From positions 500,361 through 564,360 of the forward strand of contig JAFDYV010000003.1 in assembly GCA_018267275.1 (NCBI GenBank): 64,000 nt of DNA, read 5' to 3'. Under the pieces are notes generated by a model. It did no database searches. It worked only from the letters and a program-made list of their open reading frames with translations, and was not told the origin of the DNA. The position numbers and the translations under genes are program-made. The stretch comes from Bacteroidota bacterium. GTDB taxonomy: Bacteria > Bacteroidota > Bacteroidia > Cytophagales > Cyclobacteriaceae. Of this stretch, positions 1-64,000 are shown one piece after another; the stretch's first letter is position 1, and the number at the start of each line of letters is the position of its first letter.

Positions 1-1
1 T

Positions 2-277
2 GAGAAAATCCGACAGCTTTCACTCAAAACATACCAAAGCCTTGCGTGTGAAGATTTTGCTCGGGTAGATTTATTTTTGACCGAAACCGGAGATGTTTAC
101 GTAAATGAAATCAACACCATCCCCGGCTTTACCAACTCCAGCATGTTCCCCATGATGTGGCGCGAACGCGGGGTTTCATTTACAGACCTCATCACAAAGC
201 TGATTGGGTTTGCGCTCGAGCGTTTTGAAAAATCGAAGCGAGCCGAAAGAAGTTTTAACTCTGCGTTGAAATTTTGA
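2..277 (+). CDS. ddl: D-alanine--D-alanine ligase, C-terminal part (gene starts before window)
   Basis: Frame open from position 2; translation contains ARVDLFL...VYVNEINTIPGFT..SMFP, the Ddl ATP-grasp C-terminal signature. Confidence 0.9.
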   Translation, partial: EKIRQLSLKTYQSLACEDFARVDLFLTETGDVYVNEINTIPGFTNSSMFPMMWRERGVSFTDLITKLIGFALERFEKSKRAERSFNSALKF

Positions 278-278
278 T

Positions 279-1091
279 ATGAAGTTAAGAACAATCTTGA
301 AAGGAAATTCAGTTGGCAGCTTGTTAGCGTTGTGGGGGATCATGTTTGGTGTGCTGGGCTTTGTAGCCATCGTGTACTTTTATATTTACCTCCCCAATGT
401 TACCAACCATGGAGAAATCATCAAAGTACCTGACCTTACCGGCCTCACCATGGAGGAGGCCACCAGGCGTGCAGAGGATTTTAAACTGCGTGTGGCCGTC
501 AACGATTCTGCCTATGCCGAAGATGCAAACCCGCTTGCAATCATCAAGCAGTTCCCCTCAGCGAACGAAACAGTAAAAAAAGACCGCACCATTTATGTGT
601 CTATCAACCGAGCCACCCCACCCTCATTACCCATGCCCGACATTTCAGAAAAAGGTTTGATCAATGCCGAAATGATTTTGAAAAGCAGCGAATTGAAACG
701 AGGCCGTTTGATGTATGAGCCTGACCCCTTCCGCGATTGGGTGAAAGAGGTACTGTACAATGGTAGGCCAATTTTGCCGGGCACACGCATCCCCAAAGGA
801 TCTGTGATTGACTTGGTTGTGGGCGATGGCGGTGGTGCCGCTGACTTTGTTGTCGGTAATCTGGTAGGCGACAATCTAAAAACAGCCATGCTTAAACTGG
901 AAGGATGGAACTTGCACTTGGGCAAAGTGGAAATACCCGATGGTGTGGACACTACAGGCGTGGTGCCATTCGTTTTTAAACAATTCCCCCTGCCGGGCGA
1001 TTCGGTGCGCATTGGTTACCCAATCGATTTGTGGATTGCACCCAAGGGTTACAAAGAACCCGAGGCAGAGGATGAAGAGACCAACAATTGA
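279..1091 (+). CDS. PASTA-domain-containing membrane-anchored protein
   Basis: N-terminal TM helix, then three repeats of the PASTA type (VPDLTGLTMEEA; MPDISEKGLINA; VGNLVGDNLKTA, each followed by ...Q.P..G..V...I.L.V); follows ddl as is usual in Bacteroidota. Confidence 0.85.
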   Translation: MKLRTILKGNSVGSLLALWGIMFGVLGFVAIVYFYIYLPNVTNHGEIIKVPDLTGLTMEEATRRAEDFKLRVAVNDSAYAEDANPLAIIKQFPSANETVKKDRTIYVSINRATPPSLPMPDISEKGLINAEMILKSSELKRGRLMYEPDPFRDWVKEVLYNGRPILPGTRIPKGSVIDLVVGDGGGAADFVVGNLVGDNLKTAMLKLEGWNLHLGKVEIPDGVDTTGVVPFVFKQFPLPGDSVRIGYPIDLWIAPKGYKEPEAEDEETNN

Positions 1092-1097
1092 TTTGTT

Positions 1098-3131
1098 TTG
1101 AGGAATTATCTTCTAACCATCAAAGCACAAAGGCGCGCAGAAGTTTTTTCTGTTGGGCGGATACTATTTTTGATTCTAACAGTCCAGGCAGCATATTGCC
1201 AAATAGAGCTTGCACCTATTTGGCGCACACCACCGCCCAACACCAGCTTTAAAAAAGAGATGCCCAACGCGCGCACCAGCGCGGCACTTACACCCATGTT
1301 GCTGCCTTTTTGGGACGACTTTTCGCTGAACAAATTTGACGGTCAGCGCAACACTGCGTACCCCAACGACACGCTATGGGAATACAGCCAGCGCGTGTGG
1401 GTGAACGACCACATGGGTATCAACCCACCATCTATTTACGTGGCTACTTTTGATGGCTACGATTCTTTGGGAAAGCCTTATGCAAAAAACGACATCTTGG
1501 CAAAAGGCTTTGCCGATAGGCTCACCTCTCGCCCCTTGCGCATGGACTTGGTAGCCCAAGCCAACAGAAAAAATGTATTCATGAGCTTCTTTTATCAATA
1601 CCAAGGGAACGGAGAGCCGCCCGACCAAGGTGATGTTTTGTACTTGTACTTTAAAGACAAGGATGGCATTTGGAATGAAGTGTGGCGGAAAGAAAATGAT
1701 GGCACTTTGGATAAAACAAAATTCGATACTGTCCGCTTAAAATTTGACGACAAGTATTTTCACCCCAAGTTTCAATTTCGATTTCAAAACTTTGGCCGGT
1801 TATCTGGCCCTTATGACACGTGGAATGTGGATTATGTGTATGTGAGCAATGGCTCTTTGCTATATCAACCACCAACACCTATTGAGTTGCCCTATAAAGA
1901 CTTCCCCGATCGGGCAATTTCTGCGAGTGCCTCTTCTTTGTTTGTTGATTTTCAATCAATCCCCGTAAAACATTTTCAGTTAAGTCCAGCATCATTGACA
2001 CAAAAACCGCATTTTACCATCACTAATCGAAGAAAAGATCAAATCTTTAATCGACAAAATCCAAGCTCTCAAGGATTTGGATATAGCTCATCAGTAAAAA
2101 TTACTCGAACCGTTTTCAACGGCTCGAACATCCAAAACATTCAACTTACTAGTAATGAAAAGACCGATAAAATACTTTTCTATAATGAACCTCTGGTTTT
2201 TGAAGTCACATCACTACCAACCACTGAATTGAATTCCATTGATACAGCTGTAAGAAAAATGGTTTTTGATTTCAAGTTTAGCATCGTGCCAGGCGACAAC
2301 ACTCCTAAAAAATTCGATGGCAGCCAAGATGATGGCGATTTTGACACTGTAGCCTACAAACGAATCGACTTCCGCAGAAACGATACCACTCGTGCAACTT
2401 ACATTTTAGATGACTACTACGCCTACGATGACGGAACTGCAGAATATGGGGCACGTATCAATGGCATTGGTACGCAACTCGCGTATGAATTCAATCTAAA
2501 AACGCCTGACCCTGATATTTTGATTGCCTTCGATTATTACTTCCCCCCTTTTGGCGATGAGTCGACCCAATCAGTCCAGTTTCATGTGCTGGGTGCCCTC
2601 ACCGGCCAGGAGACCGATTATTTGTATCGGAGGAATACACAAATCAAAAGATCGACCAACAATGTTTTTGTGAGGGAAAACCTGGCCTCCCCGGTAACTG
2701 TGCAAGGCAAGTTTTACATTGGCTGGCGCTTACTATCCAATGCACTTATTCCGGTTGGTTTAGATAGAAGTTTTGACTCGGGCAGTAAAATGTTTTTCAA
2801 TAGTTCGGGAGATTGGATACAGAACAAAGACTTGAAAGGTAGTTTGATGATACGGCCCGTGTTTATCCGCAAAGGGCAGGCACCGCCACCGGTGGCAGTC
2901 GCAGACGAGCCTGTTGCCGCGCTTTATCCCAATCCAAATACCGGCATTTTTTACCTTCCCATCGCTGCCGAACAAATCTCAATTGTGGATGTAACCGGCC
3001 GGCCAGTATCCACCTCTGTAGAAGAAGATCAAGAACAAAAAAAGGTTTCTGCCGACATTCCGATGGGTATCTACGTTGTCAGATATTTTGATGGCAAGTG
3101 GCGGTCAACAAAAATGTTGGTTAAGCCTTAA
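1098..3131 (+). CDS. T9SS type A sorting-domain (CTD) secreted protein of unknown function
   Basis: Signal-peptide-like segment, LPFWDDFS motif, C-terminal LYPNPNTG...G.YVVR...KMLVK CTD; TTG start uncertain. Confidence 0.75.
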   Translation: MRNYLLTIKAQRRAEVFSVGRILFLILTVQAAYCQIELAPIWRTPPPNTSFKKEMPNARTSAALTPMLLPFWDDFSLNKFDGQRNTAYPNDTLWEYSQRVWVNDHMGINPPSIYVATFDGYDSLGKPYAKNDILAKGFADRLTSRPLRMDLVAQANRKNVFMSFFYQYQGNGEPPDQGDVLYLYFKDKDGIWNEVWRKENDGTLDKTKFDTVRLKFDDKYFHPKFQFRFQNFGRLSGPYDTWNVDYVYVSNGSLLYQPPTPIELPYKDFPDRAISASASSLFVDFQSIPVKHFQLSPASLTQKPHFTITNRRKDQIFNRQNPSSQGFGYSSSVKITRTVFNGSNIQNIQLTSNEKTDKILFYNEPLVFEVTSLPTTELNSIDTAVRKMVFDFKFSIVPGDNTPKKFDGSQDDGDFDTVAYKRIDFRRNDTTRATYILDDYYAYDDGTAEYGARINGIGTQLAYEFNLKTPDPDILIAFDYYFPPFGDESTQSVQFHVLGALTGQETDYLYRRNTQIKRSTNNVFVRENLASPVTVQGKFYIGWRLLSNALIPVGLDRSFDSGSKMFFNSSGDWIQNKDLKGSLMIRPVFIRKGQAPPPVAVADEPVAALYPNPNTGIFYLPIAAEQISIVDVTGRPVSTSVEEDQEQKKVSADIPMGIYVVRYFDGKWRSTKMLVKP

Positions 3132-3165
3132 ATCACTACATTAGAGTCTTAATCCACTTACAACT

Positions 3166-4101
3166 ATGAAGTCTTCTTTGTGGTATTTTACGCTATTGAT
3201 ATCATGCTGTATAACAACCCTTGTTGACGCGCAAATCAAAACACCGTTAGAAGGTCGCTGGGATTTAACCATTACAAAAAACGGACAACAATTGCCTTCA
3301 TGGTTGGAAGTGCGGCATTCGGGAAACAATACCCTGGTAGGCAGATTTGTATATGCTTTTGGCAGTGCCCGCCCCATTGCTGAAGTGAAATTAAAAGACG
3401 GCAAGTTTTATTTTTCTATCCCACCACAGTGGGAAAAAGGCGAGCGTTGGATGGACTTTGAAGGAAGTTTAGAAAACGACAACATTATAAATGGCACAAT
3501 GACTTACGTGGACGGTAACAAGTCTTCGTTTGTGGGAGTGCGAGCACCTGCACTGTTGCGCGAAAAGCCAATCGAATGGAGTACTCCTATTCAATTGCTG
3601 AACGGAAAGGATTTGACAGGCTGGCATGCGGAGGGAAAAAATCAATGGATAGTGGAGAATGGCGTGTTAAAAAGTCCACAATCAGGCGCCAATCTTTTTA
3701 CTGATCAGAAGTTTACAGACTTTAAACTGCACATAGAGTTTCGTTATCCGAAAGGAAGCAACAGTGGTGTGTACTTGCGCGGCCGCTACGAAGTGCAAGT
3801 AACCGACAGTAAAGGGCTAGAAGCGTGGGACGACCAGTTTAGTGGCGTCTACGGATTTCTGCAACCCAACCGCATGGTAGCAAAAGATGCAGGCGAGTGG
3901 CAGTCATTTGACATTACCTTGGTAGGACGAACCGTTACAGTAGTCGCTAATGATGTGACTGTTATTTGCGATCAAATTATTCCCGGCATTACAGGTGGTG
4001 CCATTGATAGCAAAGAAGGCGAGCCGGGACCCATTTTTTTACAAGGCGACCACGGCCCGATTGAATATCGGAACATTGTGATTACACCCGCGAAGAACTG
4101 A
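3166..4101 (+). CDS. DUF1080 / 3-keto-disaccharide hydrolase family protein
   Basis: LLNGKDLTGW, FTDFKLHIEF, NSGVYLRGRYEVQV, GEWQSFDI, LQGDHGPIEYRNI motifs; signal peptide. Confidence 0.85.
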   Translation: MKSSLWYFTLLISCCITTLVDAQIKTPLEGRWDLTITKNGQQLPSWLEVRHSGNNTLVGRFVYAFGSARPIAEVKLKDGKFYFSIPPQWEKGERWMDFEGSLENDNIINGTMTYVDGNKSSFVGVRAPALLREKPIEWSTPIQLLNGKDLTGWHAEGKNQWIVENGVLKSPQSGANLFTDQKFTDFKLHIEFRYPKGSNSGVYLRGRYEVQVTDSKGLEAWDDQFSGVYGFLQPNRMVAKDAGEWQSFDITLVGRTVTVVANDVTVICDQIIPGITGGAIDSKEGEPGPIFLQGDHGPIEYRNIVITPAKN

Positions 4102-4117
4102 TCAAGCCGCCTGACGG

Positions 4118-4939
4118 CTAGTGAGAAAAAAACTCAACCGCAATTTGATTGATGAGTTTTGGCCTTTCGCGAAACACTGCGTGTGAAGTGTTGGGCAACA
4201 CACAAAACTGACTGTTTTTTATCATGCGGTGCATTTCCAGCGCATGTTCAATCCGTATAAGGTCACGGTCGCCCTGTGCAATCAACACTGGTATGTTGAT
4301 TCGCTTCAAAATGTCAGGCGAAAAATACTGGGACTGATACCACATATGCATCGCATCTCGGTAGTATTTCTTCCAATCTCTGGGTAATACTTTCTGGTAG
4401 TTCGCAATCCAGTTCTTGCTTTTCTTCTCCCAATCTGTCAAAGAGGCGGGTTTAACATTTTTCAAATTTGTGCCTGCCAAGTTATAGTTGGCCCCAACGG
4501 CAATCACTTTCCTTACTTTATCTGGCCTACCCTCGGCTAGCAAAAGCCCAATGATACCGCCATCACTCCAACCCATTACGTAAGTACCATCAAGGTGAAG
4601 TTGATCTATCAAGGCTGCCATATATTTCGCCAGTAAGGGATAGCTCATACTATCCGCCAATTCCGAGCGGCCTTGGCCTGGCGTATCAGGCAGAATCACG
4701 CGAAAGTGCTTGGACAACTCTGGAATACACAACTTAAAATCAGCAATGCTTCCCATACCGCCCTGTAGCAGCAGCAACGGTGTGCCTTTGCCATATTCTT
4801 CGTAGTAGATTTTTGTATTGAAAATCGAAAGATACGTGCCATTATTTGAGCCGTAGACGATGTTAGATTGCCCTTGCGCAAAAAGCGACATGCACAAACT
4901 AACTACAATGGCAACTGCGAATTTCATATTGTGTATCAA
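4118..4939 (-). CDS. Alpha/beta hydrolase, secreted
   Basis: YYEEYGKGTPLLLLQGG, nucleophile GWSDGG, GDRD and terminal His (NTSHAV); signal peptide. Confidence 0.85.
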   Translation of the reverse strand: MIHNMKFAVAIVVSLCMSLFAQGQSNIVYGSNNGTYLSIFNTKIYYEEYGKGTPLLLLQGGMGSIADFKLCIPELSKHFRVILPDTPGQGRSELADSMSYPLLAKYMAALIDQLHLDGTYVMGWSDGGIIGLLLAEGRPDKVRKVIAVGANYNLAGTNLKNVKPASLTDWEKKSKNWIANYQKVLPRDWKKYYRDAMHMWYQSQYFSPDILKRINIPVLIAQGDRDLIRIEHALEMHRMIKNSQFCVLPNTSHAVFRERPKLINQIAVEFFSH

Positions 4940-5110
4940 GTTAACGTGAAGTTACGCCCTAAATGTTTGAAATTATGCTTCGCTCTTGCGGAAATCCTTT
5001 AACGAAATGAACAACACTGTTTGCAGACTTGCGAATGCAAAACCGACTCCAATTAATTCCGTTTCACGCTGTAATGTCGTAGCCTCACTTGCTACTGATT
5101 AGGCACATAT

Positions 5111-7555
5111 ATGACCAAAAAATTCTTTTTCCTTCCGTTTTTATTTTTTGCCACCACAAGCTATGCCCAAGTTATTTCGGGCAAGATTGTCGATAGCCTA
5201 AAGCGCGAGCCAGTAGCCTTTGCGAACATCGTGCTGGCTGATGGCATACACGGCACCACCTCAGATATCGAAGGTAACTTTAAGCTCTCTGTGCCTGCAG
5301 GTTACCAGCAGGCCATCACCATTTCGCACGTGAGCTATCAAAAAACAAAATTGCCTTTGTCATTTTTTAACAAATATCGTGTGATTAAACTAAAGCCAAG
5401 CGAAATGGTGTTGAGTGAGGTAGTTGTGAAAGCAGGAGAAAATCCGGCCTTCCGCATTATTCGCAATGCCGTAAAAAATAAAAGCCGTAATAATCCGGAC
5501 AACTTAGAAAGCTACCAATATCATTCTTACAACAAGTTCATCATCAAACCCAGCGAGATGAGCGACCCCTACAAAAAAAGAGTAGACAGTTTACGAAATG
5601 GATCAATTGCTGCAACAAAAAAGCAAAAAGAGCTATTGCAGTGGGATAGCATCAGTAGCCGCATCCACTTCTTTATGACGGAATCAGTCACCGAAAAAAA
5701 AGTGATTAACCCCGGTCGTCAAAAAGAAACACTCATCGGCTTTAAAGCATCAGGCTTTAAAAGTCCGCTGTTTGCCAACGTGGCGACTGATTACCAACCC
5801 TTTTCATTTTACAATGACAAGATCTCACTGTTGGGAAAGGATTTCTTGAACCCCATCAGCAAAAACTCAGAGCAACGCTACGAATTTTACCTTACCGACA
5901 CCACCTACATTGAAAACGATACAGTGTATGTGATTCAATATGAACCCAAGCGCGGCAAGCTCATCACCGGCCTTAAGGGAATGGTGAGCATCAGCACCAA
6001 CGGCTGGGCCATCAAAAATATCATCGCATCCTCTTCGGATTCGCTTGCTTTAACCGGTATCCGCATTCAACAAAATTATGAACAGGTTAATGGCCAATGG
6101 TTTCCCGCACAGCTTAACACGGACATCGACTTTTACAATTTGAAGCAATTTGGCAGCTATATTATTGCGCAACACCGCAGCTTCATCAAAGATGTTAAAT
6201 TCAACCCTGCTTTAAACAAATCGGAGTTTGGTGACATCAAAGTTGACCTCTCACCCCCTGCCGGAGTATTGAATGAAGCAAACATTGAGAAATTCAGAAT
6301 TGCACCTTTGGATACAAAGGAGGCCAAGACGTACGTGACCATCGACTCTGCAATGCAGAAATTTCAATGGCTGGACAAAACCATGGAAGCGCTTGCCACC
6401 AACGCTCTTCCTATTGGACCTTTCGATTTCGACCTGACGCGATTGGTGCACATCAATCAATATGAAGGTTTTCGGTTGGGCGGTGGTTTGTACACCAGCA
6501 ACCGTTTTTTGACATGGCTGCGTGTAGGCGGGTATGGTGCGTATGGATTCAAAGACCAGCAATGGAAGTATGGTGCTGAGGTGCGTTTCAACCTCAATCC
6601 CAACCGCGATTTTGGGGTAACATTTCAGTACATCAACGATATCTACGAAACTGGTTATGCACACCAAAATGTACAGCGCGATTTTACCAATGCCAACGAA
6701 GGTCTGCGCAGACTGGTGAGCGAACGCTTCGATAAAATCGAATCGTACCGGGTAGATGTAAGTTACCGTGTACTACCGCGGGTACACGCCTCAGCCTTTG
6801 TGTCGAAAAACAACATAACACCTACTTACGATTATACCCTCACGTTGAACGGGGAGACACTCAATCGCTTTGCCATTGGCGAAACAGGCTTGGCCCTGCG
6901 TTATTCGGGAAGTGAAAACTATATGCAGATTTCTGGTAAAAAAGTACTGTTGGGCAGAGAGTGGCCGATGGTATCAATCGGCTACGCAAGGAGCATACAG
7001 GTGTGGGACGCGCAAAACTTTGATTACCAACGGCTGGATTTCTCCTCTAGGTTTCAGTTCAAGCACCGACCAAAAGGCAAGACGCGGTTGTTTGTTCATG
7101 CCGGCTGGGTGGACGGTGTTGCCCCCTATGGCCGGTTGTACAATGCCAGGGGCGCACAAGAAACACAAGCGATTTACGTTGACGAATATTTTCAAACCGT
7201 TGGTTTGTATGAGTTTGCCGCTTCGCGTTACGCCTCTGTTTTTTTCAATCACAATTTTGGCAATGTGTTCTATGATAATCGGTATAGCAAGCCTGAGTGG
7301 GTGGTTTACCACGCTTCGGGTATCGGTTGGCTTGACAATGCCAATGCCCATGCCAGTTCGCAAATCTCGTTGCAGTCTTTTGACAAAGGGTTTTTTGAAT
7401 CCGGCACCGGCTTCAACAACCTGCTTCGTTTCAAATATGCTAACGTGGCATACTTCGGTTTAGGTGCGGCTGTGTTTTACCGCTACGGAGCTTACCAATT
7501 TGAAAAGCAAACCAACAACCTGTTTTTTAGGGCCACGTTTAGTCTGGGATTCTGA
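5111..7555 (+). CDS. DUF5686 family outer-membrane protein with N-terminal carboxypeptidase-regulatory-like domain
   Basis: ISGKIVDS...EPVAFANI...GTTSDIEGNF...LSEVVV N-domain, INQYEGFRLG motif, beta-barrel-like C-terminus ending in Phe. Confidence 0.75.
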   Translation: MTKKFFFLPFLFFATTSYAQVISGKIVDSLKREPVAFANIVLADGIHGTTSDIEGNFKLSVPAGYQQAITISHVSYQKTKLPLSFFNKYRVIKLKPSEMVLSEVVVKAGENPAFRIIRNAVKNKSRNNPDNLESYQYHSYNKFIIKPSEMSDPYKKRVDSLRNGSIAATKKQKELLQWDSISSRIHFFMTESVTEKKVINPGRQKETLIGFKASGFKSPLFANVATDYQPFSFYNDKISLLGKDFLNPISKNSEQRYEFYLTDTTYIENDTVYVIQYEPKRGKLITGLKGMVSISTNGWAIKNIIASSSDSLALTGIRIQQNYEQVNGQWFPAQLNTDIDFYNLKQFGSYIIAQHRSFIKDVKFNPALNKSEFGDIKVDLSPPAGVLNEANIEKFRIAPLDTKEAKTYVTIDSAMQKFQWLDKTMEALATNALPIGPFDFDLTRLVHINQYEGFRLGGGLYTSNRFLTWLRVGGYGAYGFKDQQWKYGAEVRFNLNPNRDFGVTFQYINDIYETGYAHQNVQRDFTNANEGLRRLVSERFDKIESYRVDVSYRVLPRVHASAFVSKNNITPTYDYTLTLNGETLNRFAIGETGLALRYSGSENYMQISGKKVLLGREWPMVSIGYARSIQVWDAQNFDYQRLDFSSRFQFKHRPKGKTRLFVHAGWVDGVAPYGRLYNARGAQETQAIYVDEYFQTVGLYEFAASRYASVFFNHNFGNVFYDNRYSKPEWVVYHASGIGWLDNANAHASSQISLQSFDKGFFESGTGFNNLLRFKYANVAYFGLGAAVFYRYGAYQFEKQTNNLFFRATFSLGF

Positions 7556-7565
7556 CGCTTACCAT

Positions 7566-7586
7566 CTCTTTTCACTTGAAAAAGAG
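7566..7586 (+). terminator. Short hairpin after DUF5686 gene, possible terminator
   Basis: ctcttttca-ct-tgaaaaagag imperfect inverted repeat just after the stop codon. Confidence 0.35.
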
Positions 7587-7767
7587 TGCAAGGTTTGGCG
7601 TGACACTAAACATTGTAAAAAATCTATTCGGTGGGTGTAATTTCCGTTGCTCATACCCAACTAAATCCTCCAATTGGTGAAAATTGAACCGAGCCGTTAA
7701 TTTTTTTTAGATTACGAAAAACTTTATCAAATCAAAGCCGTCTTAACCCCAGAAAATCTACCCCACT

Positions 7768-8658
7768 ATGCAACTAATCATACAAAATCTCAGCAAAACC
7801 TACTCCAACGGAGTGCAAGCATTGAAAGACGTTTCACTTACAATCAACAAAGGAATGTTTGGTTTACTTGGCCCGAATGGAGCCGGTAAATCATCTCTGA
7901 TGCGCACCATTGCCACGCTACAAGAAGCAGATAGTGGGAGTATTTCGTTGGGCAACATTGATGTATTGACACAGAAGGAAGAAGTGCGCAAAATATTAGG
8001 CTATCTTCCGCAAGAATTTGGTGTGTATCCAAAAATTGATGCCGTCACATTACTTGATCATTTGGCTGTACTCAAAGGCATCAGCAACAAAGGTGAACGC
8101 AAAGGATTGGTAGAAGCGCTGCTGCACAAAACTAATTTGTGGAATGCGCGCAACAAAAATTTAGGAGGCTACTCAGGTGGTATGAAGCAGCGCTTCGGGA
8201 TTGCCCAAGCTTTAATTGCTAACCCCAAGTTGATTATTGTAGACGAGCCCACGGCTGGTCTTGACCCAGCGGAACGAAATCGTTTCTTGAATTTGCTCTC
8301 AGAAATTGGAGAAAATACCATCGTGATTCTCTCAACGCACATTGTAGAAGATGTGAAAGAACTCTGCACAGACATGGCCATCATCAACAAAGGACAAGTG
8401 TTGTACAAGGGAAGCCCGTTGGATGCGATCGCTGAGGTAGAAGGAAAAGTATGGACTAAGACCATCGAAAAGGCAGAGTTGGAGAGCTATCGTCAAAATT
8501 TCAGAATCATTTCTGAGCGACTGATTGGTGGCCGCCCGGTGATTTCTGTGTTGAGCCATGAACAACCCGAAGGGGGATTCACTCGTACCGCAGCCGATTT
8601 AGAAGATGTGTACTTCACGCACATTTTTGGAAATACGCAAAAAGAAGTTGCGGCCTAA
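7768..8658 (+). CDS. ABC transporter ATP-binding protein
   Basis: Walker A GPNGAGKS, signature YSGGMKQR, Walker B LIIVDEPT, H-loop LSTH. Confidence 0.95.
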   Translation: MQLIIQNLSKTYSNGVQALKDVSLTINKGMFGLLGPNGAGKSSLMRTIATLQEADSGSISLGNIDVLTQKEEVRKILGYLPQEFGVYPKIDAVTLLDHLAVLKGISNKGERKGLVEALLHKTNLWNARNKNLGGYSGGMKQRFGIAQALIANPKLIIVDEPTAGLDPAERNRFLNLLSEIGENTIVILSTHIVEDVKELCTDMAIINKGQVLYKGSPLDAIAEVEGKVWTKTIEKAELESYRQNFRIISERLIGGRPVISVLSHEQPEGGFTRTAADLEDVYFTHIFGNTQKEVAA

Positions 8659-8672
8659 TGACGTATGACCCT

Positions 8673-8781
8673 TCCCTCACCCATCAAAGATTTGCTAACC
8701 GCAAAATTTATGTATCCCCTCTCCCACGGGAGAGGGGTCGCAGCGCATCAGCACACAGGTAAGACTAGCTGGGGTGAGGGA
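8673..8781. repeat. 109-bp nested inverted-repeat (REP/BoxC-like) element, copy 1
   Basis: TCCCTCACCC (8673) ... CCCCTCTCCC-AC-GGGAGAGGGG (8716-8737) ... GGGTGAGGGA (8772-8781); second copy at 17102-17210. Confidence 0.8.
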
Positions 8782-8819
8782 GACTAAAATAATTTCATCT
8801 AACCGATAAAACAGTCACT

Positions 8820-11800
8820 ATGTTTAAAAATATTTTTCTCTTCGAACTCAAGTATCGAAAAGCGCGTGCCGCGAACTACATCTATTTCGCCATCATGTTT
8901 TTGCTTTGCTTTCTAGCCGTGACTACGGATGTAGTGCAAATTGGTGGGGCCGTTGGCCAAGTAAAAGAAAATGCACCCATCGTGATCGGTCAAATGATTG
9001 CCATCATGGGTTTCTTCATGACGCTGATTTCATCTGCCATTATGGGCGTAGCTGTGCTGCGCGATTTTGAGCACAATACCGAGGCAATTTTATTCAGTAC
9101 ACCCATCAAAAAATTCCACTACCTCATGGGCCGCTTTTGGGGGTCGTATGTTGTATTGTTATTGGTAGCGGCCAGTTTGCCCATCGCGTTTATGTTGGGC
9201 GACCTTTGGCCAATGCGTGAGGCTGACCGATTACTTCCCTTTAACCTCGCTACCTATTGGCAACCCTATTTCATTTTTGTAGTGCCAAACATGTTCTTCA
9301 CAGGCGCCATCTTTTTTGCCAGTGGTGCACTCAGTCGCAAGTCGATTGTGATTTATACGCAAGGCATTTTGTTGTTGGTGCTGTACATTGGCACCAGTTC
9401 GTTGCTGCGCGACTTAGAGCAAAAAGAAATCGCAGCTTTGTGCGATCCGTTTGGCGTGCGGGCGTTCAGCTTTTATACTCAGTATTGGACACCGGGCGAA
9501 CGCAACTCGCTACAGATTCCATTGGACGGGTACATTTTATACAACCGCCTGCTTTGGATGGGTGTAGGTATCGTCATTCTTATCATCAACCATTTTGCAT
9601 TTAGCTTTAACGTGGTGCGCAGTTCCGTATTCCGTCCGCGCGCGGTGAAAGATGAAGCACTTCGCATTAAACCCGAAGAAACAAAAATACCCGTAGCTCA
9701 ACAATTTGCCAACTTATCAACGCATATTGGTCAATTGGTGAAACTTACACTATTCTATTTCAAAATGGTGTTCAAAGAAATCCCGTTCATAGCCATTGTG
9801 ATTTCGGGCATCTTACTACTCTTTGTAAATGCCATCAACCTCAACGAACTTTTTGGCACGAGCTCCTACCCAACTACCTACACGATATTGGGTCTTCTAT
9901 CAGGATTCAATTTGTTCTTTTTGATTATTGCAGTTTTGTATTCGGGTGAACTAGTTTGGAAAGAGCGCGCTGTCAATCTCAACCTGATTATCGATGCGAT
10001 GCCGATGCCCGATTTCATCGCGCTGATTTCAAAATTCCTGGGCATGCTGTTGGTGTACATTGTGTTGATAGCGGGATTGATTGTTGCAGGCATGCTGGTA
10101 CAAATCAGTTATGGCTACTACAACTTTGAATTAGGCATCTACATCGGCACCCTCTACACAGAAACCCTCGCGTTCTTAGTACTGTACACCATGTTGTCGA
10201 TGTTCATTCATGTAATGGTTAACAACAAATTTTTGGGCTTCGCAGTGGCCGTAGCATTTTTCATTTTGGTATCATTCTTTGGCCAAATCGGATTAGAACA
10301 TCCGCTGTTTCAGTTTGGCAGCGGCAGCCTCGGCACTTATTCAGACATGAACGTTTATGGCCACTTTGTTACACCATTTAGTTGGTTTCAGGTGTATTGG
10401 TTTGCATTTGTGGTATTGCTATTTGGGATTGCCGTTGTTTTCTCCTCACGCGGATCGGAAGATGTTATTTCCATGCGCTGGAAGGCGGGCAAGCTTAGGT
10501 TATCAAAACAATTGGTCACATTGATTGTCTGCGCAGTGGCCGTGTTTTTGTCGTCAGGCTTTTACATCTACTACAACACCAATGTAGTCAACCGTTACAC
10601 CAACAAAGATGGCCGCGAGGGTCTGCAAGTCGACTATGAAAAGACGCTAAAGAAATACGAGTTTATTGCACAGCTTCGGATTACCGATGTTAACTTGAAG
10701 GTGGATTTGTATCCATCAAAAAGAGATTATTCGGCCGAAGGTTATTTCATTTTGAAAAACAAAACCAATGAACCCATCTCAGACATTCACATACAAGAAA
10801 ATGCGCTGAACTACATCAAAACTGAAAAACTGGAATTCAATCGCAAGTTTGGTGTCAAGGAAAAGTTTGACCGTTTCAAATACACCATCTACCAATTGGC
10901 CGAGCCGTTGCAGCCAGGCGATAGCGTGCAAATGAATTTCAAAACTTCGTTTGTAACGAATGGTTTTACGGATAACAATGCATCGACTACCAGCGTGATT
11001 TACAACGGAACTTTTTTCAATAACACCTATCTGCCTTCGCTGGGCTACAATGAAAATTATGAGATGAGCGATGACAACGACCGCAAAGAGAAAAAGCTCC
11101 CTGAGAAAGAACGCATGATGGAACGCAACGACCCGCGCGGCCTGTCGCAAAGTTTATTTGGCGATGATGCAGATCACGTTCGCTTTGAAATTGTGCTGAG
11201 CACGGACAAAGACCAACTCGCCATTGCCCCAGGATATTTGCAAAAATCATGGGAAGAAAAAGACCGCAAGTATTTTCAATACAAGATGGACGCGCCTATG
11301 TGCAATTTCTTCTCTATCATTTCTGCACGCTATGAAGTAAAGCGAGATAAGTGGAACGATGTAAATCTGGAAATCTACTACCACAAAGGTCACGAGTACA
11401 ATCTCGATAAGATGATGGAGGGCATGAAAGACGCGTTGAATTATTACACCAAGCATTTCAGCCCATACCAATACCGTCAGGTGCGCATCATGGAGTTTCC
11501 GCGCTACGCCACCTTTGCACAGTCGTTTGCGAACACTATTCCGTTCAGTGAAGGCATTGGGTTCATTGCCAAAATAGATGACCCCGACAAAGACATCGAC
11601 TATGTATATTACGTAACGGCCCACGAAGTGGCACACCAGTGGTGGGGCCACCAGGTGATGGAAGCAGGCGTGAAGGGCAATGCGATGCTGAGCGAAAGTA
11701 TGTCGCAATACTCTGCGTTAATGGTGTTGAAGCACAAGTTTACGCCCGAAATCATTGAACGCTATTTGAAATACGAACTAGACCGTTATTTATCTGGTCG

Positions 11801-12404
11801 CGCGGGCGAGCGCAAAAAAGAGCAGCCATTAGAGTTGGTGGAAGGACAGGGATACATTCACTATCAAAAAGCCTCGTTGATATTCTTTGCTCTGCAAGAT
11901 TACATCAGCGAAGACAGCGTGAATGCGGCATTCCGCAGGTTTAACCAAACGTGGCGATTTAAAGATGCCCCCTACCCTACTTCTGCTGACTTGCTGAAAG
12001 AAATCAGAAAAGTGACACCCGATAGTTTACAATACCTCATCAAAGATATGTTTGAAACCATCACACTCTTTGAAAACAAAACCGACTCTGCATTCTACAA
12101 AGAGAAAAGCAAGAACGAGTTTGAGGTAACGGTGTATGCATCTGCAGAAAAATTGCGTGCCGATAGCACCGGCATCGAAACGCCCATTGCCATCAACGAT
12201 TGGATTGATGTGGGTGTGTACGGCAAAAACAAAGCGGGTAAAGACAGCCTGCTGTATTTGAAGAAACACAAAATCACGCAAAAGCAAAACCAGTTTAAGA
12301 TTTTGGTGAAAGCTAAACCGCGCAAAGCCGGCATTGACCCGCTGCACAAGTTGATTGATAGGCATTCGAACGATAATACCAAGGGCCTGGTGGCGAAGAG
12401 GTAG
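8820..12404 (+). CDS. ABC-2 type permease fused to M1-family (gluzincin) aminopeptidase domain
   Basis: About 590 aa polytopic membrane region in two permease-like halves, then soluble domain with HEVAHQWWG...LSESMSQY zinc motif. Confidence 0.85.
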   Translation: MFKNIFLFELKYRKARAANYIYFAIMFLLCFLAVTTDVVQIGGAVGQVKENAPIVIGQMIAIMGFFMTLISSAIMGVAVLRDFEHNTEAILFSTPIKKFHYLMGRFWGSYVVLLLVAASLPIAFMLGDLWPMREADRLLPFNLATYWQPYFIFVVPNMFFTGAIFFASGALSRKSIVIYTQGILLLVLYIGTSSLLRDLEQKEIAALCDPFGVRAFSFYTQYWTPGERNSLQIPLDGYILYNRLLWMGVGIVILIINHFAFSFNVVRSSVFRPRAVKDEALRIKPEETKIPVAQQFANLSTHIGQLVKLTLFYFKMVFKEIPFIAIVISGILLLFVNAINLNELFGTSSYPTTYTILGLLSGFNLFFLIIAVLYSGELVWKERAVNLNLIIDAMPMPDFIALISKFLGMLLVYIVLIAGLIVAGMLVQISYGYYNFELGIYIGTLYTETLAFLVLYTMLSMFIHVMVNNKFLGFAVAVAFFILVSFFGQIGLEHPLFQFGSGSLGTYSDMNVYGHFVTPFSWFQVYWFAFVVLLFGIAVVFSSRGSEDVISMRWKAGKLRLSKQLVTLIVCAVAVFLSSGFYIYYNTNVVNRYTNKDGREGLQVDYEKTLKKYEFIAQLRITDVNLKVDLYPSKRDYSAEGYFILKNKTNEPISDIHIQENALNYIKTEKLEFNRKFGVKEKFDRFKYTIYQLAEPLQPGDSVQMNFKTSFVTNGFTDNNASTTSVIYNGTFFNNTYLPSLGYNENYEMSDDNDRKEKKLPEKERMMERNDPRGLSQSLFGDDADHVRFEIVLSTDKDQLAIAPGYLQKSWEEKDRKYFQYKMDAPMCNFFSIISARYEVKRDKWNDVNLEIYYHKGHEYNLDKMMEGMKDALNYYTKHFSPYQYRQVRIMEFPRYATFAQSFANTIPFSEGIGFIAKIDDPDKDIDYVYYVTAHEVAHQWWGHQVMEAGVKGNAMLSESMSQYSALMVLKHKFTPEIIERYLKYELDRYLSGRAGERKKEQPLELVEGQGYIHYQKASLIFFALQDYISEDSVNAAFRRFNQTWRFKDAPYPTSADLLKEIRKVTPDSLQYLIKDMFETITLFENKTDSAFYKEKSKNEFEVTVYASAEKLRADSTGIETPIAINDWIDVGVYGKNKAGKDSLLYLKKHKITQKQNQFKILVKAKPRKAGIDPLHKLIDRHSNDNTKGLVAKR

Positions 12405-12425
12405 ATTTAATTATTAGGTGAAATA

Positions 12426-12455
12426 AAAATCCTCAGGCGCATGCTTGGGGATTTT
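12426..12455. terminator. Probable bidirectional intrinsic terminator
   Basis: aaaatcctcag...ttggggatttt hairpin with A/T tails between convergent genes. Confidence 0.55.
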
Positions 12456-12523
12456 CAACTTTCGGGTAGAACAGACTAATTTCTTACGCTACCCTAACCA
12501 AGTAACGAGAGCTTCAACTGATT

Positions 12524-13180
12524 TTAACTTTGTATTTCTCTTCTCAGTTGACCCAACAAGTTTCGATATAAAGAACTTAAAAGTACGAACATTAGCCTTT
12601 CATCACTACTAACTTTAGCATCCCAACCATAAGCCATTCCATTCTTTTGGATTTCTAACCAATTCTTATGAAGTGTTTGTAGTTCTGTTGGATATTTTTT
12701 CCAGTCAACGGTATATTCTCTCAATGCCAAAACAGCTAGAATGTCGTCACAGTTTCTTAAAACTGCTTCACTTCCGTGCAATCTTAAGATGTTAAAATCA
12801 TTATTTAATTGCAATGAAATTTGATATTCATGATTAAGCTTAACTAATTTTTCAAAACTATCTTCTAGGGTTTGAATTTGAGAATCAGTTGCAACCTGCT
12901 GAGTTAATTCGCCAATACTTAGGATTTCTGCAATAATTGGTGATTGTGTCCGACTAACCGAACCTAAAAATATTTGATACGCTGCCACTTTATACTCAAA
13001 CTGCTTTTGTTTTCTATCGTTTTCAGCCTCGATTCTGGACGTGAAATGAAATCCGATTATAGACAATACTGCTGCCAATAGGGCAGTTAGTGTAGAAATA
13101 ACGATCTGTTCAAATATTTTTCTTCTTCCAATTTTAGATACTTTCATGGACTTTTTTTTCATGAAATACAAATTTTGCAT
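12524..13180 (-). CDS. Hypothetical protein, single N-terminal TM helix, AT-rich
   Basis: 218-aa ORF, TM IVISTLTALLAAVLSIIGFHF, helical body; start could be 13180, 13162 or 13147. Confidence 0.65.
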   Translation of the reverse strand: MQNLYFMKKKSMKVSKIGRRKIFEQIVISTLTALLAAVLSIIGFHFTSRIEAENDRKQKQFEYKVAAYQIFLGSVSRTQSPIIAEILSIGELTQQVATDSQIQTLEDSFEKLVKLNHEYQISLQLNNDFNILRLHGSEAVLRNCDDILAVLALREYTVDWKKYPTELQTLHKNWLEIQKNGMAYGWDAKVSSDERLMFVLLSSLYRNLLGQLRREIQS

Positions 13181-13184
13181 TCAG

Positions 13185-13682
13185 TTATCTCCCGCTTGGC
13201 GTTTTCTCAACTTTCATGATCTTATTATAATCTGAAAACATAGCTCTCAACAACTTGCTGCCATTATGGCCAAGGCCTTTGTTTTCGAGTCCCAAGTCCC
13301 GCCTCATTTCAAACATTATTTTTGACAACAATTCTAGCATGCGCTTTGTATTGCTCTCCTGGCCTTCATTTGTGGCGTAGATATATTGAAAAAAATCCGC
13401 AAACGCGTTTATGACTCCTGGTGAACCATAAAGAATATACTTTTTATAAAACTCATAAAGTTTATTTATTACATCGCCACTGATGCTTTCATTGGCTTTA
13501 CTTTTCTCAAAAATATCTATGATTAGATTAACGAAATGTTGGTATAGCTCCCGTCTTTCTTTGTGAACATCGCTTAGTAATTCTTTTCTCTTTTCAATAT
13601 TCTGTTTTATCAAATAGCCTATTCCTGCACCAATTAATGGCAAAACGATTGAAAGAAGTGTAATGATTGTTGTTGCTGTCAT
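13185..13682 (-). CDS. Hypothetical protein, single N-terminal TM helix, AT-rich
   Basis: ATG at 13682 gives 165 aa, TM IITLLSIVLPLIGAGIGYLI, ends MRRDLG...; stop 4 nt before the next ATG. Confidence 0.7.
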   Translation of the reverse strand: MTATTIITLLSIVLPLIGAGIGYLIKQNIEKRKELLSDVHKERRELYQHFVNLIIDIFEKSKANESISGDVINKLYEFYKKYILYGSPGVINAFADFFQYIYATNEGQESNTKRMLELLSKIMFEMRRDLGLENKGLGHNGSKLLRAMFSDYNKIMKVEKTPSGR

Positions 13683-13760
13683 AAATATCAAAAATCGAAA
13701 TTTCGCCTTGTGCTCACATTTTTGCTCATACAAATTTCAATTTATCACATTCGTCCTATT

Positions 13761-13891
13761 CCGGCAAGGATTGCAGCGGATACCCCGGCAGTGGCGGAGG
13801 ACGCGCGGCATAAGCCGTGGCACGACTTAGAGTCGTGCCACGGCTACGGAAGATGGCTGGCAAAGGGTTATCCGCCTCCGCTACACTCCGG
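13761..13891. repeat. About 130-bp imperfect palindromic element with perfect 15-bp central hairpin
   Basis: AGCCGTGGCACGACT-tag-AGTCGTGCCACGGCT (13813-13845) plus outer complementary arms (13761-13800 vs 13865-13891). Confidence 0.7.
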
Positions 13892-13972
13892 TGGGTAAAC
13901 CGCCAAACGCTCCACCCCATTTTTCTTTCCCCCAATAAACTGTATCTTTACAGCCCTAATACAAAACTATTT

Positions 13973-14182
13973 ATGGAGACGATATTTTTGATTGGAATGC
14001 CAAGTGGTTGGGAGTGGTTCATCATCGGGCTTTTTGTGCTGGTGTTCTTTGGCGCCAAAAAAATACCCGAATTTGCAAAAGGACTGGGCAAGGGCATCCG
14101 CGAGTTTAAAGATGCCGTAAAGGACGTGAAGAAGGAAGTGGACGATGCTGGCAAAGAAGTGCCCAAGATTGACGAAAAATAA
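13973..14182 (+). CDS. tatA: Twin-arginine translocase TatA/TatE subunit
   Basis: GMPSGWEWFII...FFGAKKIPEFAKGLGKGIREFKDA; ATG at 13973. Confidence 0.92.
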   Translation: METIFLIGMPSGWEWFIIGLFVLVFFGAKKIPEFAKGLGKGIREFKDAVKDVKKEVDDAGKEVPKIDEK

Positions 14183-15616
14183 GTGTTGAAGGCGTACGCA
14201 ACCTTTGCGCAAATCCAGCACGACCTCCATTCAAAAAAAATAACCTGCACCGCGTTGGTCAAACACTATTTGGCCAACATCGAAAGCAAAAAACACCTGA
14301 ACGTATTCTTAAGCGTGTATGCTGATGAGGCATTGGCGCGGGCAGCGGTTATTGACGAAAAAATCAATCGGGGAAATGCAGGTAAACTAGCGGGCCTTGT
14401 AGTGGGGCTGAAAGATGTGCTGTGCTATGAAAATCACCCGCTGCAAGCCAGCAGTAAAATTTTAGACGGCTTTGTGTCGCAGTTCAATGCCACAGCCGTG
14501 CAGAGATTGCTCGATGCCGATGCCATTATCATCGGCCGGCAAAACTGCGATGAATTTGCGATGGGCTCGTCCAATGAAAACTCTGCGTTTGGACCAACAC
14601 TCAACGACATTGACAATACGCGCGTACCGGGCGGCTCTTCGGGTGGCTCAGCCGTGGCCGTCATGGCCGATATGTGCCAAGTATCGCTGGGGTCTGACAC
14701 GGGTGGTTCGGTGCGGCAGCCTGCAGCCTTTTGTGGCATTGTAGGGTTGAAGCCCACATACTCGCGCATCTCGCGGCATGGGTTGATTGCCTATGGCTCT
14801 TCGTTTGATTGCATTGGCATTTTTTCGAAAAATATTGAAGACGCTGCGCTGGTGCTGGAAGTGATTGCTGGCGCAGATGAATATGACAGCACGGTATCGC
14901 AAACCCCTGTGCCAGCATTTTCGAGTTTACTATCCGCGGCCAGCGAAAAAAAATATCGCATCGCTTACATGCGCGATACGTTGCAATCGCCCGCGTTGCA
15001 ACCCGAAATAAAAACTGCGATTGAGAAATCGCTTGACCAATTAAAATTAGATGGTCACTCTGTAGCGGGTATTGAATTTCCGCTGAATGAATACGTGCTG
15101 CCAACGTATTACATTTTGGCTACTGCCGAGGCGAGTTCAAACCTGTCGCGCTACGATGGTGTTCGTTATGGTTACCGCAGCCCCAACACCACCGATTTGG
15201 AATCGATGTATAAAAAAACGCGAGCCGAGGGTTTTGGAAAAGAAGTGCAGCGAAGAATTTTGCTGGGCACTTACGTGTTGAGTGCGAGCTATTACGATGC
15301 CTACTACAACCAAGCCCAAAAAGTGCGCAGGCTCATCCGCGAAAAGCTGAAGGAGTTGCTGAAAGAATATGACTTCATCATCACTCCCACTACTCCCACC
15401 ACAGCATTTAAGTTGGGCGAACATTCCACCAATCCGGTAGAGATGTACTTGGCAGACTTATTTTCCGTTCAAGCAAATGTGGCGGGGCTGCCAGCCATTT
15501 CGCTGCCGTTGGGTACCGATAAAATTGGATTGCCCATGGGCGTGCAGGTAATGGCAGATGATTTTGAGGAAACAAAACTGTTTCATTTCTCAAAACAATT
15601 GATGAACTTGGCGTGA
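14183..15616 (+). CDS. gatA: Asp-tRNA(Asn)/Glu-tRNA(Gln) amidotransferase subunit A
   Basis: Amidase signature PGGSSGGSA...GSDTGGSVRQPAAFCG, SSNLSRYDGVRYG, GKEVQRRILLGTYVLS. Confidence 0.95.
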   Translation: MLKAYATFAQIQHDLHSKKITCTALVKHYLANIESKKHLNVFLSVYADEALARAAVIDEKINRGNAGKLAGLVVGLKDVLCYENHPLQASSKILDGFVSQFNATAVQRLLDADAIIIGRQNCDEFAMGSSNENSAFGPTLNDIDNTRVPGGSSGGSAVAVMADMCQVSLGSDTGGSVRQPAAFCGIVGLKPTYSRISRHGLIAYGSSFDCIGIFSKNIEDAALVLEVIAGADEYDSTVSQTPVPAFSSLLSAASEKKYRIAYMRDTLQSPALQPEIKTAIEKSLDQLKLDGHSVAGIEFPLNEYVLPTYYILATAEASSNLSRYDGVRYGYRSPNTTDLESMYKKTRAEGFGKEVQRRILLGTYVLSASYYDAYYNQAQKVRRLIREKLKELLKEYDFIITPTTPTTAFKLGEHSTNPVEMYLADLFSVQANVAGLPAISLPLGTDKIGLPMGVQVMADDFEETKLFHFSKQLMNLA

Positions 15617-15671
15617 TAATTGATTTTTTAAGCTTCGTTTTCTGGGTATAATTGCCCGTTTTATTGATTTT

Positions 15672-17093
15672 TTGAGTTTAATCGTTGAAAGCAAAGTGAA
15701 GAGGATTACATTCTGTTGGGCATTAATCATCTGTAGCACCGGAGCATTTTCGCAAGAAATTGTCTTTAAGGATACGCTATTGGCGAAAGATTTGGTGAAG
15801 CCACTGGATACTGTAGCGAATTTTGAGCTGCCTACTGATGTGGAATTTATTCCAGCCGATGCCACACCTGAATTAGTTGCCGATCGATTAAGCTGTTTGC
15901 AAAAAAAAATCGAACTCACTTATAACAATCGCGTACACGGCTTTATTGATTACTTCACAATACGCGACCGCGAGTACACCCGCATGGTGCAACGCAGAAA
16001 AGATTTATACTTCCCCATCTTTGAAAGAAAGTTAAAAGAATACGGTTTGCCCGATGAGTTGAAATACTTGTCAATTATTGAATCGGGTTTAAATCCACGC
16101 GCTACTTCACGCGCGCGGGCGGTGGGTCTATGGCAATTTATGTCGGGCACAGGGCACTACATGGGGCTGCGCAGCGATTGGTATATTGATGAGCGCATGG
16201 ATCCGGAAAAAGCAACTGATGCCGCGTGTCGTTATTTGCAGATGCTGTATTCCATGTTCAACGATTGGCATTTGGCGCTGGCAGCTTATAACTCGGGGCC
16301 TGGCACGGTAAAATATGCTATCCGCAAATCGGGATACAAGAAAACTTTTTGGGAAGTGTTCAACCGCCTGCCGCGCGAAACACGCTCGTATGTGCCGCAA
16401 TTCATCGCCATCATTTACGCCATGAACTATGCGCCTGAACACAACCTGGTAGAAATGGCGCGCGAACAAGTGCCCCCGCATGACACGATTCAGGTTCGTC
16501 AGTTTTTGAACTTCAAAACATTTGCTTCTCTAACCGGCACCTGTGTGGAAGATATGCAGTTGCTGAACCCTGCCGTGTTACGAGGTGCCCTGCCTGATAA
16601 TGGTCAGACACATTCATTGCGCGTACCCGTATGGTCAAAGGCGGCTTTGGCTGGCAACCGGGCAACCATCCTCGACTCCGCATCAAAAATTGGTAAGCAA
16701 GAGTTGGAAGCGCTGGCAAAAAATTCTTACGGCACTACCTACGGTCGCGAAGTTCAGATTTACCGAGTCCAATCAGGCGATGTGCTGGGGTCGATTGCGG
16801 CTCGTTTTGGCGTGCGCGTAAATGATTTGAAAAAGTGGAATGCCATCCACGGCAACACCATACGTGTGGGGCAACGGTTAAATGTATGGACATATAAGCC
16901 CGGTGCCTTGGCTTCGCGGTTAACACCTTCGATTGTCATTCCCCCAAACTCAAAGACGTACATCGTGCAGCCTGGCGACACGTTGTGGGACATCTCTAAA
17001 AAGGTACCAGGTATTTCTGTTGAGAAAATCAAAAGTCTTAATAACCTCAAGAACAGCAAGCTTCAACCGGGGCAGAAGTTGATTATTGGCTGA
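15672..17093 (+). CDS. mltD: Membrane-bound lytic murein transglycosylase D-like (SLT + 2 LysM)
   Basis: IIESGLNPRATS..AVGLWQFM, ALAAYNSG, ETRSYVP, two LysM repeats (YRVQSGDVL, YIVQPGDTL); true start may be GTG 15696. Confidence 0.88.
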   Translation: MSLIVESKVKRITFCWALIICSTGAFSQEIVFKDTLLAKDLVKPLDTVANFELPTDVEFIPADATPELVADRLSCLQKKIELTYNNRVHGFIDYFTIRDREYTRMVQRRKDLYFPIFERKLKEYGLPDELKYLSIIESGLNPRATSRARAVGLWQFMSGTGHYMGLRSDWYIDERMDPEKATDAACRYLQMLYSMFNDWHLALAAYNSGPGTVKYAIRKSGYKKTFWEVFNRLPRETRSYVPQFIAIIYAMNYAPEHNLVEMAREQVPPHDTIQVRQFLNFKTFASLTGTCVEDMQLLNPAVLRGALPDNGQTHSLRVPVWSKAALAGNRATILDSASKIGKQELEALAKNSYGTTYGREVQIYRVQSGDVLGSIAARFGVRVNDLKKWNAIHGNTIRVGQRLNVWTYKPGALASRLTPSIVIPPNSKTYIVQPGDTLWDISKKVPGISVEKIKSLNNLKNSKLQPGQKLIIG

Positions 17094-17101
17094 TACCTAG
17101 T

Positions 17102-17210
17102 TCCCTCACCCCCAAAAAACTTATCCGGTTACCAATCGCTATGTTCCCCTCTCCCGCGGGAGAGGGGTGAAATAGATTGTGCGAATGGAACCACTTGTTA
17201 GGGTGAGGGA
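17102..17210. repeat. 109-bp nested inverted-repeat element, copy 2
   Basis: TCCCTCACCC (17102) ... CCCCTCTCCC-GC-GGGAGAGGGG (17146-17167) ... GGGTGAGGGA (17201-17210). Confidence 0.8.
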
Positions 17211-17318
17211 AAAAAATGATGATACAATCAGGCATCCCTTGGAATATTTCTAATTCAAAGTGTGACGTTTTTGCTTTCTTTGTGTTAGACACTTAGCTAA
17301 GGCTGTACTTTCGAAATT

Positions 17319-18377
17319 ATGAAAAACCTTCTTTGGGCTTTGCCCCTCATTTTCTTCTTCGCGTGCGATGGCTCAAAAGAAGAAATGCTTCCAGGCGCCA
17401 CTGGCATCTCTGGCGATGTGTACCTGATCATGGACTCTACCCAATACAAAGGTCCGTTAGGTACCTTGGTCGACTCTATTTTCCGGTCTGAATATTTGGT
17501 GATTAATCGCCCCGAGCCGCTCTTTAAAATGCACTGGGTTGACCCTCGCAAGTTGAATTACACTCTGAAGCTGCGAAGAAATTTAATTTATGCAGTAACA
17601 TTAGACCAGTCTGGTGCTGGTGCCAATCGGGTGGAGCGAATGTTGACGGCTGAATCGATCAATAAAATTAAGACGGACACTTCATTTTTCTTTAAAGCAG
17701 TCACCAACCAATTTGCAAAAGGACAGCAGACGTTTTTCTTGGTAGGCGCGCGTGAAGAACTACTGATGAAAAAAATCAGAAAGAACGCAGCACGCTTGGT
17801 GGCCACTTTGAATAAGTCAGAGCAAGAGCGGTTGACCCAACAACTTTTTAAAGCGGGTAGCTTGAAAGGATTGAGTGAAAACTTAAAAAAGAAATGGGGT
17901 GTTGATTTTCAGATTCCGTTTGGATACCAAATTGTAATGAACAATGATGAGTTTGTTTGGGTAAGGCAATTCAACAAGAAAGATGACCGCGACATTTTTG
18001 TTTACAGAAAACCATACAAAGACCAAAAGCAATTTGACCGCGATAGTTTGATTGCTTTACGAAATACCATTTGTCAAAAATATTTGTTTGGCGACCCAGA
18101 CAAACCAAACTCGTTTTTGGTGACAGAGACAGGAATCCCGTCAAAACGAGTGCGTGTGTCAACCAGTCCGCTCAATGGAAATTATGCAGCACAAATGATT
18201 GGTCTATGGAAAACCAACAACCTGAGCATGGGTGGCCCTTTTATGTCTTACACAGTGGCCGATGCAAAACAAACCAACCTCTATTATGTGGAAGCATTCC
18301 TATATGCGCCCAGTCGCGAGCAGCGCGAAACCATGCGTGAGTTGGAAACGATATTGAGTACGTTCAAAGCGAATTAA
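17319..18377 (+). CDS. DUF4837 family lipoprotein
   Basis: Lipobox FFFAC, PEPLF motif, GLWK...MGGPFMSY, EAFLYAPS..RE.MRELE C-terminus. Confidence 0.75.
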   Translation: MKNLLWALPLIFFFACDGSKEEMLPGATGISGDVYLIMDSTQYKGPLGTLVDSIFRSEYLVINRPEPLFKMHWVDPRKLNYTLKLRRNLIYAVTLDQSGAGANRVERMLTAESINKIKTDTSFFFKAVTNQFAKGQQTFFLVGAREELLMKKIRKNAARLVATLNKSEQERLTQQLFKAGSLKGLSENLKKKWGVDFQIPFGYQIVMNNDEFVWVRQFNKKDDRDIFVYRKPYKDQKQFDRDSLIALRNTICQKYLFGDPDKPNSFLVTETGIPSKRVRVSTSPLNGNYAAQMIGLWKTNNLSMGGPFMSYTVADAKQTNLYYVEAFLYAPSREQRETMRELETILSTFKAN

Positions 18378-18526
18378 TTTTTTTTGCGCCTCGTCTTATT
18401 GCCCCAACAGAGCTTTCTTGGTTAGTTGGCCAATGATATCAAGATTTTCGCTACCCGTGTAAATCTATGAATCCGTGGTAACGAGTAAACAAAAATCTCA
18501 TTACCTTTCCCTCTTATTTCTACATC

Positions 18527-20809
18527 ATGTCTATTAAAATCCGTAAGCAAGACGCACTTGATTATCACACACAGGGGCAACCGGGCAAAATTGAAGTAAC
18601 CCCTACCAAACAACTAAGCTCACAACTCGATTTGGCATTGGCCTACTCGCCCGGTGTGGCAGAACCTTGCAAAGAAATTGCGGCACACAAAGAAGATGTT
18701 TACAAGTACACGAGCAAGGGAAATTTGGTAGCGGTAATTTCCAACGGTACAGCCGTACTGGGCCTTGGCAATATCGGGCCGGAAGCTGCCAAGCCGGTGA
18801 TGGAAGGAAAAGCAGTGTTGTTCAAAAAATATGCTGGCATCGATAGTTTCGACATTGAAATTGACGAAGAAGACCCCGATGCCTTTATCAAAATTGTGAA
18901 GGCACTGGAGCCAACTTTTGGAGGAGTAAACCTGGAAGACATTAAAGCACCCGAGTGCTTTAAGATCGAAACCGAACTGCGTCAAAAAATGCATATACCA
19001 ATCATGCATGACGACCAGCACGGCACAGCCATCATTTCCAGTGCCGCTTTGATCAATGCATTGGAAATAGTCGGAAAGAAAATGGGTGATATTGTGCTGG
19101 TAGTTAACGGTGCCGGTGCTGCTGCCGTATCTTGTACCAAACTGTATCTGGCGCTAGGCTTGAAAAAAGAGAACCTGATCATGTGCGACAGCAAAGGCGT
19201 CATTCACAAAAAACGTGAAGGGTTGGATGCATCCAAACTTGAATTTGCCACTGATCGAAAAATCTCAACACTGCAAGAAGCCATTAAAGGTGCCGATGTT
19301 TTTCTGGGACTGTCAGTAGCTGACATCCTTACGCCCGATGATATACGCACCATGGCGAAAGACCCCATTGTGTTTGCGTTGGCAAATCCCAACCCGGAAA
19401 TTGCTTATGACGTGGCGAAAAAATCTCGGCCGGATATCATCATGGGCACCGGCCGGTCAGACCATCCCAATCAAGTGAATAATGTGTTGGGCTTTCCCTA
19501 TATCTTTCGAGGTGCGTTGGATGTACGCGCCACTGAAATTAACGAAGCCATGAAGTTGGCGGCCGTGCACGCGCTTGCCGCACTTGCAAAAGAACCTGTA
19601 CCCGACATTGTGTTTCAAGCATACGGTACTGACAAACTACAGTTTGGAAGAGACTACTTAATTCCAAAGCCACTCGACCCAAGGTTGATTACCACCGTTT
19701 CGCCAGCCGTTGCAAAAGCTGCCATGGACTCAGGTGTGGCCAAAAGTCCCATCCAAGATTGGGGTCAATACCATCACGATTTGCTCAAGCGTATTGGCAT
19801 CAATCAAAAACTTACTTCGCGTATCATCGACCTCGCCAAGAAAAAACCAAAACGTATTCTATTCGCAGAAGCAGATCATCATAAAATTTTGAAGGCTGCG
19901 CAAATTTTACAAGACGAAGAGATTGCCAAACCCGTTTTGCTGGGCAGCAGAGTTGATATCGAGCGTCTCATCAAAGAACACAGCTTGGACTTGAGCCAAT
20001 GTGAAATCATTGATCCGCGTGAAGAGAAAGAACTGACAGCCCAATACGCTAAGGCTTACTTTGAAAAACGCAAACGCAAAGGCATTACTGCAAAAGAAGC
20101 TGAACGTGCTATGCGCGATCGCAATACTTTTGGCGCCATGATGGTGGAATTCGGGAAGGCGGATGCGTTGGTAAGCGGCTTAACCAAGGATTACTCAAAA
20201 ACCATTTTGCCGTCATTGCAAATCATTGGCATGGGAGAAGGCGTGAGCCGTGTTGCCGGCATGTACATTATCATGAATAAGAAAGGCACATTTTTCTTTG
20301 CCGATTGCAGCGTAAACGTAAACCCAACTGCAGATGAGTTAGTGGGTATCATTGGATTGGCAGCACGTGGGGTAAAGTTCTTCGATATTGAGCCACGTGT
20401 GGCAGTTTTGTCTTACTCTAACTTTGGCTCGAGCAAAGGAGAAGTACCGGAGAAAGTGCAAGAAGCTGTTCGCTTAGCAAAACAAAAATACCCCGAGTTG
20501 ATTTTGGATGGCGATATCCAAGCAAACGTAGCGTTCGATACAGATTTGCAAAAGGAAATTTATCCCTTCAGTGCATTGGCAAAAGAAGGCGCTAACACAC
20601 TAATCTTTCCCGATCTTGCCTCGGGCAATATCGCGTACAAACTATTGATGGAGATTGGTGGTGCGGAAGCCATCGGTCCGATCTTGTTGGGCATGAAAAA
20701 ACCTGTGCACATCTTGCAAATCGGCAGCTCCATACGCGACATTGTAAACATGGCGGCCATTGCGGTGGTGGATGCACAGCTGCATGAGCGGAACGAGCAC
20801 CTCGGATAA
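18527..20809 (+). CDS. maeB: NADP-dependent malic enzyme with phosphotransacetylase-like domain
   Basis: [43 protein letters not shown]-terminal PTA-like domain (GNIAYKL, AIGPIL). Confidence 0.95.
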
Positions 20810-20914
20810 TTTGGTGATTCACTAATTCGGTGATTCGTTGTTGCTATCGTTAAAGAAGTTTCTCATCAACGAATCAACAAATTATCGAATTGGCAAATCA
20901 TCGAATTTTCAAAT
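20809..20914. repeat. Inverted arrays of degenerate 8-bp tandem repeats
   Basis: atttggtg attcacta attcggtg attcgttg (20809-20840) facing caacgaat caacaaat tatcgaat tggcaaat catcgaat tttcaaat (20867-20914). Confidence 0.7.
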
Positions 20915-20947
20915 TAATTTTAGTATTTTTCATGTTTATATTTTGGC

Positions 20948-21535
20948 ATGATTGCGTACTTAAAGGGAAAGCTCGTTTACAAGGCACCGTCTTATGCGAT
21001 TATTGATGTAAACGGCATCGGTTATCACGTACATATCTCGCTCAACACCTTTGGCGAGATCAAAGACAAAGAAGATATTCAGCTGGCCACGCATTTTCAC
21101 GTGCGCGAAGATGCCCAAGTGTTGTATGGTTTTGCATCGGAAGCAGAAAAGCAAATGTTTGCGCACTTGATTTCTGTGAATGGTGTGGGGCCAAGCACTG
21201 CCTTGGTGGTTTTGTCTTACCTACCGCCCGATGAGCTCAAACAAGCCATCGTTCGCGAAGATGCTGCCGCACTGCAGGCAGTAAAGGGAATTGGGGGAAA
21301 AACAGCTCAACGGCTGATTTTGGAACTGCGCGACAAGCTGAAAAAAGAAGGGGAAGAAATCGCTGCAAATACCGGGGTAGTGCGCAATACGGTACGGCAA
21401 GAAGCGTTATCTGCGTTGGTTACTTTGGGTATTGCCAAACCAGCCGCGGAAAAGAGTGTGGATGCTGTGCTAAAAAGAGTGGGCAGCAACGTTAGTTTGG
21501 AGGAGTTGGTAAAGCAAGCATTAAAAAACGCCTAA
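20948..21535 (+). CDS. ruvA: Holliday junction branch migration protein RuvA
   Basis: MIAYLKG, DVNGIGY, LYGF, LISVNGVGP, VKGIGGKTAQRLILELRDK, EALSALVTLG. Confidence 0.95.
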   Translation: MIAYLKGKLVYKAPSYAIIDVNGIGYHVHISLNTFGEIKDKEDIQLATHFHVREDAQVLYGFASEAEKQMFAHLISVNGVGPSTALVVLSYLPPDELKQAIVREDAAALQAVKGIGGKTAQRLILELRDKLKKEGEEIAANTGVVRNTVRQEALSALVTLGIAKPAAEKSVDAVLKRVGSNVSLEELVKQALKNA

Positions 21536-21541
21536 ACAGTT

Positions 21542-24500
21542 TTGATCGGAATTATTCGAAAGCTAAGCTACAGCCTTGCGCTGGGGATTTGCCTTTTGAC
21601 AGGCGGTGGCGTCACTATTGCCTATGCCCAGCGCACGGATACCGCACGGACAAAACCAGCCGACTCTGCGCGCTTCAAAACCATTAACCCGTATTTGCCC
21701 AACTACCGGTTAAACGACCGCTATGGCGACCCGTTTTCAAACTACTCCACCCAATCTCCACTGTACCTCAAAAACCCAAAATCTTTTGGGGTAGACTTAC
21801 AGATTGATACTGGGTTCAACTACAACATACGTGAGCGCATTGGCAAGCTCAACTACCGCCCCGCGTCATCGATGTCGTTTAGGGATTTTAGTCAACAGCA
21901 AGATGCGCAGTTCAGAAAAAGCTATTGGCAAAACAAAAGTCTGGCGTTGGATGGCGAAAGTGCTGTAAGTGGCCGCAACCTGTTGCCCAAGTTGTATGTG
22001 AGCCCGATCCTTGACCGAATTTTTGGCGGCAGTTATGTGGAATTGATACCACGTGGATTTGTGACACTCGACTTAGGCGCACAATTCCAAAAAATTCAGA
22101 ACCCAAGTATACCCATTCGCCAACAAACCAACGGTGGTTTTGAATTCGACCAGCAGATCAGTTTGCAAGTGCAAGGCAAGGTGGGCGAAAAACTAAAGGT
22201 GACCACTAACTTCGACAACAACAACTCCTTCGATTTTCAAAACAATATGAAGGTGGAATACACGGGCTTTAAAGAAGACCTGTTGAAAAAATTGGAAATT
22301 GGAAACGTAAGCTTACCGCTCAACAACAGTTTGATACGGGGTGCCCAAAACTTATTCGGTATCAAAGCGCAATTGCAATTTGGTAAGATGACTGTCACTG
22401 CGATTGCCAGTACACAACGCGGAAAGCAATCGGCCATCAAGGTGCCGGGCAATGCTAGTGGCACTACGCAAGGCCGCCCATTCGAAATTGTCGGCTCAAA
22501 CTACGATGAAAACCGTCACTTCTTTTTGGCCCAATTTTTCCGAGATAATTTTGAGACTTGGTTGAGTACGCTGCCGCAAATTACTTCTGGCATCAACATT
22601 ACTCGAATTGAGGTTTACAGCATCAACCGACAAAACGACACGCAGACCAACCGCGATGTAGTTGCGTTTATGGATGCTGGCGAATCAGATAAAATTTATA
22701 GCAAAAGGATTAGATCAAAATTTGGGTCACTTGCTGTCCCCGCAGATAACGGGGCGAATGACCTATTCGAAAACAAACTGAAAGGAATCAGCGCCAACTC
22801 GGACGGCATTAATCAACTACTAACCAGCGACTCGCTTATCAACGGCACAGACTTCGAAAAAATCACTAGCGCACGAAAATTGGCAACAACTGAGTTTAGC
22901 TTCAACGCACAGTTGGGCTACATCACGTTGCAGCGAAAATTACAAAACGATGAGGCTTTGGCGGTTGCCTTCGAATACACCTACCAAGGACGCGTGTACA
23001 AAGTGGGCGAGTTGAGTGAAGATTACACCAACAAACCACCCAAAGATGTTGTCTACTTAAAACTTTTGCGCCCAAGAAAGATTGCGGTAAAAGATCGCAA
23101 TGGAGTCATCCTTCCCACATGGAAGTTGATGATGAAAAACATCTATAGCTTAAACGTAACGCAGCTTACACGCGATGGCTTTCAACTGCGCGTGATCTAT
23201 CGCGATGACCGCACCGGTATTGATAACCCACAATTACAAGACGGTGTCATCACTCGCTCGCGCCAATTGGTGCAAGTAATGGGTTTGGATCGATTAAATC
23301 CCTACAACGACCCGCAACCCGATGGCAACTTCGACTTTGTAGAGGGCATTACAGTGAACACGGCCAACGGCTTGATCATTTTTCCGTTCTTGGAACCTTT
23401 AAATAAACCGCTGCGCAATTTGTTTCGGCAAGAAAACAACTTAACCCTGGAAAGCAACTTGGTGACCAAGTATGTGTACGACACGTTGTACAATACCACC
23501 AAAGCTGAGGCAGAGCTAGTCGCTACTAAAAACAAATTTTTTATCACAGGCTCATTTCGTGCCGGTGCCGGAAAAGAAATTGTTATACAAGGTTTCAATA
23601 TTTCCCAGGGCTCAGTGAAAGTTTTTGCGGGAGGCACACCTTTGCGAGAAGGATTAGATTATTCTGTTGACTATACTTTTGGTAAAGTAACCATCCTTAA
23701 CGATGGCATCTTAGCTTCTGGAAAAGACATTGAAATCACCTACGAACAGCAAGACCCATTTGCCTTTCAAACACGATCGTTGTTGGGCACGCGGTTCGAT
23801 TATAAACTCACTGACGATATCAACCTGGGTGGTACATTTTTGTATTACAACGAGCGCCCGCTCATCAGTCGCAATTTGATTGGCGCTGAGCCGGCACGCA
23901 ACATCCAGTACGGTTTAGACTTTAACATGCGCAAAGACTCACGCATACTTACCAAAATGGTGGATGCCTTGCCATTCCTGGAAACGAAAGAAAAATCTAC
24001 CATCACCGTCAATGCCGAATTTGCGCAACTGTTACCGGGCACTTCTAACGTTGTGGATGGCGAAGGCACTTCTTTCATCGATGATTTTGAAAACACCATT
24101 ACTCCTTATAGTCTGCTGGCGCCACAAGGCTGGAAATTGGCCGCAGTGCCCACACGTGACCAACGTTTCGATTTGGCCAACGGTGCAGTGAGTACATCGG
24201 CTGGCAACAACTTTGACTTACAGGCAGGCTACAGGCGCGCGAAATTAGCTTGGTATCAGGTCGATAATTTGTTTTATAGACAGGGTGGAAGTTTTAAACC
24301 CGCAAATATTACCGAGCAAGATTTAAAGAATCATTACACACGCCCGGTATTGCCGCAAGAGATTTTCCCATTCAAAGATCCTTTTGTTGGAAATTTTTAT
24401 GAACCCGTTTTTGACGTGGCCTATTTTCCTGATGAACGGGGGCCTTACAACTACAACCCACTTTTTGACACCCAACCATTTAAAAATAATTGGGGCGGCA

Positions 24501-27500
24501 TCACCACCGCCATACGTAACGAAGTAGATTTCGACAAAGCCAATGTTGAGTACATCGAGTTTTGGATGTTGAACCCTTTTATTCAAAATCCGAATGGGGA
24601 GGTGATTGTCAACAATTCAAAACGAGGATCGAATTCAACAGGTGGTAAACTGATTTTTCATTTAGGAAGTATTTCGGAAGATTTGGCCCGCGATGGCAAA
24701 CACGGGTTTGAAAATGGCTTGACCAAAGATGGCAGCACCACCAACTTAACCGAGACAGCGTGGGGCCGCGTTACCAATCAGCAATTTGTGAACAACGCTT
24801 TTGATGCAGATGCCAACTCGCGGGCGAACCAAGATGTGGGTGCCGATGGATTGAAAAATGCCGATGAGCAAGCAAAGTTCGGAAACCTCGTGGGGCAAAA
24901 TAATCCGGATCCCTCCTCAGACGACTTCAAGTACTTTTTAGGTTCCGATTACGATGCCAATGATGCGAAGATTCTGGAGCGCTACAAAAATATCAACGGC
25001 TTAGAGGGCAACTCTCCGATAGTAACGCCAGGCCAGTCTTTCGCGCAATCGGGTAGCCCCCTCCCCGACAATGAAGATTTGAACCAAGACAATACGCTAA
25101 GTGATTTGGAAGAGTATTATACGTACGAGTTAGACCTTACACCGAACCAGCTAGACGTAGGCAAAGGATTTATTGTAGACAAAATTTCACCACAAGCATT
25201 TCAAAACGAGGGCGCAAATGCTGTAACATGGTATCTGTTTAGAATACCGGTTCGCAATTTCAAATCAATTGTGGGCGACATCAACGGGTTCAAATCTATT
25301 CGCTATGCGCGAATGATCTTAACCGAATTTCAAGAGCCGGTGGTGCTGCGCTTTGCTAATTTCAGATTAGTCGGCAACCGTTGGAGGCGCTACACCGAAA
25401 ACTTAGAAGAACGTGGCCTCAGCGAGGGCAAAGAACCCAACCTCGATAACTTCACGGTATCGGCTGTCAACATTGAAGACAACGGCCAACCAAGTGATCA
25501 AAAACCTGGCTATGTGGAGCCGCTGAGACGTGACAGAGATATCACCAGCGTGCAGCAGCGCAGATTGAATGAACAATCTGTACAATTGTGCGTGACGGAT
25601 TTGGCAGATGGTGATTCACGTGCGGTTTACAAAAACGTTCAGTTGGATTTCTTCAACTACGGAAGAATCAAAATGTTCCTCAGCGCACACAGCAATACAC
25701 CACAAGCAATACCCGATAACCAACTGAAAGCCTTTTTGCGTTTGGGTACTGACTTCGACCAAAATTATTATGAAATTGAACTCCCGTTGAAAATCACACC
25801 CGGTGGCACGCGTTTGCCATCAGACGTTTGGCCCGACCAAAATCAAATCGATCTGGATCTAAATGAGTTGTACGCGCTGAAAGTACAACGCGACCGCGAA
25901 GGCTTTACACTCGCTGCACCTTACCCGCAAGGGGGCGCAAAAATTGTGGGCAAACACGGCATACGGTTGGTGGGCCGACCCGATTTGGCGCAAGTGCGGT
26001 TGATGATGATCGGTATCCGCAACCCACGCAGCGATGATACGAAACCCTATAGCGTGTGTCTATGGGCCAATGAATTGCGATTAACTGAATTCGATCAAAC
26101 CCCCGGATGGGCGGGCAATGTGGTGGTGAACGCCAAACTTGCTGACCTTGGTAACATCACCGGTTCGTTTAGGCACATCGGCTTTGGGTTTGGAGGTGTG
26201 CAATCAAAAATAGCAGAACGTGCGCGTGGCGAAACCAATACATTTGATATTTCAGGCAGTTTAAATGTAGACAAGCTGTTGCCCTCAAAATTGGGATTGC
26301 GCATCCCAATGTTTTTCAGTTACGAAAGCAACATCATCAATCCGAACTTTGACCCTGCCAACCCGGACGTGCGGCTGGCGGCAGCACTGAAATCATTCAA
26401 CACCGATACAGAACGAGACAACTACCTGAAGTTGATTCAAGACCGAACGTACCTACGGAGCATTAACTTCACCAACGTGCGCAAGGTGAAAGTGAAGAAA
26501 GATGCCAAGCAGCACATTTACGATTTCGAAAATTTTTCTTTTACCTACGCCTATCGAGAGCAAACCCAAACCAACTTCAGTCTACTCACCAACGTAAGGC
26601 GCAACATTAAAGGAGCAGTCGCGTGGCAATACCAAAGTAAATTCAAGGGCTTTGAACCATTTAAAGGTTTGAAGTTGGGAAAGGGGCTACAATTTATCAC
26701 CGACTTCAACTTCAACCCCATGCCCACACAACTATCGGTGCGTTGGGAACTCGATCGCTCGTATAGCGAAATCACCTATCGCAATTCGGTGCGCGATGTG
26801 TTGTCGCCTATCAATCAACCCAACTACCAAAAATTCTTCGTCTTCAACCGTTACTATACGGCACGCTGGAGCCTCACAAAATCCATCACCTTGGATTATA
26901 ACTCGACAGTCAACGCTATCATAGACGAACCCTTTGGCGACTTATCGAACCCGGACTCGATGCGGGTGGTGATCAACAATTTGAAGAAGCTGGGCCGCAT
27001 CAAAAACTTTGATCAGAACATAACGGCCAACTACACGCTGCCCTTCGAAAAAATTCCTGCCACCAATTTTTTGGGTGGCGATTACCGATACAATGCAGGC
27101 TTTAATTATCGCGCGGGCCCTCTCGAAAAAACTTCGGCTTTGCAACTGGGAAATATCATTCAAAACTCCCGCACGCAAGCGCTCACCGGCCGTATAGACA
27201 TGGTAAAGCTCTACAACAAAATTGGTTTTTTAAAAACGGTAAACACGCCACCGAGGCCACCAGCGCCACCCGATAAAAACAAACCAGCAAAACCAGACAC
27301 CGTCAGAAGGCCACCCGAACTCAAGGGCGTTCGCCTGTTAACGCGATTGCTTATGTCTGTGCGCACCATCAATGGTAACTACACGCTTACAGAAGGAACC
27401 ATTTTGCCCGGATTTACAGAAGCTCCGCGCCTGCTGGGTATGGATCAAAACTGGAACTCGCCCGGCTGGGGATTTATTTTAGGAGAGCAAGACCCCAACT

Positions 27501-28720
27501 TTGCGGCAAAGGCTGCTGCCAACGGCTGGCTTACGCGCAACAAGAACCTGACCAATCCATTTACGCAAAACCAAACGGAGGAGTTGGCGCTGCGCGCGAA
27601 TCTAGAGCCGCTGACAGATTTGAAAATACAGTTGGATGCAAGGCGTAACATCAACTCAAGCTTTCAAGAAATCTTTAGAGATACTACAGGTGGCAGTGGG
27701 GTTTATAAAAGCTTGAGTCCAACACGTTCAGGTAGCTACAGAATCTCTTTCCTAAGTATCAATACCGCTTTTGCCAACAACTCAAATTTGGTTTCAGATG
27801 TATTTGAACAGTTTAAAACTAACATCGGAATACTCAGTTCCAGGTTTCCTCGCATTGGTGGCGTAACGGAGGTGAACCAACGATCACAAGATGTTTTAAT
27901 ACCGGCTTTCATAGCAGCTTATTCCGGCACTTCGGTAGATGGTGTGAGCCTGTCTCCGTTTCCGCGCATACCGCTGCCGAACTGGCGAGTGGATTACAAC
28001 GGGCTTACTAAAATCAGCGCATTGAAGGACGTATTTCAGTCTGTAACAATTAACCACGCGTACACATCAAATTATTCCGTGGTGAACTATACCAACTCAT
28101 TGCGTTACTCCGAAGGCAGAGGCAGTGATGTAGACGTACGCTTAAGTTCGCGCATCACCGACTACAACACAGGCCGAAACTTTGGCAGTCTCGCCAGCAC
28201 ATCAGATTCCAGTTTGCTGATACCGGTATATGTGATCAACCAAGTGATGATCAGTGAAACATTTGCACCGCTCATCGGCATCAATGCGCGCACCAAAAGC
28301 AAAATCAGTTTGCGCTTTGAATACAAGACCAAGCGCGACATATCGCTGAACGTATCAAACGCGCAAGTGACCGAGCAATTGGGCAAAGACTGGAGCTTTG
28401 AAATGGGCTTTACCAAAAACAACATGAAATTGCCGTTTAAAGATCAAGGGCGAACCATCACCTTGAAAAACGATGTTACATTTTTGTTCAACATTACGTT
28501 AAGCAACACGCAAACCATCCAACGAAGGATCGATGATGTAGCCACGGTTACCAATGGTAATATCAATTTCCAGTTGCGCCCTAATTTAAGTTACCAGGTA
28601 AACCAAAAAGTACGCATTCAATTGTACGCAGAACACAGCACCAACGAACCTTTGGTGACGAGTTCCTTCCCGCGGAGCAATACCCGCATCGGGTTTAAAC
28701 TTGTGTTCAATCTCCAGTAA
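21542..28720 (+). CDS. sprA: Type IX secretion translocon SprA (Sov)
   Basis: 2392 aa; FEFDQQI..QVQGKVGEKL, LIRGAQNLFG, FIDDFE, GYRRAKLAWY, WANELRL, ends in beta-strand GFKLVFNL; ruvA-sprA-gcvH order typical of Bacteroidota. Confidence 0.92.
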   Translation: MIGIIRKLSYSLALGICLLTGGGVTIAYAQRTDTARTKPADSARFKTINPYLPNYRLNDRYGDPFSNYSTQSPLYLKNPKSFGVDLQIDTGFNYNIRERIGKLNYRPASSMSFRDFSQQQDAQFRKSYWQNKSLALDGESAVSGRNLLPKLYVSPILDRIFGGSYVELIPRGFVTLDLGAQFQKIQNPSIPIRQQTNGGFEFDQQISLQVQGKVGEKLKVTTNFDNNNSFDFQNNMKVEYTGFKEDLLKKLEIGNVSLPLNNSLIRGAQNLFGIKAQLQFGKMTVTAIASTQRGKQSAIKVPGNASGTTQGRPFEIVGSNYDENRHFFLAQFFRDNFETWLSTLPQITSGINITRIEVYSINRQNDTQTNRDVVAFMDAGESDKIYSKRIRSKFGSLAVPADNGANDLFENKLKGISANSDGINQLLTSDSLINGTDFEKITSARKLATTEFSFNAQLGYITLQRKLQNDEALAVAFEYTYQGRVYKVGELSEDYTNKPPKDVVYLKLLRPRKIAVKDRNGVILPTWKLMMKNIYSLNVTQLTRDGFQLRVIYRDDRTGIDNPQLQDGVITRSRQLVQVMGLDRLNPYNDPQPDGNFDFVEGITVNTANGLIIFPFLEPLNKPLRNLFRQENNLTLESNLVTKYVYDTLYNTTKAEAELVATKNKFFITGSFRAGAGKEIVIQGFNISQGSVKVFAGGTPLREGLDYSVDYTFGKVTILNDGILASGKDIEITYEQQDPFAFQTRSLLGTRFDYKLTDDINLGGTFLYYNERPLISRNLIGAEPARNIQYGLDFNMRKDSRILTKMVDALPFLETKEKSTITVNAEFAQLLPGTSNVVDGEGTSFIDDFENTITPYSLLAPQGWKLAAVPTRDQRFDLANGAVSTSAGNNFDLQAGYRRAKLAWYQVDNLFYRQGGSFKPANITEQDLKNHYTRPVLPQEIFPFKDPFVGNFYEPVFDVAYFPDERGPYNYNPLFDTQPFKNNWGGITTAIRNEVDFDKANVEYIEFWMLNPFIQNPNGEVIVNNSKRGSNSTGGKLIFHLGSISEDLARDGKHGFENGLTKDGSTTNLTETAWGRVTNQQFVNNAFDADANSRANQDVGADGLKNADEQAKFGNLVGQNNPDPSSDDFKYFLGSDYDANDAKILERYKNINGLEGNSPIVTPGQSFAQSGSPLPDNEDLNQDNTLSDLEEYYTYELDLTPNQLDVGKGFIVDKISPQAFQNEGANAVTWYLFRIPVRNFKSIVGDINGFKSIRYARMILTEFQEPVVLRFANFRLVGNRWRRYTENLEERGLSEGKEPNLDNFTVSAVNIEDNGQPSDQKPGYVEPLRRDRDITSVQQRRLNEQSVQLCVTDLADGDSRAVYKNVQLDFFNYGRIKMFLSAHSNTPQAIPDNQLKAFLRLGTDFDQNYYEIELPLKITPGGTRLPSDVWPDQNQIDLDLNELYALKVQRDREGFTLAAPYPQGGAKIVGKHGIRLVGRPDLAQVRLMMIGIRNPRSDDTKPYSVCLWANELRLTEFDQTPGWAGNVVVNAKLADLGNITGSFRHIGFGFGGVQSKIAERARGETNTFDISGSLNVDKLLPSKLGLRIPMFFSYESNIINPNFDPANPDVRLAAALKSFNTDTERDNYLKLIQDRTYLRSINFTNVRKVKVKKDAKQHIYDFENFSFTYAYREQTQTNFSLLTNVRRNIKGAVAWQYQSKFKGFEPFKGLKLGKGLQFITDFNFNPMPTQLSVRWELDRSYSEITYRNSVRDVLSPINQPNYQKFFVFNRYYTARWSLTKSITLDYNSTVNAIIDEPFGDLSNPDSMRVVINNLKKLGRIKNFDQNITANYTLPFEKIPATNFLGGDYRYNAGFNYRAGPLEKTSALQLGNIIQNSRTQALTGRIDMVKLYNKIGFLKTVNTPPRPPAPPDKNKPAKPDTVRRPPELKGVRLLTRLLMSVRTINGNYTLTEGTILPGFTEAPRLLGMDQNWNSPGWGFILGEQDPNFAAKAAANGWLTRNKNLTNPFTQNQTEELALRANLEPLTDLKIQLDARRNINSSFQEIFRDTTGGSGVYKSLSPTRSGSYRISFLSINTAFANNSNLVSDVFEQFKTNIGILSSRFPRIGGVTEVNQRSQDVLIPAFIAAYSGTSVDGVSLSPFPRIPLPNWRVDYNGLTKISALKDVFQSVTINHAYTSNYSVVNYTNSLRYSEGRGSDVDVRLSSRITDYNTGRNFGSLASTSDSSLLIPVYVINQVMISETFAPLIGINARTKSKISLRFEYKTKRDISLNVSNAQVTEQLGKDWSFEMGFTKNNMKLPFKDQGRTITLKNDVTFLFNITLSNTQTIQRRIDDVATVTNGNINFQLRPNLSYQVNQKVRIQLYAEHSTNEPLVTSSFPRSNTRIGFKLVFNLQ

Positions 28721-28834
28721 GGATTTGCCGGCCACAACACAATTCTCACGCTGCCGATTGACCAGGGCTTGCCTCTTGGGAGTTGGCCAGTTTGTTAGTA
28801 TTTTTGGCGACTCAAAAAACAAACCTATCAAGCC

Positions 28835-29215
28835 ATGACCATACCTGATTCCCTAAAGTACACCAAAGACCACGAATGGATTAAAGTTGAAGGCAATATC
28901 GCCACCATCGGTATTACCGATTTTGCGCAAGGCGAATTGGGCGATATCGTTTATGTAGACATCAACTCTGTGGGCCAAGAAGTAGGTCAGCACGATGTTT
29001 TTGGTACAGTGGAAGCAGTAAAAACAGTATCAGATCTTTATATGCCTGTGGCAGGCAAAGTGGTTGAGTTTAACAAATCGCTTGAAAGCGCCCCCGAAAA
29101 AGTAAACAGCGACCCCTATGGCGATGGCTGGATGGTGAAAATAGAGCTGAAAGATGCAGCGCAAGTGAGCGCTTTGTTAACTGCTGCCCAATACAAGGAA
29201 CTAATTGGCAAGTAA
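28835..29215 (+). CDS. gcvH: Glycine cleavage system H protein
   Basis: [26 protein letters not shown], lipoyl site [19 protein letters not shown]. Confidence 0.97.
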
Positions 29216-29219
29216 TATG

Positions 29220-29280
29220 TTGATACTGGATGCTAGATGCTGGCCAAAGCTAGTATCCAGAATCCAGAATCTAGTATCAA
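29220..29280. repeat. Inverted arrays of 7-bp tandem repeats forming a hairpin
   Basis: tgatact ggatgct agatgct gg ... ct agtatcc agaatcc agaatct agtatca; same unit at 51218-51257. Confidence 0.7.
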
Positions 29281-29283
29281 ACA

Positions 29284-30168
29284 ATGATCGAACTACCCAC
29301 CATATCAGTTGAAGAAACAAGAAAACGCAAGCCAGATTGGCTGCGCGTAAAGTTGCCCGTTGGCCCCGAGTACGCCAAGGTACGCAAGCTGGTAGACGAC
29401 AACAAACTCCACACCATCTGCGAAAGCGGCAATTGCCCCAACATGGGCGAATGCTGGGGTGCAGGCACTGCTACCTTTATGATTTTGGGGAACGTTTGCA
29501 CGCGCAGTTGCACATTTTGTGCTGTCGCTACGGGCAGGCCCACTGAATATGATACCGATGAGCCAAGGCGGGTGGCGGAGTCAATCAAAAAAATGGGCGT
29601 GAAACATGCGGTGATCACGAGTGTGAACCGCGATGAGTTGAAAGATAGAGGCGCAGAAATATGGTATCAAACGGTGGTGCAAACAAAAGAGTTGAGCCCC
29701 ATTACAACCATTGAAACATTGATACCCGACACGAAAGGAAATTGGGATGCGCTGTATCGCATGATTGAAGGTGGCCAAGAAGTGGTTTCGCACAACATGG
29801 AAACCGTGGGGAGGCTTTACCGAATGGTAAGACCACAGGCCAAATACGAGCGCAGTTTAGAACAGATTAAGCGCACACGCGAAGCCGGCAAGCGCACCAA
29901 GTCGGGCATTATGTTGGGTGTGGGTGAAACCAAAGAAGAGGTATTCAAAGCAATGGATGACTTAGTGGCCAATGGCCTGATGATCCTGACGCTTGGTCAA
30001 TACTTGCAACCCACCAAAATGCATTTAGAAGTCGCGGAATTCATCCACCCCGATACTTTTGCCATGTACAAAGAAGAAGGATTGAAGCGCGGTTTGAAAT
30101 ATGTAGAGTCTGGGCCGTTGGTGCGTTCATCCTACCATGCCGAACGGCATGTGAATGTGCCCTTCTAA
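29284..30168 (+). CDS. lipA: Lipoyl synthase
   Basis: [22 protein letters not shown], radical [21 protein letters not shown]. Confidence 0.97.
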
Positions 30169-31040
30169 TTTGGTTGTTTTTCTTTTCTTAAGTTGACCAA
30201 GAAACCGAACGCTGCCGCGGTCACAAACATTAACAAACTGTAAAGTGCAGGCGGCACACTCATCATTGAGTTACCAATTACGTTGAGCGCAATGAAGATG
30301 GCCAGCGTGCCATTGTGAATGCCTATCTCCATCCCAATGGCTACAGACTGACGCTTGCTTACTCCCAATAATTGCGGAATAAAATAGCCAACCGCCATAC
30401 TCATTACATTAAAAGCAAGCACCGGCCAACCTAAGCTTGCAAAATGATCGATTAACACTTGCTTCTCGCGAACGGTTACCGAAACGATAATCAACAATAA
30501 TAGCAGGGCAGAAACAATCTTCACAGGTTTGTCCATCTTCGCTGCAAAGGCTTGTGCTTTGTTTTTGATAATCATACCAATAGAAACCGGCATCAGCACA
30601 ATTGCAAACACTTCAATAACCTTGCTGAAAGGCAATGGAATAAATTGACCCGCACCCAAAAACACTTCCATAGAATAATTGACAATCAATGGCAATGTGA
30701 GCAATGCGAGTATGCTGTTCACAGCTGTAAGCGTGATGTTGAGTGCCACATCACCATTGGCCAAATGACTGTACAAGTTTGCGGTAGCACCACCTGGCGA
30801 GGCCGCCAGCAGCATTAGTCCTACGCACATTTCGGGACTTAGGCCACTGAAGCGAGCAATCACATAACACACTATAGGCAACACTAACATCTGGCAAATG
30901 AGCGCAATGGTGATGGCCTTGGGGTATTTTGTTACTCTTTTAAAATCCTCAAGCGTGAGCGACAACCCCAAGCCAAGCATGATAATGCCTAAGGCTATGG
31001 GCAAGAACAAAGTGGTGACTATTGATTGTTGCATATTCAA
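30165..31040 (-). CDS. Bile acid:sodium symporter (BASS) family transporter
   Basis: [29 protein letters not shown] motifs; polytopic. Confidence 0.9.
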
Positions 31041-31172
31041 AGAGTTATTCCATCAACAATTTAAAGTAATTTTTTTCTATTTTGAACTAGTATTCAAAAG
31101 ACCTCAACCAAACGCACTTTTAATTTCAATCAATTCTTAGATTTTGACAAAGCTGAGAAGATGGCCATGGGA

Positions 31173-31214
31173 AACCAAAAAAGCCAGACCATTGATGGCC
31201 TGGCTTTTTTGGTT
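31173..31214. terminator. Intrinsic terminator
   Basis: Perfect 15-bp inverted repeat aaccaaaaaagccag / ctggcttttttggtt just downstream of the M28 gene. Confidence 0.75.
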
Positions 31215-31229
31215 GTTACAATTTTCACA

Positions 31230-32744
31230 CTATTTTTTATCCACAACTAGTCGGCTATCGCGATTGGCCACTTCCCACGCAGTGTAAAATGCAGTGCGCG
31301 CACGCTTGGCGAGCAGATCAAATTCTATTTTACTCACCTCGTCTGTTACCTGATGATAATCTTCATGAATACCATCGAAGAAGAACACAATCGGAATACC
31401 TTTCTTCGCAAAGTTCCAATGGTCAGAACGCTTGTACAAATTAGTTGGGTGCTTCTCATCATTATACAAATAATCGAAGTCTAATTTCTCATATGTCTTA
31501 TTGTTGCGCTCATTGATCTCGTGGAGTTCGCTTGAAAGTTTGTCTGAACCAATCACATACACATAATCTGGTTTACCCTTATGCTCAGGGTCGCGTCTGC
31601 CAATCATGTCGATATTGATGTCTACGACCGTTTTATCCAATGGGAACACAGGATGTTCAGAATAGTACTCTGATCCAAACAGACCTTGCTCCTCGCCCGT
31701 CACCGTCATGAATAAAATACTTCTTCGGGGACCTTTGCCATCTTTCTTGGCTTGCGCAAATGCTTTTGCTATTTGAAGCACCGACACTGTGCCCGAACCA
31801 TCATCATCTGCTCCATTGTTAATTTGGTCGCCTGTCGTGCCATCGTTCTTGCCGATATGATCGTAGTGCGAGGTAATTACAACCACTTCATCTTTCTTAT
31901 CGGTGCCTTCCATAAAGCCCAAGATGTTTTCAGACTTTACATTGGCCACCGACATATTTACCTGATAGCTGAGCTTTGCAGCCTTCACTTTTTTCAATTT
32001 CTTTTTGGCGACATCCTCTTTCGCAAGTTCTTCAAGCTTAGCCAAGTTGGTTGCAAAAATCTTTTCGGCTGCTAGGGGATTCAAAAAGAAAACTCCTTTG
32101 TTCGGGTTGTCTGGATTTGGTTTTTCTAAGGTGAGATTTCCTCCAGACAAATAACCTTGCAGCTGTGAAGCAGGAACTTTAAATTCTTCTGCTGTGCCTT
32201 TCGGAATAAAGAAAACCATTTTCGCGCCTTTGTCGCGGGCGGCAGCCGCCAACTTGCGCAAGCCAGACAAAAGCCCCAATGAAAATGGCTCGGTAATAAT
32301 CGCCACCGACTTGTCTTTTACTTCCAAGTACGCCAAGTCAGCTTCGGTGCCGTTGCCGGCAAAAACTACTTCAGTAGCCACTTCTCCGCCACTGTCTGCC
32401 GAGCCCAGGTAAACGATTTCGCTAAAGTTAGAAAACCTTGTCGCGCCCGCCTTCACATAGATATCACCGGGCTTTACCGAATACAAATCAACGGGCATGT
32501 AGTGCGAGCCATTTACCGGTCCCGCTAAACCTAGCTCGCTAAAATAATTACTGATGAAAGCCGCTGCCATCTTCTGGCCACGGGTCCCTGTCTTTCTGCC
32601 CTCCAATGCATCTGAGGCGAGAATCGAAAGATTGTCTTTCAACTCGGGCTCAGTAATAATGCCGGCATATTTGCTGACAGTAGCATCTTGTGCATTTGAA
32701 AAAATCGAAATGCATAGAACAACAAATGTGTAAAACTTCCTCAT
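31230..32744 (-). CDS. M28 family aminopeptidase with PA domain
   Basis: LASDALEGRKTG, SHYDHIG, NGADDDGSG, TGEEQGLFGS, RSDHWNF, HEDYH. Confidence 0.9.
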   Translation of the reverse strand: MRKFYTFVVLCISIFSNAQDATVSKYAGIITEPELKDNLSILASDALEGRKTGTRGQKMAAAFISNYFSELGLAGPVNGSHYMPVDLYSVKPGDIYVKAGATRFSNFSEIVYLGSADSGGEVATEVVFAGNGTEADLAYLEVKDKSVAIITEPFSLGLLSGLRKLAAAARDKGAKMVFFIPKGTAEEFKVPASQLQGYLSGGNLTLEKPNPDNPNKGVFFLNPLAAEKIFATNLAKLEELAKEDVAKKKLKKVKAAKLSYQVNMSVANVKSENILGFMEGTDKKDEVVVITSHYDHIGKNDGTTGDQINNGADDDGSGTVSVLQIAKAFAQAKKDGKGPRRSILFMTVTGEEQGLFGSEYYSEHPVFPLDKTVVDINIDMIGRRDPEHKGKPDYVYVIGSDKLSSELHEINERNNKTYEKLDFDYLYNDEKHPTNLYKRSDHWNFAKKGIPIVFFFDGIHEDYHQVTDEVSKIEFDLLAKRARTAFYTAWEVANRDSRLVVDKK

Positions 32745-32821
32745 GTTTTTTATGATGGTTTGATTACAGAAAAGTTAAGGTGCGAAGGTAGTAGAATATT
32801 TGATTCGCTTGAATGGCTTTA

Positions 32822-33982
32822 TTAGAAGCGGCTCTTCCTCCACAAGTCGATGGTGCTATACCATGCTTCCATAAATCGCTTGTCGCGAAGGAGGACATAA
32901 TTGTCAGCATCGTAAATACTGCCCGCCTTTACAAAAGTGAAGCGTGAGTTAGTGCCACGATAGTACCAAACTTCGTTTCCTTGGTTTTTAGAGATTTCGT
33001 CCGGTACTCCAAAAATCAAGTAAATCATTCCACGGTCGGTTTTCCAGCCCTCTTTGAAAGAAGAAAAATAGCGGTTGGCCAATTCTACACGTTGAAAATA
33101 GCTGCGCATGAAATTACGCGCACGGTCTTTGTCGCGGGTAATGTCCAATATCACTTTGTCAAACTTGGGTTTGTCGTTCTTCGCCTCTACCAGTTTTTTA
33201 AATTCATCGGGCGTGGTAACAAATAGCAGTGGCCAAATCAAATCCTCGATCTTCACTAACTTTGGATAACTGGGATCGTTAGCCCGCAAGGCAAATCCTT
33301 CTGCTGCCGAAGTGTCTTGCTGAAACAAGTAAAGACCTTCGCGCTTTGGCGAGAACGTACTACCCTGGGTTAACTGAAAGGTGGAATCGTAAAACAAAAA
33401 CTGATCGGTAGGCGAAGCCTTTTCAGAGAAAGGTGGCAGTGGCGGTGAAAAGTCGCGCTTGTAGAATGATACATAGGTAACTTTCCCCGTGGCATTTTGC
33501 ATGGTGTAGCTCTTGCCTGTTTGTAAATAGTTATCGGTGAGCCATGATTCGTTGCCGGTGATCCAGCCGGAGGTGGGGTAAATTGGTTCCATTACACGGA
33601 AGTAGTACCAGGCTTTTTGCGTTTCGTTGTTGACCACTTTCGCCAGCAACAACCAAGCTTTTGCCGGCATGTCAAATGTAATTTCTCCTTTCCGCAGGTT
33701 GGTGTTTGAGAATACTACGGAATCCTTCTCATTGACTGGCACCACTTCGCGCGAAGAGAATGCAGCACGTTTCTCCCACTGAATGGAGTAGCGCTCAATA
33801 CCCGGGTTCAAGGAACGCAGCGAATAATGAATGAGCAACTGATTGGGCGCGCGCACCAACTTTATCTGTAAGTCAACTTCGTTTTGCGGATTGTACCAAT
33901 GGCTGAAATTCAAACCCGTAATGGCCTGGCCATGCCCTAACAATGCGCTGGCCAAAAGGGCCACAAACATCAATCTCTTCAT
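32822..33982 (-). CDS. GWxTD domain-containing protein
   Basis: RVELANRYFSSFKEGWKTDRGMIYLIFGVPD; signal peptide. Confidence 0.9.
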   Translation of the reverse strand: MKRLMFVALLASALLGHGQAITGLNFSHWYNPQNEVDLQIKLVRAPNQLLIHYSLRSLNPGIERYSIQWEKRAAFSSREVVPVNEKDSVVFSNTNLRKGEITFDMPAKAWLLLAKVVNNETQKAWYYFRVMEPIYPTSGWITGNESWLTDNYLQTGKSYTMQNATGKVTYVSFYKRDFSPPLPPFSEKASPTDQFLFYDSTFQLTQGSTFSPKREGLYLFQQDTSAAEGFALRANDPSYPKLVKIEDLIWPLLFVTTPDEFKKLVEAKNDKPKFDKVILDITRDKDRARNFMRSYFQRVELANRYFSSFKEGWKTDRGMIYLIFGVPDEISKNQGNEVWYYRGTNSRFTFVKAGSIYDADNYVLLRDKRFMEAWYSTIDLWRKSRF

Positions 33983-34065
33983 AACTCCAAACGATTACTA
34001 AATGCATTCAACATTTAGAACGTTAAATTTAGGCAATTCGGCTATTTTTGCCGACAACTTTTTTT

Positions 34066-34839
34066 ATGTCTGTATTCACCACCGAAATCGCCTCTGACTC
34101 ATTGCCCTCTGATAACCCCATCCACCAGCGGTTGCTGAAAGCCTATGTACTGGCCGCTGAACTTGTAGCTGGCGATGTGTTGGAAGTGGGCTGTGGCGAA
34201 GGCCGCGGCATTAACTGGCTGCTCCCAAAAGTAAAGTCTTTAGCAGCCATCGATAAGATCGATGCTATTATTGGCAACTTGAAGAACAAGTACCCGCAGG
34301 TGGCGTTCACGTCCGATTTCATTCCGCCATTTAAGCCCTATGCTAATGATGCATTCGATTGGGTGGTGAGTTTTCAGGTGATTGAACACATTGAGGATGA
34401 CCATTTTTATTTGCGCGAAATACATCGAGTTTTAAAACCTGGCGGCCGCGCTTTAATCACCACACCCAACCGGCCCATGTCACTTTCGCGAAACCCTTGG
34501 CACGTACGAGAATACACTGGGGTAGAACTTGCCGGCATTGCGAAAAAATATTTCTCAGAAGTGCAGATGAAGGGCTTAGGTGGCAACGACAAAGTGATGA
34601 CTTACTACCAGCAAAACAAACAAGCGGTAGACCGCATAATGCGGTGGGACGTGCTGGACCTGCAACATCGACTGCCCGCCTGGATGCTACGCCTACCTTA
34701 CGAAATTTTGAACAGAAGAAACCGCAACGGACTGAAAGGTCAAGCAAACGACTTGGTATCAAGTATCACCCATCACGACTATCTTTTGCAACCAGATGCT
34801 ACAAACGCGCTTGATCTTTTCCTTGAAGTGAGGAAGTGA
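34066..34839 (+). CDS. Class I SAM-dependent methyltransferase
   Basis: VLEVGCGEG, FDWVVSFQVIEH, VLKPGG..LITTPN; ATG at 34066 downstream of TATTTTTG (34043-34050) -7-like box. Confidence 0.9.
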   Translation: MSVFTTEIASDSLPSDNPIHQRLLKAYVLAAELVAGDVLEVGCGEGRGINWLLPKVKSLAAIDKIDAIIGNLKNKYPQVAFTSDFIPPFKPYANDAFDWVVSFQVIEHIEDDHFYLREIHRVLKPGGRALITTPNRPMSLSRNPWHVREYTGVELAGIAKKYFSEVQMKGLGGNDKVMTYYQQNKQAVDRIMRWDVLDLQHRLPAWMLRLPYEILNRRNRNGLKGQANDLVSSITHHDYLLQPDATNALDLFLEVRK

Positions 34840-34865
34840 TTCATTCACTCCAAATTTAGTTCATA

Positions 34866-34895
34866 AAAAAAGCAGTCCCTTAAGACTGCTTTTTT
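34866..34895. terminator. Bidirectional intrinsic terminator
   Basis: aaaaaagcagtc / gactgctttttt perfect inverted repeat between convergent genes. Confidence 0.8.
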
Positions 34896-34917
34896 CTATA
34901 ACTAACTACTATGTCAT

Positions 34918-37869
34918 TTATCGATCACCGCGCTCACTCCTGATTTGCAATGCGGCCATCATCGCCTCAGATGCATCTTCATATTTTTTGGCTAAGTCAT
35001 TTTCGCCATTTTGGTAGAGAGTGCGTTGCAACGCATTTAACACAAAAATGCTCTTACGCATGTCTGAAATGCCGCGACCTTCGCCCATCAAGTAGTTACC
35101 CATCGTGATTTCGCGGTCGCCCACCACCTTGGCCATTTCTATGGCCTTGTCTTTTTCGCCCACCTGAAACAGAAGGTCAATCGTTTCAGGTGCGGTGTGA
35201 TCGTATGGAATCACGTTATCAGGCATTTTGGCCAGGGAGAACATCAGCAATTTGTCCGCCTTTTCCATTTTACCTTCATCAATCAGTGCTTGCGCCAAGG
35301 CATTGAATGAACTGCGGTGGTTAACTACAAAACCACGGTAATCTTCGGTATAGTATATCTTAGGATTGTCTAATCCGCGGTAACGGAATTTATTCATCAT
35401 AATGTCCATGCTACGCTCAGTGTCCACCAAATAGTCGCGGTCTTTGCGTGGGTTGCGCACTGGCAATATGCGGTAAGCATTGCCCTCTTGAACGGCATAA
35501 GGACTTAAGTCGATATTGATTTGCGCCATAGAAGTATGGTTCAAATAAATCGGACGTTCCCAATTGTTGGTTACCAGTAAATCCAACAGGGCGAGGTCTT
35601 TCTTTTCAAGACCGCCTTTAGTCATGCGGATTTGCATTTGGTCTACCACCAGGCTATCCATGCCTGCAGGAATAATGCCTTTGGCCAACACGGCTTGTCT
35701 ATCAACATTCAGCGTGAACACACGGCTGGGCACTAGGTTGCGGCCGCCATCTCTCAACCGTTTGTCGTCCTTGGCAAGTAACTCGATGTACTGCTTTGCA
35801 TCAATGCTCGGGATTTTAAAATCAGCAAACGGCAAATAATCGTTCGGGCCGCCTTGTTGGTATTGTTTGAGCGAAAGAGAATATTTGAACGGCTCAGATT
35901 TATACGCCTTCCGCATAGTTTGATCAATGTACCAGTCAGTGTTATAATAGCTCAAAACAATCACACGTAGGTCATCACGAAAGCCTTCTGTTTCTTGAGC
36001 ATACCACAGTGGGAAAGTATCATTATCGCCACCGGTGAAGATGATGCCGTTTGGCGCACACGAATCTAAATAGTTGGTGGCCGAATCAACCGAGAAAAAG
36101 CGATCAGAACGGTTGTGGTCATCCCAGCCATCTTTTGCCATCAATGCAGGGGCAGACAAGCCCACCAACGTGGCTATGATAACAGCTGTTTTACCGGTTT
36201 TGAAAATATTCTGGAAAATTTCTGTAAGCCCAATTACTGCAAGACCAATCCACATCGCAAAGGCATAATAGCTACCCGCATAGATGTAATCACGCTCGCG
36301 CGGTTCAGTAGGTGGTGAGTTCAAATAGATCACGATTGCTACACCAAGCATGATAAACAAAAGTGCTACTACCGAGAAATTTTGTGTGTCTTTATTGAGT
36401 TGATAGAACATACCCACCAATCCTAAAATGAATGGGATCATGAAGAAGTTGTTGCGACCCTTGTTTTCAGCCAATTGCGGTGGTACTTTTTTAAACGAAT
36501 CGAGCGGGCTTAACCAATCGGCTCCCTGCTCATCACTTTCGCGACCAACAAAATTCCACATGAAATAACGGCCATACATCCAACCAATTTGGTGCTTGAA
36601 CATATACGCGAGGTTCTGCCCAAATGTGGGCTTCTGTCCTTCCTGTAAACCCATGATACTCTCATATGCATCTTTCCCCTCGGGGTACCACATACGCGGA
36701 AGAATCGTCATCTGGCTAGGATCGTACACATATTCAATTTTTTTATCTGTTGCCTCATAACGGTCTTTTCCTTTCGTCCACACCGTTTCGGTTTCTTTGT
36801 AATCGATGACCTGTGCAGTGAAGTATGCACCATACGCCAATGGGCGACTGCCATATTGCTCGCGCTTGAGGTAACGCACAAAGCTCATCACATCTTTGGG
36901 TGCATTTTCATTAATGAGCGTATCATAATCCGACCGGATCAAGATGGTGGTGTAAGAGGCATAGCCAATCAATACAAAAGTGGTAGCAAGCAAAAAGGTG
37001 TTCCAAACCGTGTAATTCTTCTTCTGGGTATAACGAATGCCAAACACCAGCGCGGCCACCAGCAATAAGGTAAAAAACAAAGCACCTGAACCGAACGGCA
37101 GGCCAAAAGTATTTACAAACGAAAGTTCAAATACGCCCGCTATGGTTGGCAAGCCTGGCACGATGAAATCATTGATGAACAACACAATGGCAACGCTGAT
37201 AAACAACGCAGTCACAATACCCCAAAACGTGGGTTTGAATTTTTTGAAATAATAGATCAGACCTAAGGCTGGCACCGTTACAAGGTTAAGCATGTGCACG
37301 CCAATGGAAAGACCCATCATGTAGGTTACCAACAACAGCCAACGATTGGCCTTACTTTCGTCTTCAATTACATCCCACTTTAATACGCCCCATACTACAA
37401 ACGCGGTAAAGAAAGATGACATCGCATAGACTTCCGCCTCTACTGCAGAGAACCAAAATGAATCGGAGAAGGTGTAGGCCAAAGCACCAACGGCACCTGC
37501 GCCCATCAGCATCCAAATTTGATTTTCCGTAAGGTCTTTCTCAGCCGGGTTGCCTATCATTTTGCGGCCAAATAGCACGATGGTCCAAAACAAAAACAGA
37601 ATGGTGAAAGCGCTTGCCAGTACGCTCATAAAGTTGATCCAGTAGGCCACTTGGGTGACATCGCCAAACGCGAGAAAGGAAAACATTCTACCCAACAACA
37701 AAAACAGAGGTGCCCCTGGTGGGTGTGGCACTTGTAGCTTATACGATACCGCAATAAACTCACCGCAGTCCCAGTAGCTGGCGGTTTCCTCCATGGTGAG
37801 CCAATATGTAATCAGGGCCACGGCAAACATGGCCCAACCGGTAATGTTGTTTATCTTTTGAAACTTCAT
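34918..37869 (-). CDS. DUF2723 family membrane protein (TMEM260-like, putative GT-C glycosyltransferase)
   Basis: ASYWDCGEFIA, VPHPPGAPLF, FWFSAVEAEVYA, RERDYIY, FTGGDNDTFPLWY. Confidence 0.88.
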   Translation of the reverse strand: MKFQKINNITGWAMFAVALITYWLTMEETASYWDCGEFIAVSYKLQVPHPPGAPLFLLLGRMFSFLAFGDVTQVAYWINFMSVLASAFTILFLFWTIVLFGRKMIGNPAEKDLTENQIWMLMGAGAVGALAYTFSDSFWFSAVEAEVYAMSSFFTAFVVWGVLKWDVIEDESKANRWLLLVTYMMGLSIGVHMLNLVTVPALGLIYYFKKFKPTFWGIVTALFISVAIVLFINDFIVPGLPTIAGVFELSFVNTFGLPFGSGALFFTLLLVAALVFGIRYTQKKNYTVWNTFLLATTFVLIGYASYTTILIRSDYDTLINENAPKDVMSFVRYLKREQYGSRPLAYGAYFTAQVIDYKETETVWTKGKDRYEATDKKIEYVYDPSQMTILPRMWYPEGKDAYESIMGLQEGQKPTFGQNLAYMFKHQIGWMYGRYFMWNFVGRESDEQGADWLSPLDSFKKVPPQLAENKGRNNFFMIPFILGLVGMFYQLNKDTQNFSVVALLFIMLGVAIVIYLNSPPTEPRERDYIYAGSYYAFAMWIGLAVIGLTEIFQNIFKTGKTAVIIATLVGLSAPALMAKDGWDDHNRSDRFFSVDSATNYLDSCAPNGIIFTGGDNDTFPLWYAQETEGFRDDLRVIVLSYYNTDWYIDQTMRKAYKSEPFKYSLSLKQYQQGGPNDYLPFADFKIPSIDAKQYIELLAKDDKRLRDGGRNLVPSRVFTLNVDRQAVLAKGIIPAGMDSLVVDQMQIRMTKGGLEKKDLALLDLLVTNNWERPIYLNHTSMAQINIDLSPYAVQEGNAYRILPVRNPRKDRDYLVDTERSMDIMMNKFRYRGLDNPKIYYTEDYRGFVVNHRSSFNALAQALIDEGKMEKADKLLMFSLAKMPDNVIPYDHTAPETIDLLFQVGEKDKAIEMAKVVGDREITMGNYLMGEGRGISDMRKSIFVLNALQRTLYQNGENDLAKKYEDASEAMMAALQIRSERGDR

Positions 37870-38014
37870 AATTGGAAATGAAGGGGCGAAAATAGGGAAA
37901 TAAACGCAGTTTTTGGTTCTTGGTTTAACAACGACTTTGAAAGGAAAATTATATCGACAAAGTCTTGTAATTATTCACTCGATTGGGATACTGATAGGCA
38001 GAAAAAAGAGTGCA

Positions 38015-38045
38015 TTTGTAAATTATCCACGAATCCCTACTTTTG
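38015..38045 (+). promoter_or_regulatory. Bacteroidota primary-sigma promoter (-33/-7)
   Basis: TTTG (38015-38018) - 19 nt - TACTTTTG (38038-38045) matches TTTG-N19-21-TAnnTTTG; 23 nt before ATG 38069. Confidence 0.7.
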
Positions 38046-38068
38046 CCGTGCTTCCGCGAATAAAAAGA

Positions 38069-38407
38069 ATGAAAAAAGAGGTAAAAAGGCATATTTCAAT
38101 GGCTGTTGGCATATTGGCCGTAGCTGTGATTGTGCTGACCCAATCTTTTTATCAGCCAACGCACATCACACAAAAGAAAGATGCAGGGACCGAGCAGACG
38201 GGCGCCAATAGCAAGACGGTTGTAAGCGCGCCATCTGATTTGAGCAACCCCACCAACGGTGGCGCTGTGCAATCGCATACCCCTGGCATCATTGACGAAA
38301 TATCGCCTAGCCCTAAGCCTGAAAAAATCTCACAGGTGGTGCGTAAAACCACCATTCAGTTTTTCAAAACACTGTTCCGGGCATTTATCTCGCCCAACGC
38401 GCCCTAA
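38069..38407 (+). CDS. Small membrane-anchored protein upstream of secDF; candidate translation-arrest leader peptide
   Basis: 112 aa; basic N-terminus, hydrophobic ISMAVGILAVAVIVL, low-complexity linker, C-terminus FFKTLFRAFISPNAP-stop. Confidence 0.65.
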   Translation: MKKEVKRHISMAVGILAVAVIVLTQSFYQPTHITQKKDAGTEQTGANSKTVVSAPSDLSNPTNGGAVQSHTPGIIDEISPSPKPEKISQVVRKTTIQFFKTLFRAFISPNAP

Positions 38408-38504
38408 TTGTAGCCTTTAATTCTCAAGTTCAACAATCTGCCGTATTGGGGGTTGTCTTCTGTTTATCTATTTATTAATTCTCAATTTTCTTACTCATCA
38501 TTTT

Positions 38505-41500
38505 ATGAAAAACAAAGGAGTCGTAGTAGTACTCACCGTACTCATCACATTGTTGTGTTTGTACTACTTGTCATTCACATTTATTTCGCGCGGCATCCGC
38601 GAAGATGCCATCAAATATGCCACTTCAAAAGATGGATCGGTTGATCTTTCCAAGAAGCAACGTTACCTCGATTCGCTCTGGAACAAGCCCGTGCTCAACC
38701 TGTTTGGTGCTGAGTACACCTACAAGCAAATCAAAGAATCTGAGCTAAACCTTGGGCTTGACTTGCAAGGCGGTATGCACGTGGTGTTAGAAATTTCACC
38801 TGCAGATATCATCCGTGGGTTGAGCGACAACAACCAAGACCCTGCATTTATTGCTGCATTGCAAAAGGCCAATGAACTAGAAAAGAAAAGCACCGACAGC
38901 TACAGCAGTCTGTTCTACCAAGCGTATAAAGAAGCGAATCCCAACGCAAAGCTTGCTCCTTTGTTTGCGTCAACGGCTAACAAAGAGCGTGTGAAAATTA
39001 CTGATGCCGATGACAAGGTGCTAAAGTTCTTAGATGAAGAAATTGAAAACGCGATTGAACGATCATTCACCATTTTGAAGACGCGTATCGATCAGTTTGG
39101 AACTTCACAACCCAACATTCAACGTCTGCAAGGCACCAAGCGTATTCAGATTGAGATTCCCGGAGCCGATAACCCACAGCGCGTGCGAAAATTATTGCAA
39201 AGCGCAGCTCGCTTAGAGTTTTGGGAAGTGGTAGAGCCTGCCATGGATATGCAATTAAGCACAGCACTGACGGCTATTAACCAAAAGTTGATCAAAGAAC
39301 AAAACGAGAAGAAAACTACCGATTTAGGTAGCACGAGCACGACTGCACCAGAAAAGGCAGCGGCAAAAACTGGTACCACCAAATCTGCGCTTGAACAAGC
39401 GTTGAGCAAAGTGGATAGCAGCGGTACCAACAAGTTAGATTCATTGCGTGCAGCTACTACTTCTCCGCTTTTTGCGTTGAGCAATCCGCCCATGGCATTC
39501 CGCTATGACCTGAAAGACACTTCAGCGATCAACCAAATATTGAAGCGTGAAGACATCAAGGCGCTATTCCCCAGAAACATATTTGCACGCTGGGATGTAA
39601 AAGCAGACAACCAAACCGTGCCGGGTGCCGAGCTATTGCAGTTAAACTTTTTGACTGCGAACCGAAGCGGCAAGCCGCTGTTGAGTGGCGAAGTAATCAA
39701 TGATGCTCGTTTGGCCAGCGATGAATTTGGTCGCCCGGCTGTGAGCATGACCATGAATGCGTCTGGTTCAAAAGTATGGGCGAAGGTGACGGCTGCAGCT
39801 TCTGCAAAACAACCTCGCGGAAGAATTGCCATTGTACTCGACAACTATGTGTATACTGCTCCCAGCGTAAATGGCGAAATTCCAAATGGTAACTCGCAAA
39901 TCAGCGGAAACTTCACGAGCGAAGAAGCAAAAGATTTGGCGAACGTGTTGAAGGCAGGATCATTGCCCGCTCCTACTCGTATTGTGGAGAGCGCGATCGT
40001 GGGTGCATCGCTGGGTAAAGTAGCGCAGAACCAAGGTTTCATCTCTATGGCATGTGGTTTGGCCATTGTAGTCATCTTCATGGTAGCCTATTACTCAAAA
40101 GGCGGCTGGGTGGCTAACCTGGCTTTGCTGTTCAACATCTTCTTTATTTTGGGGATTCTGGCACAGCCTACCATTGGTGCTGCACTCACATTGCCGGGTA
40201 TTGCAGGTATCGTGCTTACCATGGGTATGGCAGTAGACGCAAACGTATTGATTTACGAGCGCATTAAGGAAGAGCAACGCCAAGGCCGAAAATTACTCGA
40301 TGCCATCCGCAAAGGATATGAACGCGCGTTCTCATCTATCTTCGACTCTAACATCACAACGTTTTTGACTGCGATGTTCTTGTTTATTTTTGGACAAGGG
40401 CCATTGAGAGGATTTGCTGTGGTATTGATGATCGGTATCGCCACTTCATTCTTCTCAGCAGTTTACATTTCACGTGTCATCATTGAGTGGATGACCCGCA
40501 AAGGCGAAGAATCGAAAATCAGTTTTGAAACCGGATTGGCCAGCGGTGTGCGCGAGCGCAAGCACTTCAACTTTATCGGTAACCGCAAAATCGCCTACAT
40601 TTTCTCAAGCACGGTAATTGTAATTGGATTTGTATTAATTGCGATACAAGGTTTGAACTTAGGTGTAGACTTCAAAGGCGGCCGTTCATACAAGGTAACT
40701 TTCAACAAGCCAGTAGTAGCGACTGACATGAGGGTTTCACTTGCGCAAAGTTTCCAAAACTCAAGCACTGAAGTAAAGAACTTTGACAGCGACCGTGTAA
40801 TGAAGGTGACCACTTCTTACCTGATCGATGACGAAACAGATGCAGCTGACGATAAAGTGCGCGCTGCCTTGATTGAAGGTGTGAAAAAATTCAGCGGCCT
40901 TGAGTACGCTGAAAATGACGCCACTGTGGATGACAAACATTTTGCAATCTCGTCTTCCTCGAAAGTAGGCGCTACCATTGCAGATGATATCAAAGATTCG
41001 GCTTTTGAAGCAGGCTTGTATTCTATTATCGCAATTTTCTTGTATATCCTAGTTCGCTTTAGAAAATGGCAATACAGCACAGGTGCGATTGTTGCGTTGA
41101 TCCACGATTCGTTATTTGTATTTGCTACTTTCGGTATTTGTCGTGCGATTGGTATTTCTTTTGAAATTGACCAAGTGTTTGTAGCAGCGGTGCTGACCGT
41201 AATTGGTTACTCGATCAACGACACGGTAATTATCTTTGACCGTATCCGTGAGTTTATCAACTTCGGTTCATCGCACGATCGCAAGCAGATTTTTAACGAT
41301 GCGATCAATAGCACGCTGAGCCGAACGCTCATTACCTCAGGCACAACATTGATTGTGGTAGTAGTGTTGCTATTCTTCGGTGGCGAAGTATTGCGAGGCT
41401 TTTCATTTGCGTTGTTCATCGGCATTGTGATCGGTACTTACTCGTCCATCTTTATTGCCGCACCAATTGTGATTGACTTCGACAAGAAGGAAGAGGCAAA

Positions 41501-41528
41501 GCCAGAGTTGAAACCAGCAAAAGCATAG
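38505..41528 (+). CDS. secDF: Protein translocase subunit SecDF (fused)
   Basis: LNLGLDLQGGM, RIDQFG..QPNIQ, LKAGSLPAP, MAVDANVLIYERI, GVDFKGGR, GYSINDTVIIFDRIRE. Confidence 0.97.
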   Translation: MKNKGVVVVLTVLITLLCLYYLSFTFISRGIREDAIKYATSKDGSVDLSKKQRYLDSLWNKPVLNLFGAEYTYKQIKESELNLGLDLQGGMHVVLEISPADIIRGLSDNNQDPAFIAALQKANELEKKSTDSYSSLFYQAYKEANPNAKLAPLFASTANKERVKITDADDKVLKFLDEEIENAIERSFTILKTRIDQFGTSQPNIQRLQGTKRIQIEIPGADNPQRVRKLLQSAARLEFWEVVEPAMDMQLSTALTAINQKLIKEQNEKKTTDLGSTSTTAPEKAAAKTGTTKSALEQALSKVDSSGTNKLDSLRAATTSPLFALSNPPMAFRYDLKDTSAINQILKREDIKALFPRNIFARWDVKADNQTVPGAELLQLNFLTANRSGKPLLSGEVINDARLASDEFGRPAVSMTMNASGSKVWAKVTAAASAKQPRGRIAIVLDNYVYTAPSVNGEIPNGNSQISGNFTSEEAKDLANVLKAGSLPAPTRIVESAIVGASLGKVAQNQGFISMACGLAIVVIFMVAYYSKGGWVANLALLFNIFFILGILAQPTIGAALTLPGIAGIVLTMGMAVDANVLIYERIKEEQRQGRKLLDAIRKGYERAFSSIFDSNITTFLTAMFLFIFGQGPLRGFAVVLMIGIATSFFSAVYISRVIIEWMTRKGEESKISFETGLASGVRERKHFNFIGNRKIAYIFSSTVIVIGFVLIAIQGLNLGVDFKGGRSYKVTFNKPVVATDMRVSLAQSFQNSSTEVKNFDSDRVMKVTTSYLIDDETDAADDKVRAALIEGVKKFSGLEYAENDATVDDKHFAISSSSKVGATIADDIKDSAFEAGLYSIIAIFLYILVRFRKWQYSTGAIVALIHDSLFVFATFGICRAIGISFEIDQVFVAAVLTVIGYSINDTVIIFDRIREFINFGSSHDRKQIFNDAINSTLSRTLITSGTTLIVVVVLLFFGGEVLRGFSFALFIGIVIGTYSSIFIAAPIVIDFDKKEEAKPELKPAKA

Positions 41529-41547
41529 TGCTCCTGCACAAAGAAAG

Positions 41548-41576
41548 AAAAGCTGCTCGCAAGGGCAGCTTTTTTT
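41548..41576. terminator. Intrinsic terminator after secDF
   Basis: aaaagctgc...gcagcttttttt hairpin with T tract. Confidence 0.75.
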
Positions 41577-41633
41577 ATGCTTCTAATTTCCAAACTAAGC
41601 TTAGGCAGCAACTATACGGTCAGATTTCAATAC

Positions 41634-42713
41634 TTAGAGCCTCTCTGCCAGCACGATGGCAGCTCCTTTATCCAACATGTTGGGTAATTCACCGAGGGCA
41701 ATTTCGAGTTTAGCGTAGTCAGCGGTACGGTTATTCTCTAATCGATCAATAGCCAATTCGGTAGCCAACACCAATGCCTTCGGCACCATTGCTGAGGGTT
41801 TAAACTGTTTCCAGCAATACAACGCTTTGTCGAGATCGTGTTTTGCAAACGCATAGAAAAAAGCTGCTTCGCACCAAACTACGTTCTTGATACCATCTGG
41901 CATTGCATCAATTTCGTTAACATAATCTAACAAATGTTGCTCGGCCGCTTCAAGATCGCCTTTGTCCCACGCAGCTTGATGAAAATACCCGTGCACATAA
42001 GCCCCAAAAGGCGCATTCAGTTTTTTTGCCAGGGCACTCGCCTCTTCGAGTTCGGCCCAATTAAGTTGTGACGGCCGTAGCCCACCTGTTGTTTCCGAAA
42101 CAATTTTCAAGATTAACAGCTCAAAACGCGATACGTCTCCTCCTCGTTGCAAGTTCAAAATCCTGCCACCATCAGACGTAAAGCCACCTGCATGAAACGG
42201 CAGAGCCGTTAACCAGAAAATCAAAAATGAAATTGCCGCGATCATTACAAACACATAGGAAACGGTTGCCGGTGTTGACATTTTGAATAAAAGAAAGGCA
42301 AAAAGCGTCAACAAAAAACTTGCTACAGGGCCACCTGCTGCATAAATGAGGAAACGCTTTTTTAAGTTATCTGTGCCGGTAGGAAGGCAAATCACCATGC
42401 CACCTGCGGTGTTCACGTTCTTATTCCATTTAAATTTCCAACCGTCCTGCTCTTTTTCCCAGAGAAATGGGCCAATAACATACATTCTGAATTCGAATTT
42501 TTGGGAGATGCCCGCAACCGCGTGCCCCAACTCGTGAAAGCCAATCACGAAAAAGAAAACGGGGATTGCTGCAATGCCGCAACTCAAGAGGACTTCATCT
42601 GGCAACTCTCGGCCCGCCTTCATTCCATAGTATGCAGATGCAAAACCAATCCCACCGCCCAAAACCATCCCCACAGCAATCTGAAAAATCTTTGACCTTT
42701 TCTTTTGACGCAT
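41634..42713 (-). CDS. M50 family (site-2) intramembrane metalloprotease with C-terminal helical domain
   Basis: FHELGH zinc motif, AAGGP, LP....FTSDGG; TPR-like soluble C-terminus. Confidence 0.8.
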   Translation of the reverse strand: MRQKKRSKIFQIAVGMVLGGGIGFASAYYGMKAGRELPDEVLLSCGIAAIPVFFFVIGFHELGHAVAGISQKFEFRMYVIGPFLWEKEQDGWKFKWNKNVNTAGGMVICLPTGTDNLKKRFLIYAAGGPVASFLLTLFAFLLFKMSTPATVSYVFVMIAAISFLIFWLTALPFHAGGFTSDGGRILNLQRGGDVSRFELLILKIVSETTGGLRPSQLNWAELEEASALAKKLNAPFGAYVHGYFHQAAWDKGDLEAAEQHLLDYVNEIDAMPDGIKNVVWCEAAFFYAFAKHDLDKALYCWKQFKPSAMVPKALVLATELAIDRLENNRTADYAKLEIALGELPNMLDKGAAIVLAERL

Positions 42714-42778
42714 AAACAGCTTTTACCTATTGGTAGCACAACCAGGCCAACAATTACAATGGCACTCACCAGAGCAAC

Positions 42779-43834
42779 CTAGTCAACCACGAGACGCATT
42801 AGATCCGAATTGCCAATCCACAACAAAAAATAGGGTTGTGGCTGATTCTTCTCTTTCATAACCAAGAGGAAGGGCTTGTCAAAAACAAGATTCTTTACTG
42901 GCGGTTCCGGAATAGCGAAAAGTACCCGTAGCTCGGAAACCGACTCGAGCGAGACGCCCGACTCGTTCAAAGAAAAGTTTATGGCCTGTGTGGCATCCGA
43001 AATTGTGTATTTCTCAAAACCCCTGTTCAACAATTTCAATCCTGTAATATCTTGAAACTCCTTCTCAAAATTCAAGTCGATATGTGGGATTCGAATGTTG
43101 TCATTGTCCTGCATATATTCTAAATGACCCTCTTTTACCCGTTTCATAACCGTCAAATATGTTTCTATAAGAGTTTTACTCGGCTCTACCTTCGCAAAAT
43201 AGATTTCATCAAAATCATTATCAGTTTCAATTTGAAAGATAAAGTCATTTGGGTTGCGATAATCAAAGATTCTTAGCTTACTACGGTATACTGGATTACG
43301 CCAAGGGTGTTTCAGTCCAAAGAAACTGACAGACTTGTCACCCATGAATCGCAACTTTTCACCAGAAAAACTCTCATCTAGTTCCGAAAAAAAATGAACC
43401 TTTTTGTTAAGGTATGAATACGCGCAAATATCGAATGGACTACCAGAAGTCTTGGGTTTGAAACTCAAGCTAAATTTTTTGAAAACTTGAGACTGAAATT
43501 TTGATTGAACACTGTCTCTAGCAAAACCAACGCCTAAGCAAACAAATTCTTTACTTACGCTTTTGTTATTGCTCTCATTTAGACTGTTAACCCATTCCAC
43601 TGGTCTTGATAACTGGATAGGAGATTTGATTATACTATCCCGAAGTTTGTACCAACTCATTTCAAACGATGAGCAGTAAACAACGTTCCTATTTTTTTCA
43701 ATTCTCGCATCAGCTGTTGGAGCAATGACGGTATTTCTTGGTACATTTTCCCGATTGAGTTGTCCCACCGGTTGGGCGTATGCTTTTGCAACTACCGTGA
43801 TTAACAAAATACCCAAACACAACAACCTTTCCAT
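42779..43834 (-). CDS. Secreted hypothetical protein with serpin-like C-terminal signature
   Basis: Signal peptide; IPHIDL, QAINFSLNESG, LVFDKPFLLVM, PYFLLWIGN resemble serpin LPKF, HKA.IEVNEEG, F.ADHPFLF.I, LFMGRV.NP; AT-rich. Confidence 0.6.
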   Translation of the reverse strand: MERLLCLGILLITVVAKAYAQPVGQLNRENVPRNTVIAPTADARIEKNRNVVYCSSFEMSWYKLRDSIIKSPIQLSRPVEWVNSLNESNNKSVSKEFVCLGVGFARDSVQSKFQSQVFKKFSLSFKPKTSGSPFDICAYSYLNKKVHFFSELDESFSGEKLRFMGDKSVSFFGLKHPWRNPVYRSKLRIFDYRNPNDFIFQIETDNDFDEIYFAKVEPSKTLIETYLTVMKRVKEGHLEYMQDNDNIRIPHIDLNFEKEFQDITGLKLLNRGFEKYTISDATQAINFSLNESGVSLESVSELRVLFAIPEPPVKNLVFDKPFLLVMKEKNQPQPYFLLWIGNSDLMRLVVD

Positions 43835-43835
43835 T

Positions 43836-45032
43836 TTATTTTCTGTTAACTCTACTAAAGATAATATATTTAGGTCGTTTTTGTCTCATCCCAAACAAAA
43901 ATCGCATCACATTAAAGGGTCGAATCAATAAAACATAAATCGCCAGGCAACTCGCCAATGTGAGAAAGCAAATTGACCAATACTTGGCTGCAATCGACCA
44001 CGGGAGTTGACATATGTAATAGCCAATGGCGATGATCACAGTTTGGTGCAAAATATAAAACGGGTAAAGTCCTTCACTGATTTTTGAAAGCCAAGGGTGT
44101 GACTTGTTCAAATAATGCTGGCCATAGGCGATAATGGTAATGACAGTGAACCAGCTTACGAAGATTCCGGTTCTGTTAAAAAAATCTTCCATTGTTCTTT
44201 CATCCCACGGCAAATGTATCAATCCACGAAAGTGAAAATAACAACCATAAAAAGGAACCAGTGAAATGATGGTGGCCACCAACAAGTATTTTCGGTTGTT
44301 GCCGATGGCTTTCCAAAGTTGAGGGATGGAATAGCAAATAATACCCATTAGGAAAAAGCAGAAATAAAAAACAAAGAATGCCCAATCATGTGTGAGGTCG
44401 TGGGTCTCTTCTGGAAAAAATGGTCGTAACAGAAACTGACTATTCAAAATCAAAATGGAAGGAATGAAAAGCAACGCGGCCGGTGATGACAACAACCACT
44501 GACATTTTTGCTTAAAGTTTTCTGACTTGGGCGAACGAAGATATTTCAGAAAAGGCAAAGCCAACAATGAATAAATGAAGAGATACAAAATAAACCACAA
44601 GTGATGCCAACTTAAACTGCCCCCTTCTGGGTATGGCTTAAATTGAAAAACGGTTTTATAAAACTCCCAGTAGCTGGCATACTGGCCAATCCGCTCATAA
44701 TAAATCTGCGGAGGCACAATCACCAACATCCCAAAAATCAATGGAATGAACAAACGCTTCAATCGCTCCACGCGAAACTGGCCCGGAGTTCGTTTGCCCA
44801 GAGCAATGTATGTGCCCGCACCTGAGATGAACAAGAGCAATGGCATTCTAAAGTAATGCGACCACACCATCCAATATTGAAAGGAGTAGGTCAGTTCATT
44901 ATTCTTCACATGCCAACCCCAATGGTTGAACCACATGCCCGTGTGGAAGAAAAGTAAGATGGCGATGGCGATGACTCGCAGCCAGTCGAGGTCGTGAGCC
45001 CTGCCGTTAGAAATGATTAGTCCTTGGTTCAT
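43836..45032 (-). CDS. Acyltransferase family 3 (OpgC/MdoC-like) membrane protein
   Basis: R.HDLDWLR, FRMPLLLFISG, RLKRLFIP, HHLWFILYL, YPFYILHQ; ATG 45032 (ORF open to 45053). Confidence 0.88.
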   Translation of the reverse strand: MNQGLIISNGRAHDLDWLRVIAIAILLFFHTGMWFNHWGWHVKNNELTYSFQYWMVWSHYFRMPLLLFISGAGTYIALGKRTPGQFRVERLKRLFIPLIFGMLVIVPPQIYYERIGQYASYWEFYKTVFQFKPYPEGGSLSWHHLWFILYLFIYSLLALPFLKYLRSPKSENFKQKCQWLLSSPAALLFIPSILILNSQFLLRPFFPEETHDLTHDWAFFVFYFCFFLMGIICYSIPQLWKAIGNNRKYLLVATIISLVPFYGCYFHFRGLIHLPWDERTMEDFFNRTGIFVSWFTVITIIAYGQHYLNKSHPWLSKISEGLYPFYILHQTVIIAIGYYICQLPWSIAAKYWSICFLTLASCLAIYVLLIRPFNVMRFLFGMRQKRPKYIIFSRVNRK

Positions 45033-45104
45033 ATTCGTTTCTTGTTTGTGCAAAGAAACGGGCAGAACCTACGGTAGTAAGGCTGTTTTTATCGGCTAGA
45101 AGGC

Positions 45105-45120
45105 CGATTTTATAAAGTCG
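45105..45120. promoter_or_regulatory. Candidate operator upstream of acyltransferase
   Basis: CGATTTTATAAAGTCG 16-bp near-perfect palindrome about 70 nt upstream of the start. Confidence 0.35.
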
Positions 45121-45159
45121 AACGGTTTTGGCAATAAAGATGAGCCCTCAATGCATCCA

Positions 45160-45336
45160 CTAGCTTACTTTTTTAAAACGCATGATGGCAAAGAGGGGCA
45201 CATAAACAAATCCTAAAATCGCTGCCGCGATCATATACAACTCGTTTCCGCCCGGATAGTGAAGTATTTTGAAAAGCGACCCAAAAATAATGGCCATACA
45301 CGCCAGCGTCCCTGATACATAAAGAATCACTTTCAT
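45160..45336 (-). CDS. Small two-TM protein resembling GldL/PorL N-terminal membrane domain
   Basis: 58 aa; FGSLFKILHYPGG matches the G.LFKI.H.P motif. Confidence 0.6.
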   Translation of the reverse strand: MKVILYVSGTLACMAIIFGSLFKILHYPGGNELYMIAAAILGFVYVPLFAIMRFKKVS

Positions 45337-45372
45337 AAAGATTATTTTGAACCAAATTTCATAAAAAAACAA

Positions 45373-46494
45373 TCAATTGCTTCGCCACTCGCCTGGTGTT
45401 TTGCCCGTCAGTTTCTTAAATGCTGTGTTGAAAGACGATTTCGAATTGTAACCCACTTGCTCTGCAATCTCTTCGACTTTAATGTTGGGTTGATCTTTCA
45501 ATAATTGCTTGGCCTCCTCTACGCGGTATTCAGCGGTCATTTCAAAAAAGGTTTTGCCCAACCCCTCATTGATTACTTGCGAAAGCTGGTGCGTGGAAAT
45601 CTTGAGTTGAGTGGCTAGGTCGGGAAGTGAAAACTCCGCCCTCAAAAAAGGCTTCTCCGATTTCATCAAGGCTGACAATTTTTCAAGTATTGCTTTCTGG
45701 TCTTGCATAGAGAGAGAGGAACTTTTGTATTTCTGCGGTTCCGAAAGATTGGGTTGCTTGAAAAATCCCGACTGGCGCACTACTTGAAAGCTGATGAGGT
45801 AAATCGGCACTGTCATGTATGCAGCAAACAGGTGGTCGCCCGTATCATCTTTATTGATGAGCTTCACCACAAGAATGATTAAAGTAACAATCAAAACCTG
45901 CAGCAGCGATGACCGGAGTTTCTTGAATGATTCCTGCTCTGTTTTCCAAAATGATTGATTCCTCTTTCTGAATGCGTGAAGAATCGTCCAAAAACCCAAC
46001 AAAACATAAATCGTCATGTGAGTTAAGATGAAATGCGAATGATAAGGTGGGTTGAAAAAATCCTCCTCGACATCCATAAAGGAAAGCCCTGCGGGATGAT
46101 AGGCTCCAATCCATGCATTGTACTTTACCGCATTGCCCTGCATGAAGAAAGGCAGTTGCAGTATCAACCAAACTATTGCGGGTAAAAAATGCAAATACCA
46201 CTTGTTTCCCGTTTTGCCATCAATCAGGCAAACAACCATCAAGTAAAACGAGGGGCCAATCAAAAAAGCTAGCGACTCGGAATAATCTACCAGCCACAGT
46301 GCATTTACGATAAAACCTGTGTAACAAAGCAAAATCTCAAAACAGCAAGCGGCCAACGCGGCTATCATCAATCCCTGAAAGAAATTAGCCTGCACCTTTC
46401 TGTTTTCTTTCGAAAAGAAAAACAGGCAGAGAAAAACCGCCTGAACAATTCCTAAGAAAATGAAGATTGCGTAGAGATCTATTTCGTGAACCAT
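45373..46494 (-). CDS. AraC family transcriptional regulator with N-terminal membrane sensor
   Basis: About 7 TM helices then SL.DLA..L.ISTHQLSQVINE...FF.....YRVEEAK..L...IAEQVGYNSKSSFNTAFKK.TG.TP. Confidence 0.93.
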   Translation of the reverse strand: MVHEIDLYAIFIFLGIVQAVFLCLFFFSKENRKVQANFFQGLMIAALAACCFEILLCYTGFIVNALWLVDYSESLAFLIGPSFYLMVVCLIDGKTGNKWYLHFLPAIVWLILQLPFFMQGNAVKYNAWIGAYHPAGLSFMDVEEDFFNPPYHSHFILTHMTIYVLLGFWTILHAFRKRNQSFWKTEQESFKKLRSSLLQVLIVTLIILVVKLINKDDTGDHLFAAYMTVPIYLISFQVVRQSGFFKQPNLSEPQKYKSSSLSMQDQKAILEKLSALMKSEKPFLRAEFSLPDLATQLKISTHQLSQVINEGLGKTFFEMTAEYRVEEAKQLLKDQPNIKVEEIAEQVGYNSKSSFNTAFKKLTGKTPGEWRSN

Positions 46495-46533
46495 GAATTA
46501 TTAACAGAATGTGCAAAGTAATATATTTGAAGC

Positions 46534-47052
46534 ATGTCAGCACAAATTTTAAAAGCAATCTTGACCGATGCGCCCACCATCAATCAACTTGTAAATTCCG
46601 CCTACCGAGGGGAAGGCTCTAAGCAAGGCTGGACCACCGAAGCCGATTTGCTGGATGGCACACGCATTGATGAAGCAGCCGTAGCCGACTTGCTTGCAAA
46701 ACCAGATACCACGATACTTAAATATGTAGAAGACAACCTTATTCTGGGATGTGTAGAGCTACGGAAAGAAAAAGATAAATTGTATCTCGGCATGTTATCA
46801 GTCGCGCCCAATACACAAGGCAAGGGCATCGGCAAGAAGTTGCTACTAGCGGGCGAAGAACATGCCAGGTCTCTTGGCATTCGTACCATGATGATGACCG
46901 TGATTTCGGTACGAAAAGAGTTGATTGATTGGTATGTTCGTCATGGTTATCAACTTACGGGCGAGCGCAAACCTTTCGTAGTGCCCGACACGCGGTGGGG
47001 GATTCCAAAACAAACGTTGGAGTTTGTTGTGCTTGAAAAGCAACTCACTTGA
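46534..47052 (+). CDS. GNAT family N-acetyltransferase
   Basis: LGMLSVAPNTQGKGIGKKLL acetyl-CoA motif, LIDWYVRHGY. Confidence 0.9.
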   Translation: MSAQILKAILTDAPTINQLVNSAYRGEGSKQGWTTEADLLDGTRIDEAAVADLLAKPDTTILKYVEDNLILGCVELRKEKDKLYLGMLSVAPNTQGKGIGKKLLLAGEEHARSLGIRTMMMTVISVRKELIDWYVRHGYQLTGERKPFVVPDTRWGIPKQTLEFVVLEKQLT

Positions 47053-47108
47053 GCATTATTTGTCAATTCATCGCTTAAGATTTTTCTTCAATCCAAAAGG
47101 AACACCAA

Positions 47109-49097
47109 ATGCTCCACACCAATCGTCTCCTTCAATCCACTTCGCCTTACCTGCTGCAACATGCGCACAACCCGGTAGATTGGTATGAATGGGGCACAGA
47201 AGCATTGACGAAGGCCAAGCAAGAAGATAAGCCGATTTTGTTAAGCATCGGCTACTCATCGTGCCACTGGTGCCATGTAATGGCGCACCAGAGTTTTGAA
47301 GACAAAGACATTGCCGCCATCATGAACGAGCATTTTGTATGCATTAAACTCGACCGTGAAGAACGACCCGACATTGACCACATTTACATGGAAGCAGTGC
47401 AGGCCATGGGGCAAAATGGTGGTTGGCCATTAAATGTTTTTCTCACTCCCACACAAAAACCTTTTTTTGGCGGTACCTACTTCCCGCCCAAAAATTGGGC
47501 TCAGTTACTCATCCAAATCAGTAAAGCTTTTAAAGAGAAACGAATAGACATTGAAAAATCGGCCGATGAATTAGGTACACACTTGAACGTGAGCGACCTG
47601 CAACGATTTCAAAAAGCAGAAGCGCCCGTTCAACCGTCCTTCGCCAAAAATATGTTGGCCACTTTACAAAAACGTTTTGACTTTACGTGGGGCGGTATCG
47701 ACAAAGCGCCAAAGTTTATTATGCCGTCTACTTGGCTGTTACTGCTTCGGTGCCATCAGCTTACACGAGAACCGCAAGCGTTGGAAATGCTTCACCTCAC
47801 TTTGAAGCGCATTGCACAAGGCGGAATCTATGATCAAATTGGTGGCGGATTTGCGCGCTACTCGGTAGATGGCGAATGGTTTGCTCCTCATTTCGAAAAA
47901 ATGTTGTACGACAATGGCCAGTTGCTCACGCTGTATGCGGAAGCATTCCAATTAAGCCGCGATCCCGAATACAAATCTACTATCTATCAAACCGTAGCAT
48001 GGCTCGAGCGTGAAATGATGCATCCGGAAGGCGGCTTCTACTCGGCACTGGATGCGGACAGCGAGGGAGAAGAAGGAAAATTCTATACATGGACTTGGCA
48101 AGAATTGAACGAAGCGCTCGGTGACGATGTAGAAGTAGCGGCTGAGTTTTATCAGATTGACGAAACGGGAAATTGGGAGCATGGAAAAAATATTTTGATT
48201 CGTTCGGACGAAACATTTATAGACGCAACCATGGCAGGCCGTGTTCATGAAATCAACCAGAAACTTTTTGAATACCGTACGAAAAAAATACGGCCCGGAT
48301 TAGACGACAAAATATTGACGAGTTGGAATGCGATGACAATTGTAGGATTGGTTGATTGCTATCGCGCATTTGCTGATGCCCAGTTCCTAAAACTTGCCGA
48401 AAACGCCATCCGATTCATCGAGCAGAAAATCACGAAAGAAGGTGTGGTTTATCGAGCGTTTAAAGGGAAACATTCGGCAACCCCCGGCTTTTTAGATGAC
48501 TACGCTTACTTAATTCAAGCCTATACCGCTCTTTATCAAGTTACCTTTAACGAGCAATACTTAGACCAAGCTCGTTTCTTTACGGAGCGAGTGACGAAAG
48601 ACTTTTATGACGAACAAGAAGGTTTTTTCTTTTACTCTGCTCATTCAGCCGAGTTGTTGATTGCGCGAAAAAAAGAAATCTTTGATAACGTTATCCCTTC
48701 ATCCAATGCAGTGATGGCGCGAAACCTTTTCCACCTTGGCACGCTACTGGCGCGAGAAGAATGGAAAGAACTGGCACAACAAATGGTAAATCGCCTGGCG
48801 CATTTGATTGAATCTGAACCGGTATACATGTCGCACTGGGGAGTAACAGCATTGGAAATGGTGAATGGCCTGGCAGAAGTAGTGATAGTGGGCAAAGAAG
48901 CCGATGAAATACGAGCGAAGCTGCAGCAACATTTTATTCCGTTCGCGGTAACGCTTGGCACAACTTCAAAAAGTGAACTTGCTTTGCTGAAAGATCGCGA
49001 AGCAATGCGGGACACCATATACGTGTGTCGCAATCAAGTGTGTCAACTCCCGGTGCATTCGGTGGAGGAAGCGTTGCAACAGATTACAAAGTTCTAA
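47109..49097 (+). CDS. Thioredoxin-domain protein, YyaL/SSP411 family
   Basis: [58 protein letters not shown]. Confidence 0.92.
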
Positions 49098-49131
49098 CGG
49101 CTTTCCATTATCTTCACTTCAAAAAAATGCT

Positions 49132-50235
49132 ATGAGGCAAATTGTTCCATTGATTCTTTTGTGGACTGTTATCTTTTGGTGGGGTTGTAAACCGCATCCA
49201 AAACCAGCGTCTCTAGTTGAAAAAGTTGATTCGATCATGAAATCAGTGCCTGACTTTTCAGGCGTGGTGTTGGTGGCCGACTCTGGAAAATCGATTTATC
49301 ACAAAGCCTTCGGCTATCGCAACTTTGAAACCAAAGAGCCCAACGATACTACAACCATTTTCGAATTGGCCTCGGTTTCTAAACAGTTTACTGCAGCCAT
49401 CATTCAACTGCTCGAGCAGGAAGGGGCATTGGGCTATGATGAACCAATGGATAAATATTTGAAGGGTATCCCCTACCCCGGCATCACTATCCGCCATTTG
49501 CTGACGCATACTTCGGGTTTGCCCGATTACCAAGCAATTATGGATGCCCATTGGGACAAATCAAAGGTGGCCGACAACAATGACATCATTGAATACCTCA
49601 TCAAGTATCACCCTGCTAAACGCTTTGAACCGGGTGAGAAATACGAGTACAGTAATACAGGGTACGTGTTACTTGCCAGCATAGCAGAGCAGGCAAGTGG
49701 CCGTGATTTTATTGAGATGTGCCAAACAGCCATCTTTCAACCATTGCTAATGACATCCACCAACATTCGCACCTTAAATGAAAAAAAGTCCATCATCAAT
49801 TTTGCTTGGGGGCATCTGTATGTTGACGATATGCAGCGCTATGTGCGAGCCGATTCATTTCCTTCTTCCAACTATACCATTTGGTTGGGTAATCGAAAAG
49901 GTCCGGGGCGTATTAGTTCCAACACCACAGACTTACTAAGATGGGATCAAGCGCTGTACTCAGAGCGAATTTTAACGAACGCGTCCAAGCAGCAAGCTTT
50001 CTCTCCGATGAAGTTGAAGAATGATTCAACCTCAAACTATGGGTTTGGTTGGGACTTAAAGAATGACTCAAAATTAGGACGGATTGTGTCACACAATGGC
50101 GACAACCCCGGATACAAAACCATCATCGTTCGATTCATTGACCAAAACAAAACGATTATCGTTTTAAGTAACAATGCACATTCAAAATTCAATGAGTTAG
50201 TAAAAGGGCTCACGTCAATTCTTTCAAAAGGCTAA
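49132..50235 (+). CDS. Serine hydrolase, beta-lactamase class C-like, probable lipoprotein
   Basis: LASVSKQF (SxxK), LLTHTSGL, YEYSNTGY, HNG; WWGC lipobox-like. Confidence 0.88.
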   Translation: MRQIVPLILLWTVIFWWGCKPHPKPASLVEKVDSIMKSVPDFSGVVLVADSGKSIYHKAFGYRNFETKEPNDTTTIFELASVSKQFTAAIIQLLEQEGALGYDEPMDKYLKGIPYPGITIRHLLTHTSGLPDYQAIMDAHWDKSKVADNNDIIEYLIKYHPAKRFEPGEKYEYSNTGYVLLASIAEQASGRDFIEMCQTAIFQPLLMTSTNIRTLNEKKSIINFAWGHLYVDDMQRYVRADSFPSSNYTIWLGNRKGPGRISSNTTDLLRWDQALYSERILTNASKQQAFSPMKLKNDSTSNYGFGWDLKNDSKLGRIVSHNGDNPGYKTIIVRFIDQNKTIIVLSNNAHSKFNELVKGLTSILSKG

Positions 50236-50268
50236 TCGGATAAATTTGGCAGAAAATACCGGAAACGA

Positions 50269-51228
50269 ATGACACACCGCCTCACACTTACAGAAGTAGA
50301 AAACGCGCATCGCGCCATAGACCCGGTTTTTTTGAACACCCCTCAATATGAGTGTGAGCCATTGAGTCAGCATTTGGGTTGTCGTTTGATATTGAAGATT
50401 GAGACGATGAACCCGATCCGTTCTTTTAAAGGGCGTGGTGCTGATTGGTTATTGTATAAATCTACTGAAAGCCAAATAATCTGTGCGAGTGCCGGAAACT
50501 TTGGCCAAGCTGTCGCTTACTCCTGTCGTAAGAAAAAAGTAAAGTGCACCGTGTATGCCAGCACCACTGCCAATGCTTTTAAAGTGCAACGCATGAGAGA
50601 TTTGGGTGCAGAAGTGATTTTGTTTGGAGACGACTTTGACACTGCTAAGCAAGAGGCTAAACGGGTAGCGGCAGTAAACAATGTTCGCTTTGTAGAAGAC
50701 AGCAACGATATTGAAACATTGGCAGGCGCTGGCACGATGGGTTTGGAATTGTTGAAGCTTCCCTTTGCGTTGGATGCATTGCTGGTGCCTTTGGGCAACG
50801 GTGCACTGTTAAATGGATTAGCTCGCATAATAAAAGAACGCAGCCCAAAAACAAAAATGATTGCGGTGCAGGCAGCGGGGGCTCCGGCCATGGTGGAGTC
50901 TTGGCAGCAAGGAAAACTGGTAGCGCACGAAAAAGTGAGCACAATAGCCGATGGCATTGCCGTGCGCCTTCCTGTGGCGCAGGCGTTGACTGATATGAAA
51001 GAGTTGGTAGATGATGCACTATTGGTGCAAGAGCAAACTATCATCCGCGCGATGAAGTTATTGCACACACAGGCTGGCATCTTAAGCGAGCCTTCAGGCG
51101 CTGTGGGGGTGGCAGCACTTTTAGAAAACAAAAAAATGTTTTCAAATCAAACAGTCGCCACCATCCTCTGCGGAAGCAATTTAACAGAGGAGCAGATTAA
51201 CACGTGGATAACGGACACTAGATACTAG
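50269..51228 (+). CDS. PLP-dependent threonine/serine dehydratase family protein (no regulatory domain)
   Basis: LKIETMNPIRSFKGRGA, SAGNFGQ, VPLGNGAL, TIADGIAV, EPSGA, CGSN. Confidence 0.88.
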   Translation: MTHRLTLTEVENAHRAIDPVFLNTPQYECEPLSQHLGCRLILKIETMNPIRSFKGRGADWLLYKSTESQIICASAGNFGQAVAYSCRKKKVKCTVYASTTANAFKVQRMRDLGAEVILFGDDFDTAKQEAKRVAAVNNVRFVEDSNDIETLAGAGTMGLELLKLPFALDALLVPLGNGALLNGLARIIKERSPKTKMIAVQAAGAPAMVESWQQGKLVAHEKVSTIADGIAVRLPVAQALTDMKELVDDALLVQEQTIIRAMKLLHTQAGILSEPSGAVGVAALLENKKMFSNQTVATILCGSNLTEEQINTWITDTRY

Positions 51229-51257
51229 CATCTAGTATCTAGCACCCAGCATCCAGT
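51218..51257. repeat. 7-bp tandem repeat array with perfect 11-bp hairpin
   Basis: ctagatactag-cat-ctagtatctag then agcaccc agcatcc; overlaps the dehydratase stop codon. Confidence 0.7.
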
Positions 51258-51258
51258 T

Positions 51259-52665
51259 TTAAATCTTTACACCCTTCCACTTGCCTCTTCTGAAAACAAT
51301 AATCCCAGCCACGGCCATCAATGATTCTGCCAAGGCTATTGCAATAAAAACTCCTTTGGCCTCCCAGCCCAATTCAATGGCAACAAAGTAGGCGAACGGA
51401 ATTTGGAACACCCAAAACCCGAGCACATTTAAAATGGTTGGCGTGTAGGTGTCGCCCGCTCCGTTCAACGCTTGCATCACCACCATGCCATAACCATAAA
51501 ATACATAACCGAGACTAACATATCGTAAGGCTTGTACTCCATAGGCCAACACTTCTTCTTGTTGTGTGAAAATCCCGATGATCCACGGTGCTGCTGTCAA
51601 AAACAAAATCATTACCAGCACCATAAAAAATGCATTGTAGTAAGCCGCTCGCCACACAGAAGTTTCTGCCCGCTCGGGCTGTTGGGCTCCCAAGTTTTGT
51701 CCCACCAACGTAGCGCCTGCGTTAGCCAATCCCCACGAGGGTAACAGCGTGAAAATGAAAATCCGTATCGCGGTGGTGTAACCAGCCACGGCATTGTCGC
51801 CAAAGTTGCTCATCAGTTTCATTAAAAAAATCCAGCTTGCCGAGCCAATAATAAACTGTAAAATGCTACCGCCCGATACCTTTACTACATTCAAAATAAT
51901 GGCGCCATTGATAGCAAGCTTATCGATGCCTAGCTTGATGATACTTTTGCCATTCAACAAAAAGTACAATTGAAACAGCACGCCCACGCCCCGGCCAATG
52001 TTGGTGGCAATGGCGGCACCTTCTACACCCATGGAAGGAATCGGTCCCCAACCGAAAATAAAAATGGGATCCAAAATCATATTGAGGATGTTCGCCAACA
52101 AAAGTGATTTCATGGCAATGGCGGCATTGCCTGCGCCTCTAAAAACTGCGTTGATTAAGAATAGAAGTGTAACCGTGTAGTTACCTGTGAACATCCAAAA
52201 GGCATAACCGGAACTCGAATTCAACACCGCTTGCGAGGCGCCCATCAACGCCAAAATTTCTTTGTAGTAAAAAAAACCAATCACGCTGATCACAAAAGCA
52301 ATAGCCAACGCAAGATAGATTGCCTGTACTGCAGCGATGCTTGCTCCTTTAAAATCCTTTTCGCCCACCCTGCGTGCTACAATGGCGGTAGCTCCCATGC
52401 CCAAGCCCATGGCCAAAGAATACAAAATACTAAGAACTGATTCGGTATAACCGACCGCAGCCACCGCATCGCTACTATTGAGTTTGCTAACAAAGAAGAT
52501 ATCCACTACCGCGAAAATGGACTCCATGCCCATCTCCACAATCATGGGAATCGCCAACAGAAAAATTGCACGATTGATGCTGCCTTCGGTGAAGTTCTGT
52601 TCTTCACCTTTTATGGCCTTTATGAATAATCGAAAAATAGAATCTTTTTGAGTTGAAGCTGTCAT
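51259..52665 (-). CDS. MATE family efflux transporter
   Basis: About 12 TM; LAIPMIVE, VDIFFVSKL..DAVAAVG, FRGAGNA, NMILDPIFIFG, GAAIAT; ATG at 52665 preferred. Confidence 0.92.
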   Translation of the reverse strand: MTASTQKDSIFRLFIKAIKGEEQNFTEGSINRAIFLLAIPMIVEMGMESIFAVVDIFFVSKLNSSDAVAAVGYTESVLSILYSLAMGLGMGATAIVARRVGEKDFKGASIAAVQAIYLALAIAFVISVIGFFYYKEILALMGASQAVLNSSSGYAFWMFTGNYTVTLLFLINAVFRGAGNAAIAMKSLLLANILNMILDPIFIFGWGPIPSMGVEGAAIATNIGRGVGVLFQLYFLLNGKSIIKLGIDKLAINGAIILNVVKVSGGSILQFIIGSASWIFLMKLMSNFGDNAVAGYTTAIRIFIFTLLPSWGLANAGATLVGQNLGAQQPERAETSVWRAAYYNAFFMVLVMILFLTAAPWIIGIFTQQEEVLAYGVQALRYVSLGYVFYGYGMVVMQALNGAGDTYTPTILNVLGFWVFQIPFAYFVAIELGWEAKGVFIAIALAESLMAVAGIIVFRRGKWKGVKI

Positions 52666-52888
52666 TTGGTTTGAATAAAATAATGTAACACATGACCCAT
52701 CGGGGCCACCATTAAAGTTTCGGCAAGAAATTGAATAACATCCCACATCCAAAGAAATTTGGATTGCCAAATGGGAATGTTAGAATGCAAGCTTCATCGG
52801 CTGTAAAATTATTGAGTTCAAATATCACGAATAACGTTGAATAAAGTTTCAAAGTTGGTCGAGAAATTTCAACAAAAACTCTTTCGGG

Positions 52889-55800
52889 TTACTTAGCCAA
52901 AACGAGCTTTCCTTGTTGGATGTAGTTTTTACCGGCCACCAAAACACTGAGCTTGTAGATGTAAAATCCGTTGGGCATGGCATTTCCATCTTCATCTCGG
53001 CCATCCCAAGCTAACTGGTTAATGCCGACTCGGAAGAGATCAACATCTTGGGTGGCAAACGTCTGAAGTCTTCGTCCATCAAGTGTAAAAATCTGGAGCG
53101 AAAATTCGGAGGGTAGTTCGCTGCCACTCAGAATAAAGTTGAAGTAAAAGCGATCGCCCGAAGGATTGGGAAATACACTACGCAATTCCAACGCATTCAC
53201 TTCTGCAACTCTAAAAGTCACTTCATAGGGTCGGCTACCCGCGCTGTTGCCGGAGGCATCTTGCGCTTGCACGCGCAACAAATAAGTGCCTGCCGCTAAT
53301 GCAATCGGATTAAAGTTTACGGTAAACTCAGATTGCGCGGTCGCTGCCGACCAATTGATGTCAGGCCTTGAAAAATAAATCGGTTGAAAACTGCAATTGG
53401 CACAATCTGCCTTCAAAAAAATGCTTATGCCCGTAGTATCAGATTTGAATAAGAACTTGTTTTCATCTTTCAATACAATCAGCACTTTTGGATTGGGTGA
53501 AACAAAGTCGTTATTCACCAATTGGCGGCCGTCCACCAACACCTCCAACACTGGCGGTGTGTTGTCGCGCTGTACATTCATAAACTGTGATAACAACAAC
53601 GCGTTGTTGTCATAGTAAACTTCTGGAAGCACGCGCGGGTTGGCAAAAACTGACACATCATTTATACCCACCTTTCCACGGGTCGATAACTGTACATCAA
53701 ATTTTGTGCTGTCGCCAGGTTTGGGTGCAGCTATCACCAACATCGGTTGGCGCGGTAGGTTTGCAGCCTGAGAAACTGCCTGGGCATCGACTTGAATTTG
53801 GCCTCCAAAATTTTTTGAAGAGATATTGACAAAAGCAAAGGCAAGTGATACCGACTGCCCCTCTTGCACAGTAAAGGGACTCACGTTTCCGCGATAGACC
53901 AAAATTCCTTCAGCTACCGATTCGTAGGTTACAAACCACTTTTTCAATTCAACGGGCGTGAGGTTAATGAGGTCTTGCATTTTTAAAACCACTCGAAGCA
54001 ATGGATACTTACTCGCATCGACAGTAGAGAGTGAGGTAGCATTTACGATGTTGTCAAACAGTAAGCTCTCCCGTCCATTTAAGTCCACACCATATACTTG
54101 GAAATAAAATGAATCCCCTGGCGCTGCCTGCGTAATCTGAGGAACGAAGTTGAACCACTTGTTCGCGGGGCCAATCAATGGCGACTTCAAAATGCCATTT
54201 GAAAAACGAGCCGATACTTGTCGATTCACCACCAACGATTGTTGAACAGCTGGTGACGTAGCCGTGCGGAAAACCCGGGCGGTGCCAGCGGCTGCACCCT
54301 TGCGACCAAAAATCACTAACGGTTCACCATCTTGTAGTGCAGACCATTGCGAAAGATCAATTCCAAGCTCTGTAAGTTTATTTTTCAAATTAGCCGACCA
54401 AGTTGAATACAATGGGTTGCCAATTGAAAATAGTACTACTGAATCACTTTGGTTCAAATTTGAAATAGCCGCAATCAAGTCATCTCCTACCGCTGATTCC
54501 ATTTCCGACAAGGCAAAACTGTTGATCACCTGTGGCTCGCGCCCACACGTGCGCGGGTCTTGAAAATTGAACGGTATGCCCGCATAGGGAACGCCCGTGT
54601 TCTTATCGAAAGCAATCATGTTAATAGTATTGTTTCGACAGGGCTGCCCCTGGGTACCCAAATTGTATTCGATGTTGTTGATCTTTACCGATGTAGTAGT
54701 ACTCGGAGTGTAATTGCTACCATAAGCAGTAACAGACACGGGTATCACAGTCTCCAAGTATTTGAGTTTTCGTTCTTGCGCATCCTTTAATATTCCCTCT
54801 ACACCATTTTCCAGCAACTGCGGAAACTGAAATTGCCCCCAACCTTCAGGGCCGTTGTTGATATAAGTAAATGAAGTGGTATTCCACTCGCTGCTTTCGC
54901 TTGAAGAGGGTTTATCCAAACGCGTGCGCCAATAATAGGTAGTGGAATCGCGTGTCAGTAAATTCAAAGATGTTTTAGCAACTACTTTTGCGTTCACAAT
55001 GGCTGATTTAAGAAATGGGCTTGAAAAGTTTGCTGTCGTGTCTAACTCAAAGCGAAAGTCTCGCTTATCGCTTACCAAGTTTGTCGATTGGAACAAAAAA
55101 TTAACGGAGGCTGAGTTAACGATTGCAAATGCGGACGGAAACAAATTTCTAGTTGCGTTGCTGGGAATCAACGTAGTGAAGACGGTGGCGTTGTTGAGTT
55201 TGTTGGTTTCGGCAATGGTGTTGGTAGGATCTAACGTAACGGTAAAAGTGTTTTGACCTCCACCACGTGGGTCACGCTTAATCTTGAACAGTAAAGTATC
55301 CTGGTTTCGCGTGCTCGGAAAAATTGAATCGTAAGTGATAGTTGAGTTATCGCTGAAGGTTCGCATTACACGAATCGGCAAAGGCTTGCCAGTAGTAGCG
55401 CCTGCGTTCTTCACTATAATCTTCAAACCAAAATTGCTACTCAACGCGGTGACAGGCGTACCATCCAACGATTGCAAAATAACTGAGTTATTATCTAACG
55501 AAAAATCAGGTTTCGCGGTCCCAAACAATTTCACTGCCGGATCGCCCAACATCATCATCTGCTGAATTTGTGTCACGCTGAAAATTGAATTGCCATACAG
55601 ATTTAAATAAATCTTGGCAACTTCTTGCTGCACCTCTCCCAATCCGCGTTGTATGAACACCGAATCCGCAAAACCTACCTGATAGAATAGTTCAGAGTAT
55701 GCTTTCAACGTATTGGCGAAACCAAACGAGGTGTGCGCAATAAAATTTCTCGCGCCTTTGTTCGATGACAAAATCCAATCTTCGCCAAATAAGGTTCCGT

Positions 55801-57967
55801 TAAGAAAAAATGCACCCGCATTGCAGCCGTTAATCAAAAACACCGGGTATTTGCCTGCATTGTTATATCCCATCACCGGATCTGATGCAAAGCCGATATC
55901 AATATCAATCGTGCCGGGCGATGAGTGCCCAAAAAAGGTGATCATATTCACACCCTTATTCACCTGATCTGCTACGTTGATCAACTGCACAGGATTGGGG
56001 TCGCGTTTGCTGATGGTGGCAACCGATGCACCCCAATAATTTGATTGTGCTATTTGTTTAAATCCGTCCACATAACTTCTAAATAACGGTAACTCAAAAG
56101 GCTGAATACCTCCGCTCAAATGCAATCCATTCTTTTTCCAAGTTTCAGCTATAGGGGCAGCTTCGGTTTCCTTTACTTTGCTGAGGTAGTTCGCCACTTG
56201 CAATGAATTGATCGCAGGTAATCGCCCGGTCGGCACCTTTGGATCAAACGTAGTTCCGCCAAGCCCTGCGGTAAAAGCCATGTCGGCACCGGGTATACCA
56301 GCCGAAGGGACAAAATCTTTCACTTCACCAACTGGAGGAGTTTTGCGTTGATAAGCAGAGTAGCCATTGATGTCGCGACCCTTTCCTATCAAAAACAAAA
56401 ACTTTGGATTACCATTCGCGACCAAGAATTTCATGCATTCATAGATCGCCAACGAAGACGTTTCACCGTAGTTGAACTGATTGTAAAGTTGGTCCATCGT
56501 CAACACCAAAGTATCGTAACTGCCGCCTTGCACACTGGCGCGATAAGCTGCGTATGCCTGCACAGGGTTGGCATAACCACCGCCTGGCTTCATCAATAAC
56601 TTATTTGAGATGATGATGAAATTAGATGCCCTGCCCGCCAGATTGCGAAAGGAAATGGGTTGAACGGTAGTTGAATTGGTTTGGCTTGCTGCAAAAATTT
56701 TTCGAGGTGCTAACGCGTTATTCAATACTGCGCTTACCGCACTACCGGCAGGCCGCGTGCCCACCATGTACACATTGTCTTTGTCCGTTACATCCCAAAG
56801 TCGCAACGAAGGTGCCGGGTTGTCGATTTCGATATACGATTTGTTGGTCGTGCTAGGATTGACGTAATAGTACTTCTCTGTAACAGCCGTACCGTTGAAG
56901 CTTTGAGGAAAAGTAACCATGGCATAACACATACTCATCTGAAAGCGGTTATTCCCCGCTGCTGATGCAGAGATGCGAATAGCGAGGGTGCCATCCGCAG
57001 CAATGTCGCTCCATTGTAGTTGTGTTGTGATAAGCTGTTTTTCGTAGCCGAAAAAGTTAAGATTGGCAACATTGCGCAAACTGTTGCCTACCAACACTTG
57101 CCCCACGTGTGGAAAGCCATCCATCCCAACCACCAGCAGTTCCAATTGCGGCTGGCCTGAGCCAGGCACTGTGTTCGTAACCAAGTTAATCACATAGTCC
57201 ACCGACTCATTTTGCCGAATGGGTTGGCCTACCCAACCTTCGCCCTGATCAAAAAAAGTATTTTGTAGTTCATCGCCTTGTTTAAAACCGCCACTGTAAT
57301 AATCAGCGGCTATCCTCATACGCTGCTCGTTGTGGCTCACCTCTTTTGGTATGTTGGTGACATTCACTTCAGAGAAAAGGTCCATTCGCTTTCCTGCAGG
57401 TGGTATGAGACGATAAGTAAGAAAATATGCTGCGGTGTCGCTGTAGAGATTGTAATAAGGATTTAGTTGGGCTGATGCAGGTTGATACAACTTTTGATCG
57501 AGGGTGCCATCGTTGCGCTTACCAAAGAACTCGATGAAATCATTGGTGTTGAACACCGCATCAGCTTCGCCCTGCACAAAAATCGCCTGCTCTACGCCAC
57601 GGTGAAAAACTTGAATCAATCGCGGGTCAACTGATCCTACAGGGAAGTTCGCGGCTTGCAAATCCGAAAACGTAATGCGATAGATGCCATCTTTGGCAAC
57701 TGGTATTTTATAATACTGCTGGTTGAAATTAATCCAACTATTGGCGGTTTGGCCGGGCGCTTGCAAGTTGGCGAGTAATGTGACTGCAAGGCACATGCTA
57801 CACGCCACAAGCTTTCTATCACCTAACCAACTACAAATTGCTTCGTTCAAAGCGCTTAAAGCTTGAGGCTTGCAGCCTAAAGCCACTGAGACGGTGCTCA
57901 TCAATTTCCTCAACAAGGCGCTAGCCATTGATCGCGTACAACACATTAAGTCTATATCCAACTTCAA
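52889..57967 (-). CDS. C25 (gingipain-family) peptidase with T9SS CTD, PorU-like/PorU2
   Basis: YYKIPV..DGIYRIT, QLYNQFNYG, LFLIGKG, GRLPA, FFGHS (His), NGCNAG (Cys), LGDPA, DNTPP, VFPNP CTD; true start is probably downstream of 57967. Confidence 0.82.
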   Translation of the reverse strand: MKLDIDLMCCTRSMASALLRKLMSTVSVALGCKPQALSALNEAICSWLGDRKLVACSMCLAVTLLANLQAPGQTANSWINFNQQYYKIPVAKDGIYRITFSDLQAANFPVGSVDPRLIQVFHRGVEQAIFVQGEADAVFNTNDFIEFFGKRNDGTLDQKLYQPASAQLNPYYNLYSDTAAYFLTYRLIPPAGKRMDLFSEVNVTNIPKEVSHNEQRMRIAADYYSGGFKQGDELQNTFFDQGEGWVGQPIRQNESVDYVINLVTNTVPGSGQPQLELLVVGMDGFPHVGQVLVGNSLRNVANLNFFGYEKQLITTQLQWSDIAADGTLAIRISASAAGNNRFQMSMCYAMVTFPQSFNGTAVTEKYYYVNPSTTNKSYIEIDNPAPSLRLWDVTDKDNVYMVGTRPAGSAVSAVLNNALAPRKIFAASQTNSTTVQPISFRNLAGRASNFIIISNKLLMKPGGGYANPVQAYAAYRASVQGGSYDTLVLTMDQLYNQFNYGETSSLAIYECMKFLVANGNPKFLFLIGKGRDINGYSAYQRKTPPVGEVKDFVPSAGIPGADMAFTAGLGGTTFDPKVPTGRLPAINSLQVANYLSKVKETEAAPIAETWKKNGLHLSGGIQPFELPLFRSYVDGFKQIAQSNYWGASVATISKRDPNPVQLINVADQVNKGVNMITFFGHSSPGTIDIDIGFASDPVMGYNNAGKYPVFLINGCNAGAFFLNGTLFGEDWILSSNKGARNFIAHTSFGFANTLKAYSELFYQVGFADSVFIQRGLGEVQQEVAKIYLNLYGNSIFSVTQIQQMMMLGDPAVKLFGTAKPDFSLDNNSVILQSLDGTPVTALSSNFGLKIIVKNAGATTGKPLPIRVMRTFSDNSTITYDSIFPSTRNQDTLLFKIKRDPRGGGQNTFTVTLDPTNTIAETNKLNNATVFTTLIPSNATRNLFPSAFAIVNSASVNFLFQSTNLVSDKRDFRFELDTTANFSSPFLKSAIVNAKVVAKTSLNLLTRDSTTYYWRTRLDKPSSSESSEWNTTSFTYINNGPEGWGQFQFPQLLENGVEGILKDAQERKLKYLETVIPVSVTAYGSNYTPSTTTSVKINNIEYNLGTQGQPCRNNTINMIAFDKNTGVPYAGIPFNFQDPRTCGREPQVINSFALSEMESAVGDDLIAAISNLNQSDSVVLFSIGNPLYSTWSANLKNKLTELGIDLSQWSALQDGEPLVIFGRKGAAAGTARVFRTATSPAVQQSLVVNRQVSARFSNGILKSPLIGPANKWFNFVPQITQAAPGDSFYFQVYGVDLNGRESLLFDNIVNATSLSTVDASKYPLLRVVLKMQDLINLTPVELKKWFVTYESVAEGILVYRGNVSPFTVQEGQSVSLAFAFVNISSKNFGGQIQVDAQAVSQAANLPRQPMLVIAAPKPGDSTKFDVQLSTRGKVGINDVSVFANPRVLPEVYYDNNALLLSQFMNVQRDNTPPVLEVLVDGRQLVNNDFVSPNPKVLIVLKDENKFLFKSDTTGISIFLKADCANCSFQPIYFSRPDINWSAATAQSEFTVNFNPIALAAGTYLLRVQAQDASGNSAGSRPYEVTFRVAEVNALELRSVFPNPSGDRFYFNFILSGSELPSEFSLQIFTLDGRRLQTFATQDVDLFRVGINQLAWDGRDEDGNAMPNGFYIYKLSVLVAGKNYIQQGKLVLAK

Positions 57968-58093
57968 AAATAGTGGTAACAGGCCACACTAGCTATTTGC
58001 CATTCAAAAATGCAAAGTCGATTTCCTTTGAAATGTAGCTTTCAAAACTCATCAAACATCACTACTTTCCAAGAAAAACGCCTCCGACACACT

Positions 58094-59554
58094 ATGAAAA
58101 CCATCTGCATCGCCTTTGCTTTTCTCTTGTCAAACCTCTCTTCGTTGCTTGCCCAAAATCTCAAAGTAACAGGCGAGAAAGACAAACAACTTGTGCTACA
58201 AGAACTCGGGAAAAAATACCCTGCTTATGCTGCCATCGCCAGGCAGATTTGGGCCAACGCAGAGTTGGGTTTTCAAGAAACAAAAAGCAGCGCGCTGTTA
58301 CAAGAAACATTGCGAAATGCAGGTTTTGAGGTAAAGGCAGGTGTAGCTGAAATGCCTACAGCTTTTGTGGCAAGTTATGGCTCGGGTAAGCCGGTGATCG
58401 GAATTTTGGCAGAGTTTGATGCCCTGCCAGGGCTTTCGCAGGACAGTGTGCCATTTAAAAAGGCTTTAATCGAAGGCAAAGCGGGGCACGCGTGCGGCCA
58501 CAACCTTTTCGGTACCGCATCATCGGCAGCTGCCATCGAATTAAAAAATTGGTTATCGAAAAACAAAAAATCAGGTACAATCAAACTATTCGGCACACCG
58601 GCCGAAGAAGGTGGTGGCGCAAAGGTTTACATGGTGCGCGATGGCTTATTCAGCGATGTAGATGCCGTGTTACACTGGCATCCCTCTAATGCGAATGATG
58701 CCAGCCCCGAATCATGTATGGCCATCAAACAAACATTGTTTCGGTTTTATGGGAAAGCCGCACATGCAGCCGCTGCACCGGAGAAGGGCCGCTCTGCGCT
58801 AGACGCGGTAGAAGCAATGAACTACATGACAAACATGATGCGCGAGCATGTGCCCTCAGATGCGCGCATCCACTACGTAATCACCAAAGGGGGATTGGCC
58901 GCCAACGTGGTGCCCGAGTTTGCCGAAGTAGAATACATGGTGCGCCACCCCAATGCTGCGGTAGTAGCAGAAATTTGGGATCGCATTGTGAAATGTGCCG
59001 AAGGTGCAGCCAATGGCACCGAAACATCAATGAAGTATGAAGTGATTTCGGGCTCGTTCAACTTGTTGCCAAACGAAACGTTGTCAAAATTGATGTTCGA
59101 TAATCTGAAAAAAGTAGGTGGTATAAACTATTCACCCTCCGAACTAGAGTTTGCTAAAAAATTGCAGAGCAGTTTTTCCTTCAAAGCACCTGACTTAGCC
59201 GAGGCGCAAAAAATTCAGCCATTTACACTGGGTGGCTTTTTCCCAGCTTCTACCGATGTAGGCGACATTACCTGGGTAGTGCCGACTGCAGGCTTAGGTA
59301 CCGCCACCTGGGTGCCGGGCGCACCTGCGCACAGTTGGCAGGCCGTTGCCACGGGAAGTACAAGTATCGGTTTGAAGGCGATGATGAACGCGGCAAAGAC
59401 CATTGCGCTTACGGGAATAGACCTGTTCAATAACCCCGAGTTATGTGAAAAGGCCAAAAAAGAGTTGAACGAAAAAACAGGTGTCGAATTCAAATACAAA
59501 TCATTGATTGGCGACCGCAAGCCTCCCTTGGACTTTAGAAAGGGGTTGAACTGA
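58094..59554 (+). CDS. M20 amidohydrolase (AbgB-like) with signal peptide
   Basis: AELGFQE, AEFDALPGLSQ, GHACGHN, GTPAEEG, HWHP, STDVGD; ATG 58094. Confidence 0.88.
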   Translation: MKTICIAFAFLLSNLSSLLAQNLKVTGEKDKQLVLQELGKKYPAYAAIARQIWANAELGFQETKSSALLQETLRNAGFEVKAGVAEMPTAFVASYGSGKPVIGILAEFDALPGLSQDSVPFKKALIEGKAGHACGHNLFGTASSAAAIELKNWLSKNKKSGTIKLFGTPAEEGGGAKVYMVRDGLFSDVDAVLHWHPSNANDASPESCMAIKQTLFRFYGKAAHAAAAPEKGRSALDAVEAMNYMTNMMREHVPSDARIHYVITKGGLAANVVPEFAEVEYMVRHPNAAVVAEIWDRIVKCAEGAANGTETSMKYEVISGSFNLLPNETLSKLMFDNLKKVGGINYSPSELEFAKKLQSSFSFKAPDLAEAQKIQPFTLGGFFPASTDVGDITWVVPTAGLGTATWVPGAPAHSWQAVATGSTSIGLKAMMNAAKTIALTGIDLFNNPELCEKAKKELNEKTGVEFKYKSLIGDRKPPLDFRKGLN

Positions 59555-59575
59555 TTGATAACTAAATCGAAAAAG

Positions 59576-60979
59576 CTATTTCGTGAAGTCGTTGTAAAAC
59601 GCAAATGCCATAATGATCAACAGAATGGCCATACCAATTTTAATCGAGTTTTCGAAAAACTTTTCAGATGGCTCTTTGCCGGAAATCATTTCGTACATCA
59701 AGAACATCACATAGCCACCGTCTAAGGCGGGTATGGGCAAGAAATTCATGAACGCCAATACCATCGAAAGCAAACCGGTCATTCGCCAAAAGCGTTCCCA
59801 ATCCCACTCGCCCCCATACATTTGGGCCATACCCACCGGGCCTGAAAGGGATTTTGTAATCGACATTTTGCCGGAGAAGATTTTACCAAAAGCTTTTATC
59901 TGTAGCCAAATCACGCCAAAGGCGCGCGCAGTGCCCATCGGTATTGACTCGAAAAACCCATATTTAGTTGTTACAAAGTCAGTCTTAGCTGGCCCCATCG
60001 GACCGAACCCAATTTGCGCTTGATCTTTGAACGGCTCTTTAAAAGTCAAAACTTGCTCTCCACGTTTGATCTTCAACGAAAGCGAATCGTGGGGCTTACT
60101 TCTGATGATAGCCGACACTTCATCGTAATACATAATCGGCTCTCCATTTACTTCCACAATTTGATCTCCCTTTTGCAAGCCAATTTTCTTTGCGACCGAA
60201 CCTTGCGCGTACTTCGACTCGTAGATCTCCCCCTTGTCATTGAAGAAAAATTCAACTTTATCCGAAATTCTTCCAACCACTGCCGGCATCCGGAAAGATA
60301 AAAATGTAGATGCCGATTCTTTTGAATTGAAGTTTTCTACAAAATTTTCCGGAATGGAAATGTTCACTTCTTTGCCATCGCGTAATACGGTATAGCTAGC
60401 ATTCTCAGACAACAATAAATCCGGCTTCGTCAAATCATCAAAATTCTGAAACTCGCTTCCATTGATCTTGATAATTCTATCACCTGTCTTCAATCCAATT
60501 TTCTGAGCTAGTTCGTGAGCATGGATGCCGCCATGTGTGTTCACATACGCTTGTGGAAGTGAAATGTCGCCAATCACATACGTAATGCCCACAAAAATCA
60601 TAATGCCCACCACAACATTCACAATGATTCCGCCCATCATTACAATCAGGCGCTGCCATGCTGGCTTAGAACGAAACTCCCAAGGTTCTGCCGGAGCTTT
60701 CATTTGTTCCTTGTCCATGCTCTCGTCTACCATGCCGGCTATTTTTACATAGCCACCCAACGGAAACCAGCCAAGGCCATATTCGGTGTCACCTTTCTTG
60801 TACTTCAACAGCGAAAAGTTCAACACGTTTGCCATGGGAAAGAGGAAGTCAAAAAAGAGATAAAACTTTTCGACTTTAATATTGAACATGCGGGCAGCAA
60901 AAAAATGACCCCACTCGTGCACCACTATCAAAATTGAAAGGCTCAACAAAAGCTGAGCCGTCATGATCATACCCTCCAT
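59576..60979 (-). CDS. rseP: RIP metalloprotease RseP
   Basis: VHEWGH, PLGGYVKIAGM, two PDZ-like regions, NFLPIPALDGG; directly downstream of dxr. Confidence 0.95.
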   Translation of the reverse strand: MEGMIMTAQLLLSLSILIVVHEWGHFFAARMFNIKVEKFYLFFDFLFPMANVLNFSLLKYKKGDTEYGLGWFPLGGYVKIAGMVDESMDKEQMKAPAEPWEFRSKPAWQRLIVMMGGIIVNVVVGIMIFVGITYVIGDISLPQAYVNTHGGIHAHELAQKIGLKTGDRIIKINGSEFQNFDDLTKPDLLLSENASYTVLRDGKEVNISIPENFVENFNSKESASTFLSFRMPAVVGRISDKVEFFFNDKGEIYESKYAQGSVAKKIGLQKGDQIVEVNGEPIMYYDEVSAIIRSKPHDSLSLKIKRGEQVLTFKEPFKDQAQIGFGPMGPAKTDFVTTKYGFFESIPMGTARAFGVIWLQIKAFGKIFSGKMSITKSLSGPVGMAQMYGGEWDWERFWRMTGLLSMVLAFMNFLPIPALDGGYVMFLMYEMISGKEPSEKFFENSIKIGMAILLIIMAFAFYNDFTK

Positions 60980-60990
60980 AGACTATTTCG

Positions 60991-62157
60991 TCAAAGTTGT
61001 TTTGTAATTTCTTTCGCCTTCGCCCGAGTTTCGCGGTTGGTTTCGATATAATCCTGCAAGCTTGGGTTGGTCACAAAACTGATTTTTTTCATGCATTGTT
61101 CCACCAACTCACTCATCTGCAAAAAACCTAGCCTATCGTTCAAAAACTCCTCTACCGCTACTTCGTTGGCGGCATTGAGCACACAAGGCATGTTACCACC
61201 TCGGTGCAAGGCCTCAAAAGCGAGTGCAAGATTACGAAAAGTTTCCGTATCAGGCTTTTCAAATGTAAGGCTTGGATACTTCGAAAAATCAAATCGTGGA
61301 AAGTCAGCGTTAAGCCTTTCGGGATATCCCAGCGCAAATTGTATGGGCAAACGCATATCGGGCAAGCCAAGTTGCGCTTTAATGGAACTATCTCTGAACT
61401 GCACGAGTGAGTGAATAATGGATTGAGGATGGACAATCACTTCAATTTGGTCCGCTTTCAACCCAAAAAGCCATTTCGCTTCAATTACTTCCAACCCCTT
61501 ATTCATTAAACTGGCTGAATCAATGGTAACTTTTGCGCCCATCGTCCAGTTGGGATGCTTTAAAGCTTGTGATTTGGTTACCGACATTAGCTCTTCGCGC
61601 TTCTTTCCACGGAACGGGCCGCCCGAGGCGGTCAAAATTATTTTTTCGATCGGGTTATCAAATTCGCCTACCAAGCATTGAAAAATAGCGGAATGCTCAG
61701 AGTCAACCGGGTAGATGTTCACCCCCTTTTCACGTGCCAAGCGAGTAATAAGGTCTCCCGCCACTACCAATGTTTCTTTGTTCGCCAACGCAATGTTTTT
61801 ACCGGCCTCAATCGCTTTGATGGTGGGCTGTAAACCCGAGTATCCAACCAAGGCGGTAAGCACAATGTCAATCACATCCATTTGCACCACAGAGGCAATG
61901 GCATTATCGCCTGCAAACACTTTGATATCATGCGGCAGCAAAGCGCCTTTTACCTGTTCGTAAAGTGTTTCATTGGCAATGACAACCGCATTGGGCTTGA
62001 ATTGCCGTGCCTGCTCAATCAACAACTGCGCGTTGTTTTGCGCGGTCAATACTTCTACCTCAAATTTTTCAGGATGGGCAGCAACTACTTCTAGCGCCTG
62101 TGTGCCAATGGAGCCGGTGGACCCTAGGATGGCGATGTGTTTTTTTTCGGACAGCAC
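60991..62157 (-). CDS. dxr: 1-deoxy-D-xylulose-5-phosphate reductoisomerase
   Basis: ILGSTGSIG, LANKE, PVDSEHSAIFQC, LTASGGPF, HPNWTMGAKVTIDSA, NAANE. Confidence 0.97.
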   Translation of the reverse strand: MLSEKKHIAILGSTGSIGTQALEVVAAHPEKFEVEVLTAQNNAQLLIEQARQFKPNAVVIANETLYEQVKGALLPHDIKVFAGDNAIASVVQMDVIDIVLTALVGYSGLQPTIKAIEAGKNIALANKETLVVAGDLITRLAREKGVNIYPVDSEHSAIFQCLVGEFDNPIEKIILTASGGPFRGKKREELMSVTKSQALKHPNWTMGAKVTIDSASLMNKGLEVIEAKWLFGLKADQIEVIVHPQSIIHSLVQFRDSSIKAQLGLPDMRLPIQFALGYPERLNADFPRFDFSKYPSLTFEKPDTETFRNLALAFEALHRGGNMPCVLNAANEVAVEEFLNDRLGFLQMSELVEQCMKKISFVTNPSLQDYIETNRETRAKAKEITKQL

Positions 62158-62205
62158 TGAAAACTTGAATTTATTTAAGGATTGAGGCTTGAGGAAAAAT
62201 GATAA

Positions 62206-62538
62206 TTAAACTTGCAGATCAGTCAACTGCTTTTTTAACTCAATTATATCAACGGTCACTACTTGCCAAACGGAAGGCAAATCGATCCCAAAATATTCGT
62301 GAATTACTTTATTGCGCATGGCTCCAATTTTCCGCCAAGGTATGTGAGCCTCTTTCTGCTTAAATGCATCTTGAACTTTTTTTGAGGCTTCACCGATGAT
62401 TTGAATGTTTCGAATGACGGCATCCTGAATCAAGAAGTTAGCGTAAAAATCCGACTCTGAAACGTTATGAACATACTGTTCGATTCGGGTGATTGAATTG
62501 AGCATATGGACGATGTACAATTTATCGTCTTTCATCAA
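62206..62538 (-). CDS. HEPN/DUF86 (HepT-like) ribonuclease toxin
   Basis: DAVIRNIQIIGEA, IPWRKI..MRNKVIHEYF (RX4HXY). Confidence 0.9.
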   Translation of the reverse strand: MMKDDKLYIVHMLNSITRIEQYVHNVSESDFYANFLIQDAVIRNIQIIGEASKKVQDAFKQKEAHIPWRKIGAMRNKVIHEYFGIDLPSVWQVVTVDIIELKKQLTDLQV

Positions 62539-62822
62539 GAAACAAATTGCAGGTCTTTTTCCACATATGGGCGAACCAATGGGTTTAGCGAACGCTCTGT
62601 AACCAAATCAACCTTGATTCCAAGCGCATCCGATAAATCTAATTCAACTCCTGCTAAATCAAGCAAAGAAACCTTGTGTGAATCGTTCAGGAAAACCAAA
62701 ACATCAAGATCACTTCCATCGCGATTTTCTCCACGTGAATACGAACCGAAAATGGCAACCTTGGTTGGGTTCAATGGCTTGAGGTGTTGGAGTAATATCT
62801 CTTTTTGGTGTTGGGTGATCAT
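62535..62822 (-). CDS. Minimal nucleotidyltransferase (MntA-like) antitoxin
   Basis: FGSYSRGENRDGSDLD = GSX10DXD, KVDLVT; 4-nt overlaps with both neighbours. Confidence 0.9.
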   Translation of the reverse strand: MITQHQKEILLQHLKPLNPTKVAIFGSYSRGENRDGSDLDVLVFLNDSHKVSLLDLAGVELDLSDALGIKVDLVTERSLNPLVRPYVEKDLQFVS

Positions 62823-64000
62823 GCTACAAATCTACTCAATTCCTCTGCAATCTTTCGATCATTACTTAACCGCGGCACTTTGTTTTGCCCGCCCAGTTTT
62901 CCCAATGACTTCATGTATTCGATAAAAGCATTTTTCTGCAGAGATGTGATTTTAAGTTTCGTCAAGATGTTGCCCGTGATTAAATCATCGTAATAAACAT
63001 TCAACTTGCGCAATTGTTCGTCCAACTCCACGGCAAATGCTTGCATGTTGTGGGGAGGCTGTGCAAACTCAATCAACCATTCATGATGCGGCATTCCTTC
63101 GGGTGGCGAGACATATGGAGCTACGGTGAATTCTACCAAACCCACTTCCGGAAATTTTTGCATCGCAAACTTCATGGCCTTCTCTACTTCCTCACCGATT
63201 ACATGTTCACCAAAGGCAGAAATAAAATGTTTGATACGCCCGCTCACTACCACTCTATACGGATCTTTTGATACAAACTTGACGGTATCGCCAATCGAGT
63301 AGCCCCATAACCCCGCATTATTGTTAATGACAAGCGCATAGTTTTTTCCTAATTCAACTTCGCCAATAGACAAGCGCGTAGGTTTTTCGTTAAAATATTC
63401 TTCCGCAGGCACAAACTCAAAGAAAATGCCCGAGTTCAACAACATTAATAATCCTTCGTGCCGCTGTGAATCCTGGTAGGCAATGAAGCCCTCAGAGGCC
63501 GGGTAGGTCTCAATCGAATCGATTTTTTTGCCAATGGTGTCGAACAGCTTGGCGCGGTACGGTTCAAAGTTCACGCCCCCGTAAACAAACATCGAAAAGT
63601 TCGGGAACACATCTTTTATCTTTTTGCCCGTCTTTGCCACGATGCGATCAAAGTACATTTGCGCCCAGGGTGGTATGCCACTGATGAGCGTCATGTTTTC
63701 ATTGACGGTCTCTTCTATGATTCTGTCCAACTTGGTTTCCCAGTCTTCAATGCAGTTTGTCGCATAGGTGGGCTTTTGGTTAGATCGTAAGTACTGGGGT
63801 ACGTGGTGGTTCACAATACCCGATAACCTACCTGTTTTAATCCCTGCTTTCTCATTTAACTCGGGGCTTCCCGACAAAAAAATCAAGCCACCGTCCAAAA
63901 AACTGCCGTTGCCGGTTTCGTGCACATAGCTGAGTAAAGCATTGCGCGCGCTATTGATGTGGTTCGGGACGGATTCTTTTGTAATTGGTATATACTTTGT
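62819..64000 (-). CDS. GH3 auxin-responsive-like acyl-adenylate synthetase family protein (5' end outside window)
   Basis: Frame open to window edge (TKYIPITKES), ETYPASEGF, YSIGDTV, GGQNKVPRL. Confidence 0.9.
   Translation of the reverse strand, partial: TKYIPITKESVPNHINSARNALLSYVHETGNGSFLDGGLIFLSGSPELNEKAGIKTGRLSGIVNHHVPQYLRSNQKPTYATNCIEDWETKLDRIIEETVNENMTLISGIPPWAQMYFDRIVAKTGKKIKDVFPNFSMFVYGGVNFEPYRAKLFDTIGKKIDSIETYPASEGFIAYQDSQRHEGLLMLLNSGIFFEFVPAEEYFNEKPTRLSIGEVELGKNYALVINNNAGLWGYSIGDTVKFVSKDPYRVVVSGRIKHFISAFGEHVIGEEVEKAMKFAMQKFPEVGLVEFTVAPYVSPPEGMPHHEWLIEFAQPPHNMQAFAVELDEQLRKLNVYYDDLITGNILTKLKITSLQKNAFIEYMKSLGKLGGQNKVPRLSNDRKIAEELSRFVA

Follow-up and report, generated by a model that had tools for sequence, protein, structure and literature searches.

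The stretch of DNA analyzed here (the window, 64,000 nucleotides) comes from a freshwater Cytophagales bacterium in which a native gene of outer-membrane type has been swapped for two small genes, A and B. Gene A (13185..13682, minus strand) encodes a 165-aa AbiN-like single-pass membrane protein and gene B (12524..13147, minus strand) a single-pass membrane protein of 207 aa. Both lie within a replacement segment of 1459 bp (12456..13914), delimited by blastn breakpoints against the related loci L073 and L080, which consists of B, A, and a GC-rich structured element of 170 bp (13745..13914, GC 0.61) located upstream of A. A hairpin with T/A runs (12426..12455), formed by an inverted repeat between the stop codon of the M1 gene and B, marks the left boundary of the segment.

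The longest reading frames at the locus, 12524..13180 for B and 13185..13733 for A, are both present and intact as tandem minus-strand ORFs, as described in the original prediction, but the 4-nt gap reported between them proved to be an artefact of choosing the longest ORF. An alignment of 25 homologues places the start of A at ATG 13682. The start of B is most likely ATG 13147, because an extra T found elsewhere puts the two upstream ATGs (13180 and 13162) out of frame and the protein is called at 207 aa in the database; with B starting at 13147, the family-supported gap between the genes is ∼37 nt. The extra T (an insertion at 13151) lies in a homopolymer directly upstream of the conserved start of B, which is T8 in the window (13152..13159; A8 on the coding strand) and T9 in four other metagenomes (X1, X2, X5, and X8). 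The ORF is open up to ATG 13180 in the window strain only, where T8 opens N-terminal extensions of B of 11 aa (from ATG 13180) and 5 aa (from ATG 13162).

Synteny and base composition of the segment

The segment is located in a gene order common to the window and its relatives (L073/L074 and L080/L081), namely ABC ATPase, ABC-2/M1, a slot, tatA, gatA, and SLT/LysM. The close relatives of the ABC-2/M1-peptidase protein are uncultured Cyclobacteriaceae-like Cytophagales, and the protein is 88 and 89% identical in L073/L074 and L080/L081, respectively. In both pairs the slot holds one minus-strand OMP-like gene of 235–268 aa, of which zero remnant was found in the 64-kb window. Homology in blastn comparisons with the relatives is lost at 12455–12458, directly past the hairpin, which is common to the window and the relatives (conserved in L073), and is regained at 13914–13915. 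Because of these breaks, the retained flanking synteny, and the missing OMP-like remnant, the region 12456–13914 is a strain-specific replacement of a native OMP-like gene. The comparison with close relatives that had been suggested as a check therefore came out in favor of a strain-specific segment, with A and B absent from the 88–89% relatives and the OMP-like gene there instead.

An acquired insert had originally been proposed from base composition. The G+C counts given (12/60 and 16/60 in the genes and 28/60 in the flank) are exact, and the region 12524–13682 (1159 bp; GC 0.341 as compared with 0.450 for the whole window) is the lowest-GC stretch of its size in the 64 kb (0.15% of positions, each overlapping 12524–13682). 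Foreign origin was nevertheless not taken as proven by low GC, since the alternative native gene in the slot of the relatives is equally GC-poor (0.34–0.36). What stands of the proposal is a strain-specific segment, which is proven by synteny and breakpoints and is not provable from GC alone.

The same A+B locus was found in a drinking-water metagenome at 99.4% identity, with both proteins identical and the DNA changes solely synonymous or non-coding. The assembler depth of the insert in this second metagenome is 18 as compared with 20–120 for the flanks, which come from several strain variants; assembler depths are crude, and the difference is consistent with an accessory segment. This second copy bears on the suggestion that A and B are functionless hitchhikers, that is, recently acquired neutral or decaying ORFs. 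Although the pair lacks attC sites and a recognizable promoter, and a length-polymorphic homopolymer lies near the start of B, both ORFs are intact with every family-invariant residue kept, and the proteins are identical in the second sample despite the DNA differences, which makes this explanation improbable.

Against L073, the left flank (11819–12455, the end of the M1 gene) is 86% identical and the right flank (13915–14600, tatA–gatA) is 96% identical, an asymmetry that could reflect recombination, with a tract that ends where the replaced segment lies. The gene order past M1 is different in L072 (JGI 3300042140; M1 protein 96% identical), and also in L075 and L082, which are more distant than L072. 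Since these three loci have other genes past M1, the 3′ junction of M1 is a recurrent rearrangement point in the lineage. The 3′ neighbors of ABC-2/M1 in these loci (81–96% identical) are a DUF4199 pair, a FabH-like gene, and an HD-domain gene.

The hairpin at 12426..12455 looks like a bidirectional terminator and was not called by the consensus terminator scan. No recognizable promoter for A or B was returned by consensus scans that included the Bacteroidetes TAnnTTTG motif, and the promoter and terminator scans were set aside as uninformative for the window.

The GC-rich element (13745..13914) contains a perfect 15-bp hairpin (13813–13827/13831–13845), identified with a repeat finder, within a longer imperfect palindrome, and its fold as single-stranded DNA has an energy of −45.7 kcal/mol (z = −4.4). 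It is absent from the relatives in blastn comparisons with L073 and L080. With no second copy in the window or any fetched locus and zero Rfam matches, it was rejected as a repeated element or known RNA, and the absence of AAC/GTT cores at the stem ends led to its rejection as a canonical attC. One metagenome assembly (L071) breaks exactly at the center of the palindrome, ending at 13821.

Architecture and relationship of the two proteins

The A family comprises 57 homologues with 33 invariant residues. Those of A include R43, R44, Y47, S87, P88, R127, and D129, and Y57, G125, S126, and D135 are among those of B. A and B each have a single hydrophobic N-terminal window, in agreement with the one N-terminal transmembrane (TM) helix per protein originally predicted. 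The AF2 model of A, built on the family alignment, is all-helical (pLDDT 81) with helices at residues 3–62, 69–82, 88–105, 112–129, and 139–160, such that a long first helix comprising the TM region and a stalk is followed by four further helices. The corresponding model of B is also all-helical (pLDDT 78), with a long first helix (TM and stalk) followed by six helices. The flanks of the TM helix in the A family have a mean Lys plus Arg count of 0.24 on the N side and 4.0 on the C side, a pattern present in 25/25 members. Because the N-terminal flanks are poor and the C-terminal flanks rich in these residues in all 25 members, A is predicted to adopt an N-out/C-in topology, with a short uncharged N terminus outside and the helical bundle in the cytoplasm. 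The flank charges of B are ambiguous with respect to membrane topology.

The PADLOC model for AbiN (PDLC02349) matches A with E = 7.4e-5 and 20.6 bits, aligning residues 45–119 with positions 46–116 of the 165-residue model, and is matched by 24 of the 25 A-family members (best E = 1.5e-7). The match is weak, collinear, and reproducible, and spans the central ∼43% of the model. Because it is partial, A is not filed as a member of AbiN and is treated as a putative variant within an AbiN-like superfamily, in which B would represent a more distant sister family; lactococcal AbiN appears to be the only characterized relative of this superfamily. B itself does not match the AbiN model, such that the PADLOC check proposed for the pair gave a partial match for A and none for B.

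A is also matched by phrog_8187 (E = 2.9e-6). Scans of the A protein and its family against Pfam and NCBIfam returned noise only. DUF4760 and the putative AbiC-type Pfam, which appear in the UniRef names of some cluster mates, were not among the matches listed for A (E ≤ 1) or for the 25 members (E ≤ 0.1), and the commonest Pfam in the family was DUF6680 (5/25 members, all with E ≥ 0.01). Structure comparison, another of the checks proposed, produced no significant fold match for either protein: a Foldseek search with the model of A gave nothing with E < 0.9 in the PDB, where 5XUA fell outside the 50 best matches, and nothing below E = 0.001 in BFVD (best E = 0.039), and the model of B gave nothing below E = 0.001 in the PDB. 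The best Foldseek matches of the two models were designed helical bundles and uncharacterized siphovirus proteins. Profile searches against PDB sequences returned nothing meaningful.

B has 12 close homologues, and its family amounts to 94 clusters among 1.84 billion representatives, all from short metagenome contigs. No Pfam, NCBIfam, or PADLOC family was assigned to B or its family; 4HB_MCP_1 was returned for two B members at E = 0.017, and phrog_4876 matches B with E = 0.0016. B is a member of a small orphan family whose kinship with A is distant.

The relationship between A and B was not visible in a pairwise BLASTP comparison (E = 0.43), and hhalign with shallow profiles aligned only the N-terminal 52 columns (probability 61%). 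Deep profiles, consisting of 64 A-family sequences including the Clostridia branch and 56 B-family sequences from the scan of 1.84 billion representatives, aligned over 141 columns with a probability of 80% and E = 1.4e-5. This alignment pairs the TM helices and the motifs RRExYQxFV/kxxAYxsFL, LYaSPxV/LxGSxxV, and IMxEMRkDLG/LvxqmRxEl, and these are exactly the three motif pairs from which a shared fold had been suggested; reversal of the sequences in either alignment reduced the probability to <1%. When the B-family HMM was applied to the ORFs of all fetched loci (2285), the only matches besides B genes were 36 A-family genes, and the reciprocal search with the A HMM matched only B genes beyond A. 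Taken together, the deep alignment, its reversed controls, and the reciprocal HMM matches indicate that A and B are distant homologues, with B looking like A plus two insertions.

Genomic contexts of the two families

A scan of species-representative genomes for the A family yielded 66 loci, which include many Bacteroidota genera at 45–60% identity, a branch at 25–34% identity composed mostly of Clostridia and other Bacillota, and three loci from other phyla. The neighbors of 62 A homologues are heterogeneous with no adjacent family conserved, and most of those in Bacteroidota are without a known domain.

The Bacteroidota homologues of A are often found in arrays of short co-oriented genes spaced by conserved structured repeats, as in Fulvivirga lutea (79% identity), where the repeat is 266 nt long, is present in 7 copies, and has TAAC...GTTA ends. 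In six A cassettes (L001, L005, L006, L008, L017, and L018), a 9-nt GTTnnnnnn sequence at the 5′ boundary and an nnnnnnAAC sequence just past the stop codon are complementary, as compared with ∼1.5% in a mismatched-pair control. Cassette-specific complementarity of this kind is the signature of attC × attC recombination in integrons. Judging from these boundaries, at least six Bacteroidota genomes carry a closer A homologue as an integron-type cassette.

Several of these loci have features of their own. The F. lutea array (L001; CP070608.1, 3773483–3785962, locus positions 965–7477) consists of single-gene cassettes with the attC-like repeat, which is unusually long, and includes two copies of an IS110-family element, which share 98% identity over the 300 nt compared and have the same insertion point, the 3′ end of a repeat. 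Insertion at the 3′ end of an attC-like repeat is a behavior known for IS1111-attC elements. The 266-nt repeat was also considered as a flank of the segment in the window and was rejected, the alignment being unconvincing. In Zobellia and Maribacter, a 64-aa mini-protein with two TM helices is encoded 8–9 nt upstream of A (L005:7798–7992 and L006:7797–7991) within the same GTTAGCAAC-bounded cassette; other A cassettes are without it. A Cyclobacteriaceae metagenome-assembled genome (L016:10940–12350) carries dense nested direct repeats ∼3 kb from its A homologue, with 7-nt units of the CCAGAAT/CCAGCAA type inside higher-order repeats of ∼270–360 nt.

The distant homologues of the Bacillota branch, from Clostridia, lie repeatedly within type I restriction-modification (R-M) operons with the order HsdM - A - HsdS - ... 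- HsdR - YgjP, often accompanied by RhuM or Fic genes. The A homologue of Maribacter sp. PR1 is directly 3′ of HsdS-HsdR-YgjP. Six type I R-M operons from Clostridia and Saccharibacteria metagenome-assembled genomes (L045, L050, L052, L059, L064, and L070) carry between one and three additional genes in the hsdM–hsdR interval, these being the A-family gene, RhuM, and a protein of 190–200 aa without an assigned family, and a YgjP-like metallopeptidase gene follows hsdR.

The B homologues likewise have no conserved partner and occupy other positions, some of which are not obviously defense-related. In L003/L004 the gene is flanked by a tyrosine integrase and by an Mrr_cat nuclease gene, in L002, L077, and L078 its neighbor is a divergent zinc-ribbon-like gene and the DNA is variable from ∼150 nt past the B stop codon, and in L083–L088 it follows a gene of 650 aa. 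A classical attC cassette is formed by the homologue in L089, where an integrase and an IS91-type transposase lie upstream of it, with GTTAGGTC located 17 nt upstream of the start codon, GACCTAAC overlapping the stop codon, and a GC-rich attC of ∼105 nt.

In the window, neither A, B, nor the two together show GTT.../...AAC complementarity, hence there is no attC boundary, and no cassette array or integron integrase adjoins the pair, the flanks being core genes that are syntenic in relatives. To judge from their homologues, A and B belong to the cassette pool, and in this genome they lie outside any integron and have no attC sites.

An origin of the two genes as the remnant of a prophage membrane module, such as a holin, superinfection-exclusion protein, or lysis regulator, would draw on the phrog_8187 and phrog_4876 matches of A (E = 2.9e-6) and B (E = 0.0016), on the weak similarity (best E = 0.039) to holins and uncharacterized siphovirus proteins in BFVD, and on scans of viral contigs, which found one A locus, on a predicted viral contig. 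The same scans gave zero B loci, however, and tblastn searches with A, B, and one Bacilli A homologue had zero matches in 50,697 phage and 72,556 plasmid records. As the 1.46-kb segment also holds no other phage genes and is flanked by core genes, such an origin is very improbable.

The original prediction treated A and B as a two-component membrane module. In its strongest form, the two proteins would build an obligate heteromeric membrane complex (sensor and effector, or toxin and antitoxin) in which each depends on the other. The genes are indeed tandem, co-oriented, and 37 nt apart, both are retained intact in the second metagenome, and as distant homologues their products could hetero-oligomerize. 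In tblastn searches, however, a B homologue was found within 8 kb of A in 0/66 A-family loci, with B detected solely in its own loci, and an A homologue stood beside B in none of about four distinct B contexts (loci L002–L004, L076–L078, and L083–L089). HMM searches of the loci gave one superfamily member each, the exceptions being the window and its near-identical twin locus. Because the families never co-occur outside these two loci, the A/B pairing is, on present genomic evidence, lineage-specific and represents two stacked single-gene modules, with no conserved two-component system. Each family moreover occurs as its own single-gene cassette, the neighbors of A are heterogeneous, and AbiN works as a single gene (PMC13064643), such that mutual dependence of A and B is unlikely to a marked degree. 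There is likewise little likelihood that a previously unrecognized AbiN superfamily, extending from Bacteroidota cassettes to Clostridia R-M operons, has here given rise to a heteromeric sensor-effector of A and B with a joint new specificity. The homologues thus occur singly, which by the refuting condition originally set counts against the pair, but the contexts in which they do so are those of mobile elements or defense and not housekeeping loci.

Proposed function and comparison with known systems

With moderate confidence, A and B are interpreted as two independent single-gene modules of the AbiN superfamily, probably abortive-infection or exclusion genes. The defense role originally proposed remains plausible and can now be given a putative name, with A matching the PADLOC AbiN model and its homologues embedded in R-M operons and in integron-type cassettes. 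Each protein would be tethered to the inner membrane by its one N-terminal helix, and the helical bundle of A, facing the cytoplasm, may sense either a product of the phage or a change brought about by infection. The protein would then shift its oligomeric state at the membrane, which could lead to loss of membrane integrity or to a block of an early membrane-linked step of infection, and the infection would be aborted or excluded. A would act alone, like AbiN, and B would do a similar job with another specificity. The membrane-permeabilizing step specifically is speculative and is proposed with lower confidence than a defense role in general.

It is also conceivable, if rather unlikely, that these are cassette-borne membrane proteins with a role apart from phage, for example in immunity to membrane-targeting interbacterial toxins, envelope stress, or sensing. 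Cassette arrays of Bacteroidota carry many varied genes without assigned function, and the helical bundles are similar to generic sensor bundles (4HB_MCP_1 with E = 0.017 in two B members; a sensor-like fold in AbiN). An Imm12 match (E = 0.047) would point to toxin immunity, but it is weak, was obtained for one member only, and reaches 14.1 bits against a cut-off of 25, and no toxin-like gene is adjacent in the window. The AbiN match and the position of homologues within type I R-M operons speak instead for a role in phage or DNA conflict.

Candidate single-gene defense systems with TM helices are now common, and a further putative example is not very surprising to a specialist. The interest of A and B lies more in the many natural variants and contexts that they provide for working out how minimal membrane-anchored proteins act. 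AbiN, an orphan since 1998, is now connected through profile matches to a family that is widespread in Bacteroidota (in cassettes) and Clostridia (in R-M operons), together with a rarer sister family.

AbiN is a single chromosomal gene of lactococci, active against two lactococcal phage groups (PMC13064643, a 2026 review; Prevots et al. 1998 therein). According to the same review, it acts by an unknown mechanism, and a helical fold resembling a sensor domain (PDB code 5XUA) is predicted for it (PMC13064643). Like AbiN, A is encoded by a single small gene (model length 165; A 165 aa) that is chromosomal and AT-rich, and the protein is predicted to be all-helical, with no enzymatic motif. The two differ in that the match is weak and confined to 43% of the model, at its center, and that their hosts are of different phyla; B is without a match to the AbiN model.

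AbiP and AbiC are single-gene systems in which an N-terminal TM anchor is joined to a soluble domain, the TM helix being required for the phenotype (PMC13064643). A and B share with them the one N-terminal TM helix, the helical extramembrane domain, and the single-gene organization, but A does not match the putAbiC-type Pfam or the PADLOC AbiC/AbiP models, and AbiP binds nucleic acid. The distant A homologues resemble R-M accessory genes such as RhuM and Fic, beside which they lie in the HsdM-HsdS interval, whereas no R-M genes adjoin the pair in the window.

Small defense systems are often encoded by integron cassettes, TM helices being present in about a third, and homologues of defense cassettes occur outside integrons without attC (10.1101/2024.07.02.601719; 10.1101/2024.07.02.601686). 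These phage-resistance integron cassettes (BRiCs) were characterized in Vibrio and enterobacteria, in contrast to the Cytophagales host of A and B, and the copy in the window has no attC, nearby integrase, or array, with no named BRiC shown to be homologous. A and B nevertheless resemble BRiCs as small one-gene systems, many of which are TM-bearing and without a known domain, and in having homologues both in and out of integrons, with those of A and B being true cassettes elsewhere. The locus would be an instance of cassette-type defense genes that have become fixed outside an integron by replacing a gene in a core neighborhood.

Follow-up and report, generated by a model that had tools for sequence, protein, structure and literature searches.

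The open reading frame (uORF) that precedes secDF in this 64,000-nucleotide window, by which we mean the whole stretch of DNA analysed, is almost certainly an orthologue of the published Bacteroidota uDF_NAP-stop arrest peptides. The overall explanation that we favour, with a probability of roughly 0.7, is that the peptide belongs to this family, would arrest its ribosome at termination until released by Sec activity, and would thereby raise SecDF synthesis. Because the family has already been published, the find is genuine without being new, and as one more orthologue among about 400 the locus changes little by itself. The family matters since it is the sole proposed Sec-feedback sensor in Bacteroidota, and its arrest takes place at termination rather than elongation, in a phylum where Shine-Dalgarno unmasking is unlikely to apply. 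New descriptive points are the tight spacing of about 89 aa between membrane anchor and arrest site, the usual CCC codon of the terminal proline, and the nearly G-free leader of secDF.

Organization of the uORF-secDF locus

The features of the locus are listed below with their coordinates in the window.

38015..38018, + strand: TTTG, a -33-like promoter element 19 nt 5' of the -7 box
38038..38045, + strand: TACTTTTG (TAnnTTTG), a -7-like promoter element, recognized by sequence and conserved upstream of orthologue uORFs
38069..38407, + strand: uORF of 112 aa plus TAA, with ATG at 38069; assigned to the uDF_NAP-stop family
38099..38149, + strand: hydrophobic signal-anchor or signal segment MAVGILAVAVIVLTQSF, residues 11-27, predicted from hydropathy and preceded by the basic KKEVKRH
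38150..38356, + strand: polar linker of drifting sequence and constant length (orthologue identity falls to 14-25%)
38357..38404, + strand: conserved C-terminal arrest region QFFKTLFRAFISPNAP, in which I-[S/A]-P-N-A-P is invariant among orthologues
38405..38407, + strand: TAA stop, the expected A-site codon of the stalled ribosome, judged from a homologue's toeprint
38408..38504, + strand: 97-nt untranslated spacer between uORF and secDF, delimited by sequence
38463..38504, + strand: G-free 42-nt leader adjoining the secDF ATG (last spacer G at 38462)
38505..41528, + strand: fused secDF of 1007 aa (Pfam SecD_SecF_C, 1.7e-74), the presumed regulated target

The first-pass annotation of this DNA had described a 112-aa ORF with a basic N-terminus, a signal/TM segment, a linker and a NAP-stop end, followed by secDF after 97 nt. 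Both the ORF and this distance were found as described. The uORF product reads MKKEVKRHISMAVGILAVAVIVLTQSFYQPT...QFFKTLFRAFISPNAP and begins with a basic N-terminus, continues through a single hydrophobic segment and a divergent linker, and closes with the C-terminal ...QFFKTLFRAFISPNAP-TAA. Its best 17-residue window spans residues 8-24 with a mean Kyte-Doolittle value of 2.36, and the hydrophobic stretch extends to about residue 27; the localisation signal was called by hydropathy calculation. The charge ahead of this segment is +4/-1, and according to the positive-inside rule the peptide is thus predicted to adopt an N-in/C-out topology. A hydrophobic segment was found in 17 of the 17 loci examined as well as in 94 wider orthologues (median score 2.38). 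Profile searches of Pfam, NCBIfam and PDB with the uORF peptide (20 family members including orthologues) gave zero matches. The downstream product contains the SecD_SecF_C, SecDF_P1_head, SecD_1st and Sec_GG domains.

Assignment to the uDF_NAP-stop family

The uDF_NAP-stop family was described by Fujiwara, Tsuji, Yoshida, Takada & Chiba (2024, Nat Commun 15:2711; PMC10987492) and comprises 396 uORFs from 400 Bacteroidota genomes, located upstream of secDF and possessing an N-terminal localisation signal and a C-terminal N-A-P-stop (PMC10987492). The earlier suspicion that the class might have been reported before was therefore correct, and searching the literature turned up no subsequent studies of NAP-stop peptides. 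The tested member from Echinicola vietnamensis (Cyclobacteriaceae) yielded 30-50% peptidyl-tRNA in the E. coli PURE system and more than 50% in the B. subtilis PURE system (PMC10987492). Its arrest was abolished by N123A, P125A or stop removal and hence requires N(-3), P(-1) and the stop codon, while toeprinting placed the stop codon in the A site (PMC10987492). The peptide ends IVAPNAP-TAA, as read for its last seven codons from primer KFpr_23.

The window ORF agrees with the family in its same-strand position before secDF, its ...ISPNAP-TAA end, its predicted localisation signal, its Bacteroidota origin and its sequence clustering. It also falls within the length of about 110-125 aa, shares the P-N-A-P-stop ending, derives, like the tested member, from Cyclobacteriaceae, and retains the N(-3), P(-1) and stop needed by the E. 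vietnamensis homologue. The two peptides differ at position -5 (Ser here, Ala there), at position -6 (Ile here, Val there) and in length (112 aa versus 125 aa); arrest of the window sequence is predicted from the homologue. The original proposal of an arrest peptide acting at Pro-stop before secDF thus matches uDF_NAP-stop, whose E. vietnamensis member stalls in vitro with the stop codon in the A site.

Conservation and selection of the uORF

Selection acts on the uORF. Each of the 16 informative secDF loci of Cytophagales type, which were sampled through SecDF similarity alone and without bias toward the uORF, carries a uORF ending in I[S/A]PNAP-stop 68-140 nt before secDF, and all 11 database homologues of the peptide (63-99% identical) end FISPNAP. 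The I[S/A]PNAP codons differ synonymously among loci and the residues are invariant. Meanwhile, the window uORF aligns with the uORFs of the closest secDF loci, which are Cyclobacteriaceae/Cytophagales MAGs. A conserved terminus and TM segment joined by a drifting linker, which the first-pass annotation had anticipated across Cytophagales, is therefore what was observed, with linker identity as low as 14-25%. Within the linker, the motifs SQSFY (after the anchor) and SAPSD are kept among closer relatives.

A genome-wide search with a degenerate DNA pattern for the motif gave at least 120 matches versus about 13 expected by chance, and among the matches listed secDF came after the motif in 109 of 111 informative cases. 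Across 100 motif-selected loci, conservation also extended outside the search pattern, namely to an aromatic residue or Leu at -15 and -14, Lys/Arg/Gln at -13, Thr at -12, Arg at -9 and Ile/Val at -7.

The distance from the end of the anchor to the C-terminus is 88 aa in the window and has a median of 89 aa with a 5-95% range of 83-96 in the 94 orthologues, as raw counts. CCC serves as the terminal Pro codon in 68% of orthologues compared with 14% of secDF Pro codons (likewise raw counts), and this bias points to a constraint at the level of translation. The stop codons of the orthologues are TAA in 46, TAG in 33 and TGA in 21 cases; since all three are used, no single release factor is implied. 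At another locus, L101, a second NAP-stop ORF lies ahead of a gene for a different polytopic membrane protein of the CitMHS family.

Promoter and co-transcription

The TTTG-N19-TACTTTTG arrangement upstream of the uORF corresponds, in our reading, to the Bacteroidota -33/-7 consensus, and the closest relative, L001, shows the identical TTTG-N19/20-TAnnTTTG arrangement. The 100 nt ahead of the uORF start contain TAnnTTTG in 84 of 94 orthologues versus 5% of shuffles, and the element mostly ends 5-20 nt before the uORF ATG. The same search in the spacers found TAnnTTTG in merely 1 of 94 orthologues. Hence, both parts of the earlier reading, a consensus promoter driving the ORF and no obvious promoter between uORF and secDF, hold up. 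A sigma-70 promoter/terminator scan of 37800-38700 was uninformative for Bacteroidota promoters.

RNA evidence came from Logan contigs of lake metatranscriptomes, which show the joining of uORF to secDF rather than per-base depth or transcript ends. Contigs of a relative about 97% identical to the window run unbroken from 38020 or 38070 through the uORF and the spacer into secDF, and depth is zero in the interval that separates the uORF from the divergent gene on its upstream side. No drop is visible from uORF to secDF, which counts against the favoured explanation, although contig depth is a poor measure of this. A further point against it is that one contig begins at 38020, about 30 nt earlier than a transcript initiated from the TACTTTTG box should start. 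The promoter pattern and the joined contigs support a single transcript that covers the uORF and secDF and originates from the promoter upstream of the uORF.

Proposed arrest at termination and its release by Sec

As the sequence and the RNA contigs support, the proposed mechanism would begin with the transcription of uORF and secDF together from the single upstream promoter. The basic N-terminus and the hydrophobic segment are predicted to lead the nascent chain to the Sec translocon in the N-in/C-out orientation. When translation reaches the end of the uORF, the last ~16 residues (FFKTLFRAFISPNAP) would occupy the upper exit tunnel, Pro-tRNA would fill the P site, and the A site would contain the stop codon. 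The release factor would then be inhibited in freeing the peptide, giving the termination-step arrest that was seen in vitro for the homologue. Against a strong physiological stall, the heterologous arrest was partial (30-50% in E. coli PURE), and Pro-stop endings are by their nature slow in termination. We nevertheless consider it probable that the uORF peptide arrests at the termination stage in its native host.

Export of the ~88-residue segment past the anchor would pull on the chain and relieve the arrest, so that slow export would leave the ribosome on the stop codon for longer. A prolonged stall would in turn permit more SecDF synthesis from the shared transcript. The topology and the length of the exported segment are compatible with such Sec-monitoring release, and we regard a Sec-feedback role as somewhat better than an even bet; Sec sensing and control of secDF are what we infer for all members of the family.

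Comparison with other arrest peptides

TnaC, the leader of the E. coli tna operon, arrests likewise at a stop codon after Pro. It resembles the window peptide in its termination-step arrest with peptidyl-tRNA(Pro) in the P site and the stop in the A site (as judged here from the homologue), in a long untranslated spacer before the regulated gene, and in a C>G region around and after the stop. On the other hand, TnaC is a 24-aa cytosolic peptide induced by free tryptophan, which uses UGA/RF2 and has a proven block of Rho loading, whereas the window peptide is predicted to be exported or anchored and has no known ligand, its orthologues use all three stops, and a part for Rho is a guess.

SecM, VemP and ApdA/ApdP share with the window peptide a uORF adjoining a sec gene, an export signal, a long spacer, a Pro-containing C-terminal arrest motif and a presumed release by export force. 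These peptides undergo elongation arrest (Pro-tRNA in the A site, or RAPP-type PTC inhibition), and their output is an exposed Shine-Dalgarno sequence. In contrast, the arrest of NAP-stop peptides is at termination, no SD-type or start masking was detected in silico, and the anchor-to-arrest spacing is unusually narrow.

Stop-dependent arrest peptides beside sec genes also include uA_NSP-stop (Sphingobacteriaceae, upstream of secA) and uDF_DGMK-stop (Clostridia) (PMC10987492). The former shares the N-x-P-stop ending with uDF_NAP-stop, but both differ in downstream gene or taxon and bear no overall sequence similarity to it, and DGMK-stop is without a terminal proline. PepNL, SpeFL and MsrDL, for which cryo-EM structures exist, are similar in that the nascent chain blocks accommodation of the release factor GGQ at the stop codon. 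They are, however, short cytosolic leaders of unrelated sequence, controlled by read-through or small molecules and not by export.

Possible coupling of the stall to secDF expression

The options for coupling are narrowed by the single upstream promoter, the G-free leader, a hairpin without a U-tract, the lack of a selected pairing between uORF and secDF start, the 89-residue ruler and the CCC bias. The spacer, whose median length is 90 nt in orthologues, has in the window a T content of 0.48, the highest of the upstream regions there, and gave zero matches in an Rfam search. G makes up 3.9% of positions -35 to -1 of secDF in 100 orthologues as compared with 16.3% in upstream regions of the same loci that served as controls (n = 395; p = 5e-40). 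The spacer is poorest in G at 55-97 nt past the stop, beyond the ribosome footprint, and this counts against the favoured explanation.

Considering that the phylum largely lacks Shine-Dalgarno initiation and that the secDF leader is G-free and predicted to be open, a ribosome waiting at the stop codon might exert its effect on the transcript. Our preferred guess is that it would shield the C>G transcript of the 97-nt spacer from Rho or nuclease beside the stop codon in the manner of TnaC. The C/G ratio peaks at 2.0 in a 60-nt stretch whose centre lies 30 nt before the uORF stop, and it is 1.8 at the stop and 1.5-1.7 up to +60. This composition is compatible with a rut-like site, but it is in part dictated by the motif's Ser/Pro/Ala codons. 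A TnaC-like output for secDF is a tentative suggestion on these grounds. Equally tentative is the broader idea that secDF is controlled by a route undescribed for Sec-monitoring peptides, either at the transcript level (a TnaC-like block of Rho or nuclease) or by holding the mRNA at the translocon, with the ~89-residue ruler and the terminal CCC as its parts.

Alternatively, the stalled ribosome, or the queue behind it, might melt an RNA structure that hides the secDF start region and so increase initiation. Such unmasking is the mechanism of SecM, MifM and VemP, and also of uDF_RQH_Enterobacterales (PMC10987492). The orthologue spacers are on average more structured than their shuffles (mean z = -1.5; 29% below -2), and the end of their hairpin lies at a fairly fixed distance of about 42 nt (IQR 36-47) from the secDF ATG. 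Initiation in Bacteroidota is regarded as highly responsive to mRNA structure. In the minimum free energy folds of the window and of L001, moreover, GUUUUUCA, which covers the QFFK codons, pairs with UGAAAAAC at the secDF start. However, placing a ribosome footprint on the stop codon left the predicted accessibility of the secDF start unchanged (0.63 versus 0.62), and the outcome was the same in 16 orthologues. The native uORF codons paired with the secDF leader or start no better than synonymous recodings did (mean z from -0.09 to +0.18 in four windows). With recoding z values near 0, the GUUUUUCA/UGAAAAAC pairing is best explained by Phe codons meeting Lys/Asn codons. Furthermore, the last ~35-42 nt before the secDF ATG contain practically no G and should be open according to prediction, the core hairpins of the orthologues start about 20-30 nt past the uORF stop and are thus out of reach for a ribosome on the stop codon, and the spacer of the window itself is without significant structure (z = -0.32). 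Unmasking is therefore unlikely in our estimation, and the caution in the first-pass annotation that an SD-based mechanism may not apply is in line with these in silico folding and recoding tests.

Another conceivable output is that the stop-codon stall, instead of inducing secDF, keeps the ribosome-mRNA complex at the membrane through the anchor, so that the 12-helix SecDF would be made at the translocon, with mRNA targeting of the kind seen for XBP1u. The fixed anchor-to-arrest distance (median 89, 5-95% range 83-96), kept in spite of a linker identity of 14-25%, suggests a geometric requirement that would suit this arrangement. So would a secDF leader that appears constitutively open and in which folding and recoding tests found no switch element, as well as the NAP-stop ORF ahead of the CitMHS-family gene at L101. 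Yet the length constraint could equally serve force sensing, and the characterised uORFs of such architecture beside sec or yidC genes are all feedback regulators. We know of no bacterial precedent for stall-based mRNA tethering and consider this output improbable.

The proposal of attenuation through an intrinsic terminator, in which alternative pairings near the stop codon would decide between read-through and a hairpin with a U-run before secDF, fared worse still. A hairpin with dG at or below -6 kcal/mol is present in 86% of orthologue spacers, T-rich runs follow a few of them (e.g. in L009 and L062), and the window spacer is very T-rich. But the 12 nt after the hairpins contain 5.1 T, which equals the spacer background, and at least 8 T in 12% of cases alone (99 orthologue spacers). 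The particular pairings named in the earlier annotation, ccctaat with attgggg versus caac with gttg before a U-run, are not conserved and do not exceed chance, because 66 of 200 shuffles fold as well as the window spacer (z = -0.32). Both hits of the terminator scan (38335-38356), which overlap, fall inside the uORF coding sequence and none in the spacer, and the RNA contigs run through the spacer. Termination of this kind is accordingly very improbable.

The least probable alternative is an ordinary small membrane or periplasmic protein such as a YajC-like accessory subunit of SecDF, with NAP as a protein motif and no arrest or regulation in vivo: yajC, encoding a single-span product of about 110 aa, lies ahead of secDF in many bacteria, the homologue showed partial arrest in vitro in heterologous systems, and SQSFY and SAPSD are kept among closer relatives, but the YajC identity was rejected, as neither YajC nor any other Pfam/NCBIfam profile matched the window peptide or 20 orthologues even at E <= 1 and PDB gave no match either, whereas conservation is centred on the last 16 residues and stops exactly at the stop codon, the terminal Pro is predominantly CCC, and the arrest of the homologue depends on the stop codon.

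Organisation of the secDF locus

The elements of the locus are listed below. All those that the first-pass annotation had described (ORF, promoter, linker, C-terminus, 97-nt spacer and secDF) were borne out.

Features of the secDF locus in the window
34918-37869, - strand: divergent upstream neighbour, TMEM260-like glycosyltransferase
38015-38018 and 38038-38045: promoter elements TTTG and TACTTTTG, 19 nt between them
38069-38407, + strand: uORF, ATG start, 112 codons plus TAA; N-terminus MKKEVKRHIS, then hydrophobic stretch MAVGILAVAVIVLTQSF, polar linker and C-terminal end QFFKTLFRAFISPNAP
38408-38504: spacer of 97 nt, ending at secDF
38505-41528, + strand: secDF, fused product of 1007 aa with SecD_SecF_C, SecDF_P1_head, SecD_1st and Sec_GG domains

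TTTG and TACTTTTG, so spaced, match the -33/-7 layout of Bacteroidota promoters. The best 17-residue window of the uORF peptide had a mean Kyte-Doolittle hydropathy of 2.36, and the charge preceding it was +4/-1. A second in-frame ATG (Met11) is present at 38099; several homologue gene calls in databases begin there (102-104 aa) and lose the basic N-terminus. Because of the alignment of distant orthologues and the promoter position, we favour Met1 at 38069 as the probable true start. A consensus scan also flagged a terminator-like hairpin at 38335-38356 (+; GGTGGTGCGTAAAACCACC then ATTCAGTTTT) inside the coding sequence, where the codons specify VVRKTTIQFF. The nearest relative, L001, shows its 3' arm and T-rich tail (AAAACCACCATTCAGTTTTT), more distant orthologues encode other residues at this position, and the codons themselves probably account for the hairpin.

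The uORF belongs to the published uDF_NAP-stop family

A survey of some 30,000 genomes by Fujiwara et al. (2024; PMC10987492) looked for uORFs that precede secA, secDF or yidC. Their uDF_NAP-stop family comprises 396 uORFs from 400 genomes, mainly of three Bacteroidota orders, and is defined by a localisation signal at the N-terminus together with N-A-P-stop at the C-terminus (PMC10987492). The member assayed was that of Echinicola vietnamensis (PMC10987492), which belongs to the Cyclobacteriaceae, as do the closest relatives of the window. The share of its products retained as peptidyl-tRNA was about 30-50% in the PURE system of E. coli and >50% in that of B. subtilis; by toeprinting, the A site was occupied by the stop codon, and arrest was lowered by mutations at -3 and -1 and abolished without the stop codon (PMC10987492). 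As read from a primer in the supplement, the E. vietnamensis peptide ends in I-V-A-P-N-A-P-TAA (PMC10987492), versus F-I-S-P-N-A-P-TAA in the window, where both arrest-required residues are present. Sharing position, ending, signal and required residues, the uORF therefore has every sequence-level trait of uDF_NAP-stop. At this level it is a member of the family, and arrest is predicted, in support of the main interpretation of the first-pass annotation, an arrest peptide for secDF. Its guess that the class had perhaps already been reported was also right: the class is not new, since its 2024 description already covers hundreds of members, one of them assayed from the same bacterial family (PMC10987492). 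The in vivo reporter of that study was inapplicable to stop-dependent peptides, and downstream regulation was assayed for a RAPP-type peptide only, which is different from NAP-stop (PMC10987492). No more recent publication on NAP-stop peptides turned up in our literature search.

Conservation of the NAP-stop ending

A protein search gave 11 homologues (63-99% identity), and all 11 ended in FISPNAP. For a uORF-unbiased sample, 20 loci were picked by SecDF similarity alone; one was cut at a contig end and three were from Sphingobacteriaceae, leaving 16 Cytophagales-type loci. This amounts to the comparison across Cytophagales proposed at first pass: the I-[S/A]-P-N-A-P-stop ending was kept in 16/16 while the linker drifted, the uORFs being 111-127 aa long (one with a GTG start) and located 68-140 nt upstream of secDF. 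Overall identity to the window peptide fell to 14-25% and the last six residues stayed constant, with their codons varying freely at synonymous sites (16 Cytophagales-type loci plus the window). Thus, selection acts on the peptide and not on the RNA. The three Sphingobacteriaceae/Mucilaginibacter secDF loci (L017, L018 and L019) had no uORF and carried folA upstream instead, a dihydrofolate-reductase-like ORF that stops ~115 nt 5' of secDF. This absence fits the patchy family distribution reported, and Sphingobacteriaceae carry a secA-linked NSP-stop peptide (PMC10987492).

A degenerate DNA pattern for [L/F]-F-x3-I-[S/A]-P-N-A-P-stop, run over the genome collection, gave at least 120 matches, against ~13 estimated by chance under uniform base composition. 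Among the matches listed, secDF was the next gene in 109 of the 111 with sufficient downstream sequence, and C-terminal conservation spanned ~16 residues (100 loci). Conserved outside the search pattern were aromatic/Leu at -15 and -14, Lys/Arg/Gln at -13, Thr at -12, Arg at -9 and Ile/Val at -7; the 99-100% frequencies of Leu(-11) and Phe(-10) are not independent evidence because the pattern imposed both. A stretch of about this length would be expected to take up the whole upper exit tunnel.

A possible length ruler and the terminal codons

In orthologues among the matches listed, the stretch between the last residue of the hydrophobic segment and the C-terminus had a median length of 89 aa (5-95% range 83-96). 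This spacing (38150-38404 in the window, and in orthologues) held though the linker is only 14-25% identical, and it looks like a length ruler. Most published Sec-type candidates have long, variable spacers (PMC10987492), whereas the NAP-stop orthologues here keep a near-constant ~89 aa.

Among the matches listed, the terminal Pro codon (38402-38404 in the window) was CCC in 68 of 100 loci, kinship ignored, and the secDF genes at these loci used CCC for 14% of their prolines. The bias was weaker at Pro(-4) (CCC 41%), and all four codons were evenly used at Ala(-2). These values hint at a contribution to arrest from the codon or tRNA in the P site, or from the base that precedes the stop. The stop codons of these orthologues were TAA (46), TAG (33) and TGA (21); as all three are used, arrest does not depend on a single release factor.

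Promoter and co-transcription

In 84 of 94 orthologues among the matches listed (5% of shuffles), the 100 nt preceding the uORF start contained TAnnTTTG, which mostly ended 5-20 nt 5' of the ATG; leaders are therefore short. Only one of these 94 had the motif within the spacer, in agreement with the earlier remark that no obvious promoter intervenes. Lake metatranscriptome contigs of a ~97% identical relative were unbroken across the uORF and spacer into secDF, starting at 38020 in one run and 38070 in another; their depth, which is unable to reveal attenuation, fell to zero over the interval that separates the uORF from its divergent neighbour. This supports co-transcription of uORF and secDF and speaks against secDF having a promoter of its own; one within the spacer is excluded by the rarity of the motif and the joined contigs. 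Judged by the TACTTTTG box, transcription should begin ~30 nt downstream of the contig start at 38020. Contigs of the divergent TMEM260-like gene stop at 37866-37868, at its start codon (37867-37869, -), a hint that its leader is very short or missing.

Possible routes from the stall to secDF

Three standard output options were examined, in 17 loci first and then in 100 orthologous loci among the matches listed. With bases -15 to +12 around the stop kept unpaired to mimic a ribosome footprint, the secDF start region was predicted to be just as accessible (in the window, 0.63 versus 0.62), and the outcome was similar for all 17 loci. In four 20-codon windows of the uORF, native codons had no advantage over synonymous recodings in pairing with the secDF leader/start (mean z -0.09 to +0.18). 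Moreover, G made up 3.9% of the 35 nt that directly precede the secDF ATG (100 loci, among the matches listed) versus 16.3% in 395 control upstream regions from the same loci (p = 5e-40), and the final 42 nt in the window (38463-38504) contain no G; such a leader can hardly be sequestered. All three results speak against unmasking, whose Shine-Dalgarno form the first-pass annotation had already doubted. Enriched in the secDF leader were AAATTTTA/AATTTTAA near -20 to -10 and AATCAAT near -30 to -20 (100 loci, among the matches listed), and the window has related TTAATTCTCAATTTTC-like repeats.

Among the matches listed, orthologue spacers were more structured than shuffles (mean z = -1.5; 29% below -2). 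The typical hairpin (orthologous loci L021-L140, variable sequence) had a core beginning 20-30 nt past the stop, its 3' end lay 42 nt (median; IQR 36-47) upstream of the secDF ATG, and no U-tract followed it (mean 5.1 T per 12 nt, equal to background). The fold of the window spacer was not significant (z = -0.32; 66/200 shuffles equally good), and the weak alternative pairings noted at first pass were not conserved.

As unmasking, an intrinsic terminator and a spacer promoter are unsupported, the option left is that the stall would act on the transcript and not on start-site access. TnaC, the classic Pro-stop arrest peptide, acts via a block of Rho. In orthologues among the matches listed, the C/G ratio peaked at 2.0 just 5' of the uORF stop and stayed at 1.5-1.7 on to +60, a profile resembling the rut-adjacent arrangement of tnaC. 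The data are compatible with a TnaC-like, Rho-blocking output on the secDF transcript, which we tentatively regard as the likeliest route (probability about 0.3). That the stall instead keeps the secDF mRNA at the translocon seems improbable; such tethering would fit the open secDF leader and the anchor-to-arrest length ruler. A YajC-like accessory protein was rejected, with no profile match in any of 20 family members. Bacteroidota are a phylum largely without Shine-Dalgarno-led initiation, and the comparative constraints make the question of the coupling mechanism there more sharply testable.

A second NAP-stop ORF

In the orthologous locus L101, from a Cyclobacteriaceae MAG, the first NAP-stop uORF ends at 2600 and a second NAP-stop ORF (5772-6225, +) lies directly 3' of secDF, with an N-terminal hydrophobic segment and the end ...FVNLFGALFRAIISPNAP-TAG. 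A CitMHS-family transporter gene (Pfam 1.3e-20) is found 88 nt downstream. Because the second ORF precedes this gene, the NAP-stop motif may also serve membrane-protein genes other than secDF.
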